Part shown: positions 1-64,000 of the stretch, in pieces
Numbering within the stretch: position 1 is the stretch's first letter
How the letters are laid out: the number at the start of each line of letters is the position of its first letter
Assembly: GCA_965228735.1 (NCBI GenBank)
Contig: OZ245838.1
Span: 5,120,001-5,184,000, forward strand
Direction of reading: 5' to 3'
Source: Planctomycetota bacterium
GTDB taxonomy: Bacteria; Planctomycetota; UBA1135; UBA2386
Length of the DNA: 64,000 nucleotides
Notes under the pieces: generated by a model
Told to the model about the DNA's origin: nothing
The model's database searches: none
Seen by the model: only the letters and a program-made list of their open reading frames with translations
Made by a program: the position numbers and the translations under genes

Positions 1-33
1 CGGGCCCGGGTGGTGGTCGATAGGCCCCATACC

Positions 34-1191
34 ATGGGACTCAGGACCGCCCTCGCCATTGCCGCTGCCTTTGCCGCCGCGGCTGCCGCCGCTTCGACCA
101 CGTTGCCGGCCCAAGACCCCGGGCGTGATCCTGCTGGCCGCTCGCGGCCCGATCCCGCGGCGCTCCGCCGCTTGCTGCCGCAGTCGAACATCGTGCTCGC
201 GGACGCGACGGATCCCGTGCCGCTGCGCGCGTTCGGGCTCGGCGATGGTGGTCTGAAGAACGCGCGCGTCACCGGTGCGCTGCGCTGGGCCGACGGTGGC
301 TGTGTGACACCGGCGGGCATCCGCATCGAGTGCCTGCGCGCGGGCGTGAAGCTCACGTTTCCGACCGGCCGCGAGCTGCTGTTCGCGCCCGACGGCGCGT
401 TGCATCTGCGCGACGGCACCGCGGGCGGCCCGTTCCCCAAGGGCGTCGAGCTGCGGCTCGGCGACGGCACGAGCGTGCGCGTGAAGCTGTCGCAGGCGCA
501 GCGCATTCGCGTTCGCGACGTCGTCGTAGAGCACGGCCGGCGCGCGCTGCGGCCGTACCGCAAGGGCAAGCTCGTGCGCGAGATCGCGCGCCCCGGGTTC
601 TGGGGCGGCCCGCGCGTATGTTGCTGCGGCGACGGCGGCGAACTCTACCGCGCGATCGCGCTCGGCCCGCTCGTGACCCTCGATCGCGTGCTCGTGCCGC
701 AGGACCGGCTCGAGGACGCGCCGTCCGAACGCCTCGTCGTGCTCACGCGACCGCTGCTCGACGCGCTGTCGGAGCTGACGCGCCGGCACCGCACGCCCGA
801 GCCCGACGTGAAGCGCGCCGTCGCCGCCGTGAACGCGACGGTGCAGCGTGGCCAGCACATCTTCCCGTCGGGGAAGAAGCTGCGGCGGGCCGAACACGAC
901 AACCTCCGGTGGCTGCTGCGCGGCGGCTTCGAGCTCGAGCTCGCGCTCGACGGCCCGCGCGCGCCGCGACTCGCCCTGTTCGCCGGCCGTTCGATCCGCC
1001 CGATGGTCGAATGGTCGCTCGGCATCAACTCCGCGGTGTTCCTCAACAACCCGCGCAGCGACCAGCCCGGGGCCTCCCGCTGGCGCGGCAACGGCGTCGC
1101 GCTGCCGCGGACGGTGCTCGACCTGCAGCCCCGCGACGTGCTCTTCGAACGCCAGCTCGCCCTGGCGCTGATTCGCCGCCTGCGCGACTGA
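34..1191 (+). CDS. Hypothetical secreted protein
   Basis: Long ORF with high-GC3 codon usage; ATG at 34 begins an Ala-rich signal-peptide-like segment (MGLRTALAIAAAFAAAAAA); no recognised motif. Confidence 0.7.
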   Translation: MGLRTALAIAAAFAAAAAAASTTLPAQDPGRDPAGRSRPDPAALRRLLPQSNIVLADATDPVPLRAFGLGDGGLKNARVTGALRWADGGCVTPAGIRIECLRAGVKLTFPTGRELLFAPDGALHLRDGTAGGPFPKGVELRLGDGTSVRVKLSQAQRIRVRDVVVEHGRRALRPYRKGKLVREIARPGFWGGPRVCCCGDGGELYRAIALGPLVTLDRVLVPQDRLEDAPSERLVVLTRPLLDALSELTRRHRTPEPDVKRAVAAVNATVQRGQHIFPSGKKLRRAEHDNLRWLLRGGFELELALDGPRAPRLALFAGRSIRPMVEWSLGINSAVFLNNPRSDQPGASRWRGNGVALPRTVLDLQPRDVLFERQLALALIRRLRD

Positions 1192-1206
1192 GGCTGCGAA
1201 GGAGCT

Positions 1207-2688
1207 TCAGAGCAGGCTCGGCACCAGGACGGTCGCCGCGATCGTCACGAGTGCCACCGAGACCAGGTTGAACACGATGCCGGCGCGAGCCATCTGTGGA
1301 ATCGTCACGTAGCCGGACGCGAAGACGATCGCGTTGGGCGGTGTCGCGACCGGCAGCATGAATGCCATGGAAACCGCGAGTGCCGCGGTCGCCATCAGCT
1401 GGAGCGGTTCGATTCCGAGCCCGGCGGCGGCGCCCGCCATGATCGGCATCGCCATCGTCGCCGTGGCAACGTTGCTCGTGACCTCGGTGAGGAAGACGAA
1501 CAGCAGCGCGATCGCGCCGAAGATCAGCCACGTCGGCAGCGCGTCGAACGTCGCGACGGCGCCGCCGATCCACTGCGCGAGTCCGGTCTCCGACATCGCG
1601 CGCGCCAGCGAGAGTCCGCCGCCGAACAACACCAGGATGCCCCACGGCACCTTGTTCGCGGTCGGCCAGTCCAGTGCGAATCGCCCGGCCTTCCAGCTCG
1701 TCGGGGTCACGAAGAGCAGCAGCGCGGCGCCCATCGCGATCGTCGAGTCCTTGACCCACGGCGCGAACGTCTGGATGCCGGGGATCGTCACGCCACCGAT
1801 CGCCTTGGGCGCCCGCAGGATCCAGGCCAGCGCCGTGAGGACGAAGACCACGGCGACGACGACCTCCTGGGCCGACATCGGGCCGAGATCGCGACGTTCG
1901 CGCTCGAGCAGCGCGGCGGCGTCCCCGCGGAGCTTTCCCGGGGGATACAGCCAGCGCGTCAGCAGCAGCCACCCGAGCGGCAGGAAGACGAGGGCGACGG
2001 GAACACCGACCATCATCCAGTCGACGAAACCGATCGACCGCCCGAGGATCTCACCCACCGCGGCCGCGAGCACGGCGTTCGGTGGCGTGCCGATGAGCGT
2101 CGTGACGCCGCCGATGGTCGAGGCGTAGGCGATGCCCAGCATCATGCACACACCGAACTCGAATCGGCCGTGCTGATCCTGGGGTTGGAACAACAGCGCG
2201 ATCGCCATCGCGATCGGGTACATCATCGCCGTCGTTGCGGTGTTGGAGATCCACATCGACAGGAATGCGCTGGCGATCATGAACCCGAGCACGAGTCGCG
2301 TCGGCTGGGTTCCGACGGCACCCACGATCGCGAGCGCGATGCGGCGATGCAGTCCGCTGTGTTCCATCGCGACCGCGATCAGGAACCCGCCCAGCGACAG
2401 GAACACGATGTCGTTGGCGTAGGGCGCGGCCGCGTCCGGCATCGGCAGGATGCCGAGCGTCGGCAGGAGCACGAGCGGCAGCCATGCCGTCGCGCTGATC
2501 GGGATCGCCTCCGTCGTCCAGAAGATCGCCATGAGCGCCACGACGGCCGCGGTGCGCCAACCCGCCGGCGTCAGGCCTTCGGGCCCGGGTGCGAGCAGGA
2601 TCACGGCAAACGTGAGGACGCCACCGAGGAGTCCGATGCGCGCTTTGGTCACGGCGTGACGATGACGCATCCGGCCGCGGGAATCCAC
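1207..2688 (-). CDS. DASS/SLC13 family Na+-coupled di/tricarboxylate or sulfate symporter
   Basis: Many TM helices; signature motifs SMWISNTATT, IGTPPNA, TEVTSNVAT and LPVATPPNAIVF. Confidence 0.92.
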   Translation of the reverse strand: MDSRGRMRHRHAVTKARIGLLGGVLTFAVILLAPGPEGLTPAGWRTAAVVALMAIFWTTEAIPISATAWLPLVLLPTLGILPMPDAAAPYANDIVFLSLGGFLIAVAMEHSGLHRRIALAIVGAVGTQPTRLVLGFMIASAFLSMWISNTATTAMMYPIAMAIALLFQPQDQHGRFEFGVCMMLGIAYASTIGGVTTLIGTPPNAVLAAAVGEILGRSIGFVDWMMVGVPVALVFLPLGWLLLTRWLYPPGKLRGDAAALLERERRDLGPMSAQEVVVAVVFVLTALAWILRAPKAIGGVTIPGIQTFAPWVKDSTIAMGAALLLFVTPTSWKAGRFALDWPTANKVPWGILVLFGGGLSLARAMSETGLAQWIGGAVATFDALPTWLIFGAIALLFVFLTEVTSNVATATMAMPIMAGAAAGLGIEPLQLMATAALAVSMAFMLPVATPPNAIVFASGYVTIPQMARAGIVFNLVSVALVTIAATVLVPSLL

Positions 2689-2709
2689 GACGCCGGTCCT
2701 CGCGTGCGC

Positions 2710-3077
2710 CTACAGCCGTTCGAGGTCATCTGGCGCGATCGTCCGTTCGTCCTCGACGGCCCCGGTGTTGCGGGTCTGCCGGGTTCGAACATGAGCACGT
2801 TCGCGGTCTCGGTGATCGCGACCGGCTTGTGTTCGACGCCGCGCGGCACGATCAGTAGTTCGCCGGGGCCCAGCTCGACGACCCGGTCGCGCAGGTGGAT
2901 TTCGATGCGGCCGTCCACGACGAGGAACAGCTCGTCCTCGTCGTCGTGGTGATGCCACACGAACTCGCCTGCGAACCTGGCGAGCTTGACGAGCTGGCCG
3001 TTGAGCTCGCCCACGACCTTCGGCGTCCAGGTCTCGTCGAACGAGGCGAACGCCTGCCGCAGGTTGACCTTCTGCAT
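2710..3077 (-). pseudogene. Small cupin protein with an apparent 1-nt frameshift near 2779 (pseudogene or assembly error)
   Basis: MQKVNL...GEFVWHHHDDEDELFLV...VPRGVEHKP...VLMFEP in one frame; the family-typical tail QTRNTGAVEDERTIAPDDLERL* is in another frame ending at TAG 2710. Confidence 0.8.
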
Positions 3078-3112
3078 GGCATCCGAGCTTAGCCCGGATG
3101 CCGGTCGCGATG

Positions 3113-4099
3113 TCACTTGCTGCGACGGCGCATCACCGCGGCCTTGGCCTGCGGCGAACGATGCTCGGCGAGCGCCGCGGCAACGCCCGCGTCCTTGCCC
3201 ATGATCTTGTCGAGGCGCAGCAGCAGCGCGAGCGCGGCCTCGGTGTTGGTCGCACCGATCGCGCGCAGCACGGCCGCGCGGTCCGCGTCGTTGCGCAGGT
3301 TGGGCAGGCGGCGCTCGAGCACCGTGGACGCTTCCTCGCCGTGCAGCACGCGGGCGATGCGGCCGACGCAGCGCGCGTAGCGCGGGTCGGACACGGGGCC
3401 GAGCGATACGGCGAGCGTGTCGACGAGGCCTTCGAGCTGCTGCTCGGCGCACAGCTGCGCGAGCGCGATCTTGTAGTCGATGTCGGCCGTTTCGCCGGTC
3501 GTGCGACCGAGGATCTGGCTCCACCGTGTGGCCGCGATGGCCTGCCGCAGGTGCGGCCGTTCGGCCAGCAGGTGCGCGGCTTCGGTGCGCACGCTCGCGT
3601 CACCACGAACGGCGATCGTCGCGAGTTCGTCGGCGGTCCTGGCAGCAGACGCGCCGGCCTTGCCGCGCGCGATCACCGCGGCGAACCCGACGATCGGGCT
3701 GTTCTCCGGCTTGCCGAGCACGAGCGGGTTGCTGTCGCTGTGGCCGACCATCTTGTAGTACGGCCCCGCGCTCGCCGGCAGACCGAGGCGTTCGGCCGTG
3801 ACGCTCGCGCTCTTCAGGCAGTAGAGCCGCGATTGCCGCGGGCTCGGCCGTTGGTGCAGGCTGAGCTTGGGCCAGTCGATCACCGTGACGGCCGCGTTGC
3901 CGTTGCTGCCGAACACGTCCTGGATGATCTGCACGCGGTGCAGCGCGACGTGCTCGTTGTGCGGCTTCTTGCCGACCTGGCGCGCGACGGCGACGAGGTC
4001 CGCGGAGTTGATGCCGTTGCGCAAGCCCTGCGCGGCGAGCTCGCTCGCACCCAGGGCCACGGCCGTGGCGAAGAGAGTTCCTTGGATCGAGTGACGCAT
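3113..4099 (-). CDS. Secreted hypothetical protein with HEAT-like helical C-terminal region
   Basis: Signal peptide from ATG 4099, immediately downstream of the 4101 gene; Ala/Leu-rich repeats such as VRTEAAHLLAE and RAAVLRAIGAT. Confidence 0.65.
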   Translation of the reverse strand: MRHSIQGTLFATAVALGASELAAQGLRNGINSADLVAVARQVGKKPHNEHVALHRVQIIQDVFGSNGNAAVTVIDWPKLSLHQRPSPRQSRLYCLKSASVTAERLGLPASAGPYYKMVGHSDSNPLVLGKPENSPIVGFAAVIARGKAGASAARTADELATIAVRGDASVRTEAAHLLAERPHLRQAIAATRWSQILGRTTGETADIDYKIALAQLCAEQQLEGLVDTLAVSLGPVSDPRYARCVGRIARVLHGEEASTVLERRLPNLRNDADRAAVLRAIGATNTEAALALLLRLDKIMGKDAGVAAALAEHRSPQAKAAVMRRRSK

Positions 4100-4100
4100 A

Positions 4101-5945
4101 TCAGTTGCCGTAGAAGACCTGCTCACGCAGGTACGCGAGGTTGAGGGAATTGAACGTCGACGAGCTGTTGACCGTCGAGCTGTAGGTCAGCGATGGACTC
4201 ATGACGTTGGTCGCGCCCGCCGGGAAGAGGCTCGTGTTGCGGATGTGGCCGTCCGCGGAGCCGGGAAAGCTGGTGGAGTCGTTGCCGTAGAGGCCCGTCG
4301 GCATCGCGCCGTTCTCGACGAGCCCCATGGAGTGGCCGGCCTCGTGCGCGAGGACGACGGCCGTGAAGCGCGCGAAGTCCTGGATCGCGGCGTTGATGAG
4401 CGTCGCGCGGCCGTCGCTCAGGGTGCCGTCGATCCGGTTGCCATCGAGCGTGTCGCTGCCGATCGGCGCGTTGCCGCGGGTGGGAGCGAACGTGTCGTAC
4501 GTCGTGCGGAATGCGGACGCGCCCGGCTGGTTGAGCCCGGAAGCGACCATCGTGTGCAGGAAGATGCCGAGCCGCGTGCTGCCCTGGAACGTCGTCAGCG
4601 TGTTGTCGTCCTGGGTCGTGTTGGACGGGTCGAAGATCGCGATTCCGAGGATGCCCGAGTTGCCCGTCGAATCCGCCGAGCCGCAGATGCTGATCAGCGA
4701 GTAGCCGAACGACGAGTACGGCACGCTCGAGCCGCTGATCGTGCCCGCCGGTTGGGCGAGCGTGAACGAGATGTTGGCGCCGGCGAACAGCGTCGCGAGG
4801 TCGCTGAGCAGCGCCGTCTTGTAGGCGTCGATCACCGCGTCCGTGATGTTGCCGGTGAACGGCGGGGTCTGGGCCACCGGGGAGGCGGTGATGAGGCCGA
4901 GCACGCGCAGGATCTCGATGAAGTCCGCCGTGCCGCTCGCGCCGGCGTTGACGGCGACGGTGACGGTGCCGCCCGACTCGGTGTCCGTGTAGGACTCGAT
5001 GTCGCGGTCGAAGTCGAGATACCAGACCTGGCTCGGGTTGGAGTTGGTCTCGAACGGCCGCAGGTTGTCATTGAAGTCGCGCGCCTGCGCGGTGAACGAC
5101 GCCGGGGTCGATGCGAGTCCGGACGTGTCGATGACCGTGCAGGACAGCGTGAACGCGGTCGCCGGGAACACCACGGTGCTCGGCACCGTGAAGCTCGCCG
5201 TCGTCGCGTTGCTGCTCGCGAGCGTGAGCTGCGATGTGAGGTTGGTGCCCGCCGAGGCGGAGCCGCCGGTCGTCGTCACCACGACGTCCGTCGTGATGAC
5301 CGTGGCGCTCGCGTCGACGCCCGTGTTGTCGGCGAACGTCAGATCGATCGTCCAGCCGCTGCGCGGGACCTGCAACGTGCCGCCAGCGGTGCCCGTGCCG
5401 TTGAGCTCGCCGTCGACGGCCGCGATGGTCACGTTCGACAGCGTCGGCGCCGCGCCGTCGCTCGTGCCGATCGTCACAGGAGTCGACGCCGTGCCGAGCT
5501 GACCCGTCGTGTTCTCGATCGCATCGTTGTCGGCCGACAGCGTGATCGTCGTCGTGCCGATCGTGAACGTGACGCCGGTGCCGAGTTCGATCTGCAGCCC
5601 GCGCGCGCTCACGACCGTGACGTTCGAGAACGCGCCGAGGGAGCCGCTGCTGGACAGCGTGAAGTCGGCGTCACCCAGCGACGCGCCAGAACGCAGCTGG
5701 ATGTCGGCCGAGAACGTGAGCAGCAGGGTGTCGCCGACCTGCGGCGACGAGTTGCCGCTCGTGTAGGCTGCCGCGACGATCGTCGGTCCGGCGGCGGCAG
5801 GCCCGCCGCCACCGCCGCCGCTGCTGCAGCCGGGCGCGAAGACGAAGAGCGGGAGCAGCGCGGCGGCGATGGCAAAGGTGAGCGCATGCCGCCGTCGGTT
5901 CCGGGGCGGAAAGACCTGCGGTGATGGGGGGTTCGTTCCGATCAT
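4101..5945 (-). CDS. Lipoprotein with Thr/Ser-rich Ig-like domains and a C-terminal zinc metallopeptidase-like domain
   Basis: Lipobox-like APGC followed by poly-Gly; HEAGHSMGL zinc motif; Met-turn-like NVMSP; start codon uncertain. Confidence 0.7.
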   Translation of the reverse strand: MIGTNPPSPQVFPPRNRRRHALTFAIAAALLPLFVFAPGCSSGGGGGGPAAAGPTIVAAAYTSGNSSPQVGDTLLLTFSADIQLRSGASLGDADFTLSSSGSLGAFSNVTVVSARGLQIELGTGVTFTIGTTTITLSADNDAIENTTGQLGTASTPVTIGTSDGAAPTLSNVTIAAVDGELNGTGTAGGTLQVPRSGWTIDLTFADNTGVDASATVITTDVVVTTTGGSASAGTNLTSQLTLASSNATTASFTVPSTVVFPATAFTLSCTVIDTSGLASTPASFTAQARDFNDNLRPFETNSNPSQVWYLDFDRDIESYTDTESGGTVTVAVNAGASGTADFIEILRVLGLITASPVAQTPPFTGNITDAVIDAYKTALLSDLATLFAGANISFTLAQPAGTISGSSVPYSSFGYSLISICGSADSTGNSGILGIAIFDPSNTTQDDNTLTTFQGSTRLGIFLHTMVASGLNQPGASAFRTTYDTFAPTRGNAPIGSDTLDGNRIDGTLSDGRATLINAAIQDFARFTAVVLAHEAGHSMGLVENGAMPTGLYGNDSTSFPGSADGHIRNTSLFPAGATNVMSPSLTYSSTVNSSSTFNSLNLAYLREQVFYGN

Positions 5946-5954
5946 CAGTAGACC

Positions 5955-6677
5955 ATGGCTAAGGGGGGGATCTTCTCGGCGCTGCGCTATCTCGGCCGGA
6001 CGCCGGCGCGTCGTGCAGCGCACGCCGACGGCCGACCGTTGCGGCGACCGATCGGCAGCTGGTCCGACGAGGTCCGGACCGTGGCTCGACAGCGCCGCGG
6101 CCGACGCCGCCAGCCGCTCTGGCCCAGGGTGCTCGGTTGGGTGTTGGTGAGCATGGCTTTGACGGTCGCCGTCACGGCTGAGTATCCGATGGTGCGGGCG
6201 ACTCGTGGACCTATATCGGACGCCGGCCCCGGTTGCCTGTTGGCCATCGGGTCGGTCACGGCGGTCGCGCCCGAGGGGCCGGTCGACGCGGTGCCGGAGC
6301 AGTTCACGTGGTGGACCGACAGCGCCGCGGCGCCGTTCACGTTGGTGGTCTACGATGCGAGCTTCCGGGAGGTCGGCCGCCAGTCGGGCATCCGTGGATG
6401 TTCGGTTCAGCCGGCCGCCGAGCTCGTTTCCGAACTCGAACGCGGCGGCGTGTTCTACTGGGCTGTCGAGTATCGCGTGGCCGCACCGGCGGGCGCCGAG
6501 CCGCGCCCCATGGTGGAATCCACGGTCGCATCGGAGCGTCCGCCGGCGACCGATCCGGGGGCCGAGGTGGATGCGGCCGCAACCGGCCGGAACGGCACGC
6601 AGGGCGCGTTCTCGGCAGATCCGGGTCGGTCCGGACGCGTGCTCCGGAGCGCCGTCACGGAAGTGCGAATTCCCTGA
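5955..6677 (+). CDS. Hypothetical membrane-anchored protein
   Basis: ORF with one hydrophobic segment (VLGWVLVSMALTVAVTA) followed by a beta-rich domain; start uncertain. Confidence 0.5.
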   Translation: MAKGGIFSALRYLGRTPARRAAHADGRPLRRPIGSWSDEVRTVARQRRGRRRQPLWPRVLGWVLVSMALTVAVTAEYPMVRATRGPISDAGPGCLLAIGSVTAVAPEGPVDAVPEQFTWWTDSAAAPFTLVVYDASFREVGRQSGIRGCSVQPAAELVSELERGGVFYWAVEYRVAAPAGAEPRPMVESTVASERPPATDPGAEVDAAATGRNGTQGAFSADPGRSGRVLRSAVTEVRIP

Positions 6678-6801
6678 CGGAAAGCCCCGATAGCACCGCT
6701 CAGTCGCAGTCCGGATCGCTCGTAACTCAACTTAGCGGAAGGGGATACCGAAGAGTTGGGCGCGGGGACTCGCCCTCGCAGACAGCAACTGGGATTTGCG
6801 G

Positions 6802-7731
6802 ATGATGAAGCTAGCGGTAGGAGAAGTACTCCAAGGCTACCGGATCACCCGTTTCCTGGGCCGCGGCGGCTTCGCTTCGGTCTACCTCGCACAGAACGAG
6901 GAGTCGGGAAACAAGGTGGCTATCAAGGTCGGGGCGTCAACCGGGGGTGGCCGTCAGGTGACCCGTCTCCTCGAGGTCACCTCCCGGCGCACGCCGGACG
7001 GCATCAGCCCGGACGAACTGCCGGCCGAAGCCGTGTTCATCGAGGCGCAGGGCGTGCGCATCGACCTGTTCGACGAACAGGAGATCCGCGCCATGCTGCA
7101 GTCGGAGGGCGACCTGCTCGCCAACAGCGACAGCGACAACATGGTCAAGCTGATCGATCGGATCTCGGTCGACGGTGAGTCCGTGCTCGTGCTCGACTAC
7201 GTCCGCGGCAAGACGCTGCGCGAGAAGATCCGCAGCCTCGAGGGCATCCACCTCAACTGGTTCCTCGCGGTCGTGCGCGCGCTCATCGGGATGCGCGATT
7301 CCGGCACGCTCGAATACCACGGCGACCTCAAGCCGGAGAACGTGATCGTCAAGCCGAGCGGCAAGGTCGTCATGCTCGACCCGGCGATGCGCATCAGCGA
7401 GCGCCGCATCGTCACGACGACGCCGCACTACAACCCGCTACTGCTCACCGAGAGCAAGGCGGATGTGATGGCGATCGGGATCATGATCTACGAGATCCTG
7501 ACCGGCACGCTGCCGTTCGACGAAGTGCCGTGGGAGTTCGCCGGGCACCAGAGCGGCGGCGAGACGCAGCGCCTGTCGCTGAGCTTCTTCTTCAGCTACA
7601 GCCCGCCGCACGTCCTCAACCCGAAGACGCCCGAGGATCTCGAGAAGATCATCTACCGGTGCATCACGGTGAAGGACTACGGGCTCGACGAGCTGCGCGA
7701 CGACCTCGAAGCGTTCATCGCGAAGGTCTGA
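6802..7731 (+). CDS. Stand-alone Hanks-type Ser/Thr protein kinase with atypical activation segment
   Basis: GRGGFASVY, VAIK, HGDLKPEN and DVMAIGIMIYEILTG motifs; DFG replaced by DPA. Confidence 0.85.
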   Translation: MMKLAVGEVLQGYRITRFLGRGGFASVYLAQNEESGNKVAIKVGASTGGGRQVTRLLEVTSRRTPDGISPDELPAEAVFIEAQGVRIDLFDEQEIRAMLQSEGDLLANSDSDNMVKLIDRISVDGESVLVLDYVRGKTLREKIRSLEGIHLNWFLAVVRALIGMRDSGTLEYHGDLKPENVIVKPSGKVVMLDPAMRISERRIVTTTPHYNPLLLTESKADVMAIGIMIYEILTGTLPFDEVPWEFAGHQSGGETQRLSLSFFFSYSPPHVLNPKTPEDLEKIIYRCITVKDYGLDELRDDLEAFIAKV

Positions 7732-7735
7732 GGGC

Positions 7736-7759
7736 GCGGCTGCGGCTGCGGCTGCGGCT
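7736..7759. repeat. (GCGGCT)x4 microsatellite between convergent reading frames
   Basis: Read directly from the sequence. Confidence 0.85.
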
Positions 7760-7942
7760 ATTTCACGACCGGCACGGTCAACCGGTCCGACCCTTCGAAC
7801 TGGGTGCCATCGAGCATCCAGTCCTGGAAGTAGAACGTCACCGGGTCGACCCACGACGGGATCGGGCAGCTGCAGACCACGTTGTTGCCGATCCCAAGCT
7901 GAGGCGGCCGAGGTAGCCGTTGATGTCGTCGACGAGGGCATC
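7758..7942 (-). pseudogene. Remnant of the C-terminal module of a secreted protein
   Basis: Frame LGIGNNVVCSCPIPSWVDPVTFYFQDWMLDGTQFEGSDRLTVPVVK* resembles the C-terminus of the 32392-34614 protein; no proper start; frameshift near 7900. Confidence 0.4.
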
Positions 7943-7965
7943 GCGGCTTCTCGCCGGGACGCCCG

Positions 7966-8997
7966 CTATCGCTTGCCCCGGTCCTTCGCGGCCTTCCGCA
8001 GTTCCGCCAGCTTCCTGCGCTCGACCTCGAGCTGGGCCCGGATCTTCGCCATCGCGGCCTCGAGTTCGGCGATCTTCGCCTGCGTCACCGTCTGCGCCAT
8101 CGCCAGCGCCTCGGCCTCCTCCGCCGCGATCGCGGCCTTCGCCTCGGCGGTCGGTTCGGCAACGGGTGGCTCGACGACGATCGGTCCGGCGACGATGACA
8201 GGTGGCACGACGGGCGGCGCGGCGACCGGTTCGGCCACCTGCGTCGCATACGTCGTGTGCGCCGCGGCCCGGCTCGCCCAGTGCAGCTCGCCCGCGGGGT
8301 CGCGCAGGCCGACCGCGTCGATCTCGTTCCAGCCCTTCACCTTCTCGCACGCGAACGTGAGCTTCACGCGCTCGGCGACGAATCCGAGCGGCACGTCGAC
8401 CTTCAGCACGCGGCCGGTCATGCGCAGTGGTCCCGGGTTCGCGTTGTGCCACAACTCGACCTCCTCGCCGTTCGGCCGAAAGATCGACACCGCCACGATC
8501 GCGCCCGGATTGAAGTTCTCGTGCACCTCGATCGCGGCGATGCGCACGGGCCTCTCGTATTCGAGCAGCAGCCACTCGCCCTCGTCGTTCTCGCCGAGCG
8601 TCGCGTAGGCCGAACGGTGATCACCGTGGCCCGGAGTGTCGGGCTTGCCGCACGCGGCCTCGGGCCCCCACGGCCGGTTCGGCTTCGCGTAGTCGGGACC
8701 GTCGCGGAACACGAACCAGTACGGCGCCTGCCAGACCCAGTGCCCGGCCGGGATGTCGCGCTCGTCGCCACACTTGCCAACAGTCGCGCGAAAGCCACAT
8801 TCCTGGCGTTCGGGCAACGGCCGCTTGGCCGGCCGGAACTGCCGCAGCAACATGCCGTAGCGGCCGTCGGCCCGCGCCTTCCGCCCGACCTCGAACAGGT
8901 CCGTCACCTGCGTCTGCGCGCTCGCCACGGCGGCGAACGAGGCGACGACGGCGAGCGTGACGAGAGCGAACGGCTGGCGACGCGGCAACGCGATCAT
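7966..8997 (-). CDS. Secreted protein with a discoidin/galactose-binding-like domain and C-terminal coiled coil
   Basis: AGGAG RBS before ATG 8997; signal peptide; EWLLLEY...IEVHENFNPGAI...WNEIDAVGL; Pro-rich linker and coiled-coil tail. Confidence 0.7.
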   Translation of the reverse strand: MIALPRRQPFALVTLAVVASFAAVASAQTQVTDLFEVGRKARADGRYGMLLRQFRPAKRPLPERQECGFRATVGKCGDERDIPAGHWVWQAPYWFVFRDGPDYAKPNRPWGPEAACGKPDTPGHGDHRSAYATLGENDEGEWLLLEYERPVRIAAIEVHENFNPGAIVAVSIFRPNGEEVELWHNANPGPLRMTGRVLKVDVPLGFVAERVKLTFACEKVKGWNEIDAVGLRDPAGELHWASRAAAHTTYATQVAEPVAAPPVVPPVIVAGPIVVEPPVAEPTAEAKAAIAAEEAEALAMAQTVTQAKIAELEAAMAKIRAQLEVERRKLAELRKAAKDRGKR

Positions 8998-9144
8998 GAC
9001 GGCTCCTGCGGGGTTGGGTCGCATGGTAGCGGGTGCGCTACCGGTCGTCAGAACGGGCACCCGGGGGGTCGGGTTCCCGGATTCCCCTCGATCCCGCCCG
9101 AATTCACTGCAGCCGAATCCAGCGAGCCGCGCAGGGATCGGCCG

Positions 9145-9747
9145 TCAGATCACGAACGGCTGGTCCCCGCACTCGGGCGAGTAGTACTTGATCCGCATCG
9201 GCGACACCTTGCCCGTGGCCTGGTCGAACACGTTCACCTCGTCGAGGTCGCGCCCGTAGATGTGCAGCGAGATCGACTGCCCCTCGCCCGTGTTGCCGAT
9301 GCGGTGGATCTCCTCGTGGGGCGGCAGCAGATACGCGACCGAGCCCTTGCCGACGTCCGAGCCGCGGCCCTCCTCGAGTTCGGCGTAGCCGGGGCGGGAG
9401 CCGTCGTCGAGCCGCTCGTAGCCGACCTCCTCGAGGGAGCCCTCGAGGATGCCCATGACGCCCCAGCACGAGTGGTCGTGGACCGGGGTCATCTGGCCCG
9501 GCATCCAGACCAGCGACAGCACGATGAAGCGGTTCTTGGGGTCCCGGTGCAGCAGGTGCCGGTTGTAGGCGTCGGGGCTGCCCACGCGGTGGCGCTCGGC
9601 GAGCCAGCGATCGTCGGCGCACAGCTGCTTCGTGGCCTTGCTGACCTCCCGGATGATGACCCGGTCGGACGGCCGCCGGTCGAGGATGCCCTCGACGGCG
9701 TGAATGTAGTCCTGGAGGCCGAAGCGGGGGGTCGAAGCTGTGGACAT
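9145..9747 (-). CDS. Cysteine dioxygenase family (thiol dioxygenase), Arg-type
   Basis: YNRHLL, TPVHDH, EIHRI and SLHIYG motifs of the 3-His cupin thiol dioxygenases. Confidence 0.85.
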   Translation of the reverse strand: MSTASTPRFGLQDYIHAVEGILDRRPSDRVIIREVSKATKQLCADDRWLAERHRVGSPDAYNRHLLHRDPKNRFIVLSLVWMPGQMTPVHDHSCWGVMGILEGSLEEVGYERLDDGSRPGYAELEEGRGSDVGKGSVAYLLPPHEEIHRIGNTGEGQSISLHIYGRDLDEVNVFDQATGKVSPMRIKYYSPECGDQPFVI

Positions 9748-9812
9748 GCGGAAAATCGTCGGGAAGATGGGGGCCGCGCGGCCGTCCATGACCGGCCGCA
9801 CCCGCTGGAATT

Positions 9813-11159
9813 ATGCACAAGCACCGTAGTTTCCAAACTGGCCATCCCAAGGCGCGGCTGCCGAGGGTCGGGGCTCTTCTCGTGGGCGCTCTGCTGTCGG
9901 GTTGCTCCACGATGTCACTCGTGGAGGAGAGCCAATGGAACGCCGATCGCGGCCAGCACTACCGCGCGTTCCAGCTGATCGACGACGAGCGGCAGGCTCG
10001 GCTCGAGCAGGCCGGCCCGGTCGATCCCGAGTTCGAGCGGCTGTGGCAGGACCGCCGGCGCGTGTATTTGCTCGAGATGGCCCGGCGTTACATCTTCCTC
10101 GAGTACGAGCGCGAGGCGCTGCGGATGCTCGGGGCCCTCGAGGCGGTGCAGCCGGACAACCCGGAGATCCCGCTCCTGCGCGAGCGGGCGATCTACAAGC
10201 TGGCAGAGCGCGAGGCGGAGAAGGGCCGGGTCTTCCTCAGCAAGCAGATGCTGACCGAGGCGATCGCCCACTTCCTCGAGGCGGAACGCATCCTGCCGAC
10301 CCTGGCCGCGGCGCACGAGGGGCAGGCTGCCGTTCGCGAGCAGGTCGACAAGCTCACGGCGCGCGCACAGCAGCAGTTCCTCGAGGCGCTGCGCAAGATG
10401 CCGCAGTTCCGCTACGCCGAGGTCAACTGGCACTCGTCCAACGCGGTGCTCAACGACCCGGATCGGGAGGACGCCGAGGCGTTGCGCGCCCGCGCGCAAC
10501 GGGAGCTCGCGCTCGCGGCGGTCGAACGCGGCGAGGCCAACGAGCGCAGCGGCGAGTTCGGCGCGGCGCTGATGGAATACCGGCTCGCCAAGGTGCGGAT
10601 GGAAGAACTGCCCGAAGAGGCGCAGATGGGCGAGCTGGCGCGCATCGACGTGCACATCGCCGACGTCGAGCGCGAGCTCGGAGCGCAGAAGCTCGCGGAC
10701 ACGGCGCAGATGCGGATGCGGCAGAAGCGCTACGACGACGCGCGCGCGGACCTCGAGAAGGCGTTCGAGATGTCGGTGCTGCTGCGGGCCGAGATCAGCG
10801 AGCTGATGATCCAGAACCGCGAGATGCGCGGGCTCGACGACTATCAGAATGCGCGTGACCTCGAGATCCAGGGCAAGAAGGCGGAGGCCGCGGCCGCGTT
10901 CCGAGCGCTGGCCGCGACCTTCCCCGACGGCCTCGAGGACGAGCAGGTGCGGGCCGAGGTGCTGCAGTCCGACATCGACGCGTGCAAGACGGAGCTCGCG
11001 GCCGCCCGGGCCGCCGAGGCCAAGGGCGAGCTCAGCGAGGCGATCGAGCACTACCGCGCGGCCCAGCGCTTCTACGAGCGCCTGGCCGATGCCGAGGCCA
11101 AGATCGCAGAACTCGAGGGCAAGCTGGCCGAAGAGGCCGTCAAGAACGGCGGCAGCTGA
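9813..11159 (+). CDS. TPR-like lipoprotein
   Basis: Lipobox LSGC; all-helical TPR-like repeats. Confidence 0.75.
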   Translation: MHKHRSFQTGHPKARLPRVGALLVGALLSGCSTMSLVEESQWNADRGQHYRAFQLIDDERQARLEQAGPVDPEFERLWQDRRRVYLLEMARRYIFLEYEREALRMLGALEAVQPDNPEIPLLRERAIYKLAEREAEKGRVFLSKQMLTEAIAHFLEAERILPTLAAAHEGQAAVREQVDKLTARAQQQFLEALRKMPQFRYAEVNWHSSNAVLNDPDREDAEALRARAQRELALAAVERGEANERSGEFGAALMEYRLAKVRMEELPEEAQMGELARIDVHIADVERELGAQKLADTAQMRMRQKRYDDARADLEKAFEMSVLLRAEISELMIQNREMRGLDDYQNARDLEIQGKKAEAAAAFRALAATFPDGLEDEQVRAEVLQSDIDACKTELAAARAAEAKGELSEAIEHYRAAQRFYERLADAEAKIAELEGKLAEEAVKNGGS

Positions 11160-11197
11160 ACGCGCCGTAGCGGCCGTCGGCTGCCATAATGAGCGGC

Positions 11198-13102
11198 GTG
11201 CGCGCGATGTCGCTGGCAAGCCGGTTCATGCTGACCCTCGTGGTCTCGGCCGTGCTGCCGTTGCTGCTGTATGGCTGGTTCTCGCTGCGCGGGATGCGGG
11301 AGCAGATCGACGAACAGGTCGTGCGCGTGTTCTTGCCGCAGCTCGCGGCCGACTATGCGCAGAAGATCGAGGCGCACCTCGACCGCATGGACCAGTCGTG
11401 CGCGCTCGTGCGGGAGATCGCTCGGCGGGCGCTCGTGTCGGACGCCGAACTCGCGGCGTTCTCGCGGCAGATCGAGTTCGTGCCGGACCTGTTGGAGAAC
11501 CAGGTCGATCTGCTCATGGTCGCCGACGCCGATGGCAGAGTCGTCTACTGGGAGGACGGCTACCGGCTCGATCCCTACGTCGGCGAGCGGCGGGCAGCGC
11601 TGATCCCGGAGTCGGTCGCCGACACGGATTGGTTCCAGCGCGCGCGCGAGCTCGGCGGCAAGGTGCATGTCGAGTGGGGGCGGTCACCGTACCTGTACCG
11701 CGGACTCGGCTACCGCTCGATGGATCCGGCGAGCTACCACCTCGGGCTGGCACTCGACGTGCCGCAGGTCGGTGGTGAGTCGGGATCGTCGTCGGGCGTG
11801 CTGTTCGCGCTGCTGCGCTGGGCCGAGGTGCAGCGCGAGCTCGACGAGGCGCGCACGGTCCTGACCAAGACCGCGGGCCTGCCGTCGGCCGCCGTGCTGC
11901 TCGTCGGGCAGAACGGCATCGTGCGCGGCCACACGGATCGTTCCCGCTACGGCCTGCCGCTCGAACCCGGCGAGCTCGCGGCGACGATCTGCTGCGCGAC
12001 CGAGCAGGGGCGGTCGTCGTTCGTCGACGCGGCCGGAACGCCGTGGCGCGTCGGGTTCGCGCCGGCCGGCACGGGCGACGAACGTTCGTTCGTCGTCGGC
12101 GTCGTCGTGCCCGAGGCCGAGCTGTTCGCCGAGTCATCGCGCTTCGAGCAGGTGCTGCTCATGGCGATCGCGGTGACGATCGCCGTGCTGGTCTTCTGGT
12201 CGCTCGTCGCGTCGCGCGCGATCGTTGCGCCGGTGCGCGCGCTGCTCGGCGCGACCCGACGCATCGCGCGCGGCGACCTCGAGGTCTCGGTGCCGGCGCG
12301 CGGTGGGCCGGAGCTCGGCGAGCTCGCGATGGCGTTCAATCAGATGGCCGGCGAGCTCGCGGAGGGGCGTGAGATCCTCGCGGCCGCCGAACGCGACCAG
12401 GCCTGGGCCGAGATGGCGCGGCAGGTCGCGCACGAGATCAAGAACCCGCTGCAGCCGATGCGCCTCGCGGCGCAGATGCTGCAGCGCGCGCGGAAGGACG
12501 GCGACGCTCGCGCCGAGCAGATCGCCGAACGCCTCGCCAAGACCGTGATCGAGCAGACGGGTGAGCTCGATCGCATCGCGGGCGAGTTCCGCGCGTTCGG
12601 CGGGGTGCCGCAGGCGGCGCTCAGTCCGGTCCGGCTCGACGACTGGCTCGGCGAGCTGCGGTCGCGTTGCGCCGGCCTGTTCGCGGGCCGCGAACTCGAG
12701 CTCGAACTGCAGACCGGAGCCGGCGACGCCGAGGTCGCGCTCGAGAGCAACGCGATGGCCCGCGTGTTCGTGAACCTGCTGCAGAACGCGATCGAGGCCG
12801 CGCCGAGCGGCGTGTGCGCGGAGATCCGATCGAGCGCGGGCGACGAGGACGAGGTCGCCGTGCACGTGATCGACAACGGTCCGGGCGTGCCCGCCGAGGT
12901 GCGCGGACGGCTGTTCGACCCCTACTTCACGACCAAGTCGTCGGGGACCGGACTCGGGCTCGCGATCTGCCGCCGGCTCGTGGAGTCGCAGGGCGGCAGC
13001 ATCCGGCTCGTGACGTCGCGGCCGGGGCACACGGAATTCGAGATCCGGCTGCCGCGGCTCGGCGAAGAGCGGGTTGCGGGCCGGAACGGTGCGGCGGACT
13101 GA
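11198..13102 (+). CDS. Membrane sensor histidine kinase (Cache-like, HAMP, HisKA, HATPase; NtrY-like)
   Basis: Two TMs; HAMP; ARQVAHEIKNPL, NLLQNA, DNGPG and FTTKSSGTGLGL; start could be 11189, 11198 or 11207. Confidence 0.92.
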   Translation: MRAMSLASRFMLTLVVSAVLPLLLYGWFSLRGMREQIDEQVVRVFLPQLAADYAQKIEAHLDRMDQSCALVREIARRALVSDAELAAFSRQIEFVPDLLENQVDLLMVADADGRVVYWEDGYRLDPYVGERRAALIPESVADTDWFQRARELGGKVHVEWGRSPYLYRGLGYRSMDPASYHLGLALDVPQVGGESGSSSGVLFALLRWAEVQRELDEARTVLTKTAGLPSAAVLLVGQNGIVRGHTDRSRYGLPLEPGELAATICCATEQGRSSFVDAAGTPWRVGFAPAGTGDERSFVVGVVVPEAELFAESSRFEQVLLMAIAVTIAVLVFWSLVASRAIVAPVRALLGATRRIARGDLEVSVPARGGPELGELAMAFNQMAGELAEGREILAAAERDQAWAEMARQVAHEIKNPLQPMRLAAQMLQRARKDGDARAEQIAERLAKTVIEQTGELDRIAGEFRAFGGVPQAALSPVRLDDWLGELRSRCAGLFAGRELELELQTGAGDAEVALESNAMARVFVNLLQNAIEAAPSGVCAEIRSSAGDEDEVAVHVIDNGPGVPAEVRGRLFDPYFTTKSSGTGLGLAICRRLVESQGGSIRLVTSRPGHTEFEIRLPRLGEERVAGRNGAAD

Positions 13103-13204
13103 GTCCGAGCGGGCTCGACGGCGGAGTGGCGCGGAGATTCCCGCGACAGATAACCCCTGCCGCGGGCCACTTCGGTCCGCCCGGCCCGCCCCAAGGCCAA
13201 GTCC

Positions 13205-16200
13205 ATGCGAAACCGACTCTCCGCCGTTGTCGTCATCGGCGCCGTGCTGCTGACGGCGTTCTTCGTCTGGTGGTCCACGAGCGGTGATCCGGAATCCTCG
13301 TTGGTGCCGGACCCGGGCGATCCGACGGCGAACTCCGACGCGGGCCTCGCGCAGGGTGATCTCGCGGGTAACAGCGGTGTCGCGACCGGCGGCGTCAGCA
13401 CGGCTCCGGCGCGCGAGGACGCGACGATCCGCGGCCCCGAGACCGGCGTGCGCGGCATCGTGCTCGACGCCAAGACCGCGCGCCCGCTCGGCGGCGTCGA
13501 GGTGATCGCCATCAAGGATCAGCCGTCCATCGAGCCGCTCATCGCGCGCTTCCGCGGGCTGTTCCAGGACGGGATGTTCGTCGAGACGCGCGCGCCGCGC
13601 CGCGAGCTCGGTCGCACGATCAGCAACCCGGACGGCACGTTCGAGATCAAGGGGCTGACCGCGGGCACGGTGTTCCTCGACGGCCGCAGCGACGGCTGGT
13701 TCGTGCGCACGCCGGGGCAGGCGCGGCTCGCGACCGGCGAGATCAAGGACGGGATCGAGCTGCGCGCGTCGCCCGCCGGCCGCGTTCGTGGCGTCGTACT
13801 CGGACCCGACGGCGCCCCCGCGGTCGGCGCGGCAGTGAGTCTGCGGCCCGGAGTGAACGCGTTCCTCGGTCAGATGACCGAACGCCAGTACCGCTGGCTC
13901 GAGACCGTGACCGACGAGAACGGTCGCTTCGACCTGCCCGGCGTGCCGCAGGGTCGCGGCTACACGGCGACCGCGGCGGCGCCGCAGCTCGCGCTCGAGG
14001 AAGAGCACGGCGTCGACGTGCGGCCCGGCCAGGTGACCGAGCTCACGCTGCGCTGTCATCAAGGTGCGACGATCCTCGGGCGGGTCATCGACGAGGACGA
14101 CGCCCCGGTCGCCGGCGCCGCAGTTGCGCTCGTCTACCTCGATATCAGCCGCATGCTGCTGTCGGCCGACGGTCGTTCGGAACCGCTGCAGTCCGACGAG
14201 GACGGCTACTTCCGGATCGAGAGCGTCGCGGCCGGGCGGGTCGCGTTCGTCGCGGTCGCCGAGGGCTCGGCGCCGAGCAACATCGCGGAGCTCGCGGTCG
14301 TCGACGGCGGCGTCTACCCGGACATCGTGTTGCAGACCGGCGTTGGCGCGGTCGTGCGCGGTCGCGTCGTCGACGATCAGCAGCAGCCCGTCGAGGGCGC
14401 CGAGGTCGTGGTGCGTCCGTTCGAGCGGTCCAACGACCCGCAGTTCATCAAGATGATGCTCAAGATCCGCAAGCTCGCGGCGACGACGGCGGCCGACGGG
14501 TCGTTCGAGGTCGCGGGCATGACGGGCGAAGCGATGATGATCCAGGCGAGCAAGCCCGGCTACACGACGGCGATCAAGACCGGCGTGAAGCTCGATGCCG
14601 AGGACATCGTCGTCGAGGTCCAGCGCGGCGCGACGATTCGCGGCGTCGTGACGAGCGGCGGCGAGCCCGTGAAGCGCTTCCGGGTGGACACGCGGACGCG
14701 GGACATCCCGAAGGAGGAGCAGGATGGCGAGGCTGCGGAGGCGTCGGGTCGGCGCGAGCGCAACCGCGATCGGCGGCGCGGCCCGCCGTGGGCACGCGGC
14801 ATGCGCGAGCGCACGCGGCAGCTGCCCGAGGGTCAGCAGATGGGTGACCGCGGCATGGACGGCAACTGGCGCGAGATCAGCGCCGAGGACGGCACGTTCG
14901 AGCTCACGGGCATCCCGCCGGGCCGGATCCGCGTGCGCGTTCGGGCCGAGGGCTTCGTCAACGCCGAGTCGCAGACCGTCGACCTGCAGCCGGGCGGCAG
15001 CAGCGACGTGCTCGCGTTCGAGATCGCGGCTGGGCAGACCGTGACCGGGCGGGTGATCGACGGCGCGACGGGGCGGCCCGTGAGCGACGCGCAGGTGACG
15101 GCGTATCGACAGCGCGGCGATGACGACGACGGCGGCCGCGGGCGCGGCATGTTCCGCGCCAACATCGACCGCGAGGACTTCGACTTCCTGGGGCTCGCGG
15201 CCGGGCGCAGTCAGCGCACCGCGATGTCGGACAGCACGGGTGCGTTCGAGGTCACGGCGATCGAGCCGGGGCAGTACCGCTTCACGGCGCGGCACCCGGA
15301 CCTCGCGAAGTCGTCGACGACGGACGTCGAGGTCGTCGCCGATCGCGCGACCGCGCCCGTCGAGATCGTGCTCGATGCCGGCGGCGGCGTCGAAGGCACG
15401 GTGACGGGGGTCGGCATGCGGCCGCTGCCGGACGCGCTCATGGTCGCGTTCAGCATCCAGGCCGGCACGATGCGCAGCAGCACGAGTGACGACGTCGGCT
15501 ACTACCGCATCGACGGTCTGCCGCCGGGGCAATACATCGTCTTCAAGTCGCGCATGGACGAGCGGGCCGACAACATCGGCCTCGAGCTCATGAGCAACAT
15601 GCGGCTCAAGACGGTGACGGTGCGCCAGGGGAAGATGTCACGGCTGGACGTCCACGACGTCGGCGAGGACGGCGTGCGCGTCTACGGCGTGGTGCGCGAG
15701 AACGGCGTGCCCGTGCCTCGTGCGCTCGTGACGCTGCTCGGCAGCGATCGCGATGGTCTGCTCGGCATGGGCGTGCGCGCCAACGCGGCGGGCATGGACG
15801 GGCGCTTCGAGCTCGAGGGCATCAAGCCCGGCGACTACGTGATGCAGGTCAGCCGTTTCCAGGGCCAGCCCGTGCAGACGACGTTCGAGATGGAGGTGCC
15901 CGACGACGTGCGCGACCTCCGGTTCGACATCGAGCTGCCGACGAGCACGATCACGGGGCGCGTGATCGACACGCGCGGCAACCCGGTCGAGAACTTCCCC
16001 GTGACGCTCGGGAGCGACGAAGGCGCGCTCGCGAGCGCCGGCGGCCTCATCGGTGTGATCGCGGAGAACGGGCTGAGTCAGGGTCGGACGGACGACAACG
16101 GCGAGTTCGAGCTGCGATCCGTGGCGTCCGGCACGTATCGCCTGACCGCGGGCCGGCGTGGTGGGCCGGGTGGCGGTCGACGTGGTCGGCGTTCGAACGA

Positions 16201-16957
16201 TGGCGAGAACGGCAGCAACGACGGCGAGCGCGAGCTCGTGCACGGTGAGGCCAGCCTCGGCGGCGTCCAGGTCGATGGCGTGACGCCCGTCCAGGGCATC
16301 GTCATCACGGTGCCGATCGCGGGGCGCATCACGGGCATCGTCGTCGACGGCGCGGGCCAGCCCGTCGCGGGCGCGGAGATCGCCTACAAGAACACGAGCG
16401 AGCCGCGGCGTCGCAAGAAGACCAACCCGATGCTCGACCTATTCGGCGCGGCGCGTCCGATCACGACCGACAAGGAGGGGCGCTTCACGATCGAGGCGCT
16501 CAACCCGGGCGACTACGAGCTGCGGGCCGAGAAGGGCGACGCGGTCGAGGCCGCGCGCGAGTCGGACATCCGCGTCGATCAGGACGCCACCGTCGAGGTC
16601 ACGCTCGCGCTCGTGCGCGGCGCGACGCTGCGGGTGCGCGCGCGCAATGCGAGCAAGGACCAGATCCCGATCGCGCACGTCTCGCTGCTCGACGGGCGCG
16701 GCAAACCCGTCGTGAACCGCGTGTCGACGCTGTCGGTCCTGCGCCGGCTGATGAACAGCCAGGACGAGGTCGACGACTCCGGTTGGTACTCGTTCGGCAG
16801 CGTGCCGCCCGACACCTACACGATCGTCGTCGCCGAGCCCGGCAAGCCGGAGCTGCGCATCACGCGCACGATCGCGGACGGCGAGACCGTCGAGTGGGAC
16901 ATCGACGTCGCGGCCGAGCTCGAGGCCCAGGGCCGGAGCAACGGCGGCAAGAAGTAG
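13205..16957 (+). CDS. Large membrane-anchored protein with tandem carboxypeptidase-regulatory-like (prealbumin-fold) domains
   Basis: N-terminal TM; repeated G.V.D..G.PV.GA.V...TD..G.F units; Arg/Gly-rich insertions. Confidence 0.85.
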   Translation: MRNRLSAVVVIGAVLLTAFFVWWSTSGDPESSLVPDPGDPTANSDAGLAQGDLAGNSGVATGGVSTAPAREDATIRGPETGVRGIVLDAKTARPLGGVEVIAIKDQPSIEPLIARFRGLFQDGMFVETRAPRRELGRTISNPDGTFEIKGLTAGTVFLDGRSDGWFVRTPGQARLATGEIKDGIELRASPAGRVRGVVLGPDGAPAVGAAVSLRPGVNAFLGQMTERQYRWLETVTDENGRFDLPGVPQGRGYTATAAAPQLALEEEHGVDVRPGQVTELTLRCHQGATILGRVIDEDDAPVAGAAVALVYLDISRMLLSADGRSEPLQSDEDGYFRIESVAAGRVAFVAVAEGSAPSNIAELAVVDGGVYPDIVLQTGVGAVVRGRVVDDQQQPVEGAEVVVRPFERSNDPQFIKMMLKIRKLAATTAADGSFEVAGMTGEAMMIQASKPGYTTAIKTGVKLDAEDIVVEVQRGATIRGVVTSGGEPVKRFRVDTRTRDIPKEEQDGEAAEASGRRERNRDRRRGPPWARGMRERTRQLPEGQQMGDRGMDGNWREISAEDGTFELTGIPPGRIRVRVRAEGFVNAESQTVDLQPGGSSDVLAFEIAAGQTVTGRVIDGATGRPVSDAQVTAYRQRGDDDDGGRGRGMFRANIDREDFDFLGLAAGRSQRTAMSDSTGAFEVTAIEPGQYRFTARHPDLAKSSTTDVEVVADRATAPVEIVLDAGGGVEGTVTGVGMRPLPDALMVAFSIQAGTMRSSTSDDVGYYRIDGLPPGQYIVFKSRMDERADNIGLELMSNMRLKTVTVRQGKMSRLDVHDVGEDGVRVYGVVRENGVPVPRALVTLLGSDRDGLLGMGVRANAAGMDGRFELEGIKPGDYVMQVSRFQGQPVQTTFEMEVPDDVRDLRFDIELPTSTITGRVIDTRGNPVENFPVTLGSDEGALASAGGLIGVIAENGLSQGRTDDNGEFELRSVASGTYRLTAGRRGGPGGGRRGRRSNDGENGSNDGERELVHGEASLGGVQVDGVTPVQGIVITVPIAGRITGIVVDGAGQPVAGAEIAYKNTSEPRRRKKTNPMLDLFGAARPITTDKEGRFTIEALNPGDYELRAEKGDAVEAARESDIRVDQDATVEVTLALVRGATLRVRARNASKDQIPIAHVSLLDGRGKPVVNRVSTLSVLRRLMNSQDEVDDSGWYSFGSVPPDTYTIVVAEPGKPELRITRTIADGETVEWDIDVAAELEAQGRSNGGKK

Positions 16958-16962
16958 CCGCG

Positions 16963-17178
16963 TCAGCGCGGCGGCGGATCCGCGGCGTCGGCCGGCCGCT
17001 TCGGCAGGTCGACGCGGCACGCGGTCTTGCTCGGCACGAACATCGCGACGACCAGGCCGATGACGACGGCGGGGATGATCGCGTTCTCGAGTGCGGTGAA
17101 CTGCTGCACCGCGAAGCCGGCGATGCCGGCGAGGATCACGACCGTGATCCGGCGAGGGCTCGACAGGGCTCAGAGCAT
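16963..17178 (-). CDS. Small two-TM membrane protein, candidate selenoprotein (TGA at codon 3)
   Basis: ATG CTC TGA, then an open frame ALSSPRRITVVILAGIAGFAVQQFTALENAIIPAVVIGLVVAMFVPSKTACRVDLPKRPADAADPPPR* with high GC3; absent from the ORF track. Confidence 0.55.
17133..17150 (-). promoter_or_regulatory. Candidate bacterial SECIS hairpin
   Basis: Minus strand GGATCAC-GGTC-GTGATCC: 7-bp perfect stem, G-starting loop, 26 nt after the TGA at 17172-17170. Confidence 0.45.
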
Positions 17179-17223
17179 GGTAAGGAAGTCGTTTGTGGCG
17201 TCCGCGGTTTCAAGAGTCCGGTT

Positions 17224-18282
17224 TCATGGGGCGGGGGGCACGGTCGTCTGGTGCAGGACCTCGAGCAACTCGAAATCCGGTGTGCAGCCGCCGAGTCGAA
17301 ACGTCTCCTTCGGCGGCAGCACGCACGCGCCATCCGTCGTGAGCCGGTGCACTTCGGCGCCGCGCTGCAGCGTGCCCTCGCCGCGCAGCACGAACCAGAA
17401 GCGGCGGTGGTCGTTGTGCTGCACCTCCGCGCTCGTGTCGGGATCGGCGACGCGCACGACGCGCACGCCGATTGCGCCGCCCGACGCGGTGGCGATGCCC
17501 GTGGCGCGCATGTCGAAGCCGGCAGCGACCCACGGCTTGAGCACGGCCCGGCCGCCTTGGTGGCGCGCGAACCGCTGCCCGTCGAACTCGCGTTCGCGGG
17601 CAATGCGTTCGTTCGGCAGGGTGAGCTCGTGATCGAGCCGGGTCTCGTGCTCGGCGGGCGAGCTGACCTCGATCACCTCGAGCCCGGCCGACGACTCGAG
17701 CACGCGATGCCGGATGCGCGGCGGCTGCAGCACGCAGTCGCCGGCCTGCAGCACGAACGGGTCGCCCTGGTCCTCGTAGACGAGCCGAACCCAGCCCGTG
17801 CGGCAGTAGATGATCTGCGCGTCGACCTCGTGGTAGTGCACGTCGTCCGCGACCGGACCGGCGCGTTCGACGCGAATGCGTGACGCGATGAGGCGGCCGT
17901 CCTGCCGCCCGACGATCAGGTCCTGGTACCTCATGCCGGCCCGGCCGTCGTGCCACTCCGCGTCGCCGCCCTGGCGCACGACGAACGTCGCGGGCTGGAA
18001 CGTCGGACCGCGGTGCGCGGGCTCGGCGACGAACTCGAGCACGGTGCCGTTCGGTGCCGTCGCCTCGTGGTGCTCGGCTGCCGGGATGCGCAGATGGCCG
18101 CCGCCGTCCTGCGCACTCGCCTCGAGACAGATTGCGAGGTCGTGGCCGAAGAGCCGTGCTCGCCGCGGCGCGTCGGCGGGGCCGATCGAGTCGAGTCGGA
18201 AGCCCATGTCACGGAAGAAGTCGACGCAGTCCGCGAGCTTGCGGCAGAACAGAACGACTTCGGCGCGATCCGGTGGGCGCAT
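17224..18282 (-). CDS. Cupin-domain protein with an N-terminal VOC-like segment (bicupin-like)
   Basis: GRAGMRYQDLI, DDVHYHEVDAQIIYC and GDCVLQPPRIRHRVLE; start set at MRPPD to avoid overlap with the divergent gene. Confidence 0.8.
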   Translation of the reverse strand: MRPPDRAEVVLFCRKLADCVDFFRDMGFRLDSIGPADAPRRARLFGHDLAICLEASAQDGGGHLRIPAAEHHEATAPNGTVLEFVAEPAHRGPTFQPATFVVRQGGDAEWHDGRAGMRYQDLIVGRQDGRLIASRIRVERAGPVADDVHYHEVDAQIIYCRTGWVRLVYEDQGDPFVLQAGDCVLQPPRIRHRVLESSAGLEVIEVSSPAEHETRLDHELTLPNERIAREREFDGQRFARHQGGRAVLKPWVAAGFDMRATGIATASGGAIGVRVVRVADPDTSAEVQHNDHRRFWFVLRGEGTLQRGAEVHRLTTDGACVLPPKETFRLGGCTPDFELLEVLHQTTVPPAP

Positions 18283-18328
18283 CGGCGCGCCTACTAGACT
18301 GCAAGCTCCCACTCCGCACAATCCCTGC

Positions 18329-20413
18329 ATGCCCTCGCTTCGCCGTCTGGCCTTCGCCTGTCTCAGTCTGCTGCTCTTCGCCTTGCCGGCCCGGGCGACG
18401 TGGTCGATCGTCATCGTCGATGTCGCAACCGGCGAGGTCGCGATCGGCATCGCGACCTGCCTCACCGGCTTCGATCTGCGGCCGACGACGGTGGTCGTCG
18501 TGCCGGGCTTCGGCGTCGCCGCGGCGCAGTCGTTCGTCGGCCCGCTGAACCTGCGCGAGCTGATTCGCGACGAGATCCTCGCGGGCACGCCGGCCAGCCA
18601 GATCATCGCCCAACTCGCGGCCGCCGATCCGAGTCACCAGTCGCGCCAGTACGGCGTCGCCGCGGTCGTCGGCGGCACCGCGACGTTCACGGGCACTGGC
18701 GCCGGCGGGTTCGCCGGTGGCCTCACGGGCCAGAGCGGCAACCTGATCTACGCGATCCAGGGGAACGTGATCACCGGCCTGCCCGTGGTCACGCAGGCCG
18801 AGCAGGCGATCATCAACACGCCGGGCACGATGGGCGACAAGCTCATGGCCGCCATGCAGGCCGCCCGCGCGATGGGTGGCGACGGTCGTTGCTCGTGCCT
18901 CACGGGCGGCCCGACGTCGTGCGGTTCGCCGCCGGCGAACTTCACCAAGTCGTCGCACATCGGCCTGATGATCCTGAGCCGACCGAGTGACATCGACGCG
19001 CTGTGCTCGCCGGCGCTCGGCTGCGGCGCCGGTGACTACTGGATGGACCTCAACGTCAGAAATCAACAGGCGAACGATCCGGACCCGGTCGTGCAGCTGC
19101 AGACGATGTACAACACGTGGAAGGCGCAACAGGTCGGGCGGCCCGATCACTTCCAGTCGTCGGTGACGCTGAGCGGCACGACGATCCGCGCCAACGGCGT
19201 CGACGAGGTCACCGGCACCGTCTGGCTGCGCGACGCGCAGGGCAACCCGCTCGGCAACACGCTGCCCGTGACCGTCGGCCTCAGCGTGCGCAGCACGGTC
19301 TCCAACGTCGAGTTCGGCCCCGTGGTCCCGCTCGCGAACGGCAGCTACGAGTTCACGATGCGCGGCGATCTCGCGGTCGGCGAAGCGATCCTCGATGTCG
19401 CGGTCGACGACGGTCTCGGCCGTGTCGGCATCGCACCGCAGCCCGTCGTGGACGTGCTCGACGCGTTCGGCTCCTGCGGCGTGGGCGCGATCAGCGACGG
19501 CCAGGGCGGCGTGATCGATGCGCTCGAGATCGGCGGCAGCGGCGGCGGGGCCGCGCGCTTCGTCGAGATCGGGCGTGACCAGCCGTTCCTGCTCACGCTC
19601 GAGCCGCCGGTCGGCGCGCCGATGACGGCGCCGGTCGGGGCGTTCGCGCTCTGGGCCCACCTCGGCCTGCCGACGCCGGGCGCCGAGCTGTTCCTCGGTT
19701 CGGGCAGCGGTTCGCTCTGCTTCCGGCCGCTGCCGTTCTCGAACGCGCCCACGATCCTGCTCGCGGATTCGATCCTCGCCAGCGGCTTCTATCCCGCGAC
19801 GCGGGCGCCGTGGACGCTCGGCTTCCCCGGCATCCCGGCACTCCTCGATGTCACGTTGCAGGCGGTGATGGCCGTCGATCCGCAGGGCACCATCGCCGCG
19901 ACCAACGCGCTCATGCTGCGCACGACGCCGCTGACGCCGCCGCAGATCCTCGGCATCACGCCGGCCGCGGCGCTCGGCGGCACGCCGGTGCAGATCAACG
20001 GCAACAACTTCCAGAACGGCATCGAGCTGCGCGTCGGCGGGCAGCCAACGGCGATCAACGCGCGCACGCCGACGACGATCGACTTCGTCATGCCGACCGG
20101 GCTCGGCTGCGACACGACGGTCGCGCTCAACAACGTCGGCACAGCGCCGGTCTCGCGGACCTACAACGGTACGCCGTCGATCTCGTTCTTGCCGTTCTCG
20201 AGCGGACCCGCCGCGGGTGGCAGCTTCTTCGCGATCACGGGGCAGAACCTCGGCGGTGCGACCGCGACGATCGGCGGCAACCCGGTCGTCGTGACCAGCC
20301 AGACGACCACGTCGATCGTCGGCACGACGCCGCCCGGCACGCCCGGCCCGGCGACGGTGCTCGTCGTCAACCCGCTCGGGTGCCAGGACACGGCGATCTA
20401 CACCTACCAGTAG
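18329..20413 (+). CDS. Secreted DUF1028 (Ntn-hydrolase-like) protein with Ig-like and two IPT/TIG domains
   Basis: Signal peptide ending ARA-TWSIV; QSRQYG, IQGN and GGDGRCSC motifs; C-terminal IPT/TIG-like repeats. Confidence 0.8.
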   Translation: MPSLRRLAFACLSLLLFALPARATWSIVIVDVATGEVAIGIATCLTGFDLRPTTVVVVPGFGVAAAQSFVGPLNLRELIRDEILAGTPASQIIAQLAAADPSHQSRQYGVAAVVGGTATFTGTGAGGFAGGLTGQSGNLIYAIQGNVITGLPVVTQAEQAIINTPGTMGDKLMAAMQAARAMGGDGRCSCLTGGPTSCGSPPANFTKSSHIGLMILSRPSDIDALCSPALGCGAGDYWMDLNVRNQQANDPDPVVQLQTMYNTWKAQQVGRPDHFQSSVTLSGTTIRANGVDEVTGTVWLRDAQGNPLGNTLPVTVGLSVRSTVSNVEFGPVVPLANGSYEFTMRGDLAVGEAILDVAVDDGLGRVGIAPQPVVDVLDAFGSCGVGAISDGQGGVIDALEIGGSGGGAARFVEIGRDQPFLLTLEPPVGAPMTAPVGAFALWAHLGLPTPGAELFLGSGSGSLCFRPLPFSNAPTILLADSILASGFYPATRAPWTLGFPGIPALLDVTLQAVMAVDPQGTIAATNALMLRTTPLTPPQILGITPAAALGGTPVQINGNNFQNGIELRVGGQPTAINARTPTTIDFVMPTGLGCDTTVALNNVGTAPVSRTYNGTPSISFLPFSSGPAAGGSFFAITGQNLGGATATIGGNPVVVTSQTTTSIVGTTPPGTPGPATVLVVNPLGCQDTAIYTYQ

Positions 20414-20435
20414 CGCGTCGCCGCCCGGAACACGG

Positions 20436-22463
20436 TCACGCTTCGGCGAGCCAGCGCTGCGGTCGCCGTTCGTCGGGCGGCAGATCGCGGTCCACGCGCG
20501 CGAAGCCGCGCGGTCCGGCATCGTGGACGATGTGGGCGACGGCGCTGCGTTCGAGTCCGAACGCGTCGCCGACGAGTCGGTCGATCGCCGTCAACGCCCG
20601 GCCGCGCGCTCGGCGGTCGTGCAGAGGAGCGCTGCTCTCTCGAGCATCGCAGCACCAGCCCTCGCGCTCGGCTCGCTGCCAGAGCGCCCGATGCCACGGC
20701 AGGATCGCACACAGCTGCAGCGCGAGTCGGGCGAGCTCGCGCGTCGTGGCGATCGACAGACGCGGGAAGCGGCAGTCGGTCAGGACGAAGCCATTGAGGT
20801 TGGTGCCGGTCAGTCGCCGGCGCAGCGCCCAGTCGAACGGCAGCGACCCGAGAACGGCGGCGCCCGCGGCGAGGTGCAGCAACGGCGTATCGGTCACTGT
20901 CCTCTCGGTGAGCACGCCGAGGGAGTTGCCGCACGGCACGTCGGGCAGCAGGCACGCGGCGGCCGTGCGTTCGTTGGTCGCGTTGGACAGCGCGCGCAGC
21001 GCGATCCGGGCCGGCCCGCGCTCTCCGGCCCCGGCCCGAAAGGCCGCCGCGTCGACGAGGTAGAGCGGCCGCAGATCGTTGCACTCGCGCGGCGGTTGCC
21101 AGCGCGTCTTGTGACCCGTGCCGCCGGCGTGCGCGCCGGTGTTGGGATGCAGGTCGAACAGCATCGCGCCCTGGTAGAGCGGCAGCAGCTCGGAGTTCTG
21201 TTGGTCCTGCGGGCGCTCCGGTCGGCGCCACACGCCGTCGCGGTCGTCGCGCCGGTAGCCCTGCTCCTCGGCGATCGTCCGCTGCACGAACCGGTCGCGG
21301 TCCGACGTCATGTTGAAGTCGCCCTGCCGCCACTCGAACGCGCCGCCGGGTCCCGTCAACGGCATGCTGCGATCCTGCATGCGCGCGAGGAGCTCGAGGT
21401 CCGTCACGTGTTCGCATTCCACGAACGTCGCGTGCCGCGGGCTGAGCCCTTGGAGTCGCGTGCGCGGATAGCGCACGCTGGCAGGTGACCGCGCGGCCCA
21501 GTCCGCCGGATCCGTGCGACCGAACGCGCAGCGTACCGCGGTCGTGTGACCGCCGCGTCGGCCGATCACCACCGCAAACCGATAGCGGCTGTCGATCGCG
21601 AACAGGCGCCGGCGGTTCTCGAAGCCGAACAGCCATTCCCACTCGCACTCGTCGAGCAGCAGCTGTCGCAGCGGCGCGGCGTCGCGGTCGAACCAGAGGC
21701 TCGCGGGAACGATGAGTCCGAAGCGGCCGCCTGGGCGCAGCAGCTGGTGCGCGCGTTCGACGAACAGCCGATAGGTGAACAGCTTGCCGTTGCCCTGGTG
21801 CGCGAATCGCGCACGCAGCCTGGCGACGTGATCACGCGAGTACGAGTCCGCCTGCAGCGTCTCCCACGGCGGGTTGGTGAGCACCGCGTCGAACGGGTTG
21901 CCGTCGAGATCGAGCAGGCCGTCGCCGCGGCGGACGTTGGCCGCGATGGTGCGGGGATCGAGGGCGTCCCGATCCGCGCCGAGCTCGATCGCGGTCTCGT
22001 GGACGGCGAGCGCCGCCAGCGCGGCGGCGGTGCTGTCGACGTCGACGCCGTGCAGCGTCGTTGCCGCGCGCCCGGGGTCGGCGCCGTTCTGCACGAGCCA
22101 GCGCAACGCCGCGACGAGGAACGTGCCGCCGCCCGCCGCAGGGTCGCAGATGCGCAGCCCGGGATCCTGGACGCGGTCGACGAGCGGAGCGAGCGCTCGG
22201 TCGACGGTGGGCGTCGCGAGTGCCGGCGGCGTGTACCAGGTGCCGCGGCGCTTGCGCTGCTCACTCGCGAGGAGCTCGGGGTAGCGCGCGGCGAGCGTCG
22301 TGAAGTCGGCGTCGAGCAGGCCCGTCGTCGCGCCGTCGCCGAGTTCCATCCCGAGATCCTCCGCGCCGTCGATCGGCAGCAGCTGTTCTGCGAGGCATGC
22401 CGACAACCGCGCAGCGGCGAGGCGGCGGATGAACGTTCGGGCCGCGGTCCAGCGTTCGCTCAT
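20436..22463 (-). CDS. N6-adenine DNA methyltransferase (Eco57I/type IIG-like MTase plus TRD), apparently without a nuclease domain
   Basis: GTWYTP, DPAAGGGTF (motif I) and NPPW (motif IV); ATG overlaps the stop of the upstream threonine dehydratase (ATGA). Confidence 0.82.
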   Translation of the reverse strand: MSERWTAARTFIRRLAAARLSACLAEQLLPIDGAEDLGMELGDGATTGLLDADFTTLAARYPELLASEQRKRRGTWYTPPALATPTVDRALAPLVDRVQDPGLRICDPAAGGGTFLVAALRWLVQNGADPGRAATTLHGVDVDSTAAALAALAVHETAIELGADRDALDPRTIAANVRRGDGLLDLDGNPFDAVLTNPPWETLQADSYSRDHVARLRARFAHQGNGKLFTYRLFVERAHQLLRPGGRFGLIVPASLWFDRDAAPLRQLLLDECEWEWLFGFENRRRLFAIDSRYRFAVVIGRRGGHTTAVRCAFGRTDPADWAARSPASVRYPRTRLQGLSPRHATFVECEHVTDLELLARMQDRSMPLTGPGGAFEWRQGDFNMTSDRDRFVQRTIAEEQGYRRDDRDGVWRRPERPQDQQNSELLPLYQGAMLFDLHPNTGAHAGGTGHKTRWQPPRECNDLRPLYLVDAAAFRAGAGERGPARIALRALSNATNERTAAACLLPDVPCGNSLGVLTERTVTDTPLLHLAAGAAVLGSLPFDWALRRRLTGTNLNGFVLTDCRFPRLSIATTRELARLALQLCAILPWHRALWQRAEREGWCCDARESSAPLHDRRARGRALTAIDRLVGDAFGLERSAVAHIVHDAGPRGFARVDRDLPPDERRPQRWLAEA

Positions 22464-23665
22464 CCGAGGATCGCGGGGAAGCCCGCCGCTGCGAGCGTCG
22501 CGAGGATGCGTTCGACATGGGCGGCGCCGCGGGTCTCCATGACGACGACGAGTTCGGCCTCCCGCGCACCGCCCTTGGAGAACACCCGCTCGTGCTGGAT
22601 GTCGACGATGTCCGCGCCCTGCGCGCCGATCATCTCGCTGATCTTCGCGAGCGTGCCGGGGACGTCCTTCATCGGGATGCGGAGCCGCGCGACCTTGCCG
22701 TCCTTCTGCAGCGACCGCAGCAGCACGGTCGACAGCAACCGGCGGTCGATGTTGCCGCCGCAGATCACGACGCCGACGGTGCGGCCTGCGAACGCCTCGC
22801 GATGGCGACACACCGCCGCGAAGCCGGCCGCGCCCGCGCCTTCCGCCACGATCTTGCCGTGCGTCACGAGTGCCTGGATCGCGTCCTCGATGTCGCTCTC
22901 GGACACGAGCAGGATGTCGTCGACGTGTTCTCCGATGATCGCGCTCGTGAGCTTGCCCGGTGTCTTCACCGCGATGCCATCGGCGAGCGAGTGGGTGCGC
23001 AGCGGCATCGGTTCGTTGCGCAGGTGCGCGACCATCGCCGGGCACAGTTCGCTCTGCACGCCGATCACACGCACGTCGGGGCGCTCGGACTTGGTCCACA
23101 GCGCGATGCCGCCGATGAGCCCGCCGCCGCCGATCGGCACGACGATCGTGTCGAGGTCGGGGCAGTCCGCGAGCAGCTCGATCGCGACCGTGCCCTGCCC
23201 CGCGATGATGTCCGGGTCGTCGTAGGGATGGACGAACTCGAGATTGCGTTCCTTGGCCAGCGACCGGGCGATCTCGGAGCACTCGCTGACGGACTCGCCC
23301 TCGAGCACGACCTCGGCACCGTGCCCTTCGGTGCGCTCGACCTTGGCGAACGGGGTCGTGACCGGCATCACGATCGTCGCGGGCAGCCCGAGGCGCTGCG
23401 CGTGGTAGGCGACGCCCTGGGCGTGATTCCCGGCTGACGCGGCGATCACGCCGGCCGGCGGCGTGGCGCTCTCGGCGAGCCGCTGCAGCTTGAGGCACGA
23501 ACCGCGGTCCTTGAACGAGCCCGTGAACTGCATGTTCTCGAGCTTGAGCGCGAGCTGCGTGCCGGCGTGACCGTCGAGCCGGGGCGACCGGATGGTCGGC
23601 GTGCGGACCACGTGGTCCCTGATCGCGTCGGCGGCGATGCGGATGTCGTTCGCTGTGACTGCCAT
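22460..23665 (-). CDS. ilvA: Threonine ammonia-lyase (PLP-dependent, C-terminal ACT domain)
   Basis: KLENMQFTGSFKDRG, SAGNHAQG, HPYDD, PIGGGGL, ADGIAV and CGGNID. Confidence 0.92.
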   Translation of the reverse strand: MAVTANDIRIAADAIRDHVVRTPTIRSPRLDGHAGTQLALKLENMQFTGSFKDRGSCLKLQRLAESATPPAGVIAASAGNHAQGVAYHAQRLGLPATIVMPVTTPFAKVERTEGHGAEVVLEGESVSECSEIARSLAKERNLEFVHPYDDPDIIAGQGTVAIELLADCPDLDTIVVPIGGGGLIGGIALWTKSERPDVRVIGVQSELCPAMVAHLRNEPMPLRTHSLADGIAVKTPGKLTSAIIGEHVDDILLVSESDIEDAIQALVTHGKIVAEGAGAAGFAAVCRHREAFAGRTVGVVICGGNIDRRLLSTVLLRSLQKDGKVARLRIPMKDVPGTLAKISEMIGAQGADIVDIQHERVFSKGGAREAELVVVMETRGAAHVERILATLAAAGFPAILG

Positions 23666-23728
23666 GCTTGCTGGCCCCCGACGCCTACGGGCTGGGACCG
23701 CCAGAGCGTATCGCGCATGATGGCCGCA

Positions 23729-24016
23729 ATGGAGCAGTTGCTGTGGGCTCTCGTCCTGCTCGTCAACGTCGCCGCCGTGGTCGCCTTCGGCTTCGACAAG
23801 CTGCAGAGCAAACGTCAGAAGGCGCGCCGGATCCCCGAGCGCGTCCTGCTCTGGCTCATGTTCTTCGGCGGCCTGCTCGGCGGGTGGTTCGCGATGAGCT
23901 TCTTCCGCCACAAGACCATCAAGCGTTCGTTCCGCGTGAAAGCGGTGCTCGTGACGCTGCTCAGTCCGGTCTGGCTGCTCGTCTACTGGTGGTTCAAGGG
24001 CGGCGGCGAGGCCTGA
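23729..24016 (+). CDS. DUF1294 family small membrane protein
   Basis: FGFDKLQSKRQKARRIPERVL...GG..GG..AM..FRHKT.K. Confidence 0.88.
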   Translation: MEQLLWALVLLVNVAAVVAFGFDKLQSKRQKARRIPERVLLWLMFFGGLLGGWFAMSFFRHKTIKRSFRVKAVLVTLLSPVWLLVYWWFKGGGEA

Positions 24017-24059
24017 GCCTCGCGGCCTGAACCGGCGGCGATCCGGCCCTACGGCGGAC

Positions 24060-25235
24060 CTACAGCTTGAGTTCGACGCCGGCGCGCGCGCGGGCATCGA
24101 ACAGCACCGCCTCCTGCCGTGCCCGTCGCATCACGATCTCGATCGACGGGATCGCGTCGTCGGTGAACAGCGCGAACACGTGCTGGTTGAACCCGCGCCG
24201 TTGGATGATGTGCCAGCCGTACTGGCTCTCGACGACGTCACTGATCTCGCCGTCCTTCAGCGCCCACGCCGCGCGGCAGAGCGATGCCGGCAGGCGATCG
24301 TCGAAGCGGCGGACGCCGTTGAGCTCGCCGCCGCGCCGGGCCGTCCGCGTGTCGTCGGAGAAGCGCCGTGCGAGGTCCGCGAAGTTCGACCCGTCGGGGC
24401 GCAGCCGCAGCTTGAGGTCGGCGAGCTTCTCGTTCGCGCGGCCGCGGGCCTCGTCGATCAGCAGCAGCCCCGTGCCCGCATCGCGGTGCTGCACGAGGAT
24501 GTGCGAGATGTCGACCATCCCGCCGAAGTAGCGCGCGTTCTCGTTGAAGAAGTTGCGCAGCTGCAGCCGGTTGTATTCACCCGGTTCGAAGTAGTCGAGC
24601 CAGCCCTGCACCTCGATCGCGAGGCCGTTGTGCAGCTGGTAGCGCGTCAGCAGCTGGTTGACCGTGTCCTGTGACAACTCGGTGCCGTCACCGCTGCGCT
24701 GGGCCGCGTAGTTCTTCAGCCAGGCTTCGAAGCTCGTCTTGAGCTGCGCGCTGATCGCCGCATCCAGCTCCTTCTCGTCGATCTTCGAGTCGGCCTGCTC
24801 GGCGACGAAGCGGAACGCGCGGATGTCGGCGTAGTGTCGCACCCACGGCGCCAGCAGATCCGAGCGCAGGTAACCGTGGATCGTCGGCAGCTTCGGCTTC
24901 TTGTCGAGCGCTGCGCGCAGCCCGGGGTGGTGGCGCTCGTCGATGTGATCGATGAGCTCGCCGAGCGTGACCGGCACGCCGCCGACGACGGCGACGGCGC
25001 GACCGCGGTCCTCGGGATAGCGCAGCAGCACGAAGTCGGTGCCCTTCGGCTGCTTGTCCTGCTTGGACGGTTTGTTGGCCTGCGAGGCCATGTCCTGGTC
25101 GGCGCCGAACGGCGCCGGTTTCTTGCCCGCCGGCACGATCGCGGGCTCCTGGGCGGGCAGCACAGGACCGGCGGCGGCGAACGTCGCGCCCACGAACAGG
25201 CTCGCCAGCGAGAGCATCGGGATCGGCTTCGGCAT
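24060..25235 (-). CDS. Exported parvulin (PpiC-type) peptidyl-prolyl isomerase / foldase
   Basis: Signal peptide; ISHILV, FADLARRFSDD, RGGEL and ISDVVESQYGWHII. Confidence 0.85.
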   Translation of the reverse strand: MPKPIPMLSLASLFVGATFAAAGPVLPAQEPAIVPAGKKPAPFGADQDMASQANKPSKQDKQPKGTDFVLLRYPEDRGRAVAVVGGVPVTLGELIDHIDERHHPGLRAALDKKPKLPTIHGYLRSDLLAPWVRHYADIRAFRFVAEQADSKIDEKELDAAISAQLKTSFEAWLKNYAAQRSGDGTELSQDTVNQLLTRYQLHNGLAIEVQGWLDYFEPGEYNRLQLRNFFNENARYFGGMVDISHILVQHRDAGTGLLLIDEARGRANEKLADLKLRLRPDGSNFADLARRFSDDTRTARRGGELNGVRRFDDRLPASLCRAAWALKDGEISDVVESQYGWHIIQRRGFNQHVFALFTDDAIPSIEIVMRRARQEAVLFDARARAGVELKL

Positions 25236-25313
25236 GGTGGTCCTATAGCATCGCCGCTGCCGAACGTTTCCTTGAACCGACAGCGGGCCACAAGTTCGAT
25301 GTCGAGACCCCGC

Positions 25314-26501
25314 ATGTCGCGCCAAAACTCCCGCAATCGCCTGATCGAGGGCCTGAGAGCGCGCTTTCAGCGAGAGTTCGGCGCGGCCGACCCGCGGGTG
25401 TTCTTCGCTCCGGGCCGGATCAACCTGCTGGGCGCGCACCTCGACTACAGCGGCGGCGACGTGCTGCCCATGGGCATCGATCGCGGCCTCTATTGTGCCG
25501 CCAAGCTTCGCTCCGACGGGCAGTTGCGGCTGCGGAGCCTCGATTTGGACGAGGCCGTCGACGTCCACGAGGACGACCTCGGGCGGCACCGGACGCCCGC
25601 GCACGGTTGGGCGGGCTATCCGCTGGGCGTGTGGCAGGGCTTCCGGCAGCGGACCGGCGTGCAGGGTGGGATGGACATCGTCTTCGCCGGCGACCTGCCG
25701 ATGGCCTCGGGGCTGTCCTCGTCCGCTGCGATCGAAGTCGCGACCGGCCTCGCGCTGGACGCGCTGCACGGCACCGGCCTGTCGCGCCAGGACCTCGCGA
25801 CGATCGCGCACGCGGCCGAGACCGGCTTCGTCGGCGTGCGCTGCGGCATCATGGATCAGTTCGCCTCGGCGCTGGCCCGGCCTGGCCACGTGCTGCTGCT
25901 GCACTGCGCGGGACCGACGTATCAGCACGTGCCGTTCGACGGCGAGGCCTGCGAGGTGCTCGTCATGGACAGCAAGAAGCCGCGCGAACTCGCCAAATCG
26001 GGGTTCAACGAGCGCGTCGCCGAGTGCGCCTCCGCGCTCGAGATCCTGCGCACGCACGTGCGCGACCTGCCGTACCTCGCGGCCTGCACCGTCGAGGACC
26101 TGCTCGCCGCGGAGAACGTGCTCAGCGACGTGCTGTTCCGCCGCGCGCGTCACGTCGTCACCGAGATGCAGCGCATGGCCCGCGGCGCCGACGCGCTGCG
26201 CCAGCACGACTACGAGTGCCTCGGGCAGCAGACGAGCGACAGTCACCTGTCGGTCGCGACGGACTACGCGGTCAGTTGTGACGAACTGGACGAACTCTGC
26301 GACGCCGCGACGTCTCACGGCGCAGTGTTCGGCGCGCGCCTCACCGGCGCCGGGTTCGGCGGCTGCGCGATCGCGTTGCTGCAGGCCGGGGCAGCCGCAG
26401 ACGTGCAGGCGCGCGTGACCGAACGCTACGAAGCGCGGTTCGGCGTCACCCCGGGGTTCGACGTGCTCCGCATCGGCACGGGCCCGACCGAGATCGAGTG
26501 A
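25314..26501 (+). CDS. galK: GalK-family GHMP sugar kinase (galactokinase-like, GAH variant)
   Basis: APGRINLLGAHLDY, PMASGLSSSAA, CGIMDQ and GARLTGAGFGG; alternative start 25299. Confidence 0.85.
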   Translation: MSRQNSRNRLIEGLRARFQREFGAADPRVFFAPGRINLLGAHLDYSGGDVLPMGIDRGLYCAAKLRSDGQLRLRSLDLDEAVDVHEDDLGRHRTPAHGWAGYPLGVWQGFRQRTGVQGGMDIVFAGDLPMASGLSSSAAIEVATGLALDALHGTGLSRQDLATIAHAAETGFVGVRCGIMDQFASALARPGHVLLLHCAGPTYQHVPFDGEACEVLVMDSKKPRELAKSGFNERVAECASALEILRTHVRDLPYLAACTVEDLLAAENVLSDVLFRRARHVVTEMQRMARGADALRQHDYECLGQQTSDSHLSVATDYAVSCDELDELCDAATSHGAVFGARLTGAGFGGCAIALLQAGAAADVQARVTERYEARFGVTPGFDVLRIGTGPTEIE

Positions 26502-26517
26502 ACCAGGTACCCAACCG

Positions 26518-27678
26518 CTACAGATACCGCGTCCAGGCGTGCCGGAAGCGGCGTTTGTACCAGTCGTAGCCGAGGCACAGCGGCCAGCACGCCGCGACGA
26601 CGTAGAGCGTCCCGAGCAACGACGTCCCCCATGAGCCTTCGCCGCGGGCCGGCAGCGCACCGCGGTTCATCAGCACGGCGATCATCGGCAGGTGCAGCAG
26701 GTAGTAGAACATCGGCACCCGGCCGAGCACGCCGAGCGGGTTCGCCGTCGGGATCTTCGCGAGCAGCGTTTCGCACTTCAGCAGCAGCGCGAGGATGAGG
26801 AACGCGAGGCCGAGCTCCATGCCGAGGAACGTGAGGCTCGGCGGATACTTGCTGCAGTGCAGCCATTCGACGAGCGCCCACGAGTGGCGCGGCAGGTCCT
26901 GGTTGCCGAACTCGTTGCCGGCGCGCAACGCGAGGAAGACGACGAGCGCGATCACGCCGAAGAGCGCGACCCGCTTCGGCGTCAGTCGATCCGCGGCGAG
27001 CAAGCGACCGAGCACGACGCCGAGCAGCATGACCGGCAGCCACGTGAGCAACGGATAGAAGCAGAGCACGGTGGGCAGGCCGGCGGGTGGTAGCTCCCAC
27101 CACCAGAGTCCTCCCGTCAGGCAGACCGTCTCGAGCAGGCTGCCCTGCTGTCCGAACACCGCGGGCGGCGTGAGCTCCGACCACAGCACGAGCGCCGCCG
27201 CGGCGCCGAGAACGACACCGGTCGGCAGTCGCCGAAAGAGCGGCATGAGCATGATGCTGCCGCCGATCGCCCAGAGCACGAGCGGGAACACGGGCGTCAG
27301 GCTCCACGGTTCCATGTCTTCGGCGTAACGCCAGCAGAGCGACAGCAGCGTGAGGTCGAGGAACGCGATGAGGGCGCCGCGCGCGATCAGATGCCGGTCC
27401 GTCGCGAGATGGGACGCGCCGCGCGCCTTCGCGTTCTGCGACGACAGCGCGATGCTCACCCCCGCGAGCATCACGAACGTCGGCGCACACAGGTGCGTGA
27501 GCCAGCGCACGAGGAAGTCCGGCTCGGACGCGACGGCGCCCGCGCCCGGAAACATCGCGCCGTCGCCCTGCGCGTGGTCCGGGTTGGTCGCCTGATCCAC
27601 GTGGTCGATCGCCATGAGGACCATGACGAGGCCGCGGAGCCAGTCGACCGCGACGAGGCGTGGGGCGGAAGCGGTCAT
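26518..27678 (-). CDS. DUF1624 / HGSNAT-like membrane acyltransferase
   Basis: RLVAVDWLRGLVMVLMAIDH, RWLTHLCAPTF, KYPPSL and GRVPMFYYLLH. Confidence 0.85.
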   Translation of the reverse strand: MTASAPRLVAVDWLRGLVMVLMAIDHVDQATNPDHAQGDGAMFPGAGAVASEPDFLVRWLTHLCAPTFVMLAGVSIALSSQNAKARGASHLATDRHLIARGALIAFLDLTLLSLCWRYAEDMEPWSLTPVFPLVLWAIGGSIMLMPLFRRLPTGVVLGAAAALVLWSELTPPAVFGQQGSLLETVCLTGGLWWWELPPAGLPTVLCFYPLLTWLPVMLLGVVLGRLLAADRLTPKRVALFGVIALVVFLALRAGNEFGNQDLPRHSWALVEWLHCSKYPPSLTFLGMELGLAFLILALLLKCETLLAKIPTANPLGVLGRVPMFYYLLHLPMIAVLMNRGALPARGEGSWGTSLLGTLYVVAACWPLCLGYDWYKRRFRHAWTRYL

Positions 27679-27702
27679 GGCAGTAGGATCAGACGTCGCA
27701 CG

Positions 27703-28695
27703 ATGCGCGGCCTCTACATCGATCAGGGAAAGTTGACGCTGCGGGACGATCTGCCCGAGCCCGAGGCCCGGGCAGGCTGGTCGCGGGTGGCGGTCACGCG
27801 GGCGGGCATCTGCGCCACGGATCAGGCGTTGCTCGCGGGCTACATGGGGTTTGCGGGCGTGCCGGGGCACGAGTTCGTCGGCGTCGCGCTCGACGGCCCG
27901 TTCGCCGGCAAGCGGGTGGTCGGTGAGATCAACGCGGGCTGCGGCCGGTGCGCGCTCTGCCGCGCCGGGGACAGCCGGCATTGCAAGGACCGGACGGTGC
28001 TCGGGATCGCGGGTCTCGGCGGGGCGTTCGCCGAACGAATCGCGCTGCCGAACGCAAACCTGCTCGCCGTGCCGGACGGGGTGTCGGATGACGCGGCCAC
28101 GTTCACGGAGCCGCTCGCGGCGGCGCTCCACATTCGCGAGGACGTCGCGTGGACGACGCATCGGCGAGTGCTCGTGGTCGGCGACGGGAAGCTCGGTTTG
28201 CTTTGTGCCGCGGCGCTCGCATCCGGTGGCCATGACGTCACGCTCGTCGGGCGATCGCCGCGACGGGTCGGGCGGGCTGCGCTGCTCGGGCCGCCGTTCC
28301 AGTTCGTTTCGGGTTGGTTCGAGAACGACGCGAGCGCCCGGCAGGCCGCTGAGGAGGTCGACCCGTTCGACGTCGCGGTGGAGGCGTCGGGCAGCCCGGA
28401 TGTCCTCTCGCGGTTGCTGCCGTTCGTGCGGCCGCAGGGCGTCATCGTGCTCAAGACGACGACGGAGCGCGGTGCGCCGATCGATCTGAGTCCGCTCGTC
28501 GTCAACGAGCTTCGTCTGATCGGCTCGCGATGTGGGCGTTTCGAACCCGCGTTGTCCGCACTGTCGTGCGAGCGGATCGCGGTCGAGGCGCTGATCAGTG
28601 CGCGCTATCCATTGACCGAGGCGGCCGCGGCGTTCGAGCACGCGGGCCGCCGCGGGACTCTCAAGGTGCTGCTCGACATCGGGGAGAGCCCGTAG
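27703..28695 (+). CDS. Zn-dependent medium-chain alcohol dehydrogenase family protein
   Basis: GICATD, GHEFVG, structural Zn motif CGRCALC..C, GDGKLG and GSRCG. Confidence 0.9.
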   Translation: MRGLYIDQGKLTLRDDLPEPEARAGWSRVAVTRAGICATDQALLAGYMGFAGVPGHEFVGVALDGPFAGKRVVGEINAGCGRCALCRAGDSRHCKDRTVLGIAGLGGAFAERIALPNANLLAVPDGVSDDAATFTEPLAAALHIREDVAWTTHRRVLVVGDGKLGLLCAAALASGGHDVTLVGRSPRRVGRAALLGPPFQFVSGWFENDASARQAAEEVDPFDVAVEASGSPDVLSRLLPFVRPQGVIVLKTTTERGAPIDLSPLVVNELRLIGSRCGRFEPALSALSCERIAVEALISARYPLTEAAAAFEHAGRRGTLKVLLDIGESP

Positions 28696-28822
28696 GCCGA
28701 GCCGGCCGTCGATCGCCGAACGCACCCGGACCGATTGCACCACGTTCGCATCGGCCTGACGTGCGGCATCGAAACAACCCAGGGGACTGGTCCACGTCGC
28801 GTGCTCGGCCGACAATCCCCGC

Positions 28823-30157
28823 ATGCCAGCGATCCGCCGCCTCGCCCTCGACCGCCGCACGTTCCTGCGCGGCTCGGCCACTGCTATGGCGTTGCCCTGG
28901 CTCGACGCGATGCGCCCCGCGTTGTCGCCGACGCCGGCGCAGCCGCGCCGCGCGCTGTTCATCTTCTCGCCCAACGGCGTCGACATGCCGCGTTGGCGGG
29001 TCGATGGCGAGGGCCCGAGCGCGGAGCTGAACGAAACGCTCGCGGCGCTGCGGCCGATGCAGGATCGCCTGACGGTGCTGACGCGGCTCGCGATCGACGG
29101 TGGGTTCTCCCACGGCGACGGCCCCGGCGATCACGCGCGCGCAGCCGGCTCGTTCCTCACGTGTGCGCATCCCAAGAAGACGGCGGGCGCGGACATCCAC
29201 ACGGGGGTGTCGGTCGATCAGTGGATCGCGGAGCACGTCGGCGGCGAGACCGTGCTGCCGTCGCTCGAGCTCGGCATGTCGCGCGGCCGCAGTGCCGGCA
29301 GCTGCGACTCGGGCTACTCGTGCGCCTACAGCTCGAACGTGAGCTGGCGCACGCCCACGACGCCGGTCACGAAAGAGACCGACCCGCGCGCGGTGTTCGG
29401 CCGGCTGTTCGGCGACCCCGCAATCGCGACCTCGCAGGCCGCGGCGCGCGTGCAGCGGGCCCGCGATCGGTCCGTGCTCGACCTCGTCCTCGCGGACGCG
29501 AAGTCGCTGCAGCGTGAGCTCGGTCGGCAGGACCGCGCGAAACTGGACGCCTACCTGCAAGCCGTTCGCGAGTTCGAGGTGCGGCTCGGCAAGCTCGACG
29601 ACGAGCAGCCCGAGGTCGACCTGCCCGACGGGCTCATGAGCGAGGACCGCACGTATCAACATCGCCTCGGGCTCATGTACGAGATCATCGCGCTCGCGTT
29701 CGCGAGTGACTCGACGCGGGTCTGCTCGTTCATGCTCGGCAATGCCGGCAGCAACCTGAGCTATCGATTCCTCGACGTGCCCGAAGGCCATCACAACCTG
29801 AGTCATCACGGCAAGGACGCGCACAAGCGCAAGCAGATCGCGCGCATCGATCGCTTCCAGCTCGAGCGTTTCACGGCGTTCCTGCAGCGGCTCGCGAGCG
29901 AAACGAGCGGCGACGGCGATCTGCTCTCGCAGTCGCTCGTCGTCTGGGGCTCGGGTATCGGCGACGGCAACCGCCACAACCACGACGATCTGCCCGTCAT
30001 CCTCGCGGGCGAGGGCGGTGGCGCCGCGAAGGGCCGCCGGCACGCCGCGTTCCCGCGCCGCACGCCGATGGCCAATCTGTATCTGTCGATCGCGCGCGCG
30101 ATGGGGCGCACGGACGAGTCGTTTGCGGACAGCACTGGTCCGTTGCCGCTGGCGTAG
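28823..30157 (+). CDS. DUF1552 family protein
   Basis: RRTFLRG....ALPWLDAM N-terminus; CDSGYSCAY, HHNLSHH and GNRHNHDDLP. Confidence 0.88.
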   Translation: MPAIRRLALDRRTFLRGSATAMALPWLDAMRPALSPTPAQPRRALFIFSPNGVDMPRWRVDGEGPSAELNETLAALRPMQDRLTVLTRLAIDGGFSHGDGPGDHARAAGSFLTCAHPKKTAGADIHTGVSVDQWIAEHVGGETVLPSLELGMSRGRSAGSCDSGYSCAYSSNVSWRTPTTPVTKETDPRAVFGRLFGDPAIATSQAAARVQRARDRSVLDLVLADAKSLQRELGRQDRAKLDAYLQAVREFEVRLGKLDDEQPEVDLPDGLMSEDRTYQHRLGLMYEIIALAFASDSTRVCSFMLGNAGSNLSYRFLDVPEGHHNLSHHGKDAHKRKQIARIDRFQLERFTAFLQRLASETSGDGDLLSQSLVVWGSGIGDGNRHNHDDLPVILAGEGGGAAKGRRHAAFPRRTPMANLYLSIARAMGRTDESFADSTGPLPLA

Positions 30158-30270
30158 AGGCGGCGCGTTGGCCTGTCTCGAAGGGAGCGACCGTCGCGGG
30201 CCGTCGGTGACCGCCGATCCGCGTTAGAATCGGCGTCCCGTTCCACCCGTCGACCCTCGAGAACCGAACG

Positions 30271-32229
30271 ATGACCCGCCTCCACTCCGCCGTGTTCACC
30301 GCGGCCCTGTTCGTCCCGCTCGCCGGCGCCTTCGCGCAGGGTGCGGCCACTGATGCGAGCACCACCCCGCGCGACACCCTGCGCGTCTTGCTCGTCGGCC
30401 ACGATCCCGCGAGTCCCAAGGTGCCGTTCCGGCAGCTCGCGAAGGAGCGCACGTTTCGCCTCTACCGCGAGCGCACCGCCGCGTTCGAGGCGCTGCTGCG
30501 CTACCACTTCGAGAACGTGGAGGTGGTCTACGGCGAGGACTACGTGCCGGCGATGTCCGAGACCGCCGATGTCACGATCTTCGACTGCCGACCGAAGGCG
30601 TTGAAAGAGGTCGTGCGCGAACCGAAGTATCGGCCCGCGGAGTACCTGCCGAGCGACTTCGATTCGCCCGCGATCCTCATCGCGGAGAACTCGCCGTGGA
30701 TCGGCGAGCCCGTCGGCAGCAAGTTCGACTGGCTTTGAATGTGTCTCGATGCCCACGCGCACGGGATGCGCGTCGACCACGAGATCTTCAAGACCCCGCA
30801 CGCCGTCGATCTGACCATCGAGGATCGGCCGACGCCGGCGGCCTACGGGCGGTATCACATGGGCGCGACGATGCCGATGTGGCGGGTGCAGACCGAGGGT
30901 TACCTCGAACGCAACGACATGCTCGTCGGCGTCGTGTCGAGCGACTCCGGCTTCCTCGACTCGCCCGACACCGAGTGGATCTCGGGCGGGGTGAACACCA
31001 AGCGACCCAAGGCGGTGGCGCTCGGGCGCCACGGCAACTTCTTCCACTGGGGTTTCGCCGCGTCGCCGACCTACATGACGGCCGAGGCCAAGCTCGTGTT
31101 CGTCAACGCGATCCACTACATCAGCAAGTTCGACGGCCAGGCGCCGATCGCGCGGCGCGAGCCCGGCGCGTCGACCCGTAACCGGATCGAGGACGCGCTC
31201 GCACGGATCTCGGAGAAGGGCTACGCCCGCGAGCTCGAGCAGCACCGCTACTTCGTCGAGCGCATCAAGGAACGCAACGCCGACATCCAGGCGCGGCTCG
31301 ATCGCGGCGAGGACGTCTCCGACACGGAGAAGCGCGTCCTGCAGAGTCGGGTGCCCGGGAAGCCCGGGCGCTTCGCCCCCGTGAAGCGCTACGTCGACGA
31401 CGAGGCGTGGTCCGAGATCCAGGACGACGAGGCCGCGATCCGACGCTACTTCGCGGAGCGGTTGCCGTTCATGCACAACGTGGGCCGCTACCAGCTCGGC
31501 GTCGACGAAGAACTGCGTGACTTCGGCGTCGGCAACGCGGACATCGCCCTGCTCGACCGCGCGGTCGCGGCGCTGCAGAGCGGCGAACGCGCCGACCTCG
31601 CGCGCAAGCTGCTCGAGCGCTACACCGACGAACGGTTCGAGACGGCGGGTGAGTGGGCTGCGTGGCTCGGTGCGAATCGCGAGCGGCTCTTCTTCACCGA
31701 GGTCGGCGGCTACAAGTGGCTCGTCGATACGACGGCGCCGCGATCGGCGAAGCCGTCGCGACAGGTGCGGGCGAGCGCGGCGCGCAAGATCGTCCTGGCC
31801 GACCGCGGCGATGCTGCGTCCGCGCCGACGAAGCTCGAACCGACTGGCGCCGACCCCGTCGTCGGCGCGGCGACGGTGCGCACGAAACAGGACGGCAAGC
31901 AGGAGGTCGTGCTGCGCGTCGCGATCCTCGACGGCTGGCACGGCTACCGCGACGTCCCCGACGGTTCGCCATACGTGCCGATGACCGTCGCGCTCGACCT
32001 GCCGGCGCACGTGAAGCGGGCGGGCGATTGGACGCTGCCCGCCGCGAGCCCGGCGCCCGAGGACCCGACGCTCACGCTCTACGAAGGCGAGATCGAGTTT
32101 CGCTGCGAGCTCGTCGGCCTCGTGCCGCTCGGCGGCAAGATCACGTGCAACCTGAGCTACCAGGTCTGCGACGAACAGATGTGCCTGCCGCCGGCGATGG
32201 AGTCGTTCGAGGCCGTGCGGGTTCGGTAG
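30271..32229 (+). CDS. Exported selenoprotein (U-x-C) with a C-terminal DsbD N-terminal-like domain; TGA 30736-30738 read as Sec
   Basis: Two abutting in-frame ORFs joined by TGA (DWL-U-MC-LDAHAH); SECIS-like hairpin; signal peptide only on the first part; C-terminal GWHGY...YQVCDEQMCLPP. Confidence 0.78.
30741..30780 (+). promoter_or_regulatory. Candidate bacterial SECIS element
   Basis: Upper stem ACGCGCA (30755-30761) / TGCGCGT (30767-30773) with loop CGGGA; lower pairing TCG/CGA and GTG/CAC; 23 nt between TGA and loop. Confidence 0.68.
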
Positions 32230-32391
32230 TCGGAAGGGCGACGGCAGCGCCGTCGGTGTGCCAGCGCTCACGGCCCGGCGGGAATCGTCGAGGATTCTCG
32301 CGATTCGTGACACGCGAGCGCCCAGTGGCGGCAATGCGAGTGCCGGGCCGGCCTGTCCCCGTCGGCGCGGACCCCATGGAACCGCTTCGCC

Positions 32392-34614
32392 ATGACCCCG
32401 ACACCGCTCTCCGTGCTCGCGCGCCGCGCGTTCGTTCCGCTCGTTCTGTCGACCGTGGTTGCAGCAACGCCGGCGCAGGACTGGCTCAAGGCTCCGGTCA
32501 TGCTCGACGGCTCGCCCGGGTCGCTGCGGGTGGCCGGGGATATCGACGGCGACGGCGACATCGATGCGGTGCGCGTGTCCGGCGCGTCCCTCACGGTCGT
32601 GACGAATGACGGCAGCTGCCGATTCACCGAGGGCGCGACGTATTCGCTGCCGAGCACGGTCCAGGACATCGAGCTCGCGGACATCGACGGCGACGGCATT
32701 GCGGACCTGGTGGTCGGGGTCAGTGGCGTCGGCACGGGCCTGGTCGTGCTGCACGGCGCGGGCGGCGCGACGTTCTCGCCGCCGACCATCGTGCCCGTGT
32801 CGGGGGCGGTCGTCGGGCTCGCGATCGGCGACGCCAACGGCGATTCCCTGCCGGACGTCGCGCTGGCCTATCTCGATCCGCCTTCGCTGCAATACCGCCT
32901 GCTTTGGATGCACGGTGAGCCGACGCGCTCCTATGCGCTCGGGCAGTGGGTCAGCGCGGCGTTCGTGAACGCGATCACCACGCTCGATCACGACGGGGAC
33001 GGCGACGACGACATCGTGTTCGTCGACGACCTGATCGGCGGCGACGTCGTCATGGCAGAAACAGTGGCGGGGCAGACGAGCGCGCCCTTCGTGACCATGT
33101 CGAGTTCCAACGCCTACGGGATCGCGCTGCTGCCCTGCGACATCGACGGCGATGGCGACGAGGACCTCGTCTTCGGCAACCTGATCGCGAACGTGACGTT
33201 GACGCTCGGTTCGCTGCGCAATCTCGGCGGCGGGGCGTGGGCCGCGGGCCCGACGCAGACGCTGTCGGGGACGGCGTTCTCGAGCCTGTTCGCGGGCGAC
33301 TGGGACGGCGACGGCGATCAGGATCTGTGCCTGCGCCAGGGCCATTCGTCCGGATTCCCGGGTCGACACTACACCTCGCTGTTCAGCAACGACGGCACGG
33401 GCGTGTTCTCGCGCAGCTGGGACCACGTGATCTTCGGGCAGGCCGACTACGTCGGCGGCGTCGGCATCTTCGACCTCAACGGCGACGGCCACGCCGACTT
33501 CCTCGACGACATCGCGGCGTTCTGCGGCGACGGCACGCTCGAGGATCCGCTGCCTCGCCGTTCGGGGGCGCGGCGACCGATCGACTGGGACGGCGACGGC
33601 GACCTCGATGCGCCCGGTTTCCTCGGCTCGGTTTGGATCAACGACGGCACGGGCGCGCTCACCGAGACGACCTGGAACGTGCCGGATGTGGCCCCCCAGC
33701 GCTATCTCGGCGAGATCGGCTACGCCGACCTGGACGGCAACGGTCTGATGGACACCATCGCACCGCTGTTCGATCCGCCGCCGCTGTTCGGGCCGTTCGT
33801 CTTCCGCGAGATGCGGCGGCTCGAGGACGACGGTGATGGCGGATTCGTCGATCTGGGGCCCGCAGCGGCGCCGGGGCTGCAGATCACGGGGCCGGTGCTC
33901 GCCGACGATGTCGACGGCGACGGCGACGTCGATCTCGTCAACGACGAGGGTCTCTGGCTCGCGTCGGCAGGGGTGACGTTCGCGTTCGGCGGCCAGCCGT
34001 TCGCCGGCTGGGTGCCGGTCGCGATGGCCGATGTCGACGGTGACGGCGACCGGGACTTCCTCGCGCGACCGACCGGCGGCCACGGCGCCGCGATCCTGCG
34101 CCGCATCGGTCCGGCGTCCTACGCGGTCGAGGTGCTCGCACCGGCGAAGGACGGTGATGACGACGGAGTCGAGGTCGGACTCGAGAGCCGCGCGTTCGAC
34201 GGCTTCGCGGCCGGTTGGCGGCGGCAGTACGGCACCGGGGGGGCGGGTGCTGGTGGGCGACGGCCGGTGCTCGGCGCGGTCGGTCCGATTCGACCCGGCC
34301 TCGTTCCGGAACTGCGGCTCGCGCAGGCGGTCGGCGGCGCGTTCGCGATCCTCGCGGTCGCCGGTGCGGAGTCGAACCTGCAGAGCACGCTGGTGCCCGG
34401 GCTGACGCTCTACGCGTACCCCGAGCTGTTCTCGATCGGCTACGTGCTGCCGGGGCCGCTCGGGCGGCCCGGCGCGGGCGAACTCGACATCGCGTTGGCG
34501 ATCCCGCCCGGCCTGGGCGGTGTGCGGCTCTACTTCCAGGTGCTCGTGTTCGATCCGGCTGCCGGCTCGCAGCTCGCGCACAGCAACGGCTTGGAGCTCG
34601 TCGTCGGGCAGTAA
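32392..34614 (+). CDS. Secreted FG-GAP/VCBS repeat (integrin-like beta-propeller) protein
   Basis: Signal peptide; about ten D.DGDGD.D Ca-binding repeats. Confidence 0.88.
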   Translation: MTPTPLSVLARRAFVPLVLSTVVAATPAQDWLKAPVMLDGSPGSLRVAGDIDGDGDIDAVRVSGASLTVVTNDGSCRFTEGATYSLPSTVQDIELADIDGDGIADLVVGVSGVGTGLVVLHGAGGATFSPPTIVPVSGAVVGLAIGDANGDSLPDVALAYLDPPSLQYRLLWMHGEPTRSYALGQWVSAAFVNAITTLDHDGDGDDDIVFVDDLIGGDVVMAETVAGQTSAPFVTMSSSNAYGIALLPCDIDGDGDEDLVFGNLIANVTLTLGSLRNLGGGAWAAGPTQTLSGTAFSSLFAGDWDGDGDQDLCLRQGHSSGFPGRHYTSLFSNDGTGVFSRSWDHVIFGQADYVGGVGIFDLNGDGHADFLDDIAAFCGDGTLEDPLPRRSGARRPIDWDGDGDLDAPGFLGSVWINDGTGALTETTWNVPDVAPQRYLGEIGYADLDGNGLMDTIAPLFDPPPLFGPFVFREMRRLEDDGDGGFVDLGPAAAPGLQITGPVLADDVDGDGDVDLVNDEGLWLASAGVTFAFGGQPFAGWVPVAMADVDGDGDRDFLARPTGGHGAAILRRIGPASYAVEVLAPAKDGDDDGVEVGLESRAFDGFAAGWRRQYGTGGAGAGGRRPVLGAVGPIRPGLVPELRLAQAVGGAFAILAVAGAESNLQSTLVPGLTLYAYPELFSIGYVLPGPLGRPGAGELDIALAIPPGLGGVRLYFQVLVFDPAAGSQLAHSNGLELVVGQ

Positions 34615-34965
34615 CCGCTCGGGAGGCGACCGCGACGGGTGACCTCGCCGGGCTCGTCGTCGGCTGCCGGCGTCGCGAATGCTCCTGGATTCGCGGATGC
34701 GTTCTGGCCCGACCCGATGGCCCATGTCTTCGCTGCCATCGGGACGCAGCAGAGCGGCGTGCATCCGGCCGTGACGGGGCAGCAGAACGGCAATCCGGCG
34801 ATCGGTCTCGTCGGCCGCTGACGCCGCTGGATCGGCAATTGTCGCAGGAATGTGCCACTCGCAGCGGTGGCGCCCCGAAGCGATTGCGAACGGGCCCGGG
34901 CCGCTAGACTGCGGGGCCCGCTCGGCCGCCCGGCCGAGGTTCGACCCTCCCAAGAGCAATTGCCC

Positions 34966-37900
34966 ATGTCCCGTTCGCTGACCGCCTTGTCGGCGGTGTT
35001 GTCCGTCACGTTCGCCCTTTCCGCCACCGCCCAGCAACTGCCGGAGAGCTGGGCCGACCAACTCGACTGGCGCAGCATCGGCCCGTCGACGATGGGTGGC
35101 CGCATCATCGCGCTCGCCGTCTACGAAGCCGAGCCGTCCACCTGGTGGGCCGCGACGGCCTCGGGCGGGCTGCTCAAGACGACCAACAACGGCACGACGT
35201 TCGAGCATCAATTCGATCGCGAGGCCGTCGTGTCGATCGGCCACGTCGCCGTCGCGCAGTCCGACAAGAACGTCGTCTGGGTCGGCACGGGTGAAGGCAA
35301 CCCGCGCAACTCGGTCTCCTACGGCAACGGCGTCTACAAGTCGACCGACTCCGGCAAGACGTGGTCGCACATGGGGCTCGACGAGTCGTTCCAGATCGGT
35401 CGCATCGCGATCCATCCGGAGAACCCCGATGTCGTCTACGTCGGCGCACTCGGCCGCCTCTACGGCCCGAACGAGCAGCGCGGTCTCTACAAGACGACGG
35501 ACGGCGGCAAGAGCTGGACGCGGATGCTCTTCGTCGACGACAAGACCGGCGTGATCGACATCGACATGCATCCGGAGGACCCGGACACGCTGCTCGTCGC
35601 GACCTACGAGCGCGAGCGCGACGGCTTCGACACCAACGACCCGGCGAAGAAGTACGGCCCGGGCAGCGGCATGTGGAAGACGACGGACGGCGGCGCGACG
35701 TGGAAGAAGCTGACCGACGGTCTGCCGACCTGTGACTTCGGCCGCGTCGGCATCGACTACTACCGCAAGGACCCGAACGTCGTCATGGCGATCGTCGAGA
35801 GCGAGATGATCGCGAAGCAGCCCGAGGACGCGCCGTATCACGGTGCGGCCGTCGAGTCGGCCGATGCCGGCGTGCGCATCACGCGCGTCGAGCCGCAGCG
35901 GCGTCGCGGCGGCAGCCGCGGTGACCGCGGCGGCCGCGGGCGCGGTGGCGACGAAGAGGGCAGCAGCGAGGAGAAGAAGCCCGAGCCCACGCCCGCGAAG
36001 AAGGCCGGCCTGAAGCAGGGCGACATCGTCCTCGCCATCGGCGGTGAGCGCGTGAACACGCAGAGCGAGTTCGAGCGCGAGTGCCGCCAGCACAAGGCCG
36101 GCGACTCGGTGAAGTTCACGGTCGTGCGCGACCGCAAGGACCACGAGATCGTCGTCAAGTTCGGCAAGTACCCGGAGGGCACGCGGTCGCCGTTCACGGG
36201 CACGCTCGGCGGTCAGGCGGCCGACATGCAGGACCTGCAGGGCAAGAACGGCCACGAGTACGGCGGCATCTACAAGTCGACCGACGGCGGCGAGACGTGG
36301 AAGCGCATCAACACGCTCAACCCGCGGCCGATGTACTACAGCCAGATCCGCATCGACCCGAGCAACAGCGACAACGTCATGGTGCTCGGCACGTCACTCT
36401 ACCGTTCGACGGACGGCGGCAAGTCGTTCGACCGCGGTGCCGGTCGCGGCATGCACGTCGATCACCACGCGGAGTGGATCGACCCGAACAACGGTGATCA
36501 CATCATCCACGGCTGCGACGGCGGCGTGTACGTCACCTACGATGCGGGCAAGAACTGGGATCATCTCAACCACGTCGCGATCGGGCAGTTCTACCACGTC
36601 GGCGTGAGCAGCGACCGCAACTACCGCGTCTACGGTGGTCTGCAGGACAACGGCAGCTGGGGCGGCCCGAGCCGCACCGCGGGCACCGGCGCGCGCAACC
36701 ACGACTGGGTGCGGGTCGGCGGTGGTGACGGGTTCCGCTGCCTCGTCGATCCGGACGACAAGAACGTCGTCTACAGCCAGAGCCAGAACGGTCCGCCCGG
36801 CTGGCGCAACCTCGAGACGAGCGCGCGCGGCAGCCTGCGTTCGCGCGGTCGCGGCGGCAACCGGGAGCGCATCCGCTTCAACTGGGAGACGCCGTACATC
36901 CTGTCCGACCACAACAGCAAGATCGTCTACACGGCCGGCAACAAGGTCATGAAGTCGCTCAACCGCGGCGCGAACATGCAGGTGATCTCGCCGGACATCA
37001 CCAACACGGACCGGGGTTCGGCGACGGCGCTGGCCGAGTCGCCGCGCGACGCCGGCATCGTCTACGTCGGCACCGACGACGGGGCGCTGTGGGTGACCCA
37101 CGACGGCGGCGATGAGTGGATCGACTGTTTCGCCACGGGCGCGGGCGATCCGACCGAGGAAGCCGCGGCCGAGTCGTCGACCGAGGGTGGCCCCGCGGCC
37201 GCCGAGGACACGGCGTTCTCCGCCCAGCCGATCAACGAGCTCGTGCCCGGCCCGCGTTGGGTGAGCGAGATCGTCGCGAGCCGCTTCGACAGCAAGCGCG
37301 CCTACGTGACCCTCGACGGCCACCGCAGCGATGACGACGCGGCCTACGTGTTCCGCACCGACGACGGCGGCCTCAACTGGGAGTCGCTGACGGCGTCGCT
37401 GCCGGAGTTCGCGGGTTCGACGCGCACGATCTGCGAGGACCCGGTGAACGAGGACGTGCTCTACCTCGGCACCGAGTTCTCCGCGTTCGTGTCGCTCGAC
37501 CGCGGCAAGAACTGGACGCGGATGAACGGCGACCTGCCGACGGTTTCGGTGCACGCGTTCGCCGTCAACGTGCCGTCCGGCGAGATGGTCGCGGGCACGC
37601 ACGGTCGCAGCCTGTGGATCACGAGCGTCAACGAGATCCGCCAGATGACGAAGGAGGTGCTCGAGAAGGACATGCACTTCTACGAGCCCGTGTCGGCGAT
37701 CATCTGGAAGTCGGACCTGTCGACGGGCGGCACCAACCGGCGTTTCGTCGGTGAGAACCCGGGCAGCGGCGCGCGGCTCGTCTACCACCTCAAGAAGAAG
37801 GCGCGTTCGGCCAAGATCGAGGTGCTCGACAGCAGCGGCAAGGCGGTGCGCACGATGGAGTGTCCGACCGACGCCGGCCTGCACGCGGTGAGCTGGAACC

Positions 37901-38175
37901 TGCGCGGCCCGGCGCAGATCCCGGACGGCGCGAGCGAGCGGGCGCGGGAGTGGTACATGCGTCGTGGCGGCCCGCGGGTCGGCCCCGGCACCTACACGCT
38001 GCGCCTCGCGGTCGACGGCGAGACCATGACCCGCGAGCTCGAGGTCGAGATCGACCCCGACAACCCGGATCCGGTCTGGCTGAGCAACGAGCAGGCCAAT
38101 GAAGCCTTTCAGGCCGAGAACGGTACTCTCGATGGCGATGGCGAGGGCGACGAAGAGACTGACGGCGACCGCTGA
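34966..38175 (+). CDS. Secreted BNR/Asp-box (Vps10/sortilin-like) beta-propeller protein with an inserted PDZ domain
   Basis: WRSIGP..MGGRI; repeated S/T.DGG.TW Asp-boxes; VYGGLQDNGSW; PDZ-like TPAKKAGLKQGDIVLAIGG. Confidence 0.85.
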   Translation: MSRSLTALSAVLSVTFALSATAQQLPESWADQLDWRSIGPSTMGGRIIALAVYEAEPSTWWAATASGGLLKTTNNGTTFEHQFDREAVVSIGHVAVAQSDKNVVWVGTGEGNPRNSVSYGNGVYKSTDSGKTWSHMGLDESFQIGRIAIHPENPDVVYVGALGRLYGPNEQRGLYKTTDGGKSWTRMLFVDDKTGVIDIDMHPEDPDTLLVATYERERDGFDTNDPAKKYGPGSGMWKTTDGGATWKKLTDGLPTCDFGRVGIDYYRKDPNVVMAIVESEMIAKQPEDAPYHGAAVESADAGVRITRVEPQRRRGGSRGDRGGRGRGGDEEGSSEEKKPEPTPAKKAGLKQGDIVLAIGGERVNTQSEFERECRQHKAGDSVKFTVVRDRKDHEIVVKFGKYPEGTRSPFTGTLGGQAADMQDLQGKNGHEYGGIYKSTDGGETWKRINTLNPRPMYYSQIRIDPSNSDNVMVLGTSLYRSTDGGKSFDRGAGRGMHVDHHAEWIDPNNGDHIIHGCDGGVYVTYDAGKNWDHLNHVAIGQFYHVGVSSDRNYRVYGGLQDNGSWGGPSRTAGTGARNHDWVRVGGGDGFRCLVDPDDKNVVYSQSQNGPPGWRNLETSARGSLRSRGRGGNRERIRFNWETPYILSDHNSKIVYTAGNKVMKSLNRGANMQVISPDITNTDRGSATALAESPRDAGIVYVGTDDGALWVTHDGGDEWIDCFATGAGDPTEEAAAESSTEGGPAAAEDTAFSAQPINELVPGPRWVSEIVASRFDSKRAYVTLDGHRSDDDAAYVFRTDDGGLNWESLTASLPEFAGSTRTICEDPVNEDVLYLGTEFSAFVSLDRGKNWTRMNGDLPTVSVHAFAVNVPSGEMVAGTHGRSLWITSVNEIRQMTKEVLEKDMHFYEPVSAIIWKSDLSTGGTNRRFVGENPGSGARLVYHLKKKARSAKIEVLDSSGKAVRTMECPTDAGLHAVSWNLRGPAQIPDGASERAREWYMRRGGPRVGPGTYTLRLAVDGETMTRELEVEIDPDNPDPVWLSNEQANEAFQAENGTLDGDGEGDEETDGDR

Positions 38176-38245
38176 TCGGCGGTCGCCGCCGCGGGCCGGC
38201 GAATTGGCGCCAACGGATCCGGCGTATGCTGCGTAGATTCGCAGC

Positions 38246-40320
<2,075 letters not shown>

Positions 40321-40324
<4 letters not shown>

Positions 40325-42582
40325 CCGTCCGACTGCGCCACGCCGCCGACGTAGAGCGGCGCCGCCGTGATCGTCGGGCGTTCGCCGATCGCCGGGTCTT
40401 CCCACGGCGTCGAGGTCGGGGCGCTGATCGGATCGTCGAGGTTGAAGCCCTGCGCGGTGTAGACCGTCGACGGGCTGCCCACCGAGTTCATGATCTGCTC
40501 GCCCTCGAGCTGCTTCACGAGGTAGGTGGACTGACCGGACGTCAGCTGCGTGCCCGACGGGATGTTGAAGCCCGGATACCACCGGCTGTCGCTCGTGTTC
40601 TCGGTGTAGGGGATGCCGCCGAGATGGGCGCCGTCCCATTCGAGCACGAACGACCGGTTGTGGAACGCCGACGTCGCTTCGTCGTGCGTGTAGTTGAACG
40701 TCGTGGGCGGATCGAAGCTCACGATCGTGTCGTTACTGTCCTTGAGCGTTCGCAGCTGGTTCCACGCGTTGGTGCCGATCGTCCAGTCATACGTCGTGTC
40801 CTGGTTGCCGGCTTCGCCGAGCGAGGTCAGGGCGGTCGGGAACAGCGGGCCGCAGTTGAGGCCGAACATGCCCGGGCCCTGCGTGACCGTCACACCGTTC
40901 TGGAAGTTCACGTCGTTGCCGCCGAGCGTCAGCATCAGCGTCGTCTTGTTGAACACGTAGGTCTGGTTGCCGGACGACACGCTCGTCGCGTCGGGCAGAT
41001 ACGGCGTCTCGGCGCTCGCGAAGTTGGCCTGGTTGCTCGTGATGTCGGCCTTGAGCATGTGGAAGTAGCCGTTGAGCGTGAGATCGCCGCCCGCGAGCTC
41101 GGGCGAGTTCGACGTCACGGTCGTCGACTTCCACACGCCTGCCGGGGTCGTGTTGCCGATCGTCGCCGGCCAGACGAACTCGACGTTGCCGCGGGCGTTG
41201 TTCCACATGTTGACCCACTGGCCCTGCGTGTAGGAGCTCTCGATGTTCACGGGCGAGCTTTCGGCCGTCCAGCTGCCGCCCGAACGCGTGGCCGTGCGCA
41301 CGAACTGCTGGCCCGTCCACGCGACGCGGATCTCGGTGCCGGCGTTGGGGTCGAACAGCTCGAACTGCTCGTCGATGATGTCACCGAGAGTGAGCGCGGT
41401 GCGCGTGCGCTTCTCGAGCCTGCCGGGGACGACGACGACGGTGTACGGCGTCGTGGTGTTGTTGCTGAAGCTGCGGCGCAGGACCGGCATGCCATCGGAC
41501 ACGGTGATGCCCTCCGGGAACCAGATGCCGTGGAAGCCGGCGAAGCCGTAGTTGCCGTTCGTGTCCTCGATCGGGAAGCCCGAGAGCTGCGCCACGCGCG
41601 TCTCGGTCGTCGCGTCGTACACCCCGTAGTTGAAGACGTACGTCGTGAAGTTATTGCGGTCCTTGACGTCGAGCGCGTTGCTGTTGGTCACATCGCGCAG
41701 CGCGACGTAGTCGGCGTTGAACTGCATCTGGTACTCGCCCTGATCGGTGAACGAGCCCACGTTCGGTACGCCGTTCGCGACGTACTTGTACTCCGAGTAA
41801 GCCCGACCGGTGTCGGCCGACGGATCGCCGATCACGTGCACGCGTTCGCGCGTGTGGAACTCGCCGCTCGGCACGGTGCCGTCCACGTCGCCGTTCCACA
41901 TGTAGAACTCGAGCTCGGTCTGGCTGTCCGTGCGCGGGACGGTGCGCAGGTAGCCCTGGAACATCGTGTCGGTGCTCGTCGACGGCAGCGTCGTCCGGAT
42001 CGACTTGAAGTTGAGCGTGAAGTCGCCGAGCGGCTGGCTGTCGGTCGGCTCCGTGCGGACGGTGAGCAGGCCGTAGATGTAGGCCTCGACGTTCTGGCCC
42101 ATCGCCTCCTTCTGGTGCACCCAGAACTTGACGACCTGCGGCGCGGAGTTGTTGGCGCGGGTCGACTCGACGACCCACTCCTCGTACTCGGTGCCCTCGT
42201 TGCCGCGTTCGCCGCCGCCGCTGCCGCGTTCCTTGTTCTCGACGAGCGCGCGATAAGCGCCGGCGTTGGTCTGATCCGCGTACTTCGTCTGGCTCAGCGA
42301 GTTGAGGATCATGTTGACCGTGTCGAGCGTCTCCATGGAGTCGTCACGGACCCACATGCGCGTCGGGTCGGTCTCGTAGTCGCTGCCGGCGATGGCGCGC
42401 ACGCCCTTCGGCAGCTTGAGCGTCGTGGTGCCGGTGTTGTCGGAGTCGACGATCGCGACCTGTTGTGGGCCGCTGAGGCCGCTCACCGAGCCGGAAGAAC
42501 CGCCGCCGCCACAGGCAGCGAGCGTCAGCGCGGTGGTGGTGAGAAGAAGAGAGCTACGAGCGGTGGAGTGTCTTTCTGCCAT
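40321..42582 (-). CDS. Hypothetical lipoprotein, beta-rich
   Basis: Lipobox LAAC followed by GGGG; Thr/Ser/Asn-rich; GAGG upstream of ATG 42582. Confidence 0.75.
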
Positions 42583-42721
42583 GGCATGGTCCTCACGGTT
42601 CCTGGGAACGCTGCCGGCATCGGCTCGACACGCCGATTTCTGTACAGGGGATTTCCCTGGATCGGCAAAAAACGTGAGCCGCGCGCATGCGGCTCGCCCT
42701 GACTCCACTTACCGCCGCGGG

Positions 42722-43867
42722 TTACGAGTGCGCGGTCGCTTCGAGCTCTTCGTAGACCGTCGAGCGCTGCACCGGAGCGAAGCCGGCCTCGCGGATCAGG
42801 TGGCCGATCTGGTCCACGTGCAGGACCTCGGGTTCGGTCGTGCCCGCATCGTGCGTGATCTTCTCCTCGGTCACCGTGCCGTCGATGTCGTTCGCCCCGA
42901 AGCTCAGCGCGGTCTGGGCCGACTCCTGGGTCAGCATGATCCAGTACGCCTTGATGTGGGGGAAGTTGTCGAGCATCAGGCGCCCGACCGCGATCGAGCG
43001 CTGATCGAGGTGACCGGTCGTGACGTGGCCGTAGTTGGCGAGGTCCGTGTGGTAGGGCCAGAACGCGAGCGGGATGTAGGCCATGAAGTTGCCGCACTCG
43101 TCTTGCAGCTCGCGCAGCCGGATCAGGTGCGTGACGCGCTCCTCGACCTTCTCGATGTGGCCGTAGAGCATCGTCGCGTTCATCTTGAAGCCGGCCTTCT
43201 GCACCTTGCGCGCCGTGTCGATCCAGCCGTCGGGGCTCTGCTTCTCGCGGAACACGGCGCGGTGCACGCGGTCGGTGAGCACCTCCGCGCCGCCGCCGGG
43301 ACAGCTGCCGAGACCGGCCTCGCGCAGATCGGCGAACACCTCGTCCTCGCTCTTCCCCGAGATCTTCAGCATGTGGTCGATCTCGACCATCGTGAACGCC
43401 TTGACGTGGATGTCCGGACGCGCGCGCTTCGCCGCCCGCACGACGTCGAGGTAGTACTCGTAGGGCATCGTCGGGTGGATGCCCGCGACCATGTGCACCT
43501 CGGTGACCGGCCGGTGCAGCTGCTCCTTGACCTTCTGCTCGACGATCTCGGGCGTCATGAGGTAGCCGCGCTCCTCGCCCTCCTTGGCCGCGAACGCGCA
43601 GAACTTGCACGAGTACACGCAGATGTTGGTGTAGTTGACGTGCTGGTTGATGTTGAAGTAGGTCTTGTTGCCGTGGCGTTCGCGACGCACGCGGTGCGCC
43701 ATGAGCCCGAGCGCAGCGAGGTGCGGGGTCTGGTAGAGACGCACGCCATCCTCGAACGACAGCCGCTCGCCGGCGCGGACCTTGCTGTCGATGTCGCCGA
43801 GGCCGGCCTGGTCGATCAGCCTGGTGGCGACGGTGTCGTCGAGATGCGCGTAGGAGGCGTGCTTCAT
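42722..43867 (-). CDS. mqnE: Aminofutalosine synthase (radical SAM)
   Basis: NYTNICVYSCKFC, HVKAFT, PGGGAE, NATMLYGH, DNFPHIKAYW and GANDIDGTV. Confidence 0.9.
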   Translation of the reverse strand: MKHASYAHLDDTVATRLIDQAGLGDIDSKVRAGERLSFEDGVRLYQTPHLAALGLMAHRVRRERHGNKTYFNINQHVNYTNICVYSCKFCAFAAKEGEERGYLMTPEIVEQKVKEQLHRPVTEVHMVAGIHPTMPYEYYLDVVRAAKRARPDIHVKAFTMVEIDHMLKISGKSEDEVFADLREAGLGSCPGGGAEVLTDRVHRAVFREKQSPDGWIDTARKVQKAGFKMNATMLYGHIEKVEERVTHLIRLRELQDECGNFMAYIPLAFWPYHTDLANYGHVTTGHLDQRSIAVGRLMLDNFPHIKAYWIMLTQESAQTALSFGANDIDGTVTEEKITHDAGTTEPEVLHVDQIGHLIREAGFAPVQRSTVYEELEATAHS

Positions 43868-43906
43868 GAGTTCCGCGTGTGAGGTTTCAGCGTAGTCGGG
43901 CCAGGC

Positions 43907-45112
43907 TCAGCCGTTGGCCTGAGCCTCGACCTGTGAGACGACCTTCTTCTTCTGACCCTTCGGCTTGCCGAACTTGTCGGTCTCCGGCGTGGCGACGGGC
44001 TCGTAGAGCATGTTGCGTCGCTGCGGCACGAACCCCGCGTCCTTGATGTGGCGTTCGATCTCCGGAATCGATGCCGGGTGCGTGCAGCCGGCCGAGCTCA
44101 CGACGTTCTCCTCGAGCATCGCGGAGCCGAAGTCGTCGGCGCCCATCGACAGCCCGACCTGGCACGTCTTCATGCCCTGCGTGACGAAGCTCGACTGGAT
44201 GTGCTGCACGTTCTGCAAGAAGAGCCGCGAGAGACTCAGCGTGCGCAGGTACTCGGCGACCGTCGCCTTGAGGCCCCCGCGATCGCTCAGCAGTCGGTCG
44301 CCCATCGCCGTGTTCTCCGGCTGGAACGTCCACGGGATGAACGCGGTGAACACGCCGCCCGTCTCCTGCTGCAGCTCGCGGATGCGCAGCATGTGCTCGA
44401 TGCGCTCCTCGTCGGTCTCGACGTGGCCGAACATCATCGTCGCCGTGCCGCGCCCGCCGAGCGCGCTCCACTGCCGGTAGACCTCGAGCCATTCATCGGT
44501 CGTCGCCTTCTTCGGCGCGATGATCTGCCGCACGCGTTCGACGAGGATCTCCGCGCCGCCGCCCGGGATCGAATCGAGCCCGGCCGCCTTCAGGTCCGTC
44601 AGGATCTCCTGCACCGGCCGCTTCTCGATCTTGCTCAGGTGCGTGATCTCCGGCGGGCTCATGCCGTGGATCCAGATCTGCGGGTAGCGCTTCTTCAGAT
44701 CCGTGAAGAGCTCCGCATACCACCCGGTAGTGAGCTTGGGGTGATGCCCACCCTGCAGCAGCAGCTGGATGCCGCCCTGGCTGATCAAGTCGTCGACCTT
44801 CTGATAGATGACCTCGCGCGGCAGGATGTAAGCCTCGGGGTCGCCCGGCGAACGATAGAACGCGCAGAACCCGCAGTCCGTGACGCAGACGTTGGTCGGG
44901 TTGAGGTTGCGGTCGACGATGTAGGTGACGCGCACCTTGCCGTCCTCGCCGGGCGGGTTGAGCCGCAGCCGAACCGTGTCCGCGAGCAGCCCGAGCGAGG
45001 GCTGATCGAGGCCGCGGTAGAGCAGCATGGCTTCGGTCGGCGACAGCTCGCCGCCGGCCACCGCCTTCTGAGCGGCGTCGCGAAGCTGAGCAGGGTCGAA
45101 GGCGGTCGTCAT
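43907..45112 (-). CDS. mqnC: Cyclic dehypoxanthine futalosine synthase (radical SAM)
   Basis: TYIVDRN.N.TNVCVTDCGFC, LLQGGHHP, SPPEI, ATMMFGH, FIPWTFQ, GADDFGS and EENVV. Confidence 0.9.
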   Translation of the reverse strand: MTTAFDPAQLRDAAQKAVAGGELSPTEAMLLYRGLDQPSLGLLADTVRLRLNPPGEDGKVRVTYIVDRNLNPTNVCVTDCGFCAFYRSPGDPEAYILPREVIYQKVDDLISQGGIQLLLQGGHHPKLTTGWYAELFTDLKKRYPQIWIHGMSPPEITHLSKIEKRPVQEILTDLKAAGLDSIPGGGAEILVERVRQIIAPKKATTDEWLEVYRQWSALGGRGTATMMFGHVETDEERIEHMLRIRELQQETGGVFTAFIPWTFQPENTAMGDRLLSDRGGLKATVAEYLRTLSLSRLFLQNVQHIQSSFVTQGMKTCQVGLSMGADDFGSAMLEENVVSSAGCTHPASIPEIERHIKDAGFVPQRRNMLYEPVATPETDKFGKPKGQKKKVVSQVEAQANG

Positions 45113-45285
45113 CGGGCGGAATACGGTAGGATTCGGGGCCGCCGCCGGAAAGGGCGCGGTCGCGGAACGCGGGTTCGCGTGGTCGGGCCGGGCGATCGGC
45201 GGCCCGCCAAGCAGAATCAGTTTTGAGCCACCGAAATTTCCCCCGCCCAAGAGCGGGTCGAGGAACGCGCCGAGGAGTTCGCCGA

Positions 45286-45993
45286 ATGGCCGCCACGTCT
45301 GCCAGTCCTGGCCGCGCCCTGGCGCTGCTGTTCTGCGGCGCGTTCCTGGGCTGCAGCTCGCGGGAGTCCGCCGAAGAACAGAACCGACTGGCGGTCGAAC
45401 TGCGCCGGGCAGGCCGGCTCGTCGAAGCCGAGGCCGGCCATCGCGCGGCCTTGCGGATCGCGCCCGACTACGCGGACGCCCACGCGGATCTCGGCAACAC
45501 GTTGTGCTGGCAGGGCCGCTATGAGGAGGCGATCGAGCACCTGAGCCGGGCGCTGCAGCTCGAGCCTTCGCATGCCCGGGCCCATGACGACCTCGGCGTC
45601 TGCCGGCGCGATCAGGGCCAGTTGGCTTTGGCGTTGCGCCATCACCGCGAGGCCGTGCGGCTCGACCCCGACAACAACAACGCCGAGCGCAACCTCGGCG
45701 AGACGCTGGCGCGACTGGGCGAGTTCGACGAGGCCATGGCGCATCTCGACCGCGCGGTCGCGCGGGACCCGGACGATGCCCGCGCCCATGCCGCGATCGG
45801 CATGGTGCACGGCATGCGCGGCGATTACGACCGGGCGCTCGCCGCGCTTCGGCGATCCGTGGCCCTCGACGCGACCCAGCCGATGGTTCTCAACAACCTG
45901 GGGATGGCGCTCTGGCGGGCAGGCGAGCCCGAGGCCGCCTGCGCGCGCTTCGACGAACTCGCCGAGATGCTGGCGATGTACGACAGCCAGTAG
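45286..45993 (+). CDS. TPR repeat lipoprotein
   Basis: Lipobox-like FLGC; about five TPRs (AHADLG..., AERNLG..., VLNNLG...). Confidence 0.8.
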   Translation: MAATSASPGRALALLFCGAFLGCSSRESAEEQNRLAVELRRAGRLVEAEAGHRAALRIAPDYADAHADLGNTLCWQGRYEEAIEHLSRALQLEPSHARAHDDLGVCRRDQGQLALALRHHREAVRLDPDNNNAERNLGETLARLGEFDEAMAHLDRAVARDPDDARAHAAIGMVHGMRGDYDRALAALRRSVALDATQPMVLNNLGMALWRAGEPEAACARFDELAEMLAMYDSQ

Positions 45994-46113
45994 CGCGACG
46001 GGGGTGCGGGATCGCCCGTCGTTGGTTCGGGTTCGCTCCTCGTGTTACCACGTGCGAAGGCGCCCGCTAGATCCGCACAGGCAACTCTCGAAACCAAGAT
46101 TCGGCCTGTCCCC

Positions 46114-49100
46114 ATGACGAACGAAGCGCACGTCGGCGCTGCTGGCGCCACCGGTCCGTACTCCCTGCACTCTGACCCTTTGCGGGCTCATCGGCTTGCG
46201 ACCAGTGCCCTGCCCGCTGCTTTGCCCTCTGTCCTGCTCGGGGTCGTGCTGTCGATCTCGGGTTGTTCGAGCGGCGACGAGTCGCCGCTGCCGATCGACT
46301 CGACCGGCGAGTTCGTCGTGCAGGGCGTGCACCCGCAGAACGGCGGACAGGTGTTCCTCAACGACGTGATCGCGTTCGACTTCTCGCATGCCGTCGACCT
46401 GCAGACGGTGAGCTTCAACTCGGTCGCGTTCCAGGCGCTCGATCCGCTCGGCGACCCGACGGGCGAGACGGTGTCCGGCACGTTCCGGCTCGCGGTGCGT
46501 CCTGGGGACACGGCGATCGGTCGTCGCCTCGAGTTCGAACCGCGGTTGCCGCGAACGGGAACGTACGACGACGGCGGCTTCAAACCGGGCCGCGAGTACC
46601 TCGTTCAACTCGTCGGCGGCGCGCGGCACAACGGCACAGGCGTGCAATCGACCGTTGGGCGGCCGCTCGCGGCGCTCGCGAGCTTCCGGTTCGCGGCGGT
46701 TGAGGGCTCGTCCGCGGCGCAGCTGTTCCGCAATCCGCTGCCCGGCGGGCCGCGCGGCATCGCGCCGCGGCTCACGATCACCGGCGCGACCTCGCTGCGT
46801 GAAGTGCCGCTCAATCTCTTCGGCGCGCGACCGGTCGAACTGCGGCTCACGTTCGATCAGGCGCTCAACCCGAGCTCGACCAACCTCCCGGTCGCGTTCG
46901 ATCCGGACCCGGCGACGCGGCGCCTGAGCGAACGCGGTCGGGTATGGCTCGAGTACGACGATCCGGAGTTCGGCGATGCGACGTGGATCCCCGCGCAGGT
47001 CGACCTCGAACGGAACGACTCGACGGGCGCGACCCTGGTGCTGCGGCCGATCGGTGTCCTGCCCAACAACGCGACCGTGCGCGTCATCGTCGAGGCGACC
47101 GTCGAGGACATCGCCGGTGAATCCAACGTCGGCGAGCCGGCGTTCGGCCGCGTGTTCGGTTCGTTCGACACGGTTGCGGCCTACGACCAGCAGTGGAACG
47201 GCATCGTCGAGACCTTCGATTCGACGGACCTGATCGACCTCGCCGCGGCGTTCCCCGAACCGATGGCGGAAGTCGGGCAGGGCTTCGTGCGCGCGGCGTT
47301 CGACTTCGGCGGTCTGCAGACGACGCAGGATTACCGGCCGACGGCGATCGAGGTCGTCCTCGACACGTCCTTCACGCAGGTCGTGCCGGTGACCGGGCCG
47401 CCGATCAACGTGTCGGGCGGCGTCTTCCGCTTCCACGACGTGACGATCCCGCAGGGGGTCACCGTGCAGGGGCGCGGGCCCAACCCGATGGTCTGGCTGT
47501 GCACCGGTGACATGCGCGTCGACGGCACGCTGTCCGTGCGCGGCGGCGACGGTGAACGCGTGAGCTCGCTCAACTCGGCGACGTTCGCGAAGGCGGGCGG
47601 CATCGGCGTCTGCGGCGGCGGCAACGGCGGCGACGGTTCCCCGAACTCCGGTGCCCGGAGCCCCACGGGTTCGGCCGGGCGGGGGCCGATGCAGGTGCCG
47701 GGTCGAGGCGGTCAGGGCGGTCTCCTGTCGTGTCTCGCGGGCTGCATGCAGAACGACGGTGGTGGTTCCGGCGGCGGCGGCGGCAGCCTCGCGACGCAGG
47801 GCGACCCGTTCTACGCGGCGCCGTTGCCCGGCACCGGTTACCGCCAGCTCGACGGCGATGGCGGCATGGGGTGCAGCAACTCCAACAGCAACCCGGTGCC
47901 GGCACGTTCGGCGACGTTGTTCGGCGGCGATGCCGGTGCCGTCGTGTTCGTCGATTCGCGTTCCGACAACGACTTCTTCGGCGCCGCGGTCGATCTCAAC
48001 CGCAACGTGCGCATCACCGGCGAGCTCGCGGTGCCGGTCGGCGGCGGCGGTGGTGGCGGTGGCGGTGACCATTCGCAGAACCTGGCGTGCGCGAACGACC
48101 CGTCGTGGATCGCCGACTCGAGCGGCGGCGGTGGTGGCGGCGGCGGCGGTGCGCTCATCGTGCGCGCGCTCGGCGAGATCGAGGTGAGCACGACGGGTCG
48201 CATCGTCGCGGATGGTGGTCACGGCGGCGGTGGCGCGTGGGCCGGCTCGTGCAACCGTGGCGGCGGTGGCGGCGCCGGCGCTGGCGGCATGGTCATCCTG
48301 ATGTCCAACGAGCGCATCGTGCTGCACACGCACGGCGGCAACAACCGCTGGAACTACGCGGAGCGGGACTACGACTTCTGCGTCTCGGCGGACGGCGGCG
48401 TCTGCACGACCGGCGGGTATGCGGGCACCGGCAGCGCGTGGCTCATCGAGAGCAAGTACCCAGCGCAGGGGCTGCCGACCTACACGGGCGAGCAGTACGA
48501 CCTCAACCCGCTCGGCGGCTTCGGCGGTCTCGGAATCGTTCAGCTCATGGCGCCCGTCGGTTCCACGAACCAGGACGGCACCAACACGGTGCTCGACGAC
48601 AACATCGTGCTGATGCGGAGCGGCCTGCCGCTCGCGGGCGCGGCCAAGCAGGCGGCGCTCGCATGGCGCGGGTTCCCTGACGGGGCCGGCGCGTTCTTCG
48701 ACGATGACGGCGATCCGGTCGCGATCGGCGACCAGCTCGGCGACATCCGACCGGCGCCGCAGCTCCTGCCCGTGCCGTTCGGCCCGAGGTCGCGCGTGCG
48801 ATCGCGATGGCTCGACACCGGCGCGAGCAAGCGCCGTCCGCTCGCGCAGGCCGACGGTCTGCCGCGCGGGCTCGTCACCGCGGGCGGGAACGTGGTCGGA
48901 CCCGTGTTCGAGTTCGCGGGCACGCAGAACGACGGCTTCGTGCAACCGACGATCTCCGGCAACTCGGCGATCATCGTGCCGGCCGAAGCCGTCGCTGCGA
49001 CGCCGATCGCTAGACTCGAGGCGGGTGTGAGTCATGGCGGGCAACCCGCGTATCGCATCGAACTCGCGGCACCCGCGCTCGGCCAGGTCACGGATCGCTA

Positions 49101-49569
49101 TCGCCAGCACGAGGCCCAGTTGCTCGATGCGGCCGATCAGGTGCGCGCGAGCCTGCCGGTCCTGGGGCACGGCAGCGACGTGCTGTTCGTCGCGACCGAC
49201 GACGTGCTGCCGGCCGGCGTCGAACGCGTGCGCATCGTGCGCAAGTTCTTCCGCATCGAGACGGGCGGCAGCGAAGGCCTCGGCCCGCTCGCAGACAGCG
49301 GGACCGAACCGATCGCGAACGTGCGTATCGGCTTCGCGTTCCACCAGGATCCGGGCTCGGCAACCGCCAGCCGCTACCCGGCCGACGACGACGAGTTCGT
49401 CTACTCACTGACCGACCCGCAGTTCCTCGAGTGGGTGCAGCTGGAAGGGGCGCCCGGCTTCGTGCAATGGGATGTCACGTTCGACATCGCGCACGCGCCG
49501 GGCACGTCGGCCGGGCCACGGTCCCCGCGCCCGCGGCTCGACTGGTTGCGGCTGCCGTTCCGCTTCTGA
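46114..49569 (+). CDS. Large putative lipoprotein with Ig-like domains and a glycine-rich region
   Basis: ISGC lipobox-like motif; Big_5-like segments; GGGGGGGG tracts with scattered Cys; ends in LPFRF. Confidence 0.75.
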   Translation: MTNEAHVGAAGATGPYSLHSDPLRAHRLATSALPAALPSVLLGVVLSISGCSSGDESPLPIDSTGEFVVQGVHPQNGGQVFLNDVIAFDFSHAVDLQTVSFNSVAFQALDPLGDPTGETVSGTFRLAVRPGDTAIGRRLEFEPRLPRTGTYDDGGFKPGREYLVQLVGGARHNGTGVQSTVGRPLAALASFRFAAVEGSSAAQLFRNPLPGGPRGIAPRLTITGATSLREVPLNLFGARPVELRLTFDQALNPSSTNLPVAFDPDPATRRLSERGRVWLEYDDPEFGDATWIPAQVDLERNDSTGATLVLRPIGVLPNNATVRVIVEATVEDIAGESNVGEPAFGRVFGSFDTVAAYDQQWNGIVETFDSTDLIDLAAAFPEPMAEVGQGFVRAAFDFGGLQTTQDYRPTAIEVVLDTSFTQVVPVTGPPINVSGGVFRFHDVTIPQGVTVQGRGPNPMVWLCTGDMRVDGTLSVRGGDGERVSSLNSATFAKAGGIGVCGGGNGGDGSPNSGARSPTGSAGRGPMQVPGRGGQGGLLSCLAGCMQNDGGGSGGGGGSLATQGDPFYAAPLPGTGYRQLDGDGGMGCSNSNSNPVPARSATLFGGDAGAVVFVDSRSDNDFFGAAVDLNRNVRITGELAVPVGGGGGGGGGDHSQNLACANDPSWIADSSGGGGGGGGGALIVRALGEIEVSTTGRIVADGGHGGGGAWAGSCNRGGGGGAGAGGMVILMSNERIVLHTHGGNNRWNYAERDYDFCVSADGGVCTTGGYAGTGSAWLIESKYPAQGLPTYTGEQYDLNPLGGFGGLGIVQLMAPVGSTNQDGTNTVLDDNIVLMRSGLPLAGAAKQAALAWRGFPDGAGAFFDDDGDPVAIGDQLGDIRPAPQLLPVPFGPRSRVRSRWLDTGASKRRPLAQADGLPRGLVTAGGNVVGPVFEFAGTQNDGFVQPTISGNSAIIVPAEAVAATPIARLEAGVSHGGQPAYRIELAAPALGQVTDRYRQHEAQLLDAADQVRASLPVLGHGSDVLFVATDDVLPAGVERVRIVRKFFRIETGGSEGLGPLADSGTEPIANVRIGFAFHQDPGSATASRYPADDDEFVYSLTDPQFLEWVQLEGAPGFVQWDVTFDIAHAPGTSAGPRSPRPRLDWLRLPFRF

Positions 49570-49597
49570 GCGAGTTTGCCCGCGAAACGCCCGGCGT

Positions 49598-52132
49598 CTA
49601 CTTGCCGGCCGCGAGCTTCTCGCGCCACGGCTTTGCGGCGTCCGGGCGGTCCCAGGCCTCGTAGAGCTTGACCATCTCGGCCCAGTTGCTGCGCGTGCGC
49701 ATGTGCTCGTTGCCGAGCTTCTGCTCGAGCACCGCGCGGGCGCGCCCGTAGGCGTCCTCGGCTTCGGCGAAGCGTTCGAGCTTGCGCAGCACCATGCCGC
49801 GGTGCTGTCGGAAGACGGCGACGCGCCAGTTGTTCTCACCGAGCAGATCGACCGCGTCGACGAGCAGCGCGTCGAGTACGGTGAGCGCCTCCTCGCGTTT
49901 CTGCGGCTCTTCGGGTTGGCTGTGCAGCGAGACGGCGAGGTTGAAGCGCGCGATCACGTCGGCGAGCTCCGTCGATGCACCGGACCCGGCGCGCGCTGCG
50001 AGGATCTCGCGGTAGATCGCCTCGGCCTCGGCGAAGCGCTTCTGGCGTTCGTGGCAGAGTGCGCGGTTGCTGGCGTAGCGCACGGTCGCCGGGTGCGCCG
50101 GACCCGAGACGCGCAGGCTCGCCGCGTGCAGCTTCTCGAACTGCGCGAGCGCCGCGTCGAGCTCGCCCTGGTGGAACAAGAACACGGCGAACGAATTGCG
50201 CGCGGACAGCGTGTCGGGATCCTCGTCGCCGAGGTGCTCGGACGCCAGGTCGCAGGTGCGTTCGAAGGCCGCACGGGCTTCGTCGTTCTGCTTCAGCCCT
50301 TGCAGGCAGAGTGCCGAGCCGAGGTGCGCGCGGATCGACGAGTAGTGGCCCTCGCCGTGCAGCTTCTCGACGAGGGGGAGCGCGGCGTCGTAGGCGGCCT
50401 TGGCCTGCTCGAACTTGCGCAGCTCGTGCAACACGGCGCCGAGCGACATGTAGATGCCGGCGAACTCGTGCGGGCTGACGTTCTTGCCTTCTTGCAGCGT
50501 CGTGAGCGCGTCGCGCAGGATGGGCTCCGCCTCGATGCTGCGGCCCGTGCCGTTGAGCGCGCGCGCCTGGCCCGCCTGCACGATCCGCACCGCGCGCGGC
50601 ATCGATTCTCGCTGATCGCCGATGCGCTCCCACGCCTTGTCGAACTCGGCGAACGCCTCGTCGTTGAGGCCGAGGCCGTGGTAGGACGCGCCGAGCGCCG
50701 CGTGCATCGTGGCCGCCACCCGGTCGCTCAGCGGCGTCCGCGGCAGCCGGGTGCTCCATTCGCGCACGACGTCGGCGAGCTTCTTGTTCTTGTCGCCGCG
50801 CGCGCCGCCGAGCAGCTGGAACTGCATCTGCGCGACCTGCCACATCTCGTTGGCGTTCTGCTCGGCCTCCTGCCGGCGGTCCTCGGCGAGCGCCTCGGCG
50901 TCGAGCGCGCGGCGCCAGCCGACCGATGTCGCGATCGTGCCGCCGATGAGCGCGAGCAGCACGGCCACTGCCGCGGTGACGGCGACGCGGTTGCGCGCGA
51001 TGAACTTCCGCAGGAGATACGCCGCGCTCGGCGGGCCGGCCTCCACGGGTTCGCCCCGTCGCAGCCGCCGCAGCTCTTCGCGCAGCGCCTGCGCCGACGC
51101 GTAGCGTTCGTCGGGCGACTTGCTCAGCGCCTTCGCGAGGATCCAGTCGAGATCGACCGGCAGATCACGGCCCACGGGTGAGGGCACGAGCGACACCCGC
51201 AGCGGCACCTGCGTGCGGATCACGTCCGTGGCGCGGCCGAGTGGCAGGCCATCGAGCTCGAGCGGCAGGCGGCCGGTGAGCAGCTGATAGAGGATCACGC
51301 CGAGCGCGTAGACGTCGACGCGCGTGTCGATCGCCGCGCCGCCCTGGTCGAGCTGCTCGGGCGCCATGTAGGCCAGCGTGCCGACGACGTTGTCCGACTC
51401 GCTCGACAGCGTCGCCTGCCAGTCGGTGCCGCCCGCCCGCGCGATGCCGAAGTCGATGAGCTTGGGTTGGCCCGCGCGGTCGACGAGCACGTTCGCCGGT
51501 TTGAGGTCGCGGTGCACGACGCCGCGCTGGTGGCCGTGGTGGACCGCGTCGCAGACGCGTTCGACGAGTTCGATGATCGCCGTGACATCGAGCTGCCGAT
51601 CGCTGACGTCGTCGTCGAGCGGGCGGCCGCCGTCGATGAGCTCCATCGCGAAGTACGGCTGCGGCACGCCATCCGCTTCGAACGTCGCCGCCTCGTAGAC
51701 CTGCGCGATGCCCGGGTGCTGCAGGCGGGCGAGGATCTCGGCTTCGTACTCGAAGCGAACGCGCGCCTTCTCGTCGCCGATCGCCTGGCGCATCACCTTG
51801 AGCGCGACGCGCCGGCGCGGGCGTTCTTGTTCGGCCTCGAACACCGTGCCCATGCCGCCACGACCGAGCACGGCCGCGAGCCGGAACGAGCCGATGGTCC
51901 GGCCGAGCCACTGCGCGCCCGCGTCGGCCGGCAGGTCGGCGATGTCCGGAACCGCGGGCGGGGTGTCGAGCACCGACGAACCGTCGGCATCGATCCGGAG
52001 CAGCTTGTCGACCTCGGCGATCAGGTCGGCGTCGCCACCCGTGGTCTCGCGCAGCCAGTCGCTCCGTTCATCGGGGGCCACGTCGAGCGCCCGCTCGAAC
52101 AGGTCGCGGATGGCTTGGAAGGAATGCGCCAC
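49598..52132 (-). CDS. Membrane Ser/Thr kinase with C-terminal TPR repeats
   Basis: GRGGMGTV, VALK, HRDLKPAN, DFG and YMAPEQ; TM segment; kinesin-light-chain-like TPRs; GTG start. Confidence 0.92.
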   Translation of the reverse strand: MAHSFQAIRDLFERALDVAPDERSDWLRETTGGDADLIAEVDKLLRIDADGSSVLDTPPAVPDIADLPADAGAQWLGRTIGSFRLAAVLGRGGMGTVFEAEQERPRRRVALKVMRQAIGDEKARVRFEYEAEILARLQHPGIAQVYEAATFEADGVPQPYFAMELIDGGRPLDDDVSDRQLDVTAIIELVERVCDAVHHGHQRGVVHRDLKPANVLVDRAGQPKLIDFGIARAGGTDWQATLSSESDNVVGTLAYMAPEQLDQGGAAIDTRVDVYALGVILYQLLTGRLPLELDGLPLGRATDVIRTQVPLRVSLVPSPVGRDLPVDLDWILAKALSKSPDERYASAQALREELRRLRRGEPVEAGPPSAAYLLRKFIARNRVAVTAAVAVLLALIGGTIATSVGWRRALDAEALAEDRRQEAEQNANEMWQVAQMQFQLLGGARGDKNKKLADVVREWSTRLPRTPLSDRVAATMHAALGASYHGLGLNDEAFAEFDKAWERIGDQRESMPRAVRIVQAGQARALNGTGRSIEAEPILRDALTTLQEGKNVSPHEFAGIYMSLGAVLHELRKFEQAKAAYDAALPLVEKLHGEGHYSSIRAHLGSALCLQGLKQNDEARAAFERTCDLASEHLGDEDPDTLSARNSFAVFLFHQGELDAALAQFEKLHAASLRVSGPAHPATVRYASNRALCHERQKRFAEAEAIYREILAARAGSGASTELADVIARFNLAVSLHSQPEEPQKREEALTVLDALLVDAVDLLGENNWRVAVFRQHRGMVLRKLERFAEAEDAYGRARAVLEQKLGNEHMRTRSNWAEMVKLYEAWDRPDAAKPWREKLAAGK

Positions 52133-52203
52133 GGAACCAGTGTACCGGATCCGTGGCGTTGGGCCTCTGCCGGGTCGAGCCGATGGGGCCCGTCAGCAGC
52201 GCG

Positions 52204-53007
52204 TCAGCACGGCTTGTCGGCGAGACCGGGGGCGGCCGCGAACAGCGAGAACATCGCGCCCGTCGGGTCGGTCAGCATCGAGAAGCTGCCGACCTCGGGG
52301 ATCGGAATGCTCTCCATCATCGCGTTGGCACCGAGCTCTTTGGCCTTGTTGGTCGCGGCCTGCAGGTCCTCGACGAAGAAGTAGACGACCCAGCACGGCG
52401 GCACGCCGGGCATCGGGTGCTTCATGAGCCCGCCGGCCTGCTTGTCGCCGAGCATCTGCACGTGATACATGCCGGCTTCGCCCATGTCCTTCTTCTGTGC
52501 TTCCCAGCCGAACAGGCCCGAGTAGAAGTCCTGGCCGCCGTCCGGATCGGGCGTGTAGACCTCGTTCCAGCAGACGCGCCCCGGCACGGGGAAGTCGGGA
52601 TCGGCGCCCTGCGACTCGGGGTTGCCGGTGTAGATCGACAGGTAGGCGCCCTGCGGATCCTCGATGACCGAGAACCGCCCCGTCGCCGGGATGTCGGTCG
52701 GCGGCACGCACACCTTGCCACCGAGCTCGGTGACCTTCTTGGCGGCCTCGTCGACGTTCTCGACCGCGACGTACGGCATCCAGTGCGCGGCGGGGATGTT
52801 GGGCTCTTCGACGATGCCGCCGATCGGGCCCGGCCCGCAGGTGATCATGTGATAGGTGTGTTCACCCATCGGGACGGCGTCGATCTGCCAGTCGAACAGC
52901 GAGCCGTAGAACTGCTGTGCGGTCTTGGCGTCCTTCGTCATGAGGTCGTGCCAGACGAAGCGGCCCGGCCATGGGCCTGCTGAGGGCGAACCTTGGGATT
53001 GCGTCAT
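52204..53007 (-). CDS. Two-domain VOC/glyoxalase family protein (CFP32-like)
   Basis: GRFVWHDL...DPQGA and GRVCWNE...DPTGA duplicated VOC modules; AAGGAG RBS. Confidence 0.88.
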   Translation of the reverse strand: MTQSQGSPSAGPWPGRFVWHDLMTKDAKTAQQFYGSLFDWQIDAVPMGEHTYHMITCGPGPIGGIVEEPNIPAAHWMPYVAVENVDEAAKKVTELGGKVCVPPTDIPATGRFSVIEDPQGAYLSIYTGNPESQGADPDFPVPGRVCWNEVYTPDPDGGQDFYSGLFGWEAQKKDMGEAGMYHVQMLGDKQAGGLMKHPMPGVPPCWVVYFFVEDLQAATNKAKELGANAMMESIPIPEVGSFSMLTDPTGAMFSLFAAAPGLADKPC

Positions 53008-53123
53008 GAGTGGCTCCTTGGGAAAGGGGGAACGAGTGTCCCGGATCCGACGAGCGGACGCACCCGGGATCGACATTCGATCCCGGGAAAGTTGTCGGGG
53101 TGCGCGCTCATGCATGGCGCGGG

Positions 53124-53336
53124 CTAGTCGTCGCTACCGCCTGGGGGCGGTGGAATACACGCCTCGGTGGTCTTGTCCCATTCGCCATTGTCCTGGCAAC
53201 GCCAGACCTTCTCGGTAGCGGGATCGCAGTAGGTCTCCCCCGGTTCGTAGGACTTGTCGCGGATCCAGCAGAGGGCCGTCTTCGGGATCGGTTCGTCTTC
53301 TGGTTGCGGTTCGGGCGCGGACTGAGACTCGGTCAT
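53124..53336 (-). CDS. Small 70-aa four-cysteine protein (DUF1496/VWC-like spacing)
   Basis: Strong GAAGGAGA RBS; C.....Y..GE..C.........C..NG.W......C. Confidence 0.65.
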   Translation of the reverse strand: MTESQSAPEPQPEDEPIPKTALCWIRDKSYEPGETYCDPATEKVWRCQDNGEWDKTTEACIPPPPGGSDD

Positions 53337-53443
53337 CGGTTCTCCTTCGACCCCGTTCGACCGGGGTCCTGCTGCATGGTTGGAGCGGGATTCGTAGCAG
53401 ACCCCGGTTCGACCCCTTGCGACCCTACTGGCCCGATGCGCGA

Positions 53444-54076
53444 TCAGTGATCTCGAATCTGATCGAGCACCGTGTCAGGAACGAGCGCGCGAAGCTTCTC
53501 CAGAGCCCGCCCGTAACGCTGCGCCACGGTATTCGCCGGCTCGTCGAGGAGCAAGGCTGCCTCGTGGTTCGGCAGCTGCTCGATGCCGCGGAGGATCACC
53601 GTCTTGCGATCCTCCGGGCCGAGTTCGTCGAGGGCGGCGAGCAGCCTCGCGGCCTCTTCGTCGCGAATCGCGTGCTGGATCGCCCCCGTGGCCGACGCGG
53701 GCAACTGGGACTCGGACAACCGCTGGCGCGGCGCACCCTTCATGTGGCGCTTCAGCATGTTGGCGTGACAACGCCACATCACCCCGGCGAGGAAGCGGAG
53801 CAGCACGGGGGTCATCTGGCCCTGGCGCGACTCGAGGTCGGCGAGCCGCGGCAGCGTGATCGCCCAGACTTCCTGCACGAGGTCGTCGGCGTCCAGGTGC
53901 TGCCGCAGTCGGCTCCCGATTCGCTGGCGCGCCGAGGCCATGAGCATCGGCGTGTACTTCCGCAGCACCCAGTCGAGGCTCTCCGGGTTTCCCGTGAGCG
54001 CTCCGCGGATCGCCATCGACGTGCGATCGTGATCGCGCGGGTCGTCGGGTTCGGGCGCTGCCATGGGGGGTGGCAT
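53444..54076 (-). CDS. ECF RNA polymerase sigma-70 factor
   Basis: Region 2 RLRQHLDADDLVQEVW; region 4 LGPEDRKTVILR...EAALLL...TVAQRYGRAL. Confidence 0.85.
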   Translation of the reverse strand: MPPPMAAPEPDDPRDHDRTSMAIRGALTGNPESLDWVLRKYTPMLMASARQRIGSRLRQHLDADDLVQEVWAITLPRLADLESRQGQMTPVLLRFLAGVMWRCHANMLKRHMKGAPRQRLSESQLPASATGAIQHAIRDEEAARLLAALDELGPEDRKTVILRGIEQLPNHEAALLLDEPANTVAQRYGRALEKLRALVPDTVLDQIRDH

Positions 54077-54179
54077 GCGGCGCAGTGTCGGTCGCACGAC
54101 CATGGTGGTCAAGCCGACGCCGGAGCCCCCGGGGGTGGCCGTGACAAAGGCCCGCCGGTCGACGAAGATGCAAGGCTCC

Positions 54180-57100
54180 ATGGCATCGGACCGGAACCCC
54201 GATGTGGTCGTCACCGCGTTTCTCGCCCAGGTCGAGACCGACATCGCCAACGGCATCACGCGCGACCTGCAGGAGTACCTGGCGCGGTACCCGGGCTACG
54301 AGCAGGAAGTCTCGGCGGCCTACGAACAGCTGTCGGAAGATCTCGTCGAAGACGAGTTCGAGCTCGCGGGTGAACTGAGCCCGGGCGACGCGTTCGCCGG
54401 CTACGAGATCCTCGCGGTGCGCGGCCGCGGCGGTCAGGGCGTCGTCTACGAGGCGAGCGACCCCGGGATGGGGCGCGCGATCGCGCTCAAGGTTCTGCAT
54501 CGTTCGCAGCTCTGGTCGCCGGCGGCGCATCAACGCTTCGCGCGCGAAGTGCACGTCATGGCGCGGCTCTCGCATCCGGGCATCACGCCGGTGTTCGCGC
54601 GTGGATTCGAAAACGGTCTGCCATGGGTCGCGATGGAACTGCTCGAAGGCGAGACGATCGGTGCGCGGCTGCAACGCCAACGCGAGGCCGGAGGGGGCGA
54701 CGAACGCGCGGGTTTCGTCGACTGGCGGCGGGCCGTGCGTTGGGTGCACGACGCCGCGGTGGCGGTGGCGCATGCGCAGTCCGCCGGCATTCTGCACCGC
54801 GATCTCAAGCCCGGTAACCTGTGGCTCGAGCACGGGGATCGCGTTCGGGTTCTCGACTTCGGGTTGGCGGTCGAGTTCGACGACGACGGGTCGAAGTCGG
54901 AGCTCACGATGAGCGGGGAGCACTTCGGAACGCCGGGCTACATGGCGCCCGAGCAGCTGAGCAACGACTTCGGCGATCCGACGACGGCGACCGACACGTT
55001 CGGGCTCGGCGTCGTGCTCTTCGAGGCCGTCGCGGCGCGCAAGCCGTTTCGCTCGACGAGCCTCGGAGCCTACGAGCGGGCCCTGCTCGCCGGCCCTCCG
55101 GACGTGCGGGCCGGCGCGCCGCAGTCCCTGCCGCGTGACCTCTCGGTCCTGCTCCGCGTCGCGCTCGCCACCCGTCCGAGTGAACGCTACGCGGACGCCG
55201 CCGCGCTCGCCGCGGACCTCGATCGCGTGCTCGAAGGGCGACCGATCCAGGCCGTGCCGCCGGGGCCGCTCGTGCGCGTCTGGCGCTGGGCGCAGCGCGA
55301 GACGAAGTTGGCCGTGGCGATCGCGGGCGCGTTCCTCGTGCTCCTCGGCAGTCTCGTCGCGGTGTCGGTTGCGTTCGCGCGGGCGGAGGCGAGTGCCTAC
55401 AGCTCGGCCGTTACCGCGGCCCGCGCGCTCGCGCAGAACGGCGACTTTGCGGAGGCTCGACGCGTGCTCGAGAACTGCCCCGAGTCGCAACGAGCCTGGT
55501 TGTACGAGCTGCTGCATCACGAGCTCTACAGCGGCCTCGAGTTGACGGACGAAGTTCGCGACGCCGTTGCGGCCGCGGTGGCGTCGCCGACCTTGCTCTC
55601 GACGAAGCACGAGGGCGAACGGCTCTTCTGCTCGTTTGCAGAGCAGACCATCGAGTTGCCGGTCGAGGAATGGGCCGAGCCCGTGTATGCGGTTGCCGCC
55701 GACGGGCGCGCGTTTGCCGTCGCGACGCGTCCGGCCTTCAGCGGTGCGGCGCGCTACCGGGTCGTCGGTGTCCGCGGCGACGGCGGCCTCGAGGTCGTGG
55801 CGGACTGGGTCCTGCAGCGCGCGGAGGCGAACGCGATCTCGTTCTCGGCCGATGGCCAGTGGCTCTGGGGTGCGACGAGCCACCCTGGCGAACGGGAGCG
55901 GCCGCGCCTCTACGCCTGGCGCATCTCTTGTGCCGCGGCCGGCAGGAACGCGGCGTTGGTCGAACGGATCCTCCCCGGCGCGCGGGTGTCCGCGCTGCTC
56001 GGCCTGCCGGACGGCAGCGTTGCGTTGGGGCGCCAGGACGGGGTCGTGGAGCTGGTAGCACTCGCGGAAGACATCGCGCCCGTGCCGATGGCGTTCCATG
56101 CGGCGCCGATCGGCCGGCTCGTGCGAACGCCGGTCGGGTTTGCCTCCGAGGACAACACCGGCTCGGTGCGGCGTTGGGATGTGACCCTGCGCGGTGCGGC
56201 GCGGCGGCTGGACATCGGGGAGCACGGCGTCTACGCGCTCCGCTGGCGCGAAGATCACGCCGTCGAGATCTGGACCTACAAGGGCTGCCGCGCCGTTTGG
56301 CGGCCCCGGGATCACATCCTGTTGCCGGTCGGAGACGTCGAGCGCCCTGCGGGGTCGCGCCGACCCGGTGCGAGCATCGAGCCGAAGCATCGTCGAGCCG
56401 AACATCCGACCGAGCCGATCGTCGCGACGGGCACCAGCGACGGCTTGCTCGCGTTGGCGTTCGATGGCCAGGCGGCGACCATGTCGTGGCGCACCGAGTC
56501 GGCCGGTGTCTCGGCGGTCGCATTCTCACCGGACGGCACGCACCTCGCCGTTGGGCATGACAACGGCGCAGTGGCGGTCTACAGCGCGGAGCGCTTTCGT
56601 TCGGGGCACGAGAACGAGGTCGCGGCGACCGAGCGCGCGTGGCAGCTGCGTGCCGAACTCGGCCACGATTTCGAACTCCTGCGCGACACGTTTGCGTTGG
56701 CGGGTCACGCCGACGCGGGGTTCGACGCGTGGGACGAGTTCGCTCGCCTTCGCCTTGGATGGCGCCGTGAGGGCAGGGTCTGGGATGTGTTGTGGGAGCT
56801 CGCCACGATCCCGTTCGCGCCGCGGGCGGTTCGGGAATGGTCCCTGGACCGAGTGCGGAGTGCCGTCGGTCCGAAGTGTCGGTTCCCTGGGATCGAGTTG
56901 GCTCTGTTCGAGGGCGCGCTGCGACTCGACCGCCTCGACGAGGCCGCTGCGATGCTCGACGCCGGGTTGGTCGTCAGCCCCGGTTCGCAGCTGTTGTTCC
57001 ACGCCAGGCGTGGCACTCCGCCGACGCCCGAGGAGCTCGCCGAACTGGAGGCCTCGCATCCTGTGCGGGTCGAGTTGGTGGCGCGGCAGGACCGGGTCGG

Positions 57101-57641
57101 CACATTGGCGTGGGAGTGGCTCACGCGGACCACTGGCGATGGCGTCAGGTGGTCGGACGTGCTGGATCGTCTGAAGTCGGCCGAGGATCTGCCGGTCGAG
57201 GCCCGCGCGCGCGCAGCCGAGATCTTCACCGCGAGTATCGACGACCACGTCCGAGCCAGCTTGGAACGGACGTGTGCCGCGTTCTTCAGAGCACCCGAGC
57301 TGCCGGCCGTGCTGGCAGATTCCCTCCGGCAGTGGGCCGAGATCGTCGGGAGCAAACCGACTCCGCGCGCACGGTCGATCCACGCGGCCGTGCTGCTGCG
57401 GGCGGGCGATGCCCGGGGTGCGCTCGACGTGCTCGAGAGCTTCGCCGCGCCGGACTTCGACTGGGCCGCGGCCGAAACGCTCGGGGTCGCCGTCTACGCG
57501 CTGGCCCAGCTCGAATCCGAGAACGTCGAAGCGGCTCGGAGGTGGCGCGACCGGTTGCTCCTGCGGTGGTCGAAGCCGGATGCCCGCGACAGTCCCCAGG
57601 CAGCATTCGCCCTGCACGAGCTGGCGCGGAAGCTGCGGTAA
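54180..57641 (+). CDS. Ser/Thr kinase with degenerate WD40-like repeats and a helical C-terminus
   Basis: GRGGQGVV, IALK, HRDLKPGN, DFG and GTPGYMAPEQ; hydrophobic segment; AVAFSPDG-type WD repeats; alternative start 54168. Confidence 0.88.
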   Translation: MASDRNPDVVVTAFLAQVETDIANGITRDLQEYLARYPGYEQEVSAAYEQLSEDLVEDEFELAGELSPGDAFAGYEILAVRGRGGQGVVYEASDPGMGRAIALKVLHRSQLWSPAAHQRFAREVHVMARLSHPGITPVFARGFENGLPWVAMELLEGETIGARLQRQREAGGGDERAGFVDWRRAVRWVHDAAVAVAHAQSAGILHRDLKPGNLWLEHGDRVRVLDFGLAVEFDDDGSKSELTMSGEHFGTPGYMAPEQLSNDFGDPTTATDTFGLGVVLFEAVAARKPFRSTSLGAYERALLAGPPDVRAGAPQSLPRDLSVLLRVALATRPSERYADAAALAADLDRVLEGRPIQAVPPGPLVRVWRWAQRETKLAVAIAGAFLVLLGSLVAVSVAFARAEASAYSSAVTAARALAQNGDFAEARRVLENCPESQRAWLYELLHHELYSGLELTDEVRDAVAAAVASPTLLSTKHEGERLFCSFAEQTIELPVEEWAEPVYAVAADGRAFAVATRPAFSGAARYRVVGVRGDGGLEVVADWVLQRAEANAISFSADGQWLWGATSHPGERERPRLYAWRISCAAAGRNAALVERILPGARVSALLGLPDGSVALGRQDGVVELVALAEDIAPVPMAFHAAPIGRLVRTPVGFASEDNTGSVRRWDVTLRGAARRLDIGEHGVYALRWREDHAVEIWTYKGCRAVWRPRDHILLPVGDVERPAGSRRPGASIEPKHRRAEHPTEPIVATGTSDGLLALAFDGQAATMSWRTESAGVSAVAFSPDGTHLAVGHDNGAVAVYSAERFRSGHENEVAATERAWQLRAELGHDFELLRDTFALAGHADAGFDAWDEFARLRLGWRREGRVWDVLWELATIPFAPRAVREWSLDRVRSAVGPKCRFPGIELALFEGALRLDRLDEAAAMLDAGLVVSPGSQLLFHARRGTPPTPEELAELEASHPVRVELVARQDRVGTLAWEWLTRTTGDGVRWSDVLDRLKSAEDLPVEARARAAEIFTASIDDHVRASLERTCAAFFRAPELPAVLADSLRQWAEIVGSKPTPRARSIHAAVLLRAGDARGALDVLESFAAPDFDWAAAETLGVAVYALAQLESENVEAARRWRDRLLLRWSKPDARDSPQAAFALHELARKLR

Positions 57642-58113
57642 TCCACTGTCAGCGAGAGACTTGAAGAGGAAGCCGAAACGCTCTCAGAAGCCGTAACCGC
57701 GAAAAATCGAGAATTCCGCGGCGGTCCCGTCACCAACCGCCCGCTCCCGGCATTAGACCTCCGTGAGCCAGTCTCGTCGCCAGCTCCGAACGCCAGCCCG
57801 ATCCGCGCCTACGCGGCATCGCCCCCCGTTCGGCCCGACCGACCGCTCCCACGGCACAACGCGGACGACCCTCGCCCTTGCCTCAGTTGGCGTTTGGTCG
57901 CGGAATGGAAGGACGGGAAGAAGGAGAGTCGCGAGGGGAATGAGTCGGTAGCGGCCCGCGTTGAGTTGCGCCGTGGGGCCGGGGAATCCCCACGACGCGG
58001 CCCACCGTGAGCCGCTGCCTGCTCGCTTTTTTTGGTGCAGTTGCTACTGTGCCCGGTCCCCGTGATGTCGGGTCCGTGTGACATGGACCTGGCGTCGAAT
58101 TGACTGACCAAGT

Positions 58114-58190
58114 CGGAGCGTAGCGCAGCCTGGTAGCGCACCTGCATGGGGTGCAGGGGGTCGGAGGTTCAAATCCTCTCGCTCCGACCA
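58114..58190 (+). tRNA. tRNA-Pro (anticodon GGG)
   Basis: CGGAGCG/CGCTCCG acceptor stem; D-arm TAGCGCAGCCTGGTAGCGC; CCTGC-AT-GGG-GT-GCAGG anticodon arm; GGTTCAAATCC; encoded CCA. Confidence 0.97.
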
Positions 58191-58270
58191 CTTCCTTTCG
58201 GATACACCTAATTTGCCGAGCGGGACTTATGTCCTGCACCTGACCAAGGGGTCAGCGCGGCTCCCGATGC

Positions 58271-58293
58271 AAAAGGTCGAAATTCGACCTTTT
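58271..58293. repeat. Perfect 11-bp inverted repeat upstream of the integrase
   Basis: AAAAGGTCGAA-A-TTCGACCTTTT. Confidence 0.85.
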
Positions 58294-58314
58294 CCAACCT
58301 CGGAGCACCGCGCG

Positions 58315-59538
58315 ATGAGCAACCAAGGACCCCGACTGCTGCGTAGCAAGGACGGCTACGCCTACTCCAAGTTCAACGGCCGCAAGATCAACTTCGGTCG
58401 CCACGACGACCCCGACGCCAAGTTCCGCTTCGACGCCTTCAAGGCGCGGTGGCTGTTGAACGGGCGCGAGCTCACCGACGACATGCTGCCGACGCGCGCT
58501 GTTCGTCGTGACGCGATGACCGTCGACCAGCTCGCCGAGACGTTCCTCGCGCACGTACGCGAGCGCTACGACGCGGACTGGCAGCGATGCAACTACTACC
58601 GCATCGAGCACGGCTTGAAGCCGATGCGCGAACTCTATGGCCCTGATGCCGCCGAGTCGTTTACCCCGAAGAAGCTGCAGGCCGTGCGGCGACACATGAT
58701 CGATGGCGGTCGCCTCTCGCGCGGCGAGATCAACCGACGCGTGCTCGAGATTCGCCGGTGCTTCACGTGGGCTGTCGCGGAAGAGCTCGTTCCCGGTGAT
58801 CGCGCGCATGCGCTGGCGGCCGTGAAGGGGCTGCGACCGGGGGAGTATGGAGTGCGCGACACCGAGAAGGTGCGGCCAGTCGAGCGCGCTGCTGTCGACG
58901 CGACGCTGCCATTTCTAACGAGGCCACTCACCGCGCTCGTTGAGCTCATGTGGTGGAGCGGGGCGCGACCAAGCGAACTGTTCGGCCTCCGACCGGTGGA
59001 TATCGACCGGTCTGGCGAAGCCTGGGTCGTGCAACTGAAGAAGCACAAGACCGCGAAGAAAGGAAAGAGGCGCGAGCTCTACTTCGGACCCGAGGCGCAA
59101 CGTGTCCTCCGGCCGTTCCTGCGGCGTGCGAAGGGCCAGGTCCTGTTCTCGCCAGCCGAGTCAGTTGCGGAGATGGAGCAGCGCAAGCGGATGAAGCGCA
59201 CGACTCCGCTGTATCGCTCGCATGTTGCTCGCTACGAGCGGGAGCGAGACGAGCGGCCGGATCGCAAGTTCGACGAGACCTTCTCAGCGAGGACGTTCAA
59301 CCGAGCGATTACTCGAGCTGTGAAGCAGGCGAACCGGGGGCGTGCGGAAGACGGTCTCGAACCGATCCCGAACTGGTCGCCCTACCAGTTACGCCACGCT
59401 GCAGCGACGCGCATCCGCGAGCAGTTCGGCATCGAGATGGTGCGCGTGCTACTCGGGCACAGCAGTGCGACGATGGCGGAACACTACGCGGAGATCGATC
59501 TGCGGAAGGCGAGGAGCGTCATGGAGCAGGCCGGGTAG
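58315..59538 (+). CDS. Tyrosine recombinase / integrase
   Basis: GARPSE (R), KHKT (K), YQLRH, LLGH and EHYA (Tyr); N-terminal arm-binding-like domain; alternative start 58267. Confidence 0.92.
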   Translation: MSNQGPRLLRSKDGYAYSKFNGRKINFGRHDDPDAKFRFDAFKARWLLNGRELTDDMLPTRAVRRDAMTVDQLAETFLAHVRERYDADWQRCNYYRIEHGLKPMRELYGPDAAESFTPKKLQAVRRHMIDGGRLSRGEINRRVLEIRRCFTWAVAEELVPGDRAHALAAVKGLRPGEYGVRDTEKVRPVERAAVDATLPFLTRPLTALVELMWWSGARPSELFGLRPVDIDRSGEAWVVQLKKHKTAKKGKRRELYFGPEAQRVLRPFLRRAKGQVLFSPAESVAEMEQRKRMKRTTPLYRSHVARYERERDERPDRKFDETFSARTFNRAITRAVKQANRGRAEDGLEPIPNWSPYQLRHAAATRIREQFGIEMVRVLLGHSSATMAEHYAEIDLRKARSVMEQAG

Positions 59539-59553
59539 TGGTAGGATTGCGAA

Positions 59554-59997
59554 GTGGTATCCAAGAAGACCAAACGGCCAAAATTCGTCTCATACGACGT
59601 CCCAGGTCCTGATCCGCGGGAGTATCTGCTCAGCTCGGATGACCGGCGCCGCCTTGACGCGGCCGTCGAATACCTGGAGGTCGCGAAGCGCGACGGCGAC
59701 GAGGTCGTCATCGGGAGAGCAAAAGACCAGCTCGTTGATGCGATGCTAGGTGGGGTCTCGAAGTGGCGCGGGTGGGTCTTCGCGTACGCGACATCTGAGG
59801 CGAAGTTCGATCAAGAGGATGTGCCGGAGATCGAGCGCTGGCTTCGTCCGCTTGGGTTCGAAGGCCGGGTCACGGAGTCCAGACTCCGCAAGTTCCTCGA
59901 TCGAAACCGGATTCTGGACATCCCACGTCGTGAGGGAGGGAGCCGCCCGCTGATCGGGACGGATGTCGAGTGGAGTGTCCGTCGCACGCGCAAGTAG
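59554..59997 (+). CDS. Hypothetical protein of the element
   Basis: Co-oriented ORF directly after the integrase, AGGA upstream of GTG; no motif recognised. Confidence 0.55.
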   Translation: MVSKKTKRPKFVSYDVPGPDPREYLLSSDDRRRLDAAVEYLEVAKRDGDEVVIGRAKDQLVDAMLGGVSKWRGWVFAYATSEAKFDQEDVPEIERWLRPLGFEGRVTESRLRKFLDRNRILDIPRREGGSRPLIGTDVEWSVRRTRK

Positions 59998-60177
59998 GCG
60001 GTTGCATCGCATTGCTACGAGTCGCTACGCTGCCATGGCGCAGCCTGCGCGCCGAGGTCGATAACTCCGGAGGACCTCGGTTCAGCACTCGTGGCGAAAC
60101 GGCCGGAGGCGGCCGACCCGGAGACTAAGTAACCGCGACAGACCCTAGCCGGACGCTCCGCGTCCGGGAGGTATGTC

Positions 60178-60477
60178 GTGGAGACTGTCTCGGATTCGAT
60201 TCTGTGTGTGCTCCCCGATGAGGAGCACGACCGCCTCATCAGGCTCCTGAAGGATGGGCCGCCGGTCGTCGAGAAGCTGACGGGCCGTCGCCCGGATAGG
60301 TCCGTCCTGTGGCGGCAATCCGTCCGTGGCATCGCGGGGGTGACCCTGAAGACGGTGTCCGTTGGACGTTGCCTCATGACGACGCCGCGCTGGCTCGTCG
60401 AGTTCTGGGTCGCTGTCGACGCCGCGCGCCGCAAGAAGCGGGGGAAGCAGGTCCGTCCTCGGCGAGGGAGGCGGTGA
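60178..60477 (+). CDS. DUF1580-like HTH protein (excisionase/AlpA-like)
   Basis: RPDRSVLWRQSVRGIAGVTLKTVSVGRCLMTTPRWLVEF resembles the DUF1580 pattern; GGAGG RBS upstream. Confidence 0.65.
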   Translation: METVSDSILCVLPDEEHDRLIRLLKDGPPVVEKLTGRRPDRSVLWRQSVRGIAGVTLKTVSVGRCLMTTPRWLVEFWVAVDAARRKKRGKQVRPRRGRR

Positions 60478-60478
60478 G

Positions 60479-60916
60479 ATGTCGACCATCTTCCGCGGCC
60501 CGACCCGCGGCTACCACGTCAACGTCTGGGCCTACCTGCTCGAGCTGCTCGTGTCGTCCGCGTTCGTCGTACTCAGTGTCGACGGCGGCCTCACGGCGCA
60601 CGACGCGGACCGGTTCGCGCAGAAGTCGGTGTGGCCGGTCGCGACCATCCGAGAAGCGTTCCGTCATCTGACTCAGCTCGGACTCGTTTCGTTCGAACGC
60701 CAAGAAGGTGGCGCGATGACGGCTGCAGCGAACCTCGCGCGTCTCCGTGGACTGCTGCGCCAGGAGCGAGAGCTCGAACAGCGTGGCAAGACCGAGTCGA
60801 GGGACATCCCGGTTCTGCACTACTTCCGGTCGCGCAGGCTTTGCGCGCGGGTGCATTGGCTGGATCGACTCATCACACCAGTCGAGGACGAGGAGGTCGA
60901 ACGTGAACGCAGCTAG
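60479..60916 (+). CDS. Hypothetical protein, possible winged helix
   Basis: GGAGG RBS; coupled to the previous gene; TIREAFRHLTQLGLVSF is a wHTH-like segment. Confidence 0.55.
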   Translation: MSTIFRGPTRGYHVNVWAYLLELLVSSAFVVLSVDGGLTAHDADRFAQKSVWPVATIREAFRHLTQLGLVSFERQEGGAMTAAANLARLRGLLRQERELEQRGKTESRDIPVLHYFRSRRLCARVHWLDRLITPVEDEEVERERS

Positions 60917-61820
60917 GTTTCCCGAGGACGGCCGAGGAGGACTCACCGAGGTGTCGAGGACGAAGCCCTGCCCGGTGTGCGGCAAGCCAGACTGGTGCTC
61001 ACGATCCGCGGATGGCGGACTCGTCATCTGCATGCGTGAGGCCGAGGGCTCGAAGCGAGTTATCAAGACGGGGCCGCCGGGCTGGGTGCACGTCTTCAGA
61101 GTCAGCGCGGCGGCTGCGCGGTCGCGTCCGATTCCTCGTTCTGTGCCGAAGCGAACGGCTGACTGGGGACCTGCTGCCGCGCGGTATCAGGGAGAACTCA
61201 CAGGGCCGCGCGCCGAGGCCTGGGCAACGGGACTCGGTCTGCCCGCGGAGCTCGGGAGTGTTGCGTTACGCCAGCTGGGTTGCGGTCGGATGGTTGACCG
61301 ATGGGGCGAGAGCTGGGCGACGTTTCCGATGCACTCGGGAAGACTGAAAGCCATAGGGATCCGACGACGATGCCTTCGCGACGGCAAGAAGCTCACGATC
61401 AAAGGCGGCCAGCATGGGCTCTTCCTTGACCCGTCAGTCCGTCCTGCTCAGACCCTCTACGTTGTCGAGGGCGCGACAGATGCTGGTGCATTGCTCACTG
61501 CTCTTCCAGGTAGCGCGGTGATCGGAAGGCCGAGCTGTAGCGGCGGCCTCGACCATCTCGCTGAGTTACTTCGCTTCCGCCGGTTTGGCCGCGTCGAGAT
61601 CATTCCCGACGCAGACAGGCCAGGTCTCATGGGCGCGCAACGCTGCGCGGAAGAGCTGTGCCGCGAGTTCTCGAACATCTACCTGGCGCCGGCTCCCCCG
61701 ACCAAAGACCTGCGAGACCTTGTCCGGGCGAGCGGGGTGAGGGCAGCTAGCGACTGGCTCATGTCTTTGGTCAATCGCTCCAAGCCAATCCGCCTGCACT
61801 TCGCTGGGAAGCCGAGGTGA
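60903..61820 (+). CDS. Primase-like protein (Zn finger plus TOPRIM)
   Basis: GGAGG upstream of GTG 60903; CPVCGKPDWC...CMR; VVEGATD, PDAD..G..GA and KDLRD. Confidence 0.8.
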   Translation: MNAARFPEDGRGGLTEVSRTKPCPVCGKPDWCSRSADGGLVICMREAEGSKRVIKTGPPGWVHVFRVSAAAARSRPIPRSVPKRTADWGPAAARYQGELTGPRAEAWATGLGLPAELGSVALRQLGCGRMVDRWGESWATFPMHSGRLKAIGIRRRCLRDGKKLTIKGGQHGLFLDPSVRPAQTLYVVEGATDAGALLTALPGSAVIGRPSCSGGLDHLAELLRFRRFGRVEIIPDADRPGLMGAQRCAEELCREFSNIYLAPAPPTKDLRDLVRASGVRAASDWLMSLVNRSKPIRLHFAGKPR

Positions 61821-61821
61821 A

Positions 61822-63699
61822 ATGACCACTGAGAAGGAACCTGAGGAGCCGGGCGAGGAGCAGCTAGGCGAAGGTCATCACGACCCGGGGCAGGTCGGCT
61901 TCGAGGTTCGCGAGCGGCAGGGCAATCAGCTCGTCGTTGCGGCGGTGACAGCCGGCGGGGCGCTCTTGTTCGTCGACAAGGTGAACCCGAGCTCCAGTAG
62001 ATCTCGCAGCGCTTATCTGAAGGCCATGGTGAAGGAGGTGCCGGGGCTCGGTGGCAAGGTGCCGGAGGGTGCGCGCGTTCGGCTGGCCGGGGTGTGCTTG
62101 AAGCACGACGGGGTGCGCGGCGCAGGCGAAGTCGATGCCGACGTAGAAGGTGGAGGCATCGGTTCTCTGGCTGAATTGTCATCTGAGGAAATCAACGAAC
62201 GGATCGATGCCGCGATTGCAGGTCGCGAAGCGACGCTCGACGCTCATGTCGCCGCCCTGGATCAAAAGAAGAAGGACGCGGCGATCAAGCTAGGGCAGTC
62301 GCCGAGCCTGCTTTCAGACCAAGTCGATCTCATCGAGCAGCTAGGACACGTCGGTGAGCGAGCGAACTCCGCATTGCTTCTTCTCGGCTATTGCACCTGC
62401 AGGTTGAGGAAGCCGCTCCACGTTCTGGTCAAAGGCAGTTCATCGTCCGGCAAATCGCATCTTTGCGAGATATGCAGCAAGATCCTGCCGCCTGAGCTCG
62501 TGTTCCACCTCACCGCGATGAGCGAGAAGTTCCTCGCATACCTTCCGGAGGCCGCGCTAAGTGGCAAAGTGGTCATCCTTGGCGAAAGGCCACTCGGGGA
62601 TGAGGAGGAGGTTGCGTCGAGGAACAAGCTGATGCGCGAGATGATCAGTCAGCAGTTTGTGACGCACGGCACGGTCGAGGGAGGGCGAGACAGCAAGAAC
62701 CAAGGAGTGCTGAAACTTGTGCTAGGGCCGATTGCATCGTCTGAAACCACGACCAAGATCGACATCTTCGACGAGGACGAGAATCGGAAAATCCCAATCG
62801 ATGTCGACCAGAGTGATCGTCAGACCCGAATCGTCATCACTCACCAGGCTGAGGCGCTTGCAGGCAACGTGACCCAGGCTGATCCGGCGCGCATCGAGGC
62901 GTCTCACAACCTGATCAGGATGCTGAAGCGGCCGAGCCACATTCGCGTGCCCTTCGCGCCGTTGGTTGGTTTTTCGTTCCCAGCGAACCGTGTAGAGGCC
63001 CGGCGCGTGCACGAGCAATTTGGCTTGCTTGTCCAGGCCAGTGCGTTGCTCCATCAGATGCAGAGGGAGGCTGTCGACGAGAACGGCGACAAGGTCGAAT
63101 GGAGTGCGCGGGCGCATGGCTCGCACACCCTCCTGGCCGATCCGCGCGATTACGTGATTGCCGCAGCGCTCATACAGCACAGCATCGGCCGAGCGCTCAA
63201 CAAGGGTCTGTCTCCAAACGACAAGCTATGCCTCCGCAGAATCGAGGGGTGGTGCGCCGGCGTCGAATCGGGCCAGAAGATCGGTGAGTTCTCGACGCCG
63301 GAGTTCCGGGCCATGGCGCGTGAGCAGACCGGAAAAGACATGGACTCGAGTAACGCACGAAAGCTGCTTGGCAGGCTGGTCGATTTCGGCGCGTTGATTC
63401 AGACGCAGCAAGGTGGCGACAATCGTCCGAACAAGTACCGGCTACCCGACCCTGAGGAGTCGGCGCCTGGGGGCGGCTGGGCTCTGCCGGCCTCGTATGA
63501 AGATCTCTGTGGTGCCTACGAAGCGGCGACGCACGCCGAAGTGCCTGATCACCTGTCGCCAGCAGCCTTCCGGGACCAGGACTGGTGGCCTCAGATCGCT
63601 GACCTCGCGAGCCAGTGGGGCTCAATGGCCGGAGTTGACCTCTCAGCGGATGACGACGGCGAGGACGAGGGGGAGGTAGAGGCGGGTTTCGGTCTCTGA
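61822..63699 (+). CDS. P-loop ATPase / putative replicative helicase with C-terminal winged helix
   Basis: Walker A GSSSSGKS; Walker-B-like VVILGE; DENR; ALLHQMQR; coupled to the primase. Confidence 0.75.
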   Translation: MTTEKEPEEPGEEQLGEGHHDPGQVGFEVRERQGNQLVVAAVTAGGALLFVDKVNPSSSRSRSAYLKAMVKEVPGLGGKVPEGARVRLAGVCLKHDGVRGAGEVDADVEGGGIGSLAELSSEEINERIDAAIAGREATLDAHVAALDQKKKDAAIKLGQSPSLLSDQVDLIEQLGHVGERANSALLLLGYCTCRLRKPLHVLVKGSSSSGKSHLCEICSKILPPELVFHLTAMSEKFLAYLPEAALSGKVVILGERPLGDEEEVASRNKLMREMISQQFVTHGTVEGGRDSKNQGVLKLVLGPIASSETTTKIDIFDEDENRKIPIDVDQSDRQTRIVITHQAEALAGNVTQADPARIEASHNLIRMLKRPSHIRVPFAPLVGFSFPANRVEARRVHEQFGLLVQASALLHQMQREAVDENGDKVEWSARAHGSHTLLADPRDYVIAAALIQHSIGRALNKGLSPNDKLCLRRIEGWCAGVESGQKIGEFSTPEFRAMAREQTGKDMDSSNARKLLGRLVDFGALIQTQQGGDNRPNKYRLPDPEESAPGGGWALPASYEDLCGAYEAATHAEVPDHLSPAAFRDQDWWPQIADLASQWGSMAGVDLSADDDGEDEGEVEAGFGL

Positions 63700-63751
63700 T
63701 ACCCGGCTCCGGTCGTGTTACCGCAGAGTTTACGGCAGAATCGCGGGGGTC

Positions 63752-63994
63752 GGGTAGGCGGGTATCTGCTACGCGCAGACGCACACAAAGCGCGCGAACT
63801 GCGGACCCAGGAGTCGGTAAACTGAAAACGCAATAGGTCAAAACTCGATACCTACCTACCCGCCTGATGTGGTTGAGCGCTTGGTCTATACCCGCCTACC
63901 CGCCTCGGAATCGTGGTCGCTAATGGGCGCTTTCGCAATGACTTAGAGAAGAGCAGGGCGGGTATACCTCCCTCGCACCCGCCTCTACCCGCCT
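63752..63994. repeat. Iteron-like TACCCGCCT repeats, putative replication origin
   Basis: Forward copies at 63857, 63889, 63897, 63976 (1 mismatch) and 63986; reverse copies at 63756 and 63956 (1 mismatch). Confidence 0.75.
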
Positions 63995-64000
63995 GCCCTC

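Follow-up and report, generated by a model that had tools for sequence, protein, structure and literature searches.

Selenoproteins in which selenocysteine (Sec) precedes a cysteine by two positions, and which have Cys homologues, are already known: the thioredoxin-like Sec.2 proteins (PF13192) and the SO_0444-family Cu/Zn efflux transporter (NF033936) both carry a UxC motif (PMC13188914, Table 1). New bacterial selenoprotein families appear every year or two, and 119 were catalogued in 2026. For the DsbD-N domain (DsbD-alpha), passages of PMC3322552 give DsbC, DsbG and CcmG as known substrates, and in the same passages Caulobacter ScsB-alpha did not reduce PprX when TlpA was absent. The potentials given in part of PMC3173608 are -130 to -200 mV for the CxC redox motif and -229 mV for nDsbD. 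The gene described here combines features of these systems on one predicted chain.

The gene occupies positions 30271..32229 (forward strand) of the window, the 64,000-nucleotide stretch of DNA that was analysed, and encodes 652 residues when the in-frame TGA at 30736..30738 (forward strand) is read as the putative Sec156. Under the standard code it consists of a 155-aa ORF (30271-30738) and a 496-aa ORF (30739-32229) in the same frame with a gap of 0, and translation confirmed this arrangement, which the first-pass annotation had reported. Codon 156 is the one recoded codon in the 652 residues and yields W-L-U-M-C within KFDWL-U-M-C-LDAHAHG in the translation of 30271-32229; the GWHGY and YQVCDEQMCLPP stretches noted earlier are present as well. 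GC3 is 0.92 before the TGA and 0.93 just after it, and lies at 0.91-0.93 over all four quarters tested. The database entry for the gene product is a 487-aa piece that starts at Met166. Residues 1-22 (30271..30336, forward strand) likely form a signal peptide, and export of the protein is likewise likely, as predicted from an Ala-Phe-Ala motif and a hydrophobic N-terminus (mean Kyte-Doolittle value of 1.86 for residues 6-22, the maximum of the protein) of a kind also seen in the homologues; no 17-residue window more hydrophobic than the N-terminal one, as expected for a membrane domain, was found along the chain. It had been argued that the second ORF lacks a ribosome binding site of its own. 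Inspection by eye indeed revealed no clear Shine-Dalgarno sequence there, but the same holds for the first start, and hence the observation is uninformative. No promoter- or terminator-like site was found at the gene.

The first-pass annotation had left room for reads showing TGC, TGT or TGG at the site. We reject a sequencing error because contigs that span the gene in three runs, each from a different study (X2, X3 and X9), all carry the TGA, although the X2 and X3 contigs are near-identical and may be the origin of this DNA; the X9 contig has 11 differences elsewhere in the gene and none at the TGA. The fourth sequencing run compared, X12, did not span the TGA site.

We analyzed which codon occupies this position in homologues. 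A scan of GTDB genomes, made with a query that included DsbD-N, yielded 264 loci of which the best 80 were kept. The site codon in these was TGA (24 loci), TGC (32) or TGT (24), and no other codon was present in any of the 80. According to the record titles, the TGA loci belong to Planctomycetota (19) or are unassigned (5), and the 56 Cys loci to Bacteroidota (54), with one unassigned and one labelled Paenibacillus; Cys versions occur in gut, soil and marine Bacteroidota. The protein database contained 199 homologues. Among the 120 matches listed, 41 were full-length proteins with Cys at the site, 30 started at U+1, 45 about ten residues later and 4 elsewhere downstream, so that 79 of the 120 begin at or after U+1, demonstrating that databases split the gene, as had been suspected. 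Full-length homologues with Cys aligned to the TGA, the result announced beforehand as decisive, were thus obtained both as loci and as proteins, and the DWYCLCLDA motif proposed earlier for Bacteroidota is found among them.

Similar results were obtained closer to the host. Some match was detected in 32 of 61 genomes of close relatives; 28 of the 30 loci fetched cover the site, all 28 with TGA, and the other two match DsbD-N only. Phylum-wide, 34 of 251 genomes matched, many through DsbD-N only, and among 18 loci examined the motif was present in 13, always with TGA, and absent by the pattern used in five. These three locus sets overlap in part, and several phylum-wide loci repeat earlier genomes. 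Down to ∼30% identity the stop codon at the site is always TGA, never TAA or TAG, and in many relatives the codon that follows specifies Leu, Thr, Ile, Gln, Glu or Asn and is not ATG. Cys158 (30742..30744, forward strand), the second residue of the U/C-x-C motif, is Cys in 86 of the 87 new representatives covering the site. The first motif position is likewise Cys in 86 of them and Arg in one (P0259), which is the protein that also misses the second Cys; both positions are 99% conserved over 147 alignment rows. Reading of the TGA as Trp was rejected, a Trp codon being found in 0 of the 80 loci (best 80 of 264) and Trp in 0 of the 87 representatives. Homologues with a residue other than Cys, which were to count against the proposal, amount to the single Arg among the 87 representatives and none among the 80 loci.

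The host genome contains selA, selB and selD above the cut-off together with tRNA-Sec(TCA), the machinery for which a search had been suggested, and its selD itself carries an in-frame TGA. Of 61 relatives, 60 have selA, as does the single Pirellulaceae genome tested that carries the TGA (1/1), and it was detected in none of four Bacteroidota Cys carriers. The codon data and this machinery indicate that the TGA at codon 156 is almost certainly read through as Sec, giving a single 652-residue protein. The host also encodes at least four TlpA-like proteins that have a signal peptide and U-x-x-C; its lineage, likely Planctomycetota as judged by the closest named homologues, would carry a large, mis-annotated exported selenoproteome.

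According to the legend of Fig. 2 in PMC13188914, a bacterial SECIS element has a loop of 3-9 nt with a G in the first two loop positions, a stem of 4-16 bp, a distance of 16-37 nt from the UGA and an MFE of at most -7.5 kcal/mol. The proposed hairpin ACGCGCA-CGGGA-TGCGCGT is located where the first-pass annotation had placed it (upper hairpin at 30755..30773, forward strand) and agrees with these rules as given there: it has a 7-bp stem, a 5-nt loop (CGGGA, 30762-30766) with G at the second position, 23 nt between TGA and loop, and an energy of -10.6 kcal/mol for a 33-nt segment; the folding also predicts a lower stem. The hairpin of this single gene is no better than chance (z of -0.7 versus shuffles), and a similar loose filter was passed by 89 of 370 coding-like in-frame TGAs in the host genome; conservation is therefore the evidence that bears the weight. 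Of 51 distinct Sec sequences, 42 keep at least six of the seven pairs in a fixed register, and none of the 56 Cys sequences does so, a contrast that is inflated because GC content differs (0.60 for the Sec set and 0.44 for the Cys set) and because the sets cluster by descent. In the remaining nine Sec sequences a hairpin also forms at this position, with its register shifted. Covariation was analyzed for 50 Sec sequences (L015 and L048 being left out as duplicates), which are related by descent and onto which the structure of the query gene was imposed: 88.4% of the cells were paired, with 46 double-sided changes (0 of 500 shuffles), and the covariation score of 0.378 was reached by 0 of 500 shuffles, slid controls giving at most 0.173. 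Two of the five measures, the counts of covarying pairs and of pair types, were not above shuffles (340 and 327 of 500). The GG of the loop encodes Gly at U+9. Of the 51 Sec sequences 45 have this Gly, compared with 4 of the 56 Cys sequences; it is also present in 9 of the 12 Cys proteins from outside the loci that were included in the tree, where it may be left over from a SECIS element that has since disappeared.

A quick tree of 91 rows, from which the odd-numbered Cys loci and L048 were left out, contained at least four changes between Sec and Cys, three of them forced by well-supported branches, and its long, deep branches are all Sec. This suggests that Sec is ancestral to the Cys form; it is suggested rather than established because the root was placed at the midpoint and sampling favours the host's relatives. 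Clustering at 50% identity divides the family into no fewer than 421 clusters (E < 1e-30, fragments included).

DsbD_N is the sole Pfam match of the protein (PF11412, residues 534-647, 31870..32211, forward strand; E 2.7e-12, 47.2 bits versus a cut-off of 25). In agreement with the C-terminal DsbD-N domain claimed previously, the model of this Ig-like region superimposes on 2k0r (Z 10.4, rmsd 2.7, 111 residues aligned), and C633-x4-C638 (32167..32184, forward strand) aligns with the cysteine pair of the solved E. coli DsbD-N (YQGC..C). No NCBIfam model matched the query protein, including that of full DsbD (NF001419), and no thioredoxin Pfam domain was detected on the chain; a weak NCBIfam DsbD match was obtained for 11 of 41 Cys homologues. 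An AlphaFold2 model with Cys in place of Sec had a pLDDT of 90 and a pTM of 0.87, the linker 492-516 being of low confidence, and Foldseek searches with it returned DsbD-N first and then glutaminase domains. The core domain (residues 35-289, 30373..31137, forward strand), which contains the U-x-C motif, has a predicted ThuA-like/class I glutamine amidotransferase-like fold and not, in line with the earlier impression, a thioredoxin-like one. In a wide structure search it matched ThuA-like 1t0b (Z 13.3, rmsd 3.4, 195 aligned), followed by 4jqs (Z 12.9), STM3548 (12.0), a Planctomyces GATase1-like protein (11.7), HisH (11.3) and GMP synthetase (11.3), with 8-14% identity in the top rows. Neither the ThuA profile (PF06283) nor another core Pfam model matched at E 0.1, profile-profile comparison of the core with five ThuA and five GATase host domains was not significant, and hhalign gave a probability of 1.5% versus a thin alignment of five ThuA sequences. 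The relation of the core to ThuA/GATase1 is thus a structural one, seen on a predicted model.

Conserved core residues are R68, D105, K151, H170, E235, G240, K244, R253, W260, G261, P266 and N279; many such non-cysteine residues could serve another chemistry. In the model U156 opens a short strand after helix 140-148. When positions were mapped by reading rather than superposition, the strand-helix turn 134-148, the expected site of an amidotransferase nucleophile, contained no cysteine, and F-x-W-G-F stood at the place of the glutaminase catalytic H-x-E. A third Cys is present at position 242 in 56 of 147 rows and in 0 of 18 Sec-locus rows. The helical middle domain (residues 290-492, 31138..31746, forward strand) is well modelled and had no informative structural match: folded and searched alone its best Z was 5.2, none reaching 8, a result that does not show a new fold. 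A structure-cluster search with residues 25-500 of the Cys homologue P0110 returned clusters of hypothetical proteins (0.97), with ThuA and HEAT clusters also near (0.82-0.84), which we treat as leads only. Complex prediction for the core (24-500) and DsbD-N (520-645) of the Cys homologue P0075 gave a score of 0.13 (mark 0.32), which we count neither for nor against.

Fusions and neighbours were analyzed in the same loci. Among the 56 Cys loci from the best 80 of 264, DsbD-N is present in all 55 with a called core ORF, fused in 32 and encoded by the next gene in 23, a figure inflated because the query used for ranking included DsbD-N. Within this set SusC/SusD genes occur in 47 of 56 loci, TlpA/thioredoxin genes in 44 and a full DsbD-like gene in 10; the 12 loci without TlpA in the DNA examined have DsbD-N fused wherever a core was called. 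M16 peptidases are encoded in 8 of the best 80 loci, and trypsin-like peptidases are also among the Bacteroidota neighbours. These SusC-SusD-TlpA loci are open to testing, since strains of Flavobacterium, Pedobacter, Mucilaginibacter and Phocaeicola that are available in culture encode Cys homologues. Around the Sec genes no neighbour is conserved, and SusC/SusD is absent from all Sec loci. A link to the neighbours in the window was rejected, as the one neighbour to recur, a Vps10/BNR gene, is present at 2 of 68 Sec loci. DsbD-N is N-terminal in Sec loci L037-L040, three by profile and L037 by motif, and among 28 Sec proteins of close relatives it went undetected in 11; judged from these sequences, it is dispensable in some family members. 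A TlpA-type fusion was found in 6 of 18 long or unusual representatives scanned (P0128, P0145, P0149, P0237, P0161 and P0012/L016); P0161 combines core and TlpA without DsbD-N, and P0012/L016 contains a further in-frame TGA, in W-U-PPC. A DsbD-like gene of the host is located at C1:4263209-4265032.

Taken together, the gene very likely makes one exported selenoprotein of 652 residues. We infer from the motif, the fusions and the neighbours that it is probably a thiol/selenol terminal reductase fed by DsbD and TlpA. The selenolate of Sec156 would attack an oxidised sulfur substrate outside the cytoplasm, and Cys158 would resolve the adduct, Sec156-x-Cys158 forming a ring. This centre would then be re-reduced through Cys633-Cys638 of DsbD-N together with TlpA-type thioredoxins, with membrane DsbD as electron source. 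Imported peptides or envelope proteins might provide the substrate in the form of disulfides or oxidised sulfur, as the SusC/SusD importer and the M16 or trypsin-like peptidases of Bacteroidota loci hint; given the absence of SusC/SusD and conserved neighbours from Sec loci, this guess derives from the Cys branch only. Since the published CxC potentials lie above that of nDsbD, electron flow from DsbD-N to CxC is plausible. The direct internal relay between C633-C638 and U156-C158 first imagined for this protein is putative, as is the order of donors, and TlpA may be the direct donor to U-x-C. Electrons could pass from DsbD via the fused DsbD-N to TlpA and from there to U-x-C, the two centres of the chain never touching. 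We hold this order as a tentative possibility, its share being contained within the likelihood given to the reductase as a whole. The substrates listed for DsbD-alpha and the dependence of PprX reduction by ScsB on TlpA, as given in those passages of PMC3322552, speak against DsbD-N directly reducing a fold that is not thioredoxin-like, and the frequency of TlpA/thioredoxin genes in the Cys loci, the core-TlpA fusion of P0161 and the core-only Sec members agree with TlpA as donor. The Cys loci without TlpA, whose called cores are all fused to DsbD-N, argue in the other direction, and because DsbD-N is found C-terminal, N-terminal or as adjoining gene it would appear to be a dedicated partner.

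Other activities of the predicted protein would leave these modules a lesser role. The core could be a hydrolase or transferase with Sec/Cys156 as covalent nucleophile, the role that cysteine has in enzymes of the amidotransferase fold, DsbD-N and TlpA merely keeping the enzyme reduced under the oxidising conditions of the envelope. The similarity of the predicted fold to 1t0b, HisH and GMP synthetase, the conservation of E235, K244, R253, W260, H170 and D105, the peptidases and SusC/SusD adjoining in Bacteroidota and the catalogued Sec-bearing amidotransferase with GxUxG (PMC13188914) would fit such an enzyme; we nevertheless consider it unlikely, as the second motif cysteine is conserved as is typical of a resolving residue, and as on the model, with positions read rather than superimposed, U156 lies on a strand beyond the cysteine-free nucleophile turn and F-x-W-G-F replaces H-x-E. 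Binding of a soft metal (copper, mercury or similar) by U-x-C in the envelope, with the protein acting as a sponge or chaperone for metal in connection with TonB-dependent uptake, is a still more doubtful option. U156 and C158 lie on the same predicted strand at a spacing of two, so that their side chains would point to one side, the catalogued selenoproteins include metal-binding ones with CU or UxC motifs (PMC13188914), and SusC/SusD genes are neighbours; however, the DAHAHG histidines are not conserved at 85%, and metal transporter or regulator families do not recur among 569 clustered neighbour ORFs. In such a protein, reductive partners would keep the ligands free. Partial termination is expected at Sec codons, and an ATG directly follows the TGA of the query gene, whose second ORF databases call separately; these observations fit a real stop, either between two translationally coupled genes or as a nonsense mutation. 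Such a stop is nevertheless highly improbable, because it would halve one confidently predicted domain, because the codon is always TGA and aligns only with Cys, and because many relatives have no ATG after it. Returning to the reductase, a fuller and distinctly tentative reading would be that an amidotransferase-type fold gave rise to a new class of envelope oxidoreductase, whose Sec-x-Cys centre receives its electrons straight from the attached DsbD-N domain and not from a thioredoxin fold. On this view Sec would be ancestral in Planctomycetota and replaced several times by Cys. The widespread SusC-SusD-TlpA-DsbD loci of Bacteroidota would then take up sulfur-linked substrates and open them by reduction, and their missing terminal enzyme would be the Cys form.

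The family is probably undescribed, as had been proposed. It matched none of the 119 prokaryotic selenoprotein families of the 2026 table (PMC13188914), families without a model being compared by name and motif only, and the core falls outside all Pfam and NCBIfam models. The portions concerned of the BSepDB (PMC13326102), SelCysML (PMC13745706) and deep-Sep (PMC12013277) papers do not mention it, and the BSepDB supplement, in the part concerned, gave no match for DsbD, ThuA or UxC; no description was found among the records listed for literature on bacterial, Planctomycetes or MAG selenoproteins, ThuA, CXC-DsbD or SusC-SusD-TlpA loci. The unvalidated candidates from 44,000 genomes (Deng et al. 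2026) could include it. Databases call family members hypothetical or name them after the DsbD-N tail; because Sec marks a catalytic residue, a single codon gives the putative active site of the whole family. The finding would extend the range of folds known for bacterial selenoproteins, and likewise for redox enzymes of the envelope.

Comparison with the known systems shows how the parts are recombined. PF13192 and NF033936 share the UxC arrangement and do not match this protein, which has a ThuA/GATase1-like predicted fold and is soluble and likely exported. ThuA-like proteins (PF06283; PDB 1t0b, 4jqs) and class I glutamine amidotransferases share the predicted fold of residues 35-289, whereas this protein has a helical insert of 200 residues, no cysteine at the elbow position as read from the model, and U/C-x-C as its motif, at the low identity given above. 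The same fold class is found in the CTP synthase C-terminal-related glutamine amidotransferase selenoprotein NF004836 (GxUxG; PMC13188914 and a passage of PMC12013277), but its motif and motif position differ, its model does not match, and its entry names no DsbD-N fusion. The rhodanese/DsbD fusion TsoB (NF045694) is likewise a selenoprotein joined to a DsbD part; its motif is UxxxxU, and its model matches the middle of full DsbD neighbours and not the query protein. DsbD-N (PF11412; E. coli nDsbD) and ScsB-alpha have in common with the C-terminal domain the Ig-like fold and a C-terminal cysteine pair, spaced C-x5-C there and C-x4-C here; unlike in DsbD, this domain is detached from membrane and thioredoxin domains and tied to a non-thioredoxin catalytic domain. 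The Caulobacter ScsB-TlpA-PprX pathway and the TlpA-fused methionine sulfoxide reductases, as covered in passages of PMC3322552, similarly group or fuse an envelope thiol enzyme with DsbD-type and TlpA modules, but the presumed terminal enzyme here matches neither peroxiredoxin nor Msr, and it carries Sec in Planctomycetota and is accompanied by SusC/SusD in Bacteroidota. Finally, CsgC, which part of PMC3173608 describes as related to nDsbD, has a periplasmic redox-active CxC in common with this protein; there the motif lies on the Ig fold itself, whereas here it is carried, with Sec, by a separate predicted alpha/beta domain.

In the window, the core gene is directly preceded by a gene encoding a DUF1552 (HXXSHH) protein with a TAT-like signal (28823-30157, + strand), and it is followed on the same strand by genes for an FG-GAP repeat protein (32392-34614), a Vps10/BNR-repeat protein with a PDZ domain (34852-38175) and an S46 peptidase (38246-40324). 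A DUF1552 gene adjoining the core gene was not found when it was looked for in 68 loci having TGA at the Sec site. At L015, from the same genus, the Vps10 gene directly follows the core gene, without an intervening FG-GAP gene.

The product of the gene recorded as both L016 and L048 (protein P0012) is a double selenoprotein: besides the core U-x-C and DsbD-N parts it has a helical region, and its W-U-PPC lies in a TlpA-like domain. In a single representative, P0259, R-x-S replaces C-x-C, and this protein may be an inactive variant.

Outside the window, the host genome contains two further genes with an in-frame TGA, C1:3065085 (+) and C1:5872224 (-), whose products have signal peptides and, by eye, FG-GAP-like repeats. 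In both genes the TGA immediately precedes an in-frame Cys codon (FANW-U-CIGMSPQF and VPIT-U-CLSFCPQF, respectively) and is accompanied by a hairpin. These proteins possibly constitute another uncatalogued selenoprotein family. A loose whole-genome scan suggests that the host encodes about 20 selenoproteins, the majority with signal peptides. From their motifs, we take these candidates to include four TlpA-like and five other thioredoxin-like U-x-x-C proteins, two each of deiodinase-like, AhpD-like and peroxiredoxin-like proteins, and small metal-binding-like proteins, one of which has two TGAs (C1:2372 and 2123, - strand).

Across the Bacteroidota loci L064-L122, an operon-like arrangement SusC-SusD-TlpA(DUF4369)-DsbD-N-core-DsbD recurs, with up to five TlpA copies per locus and with M16 or trypsin-like peptidase genes also present; literature searches found no description of such loci. 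L085, a SusC-SusD-core locus in a genome labelled Paenibacillus, shares its neighbours with Duncaniella loci L080 and L094; mis-binning of the contig or a wrong label is likely.
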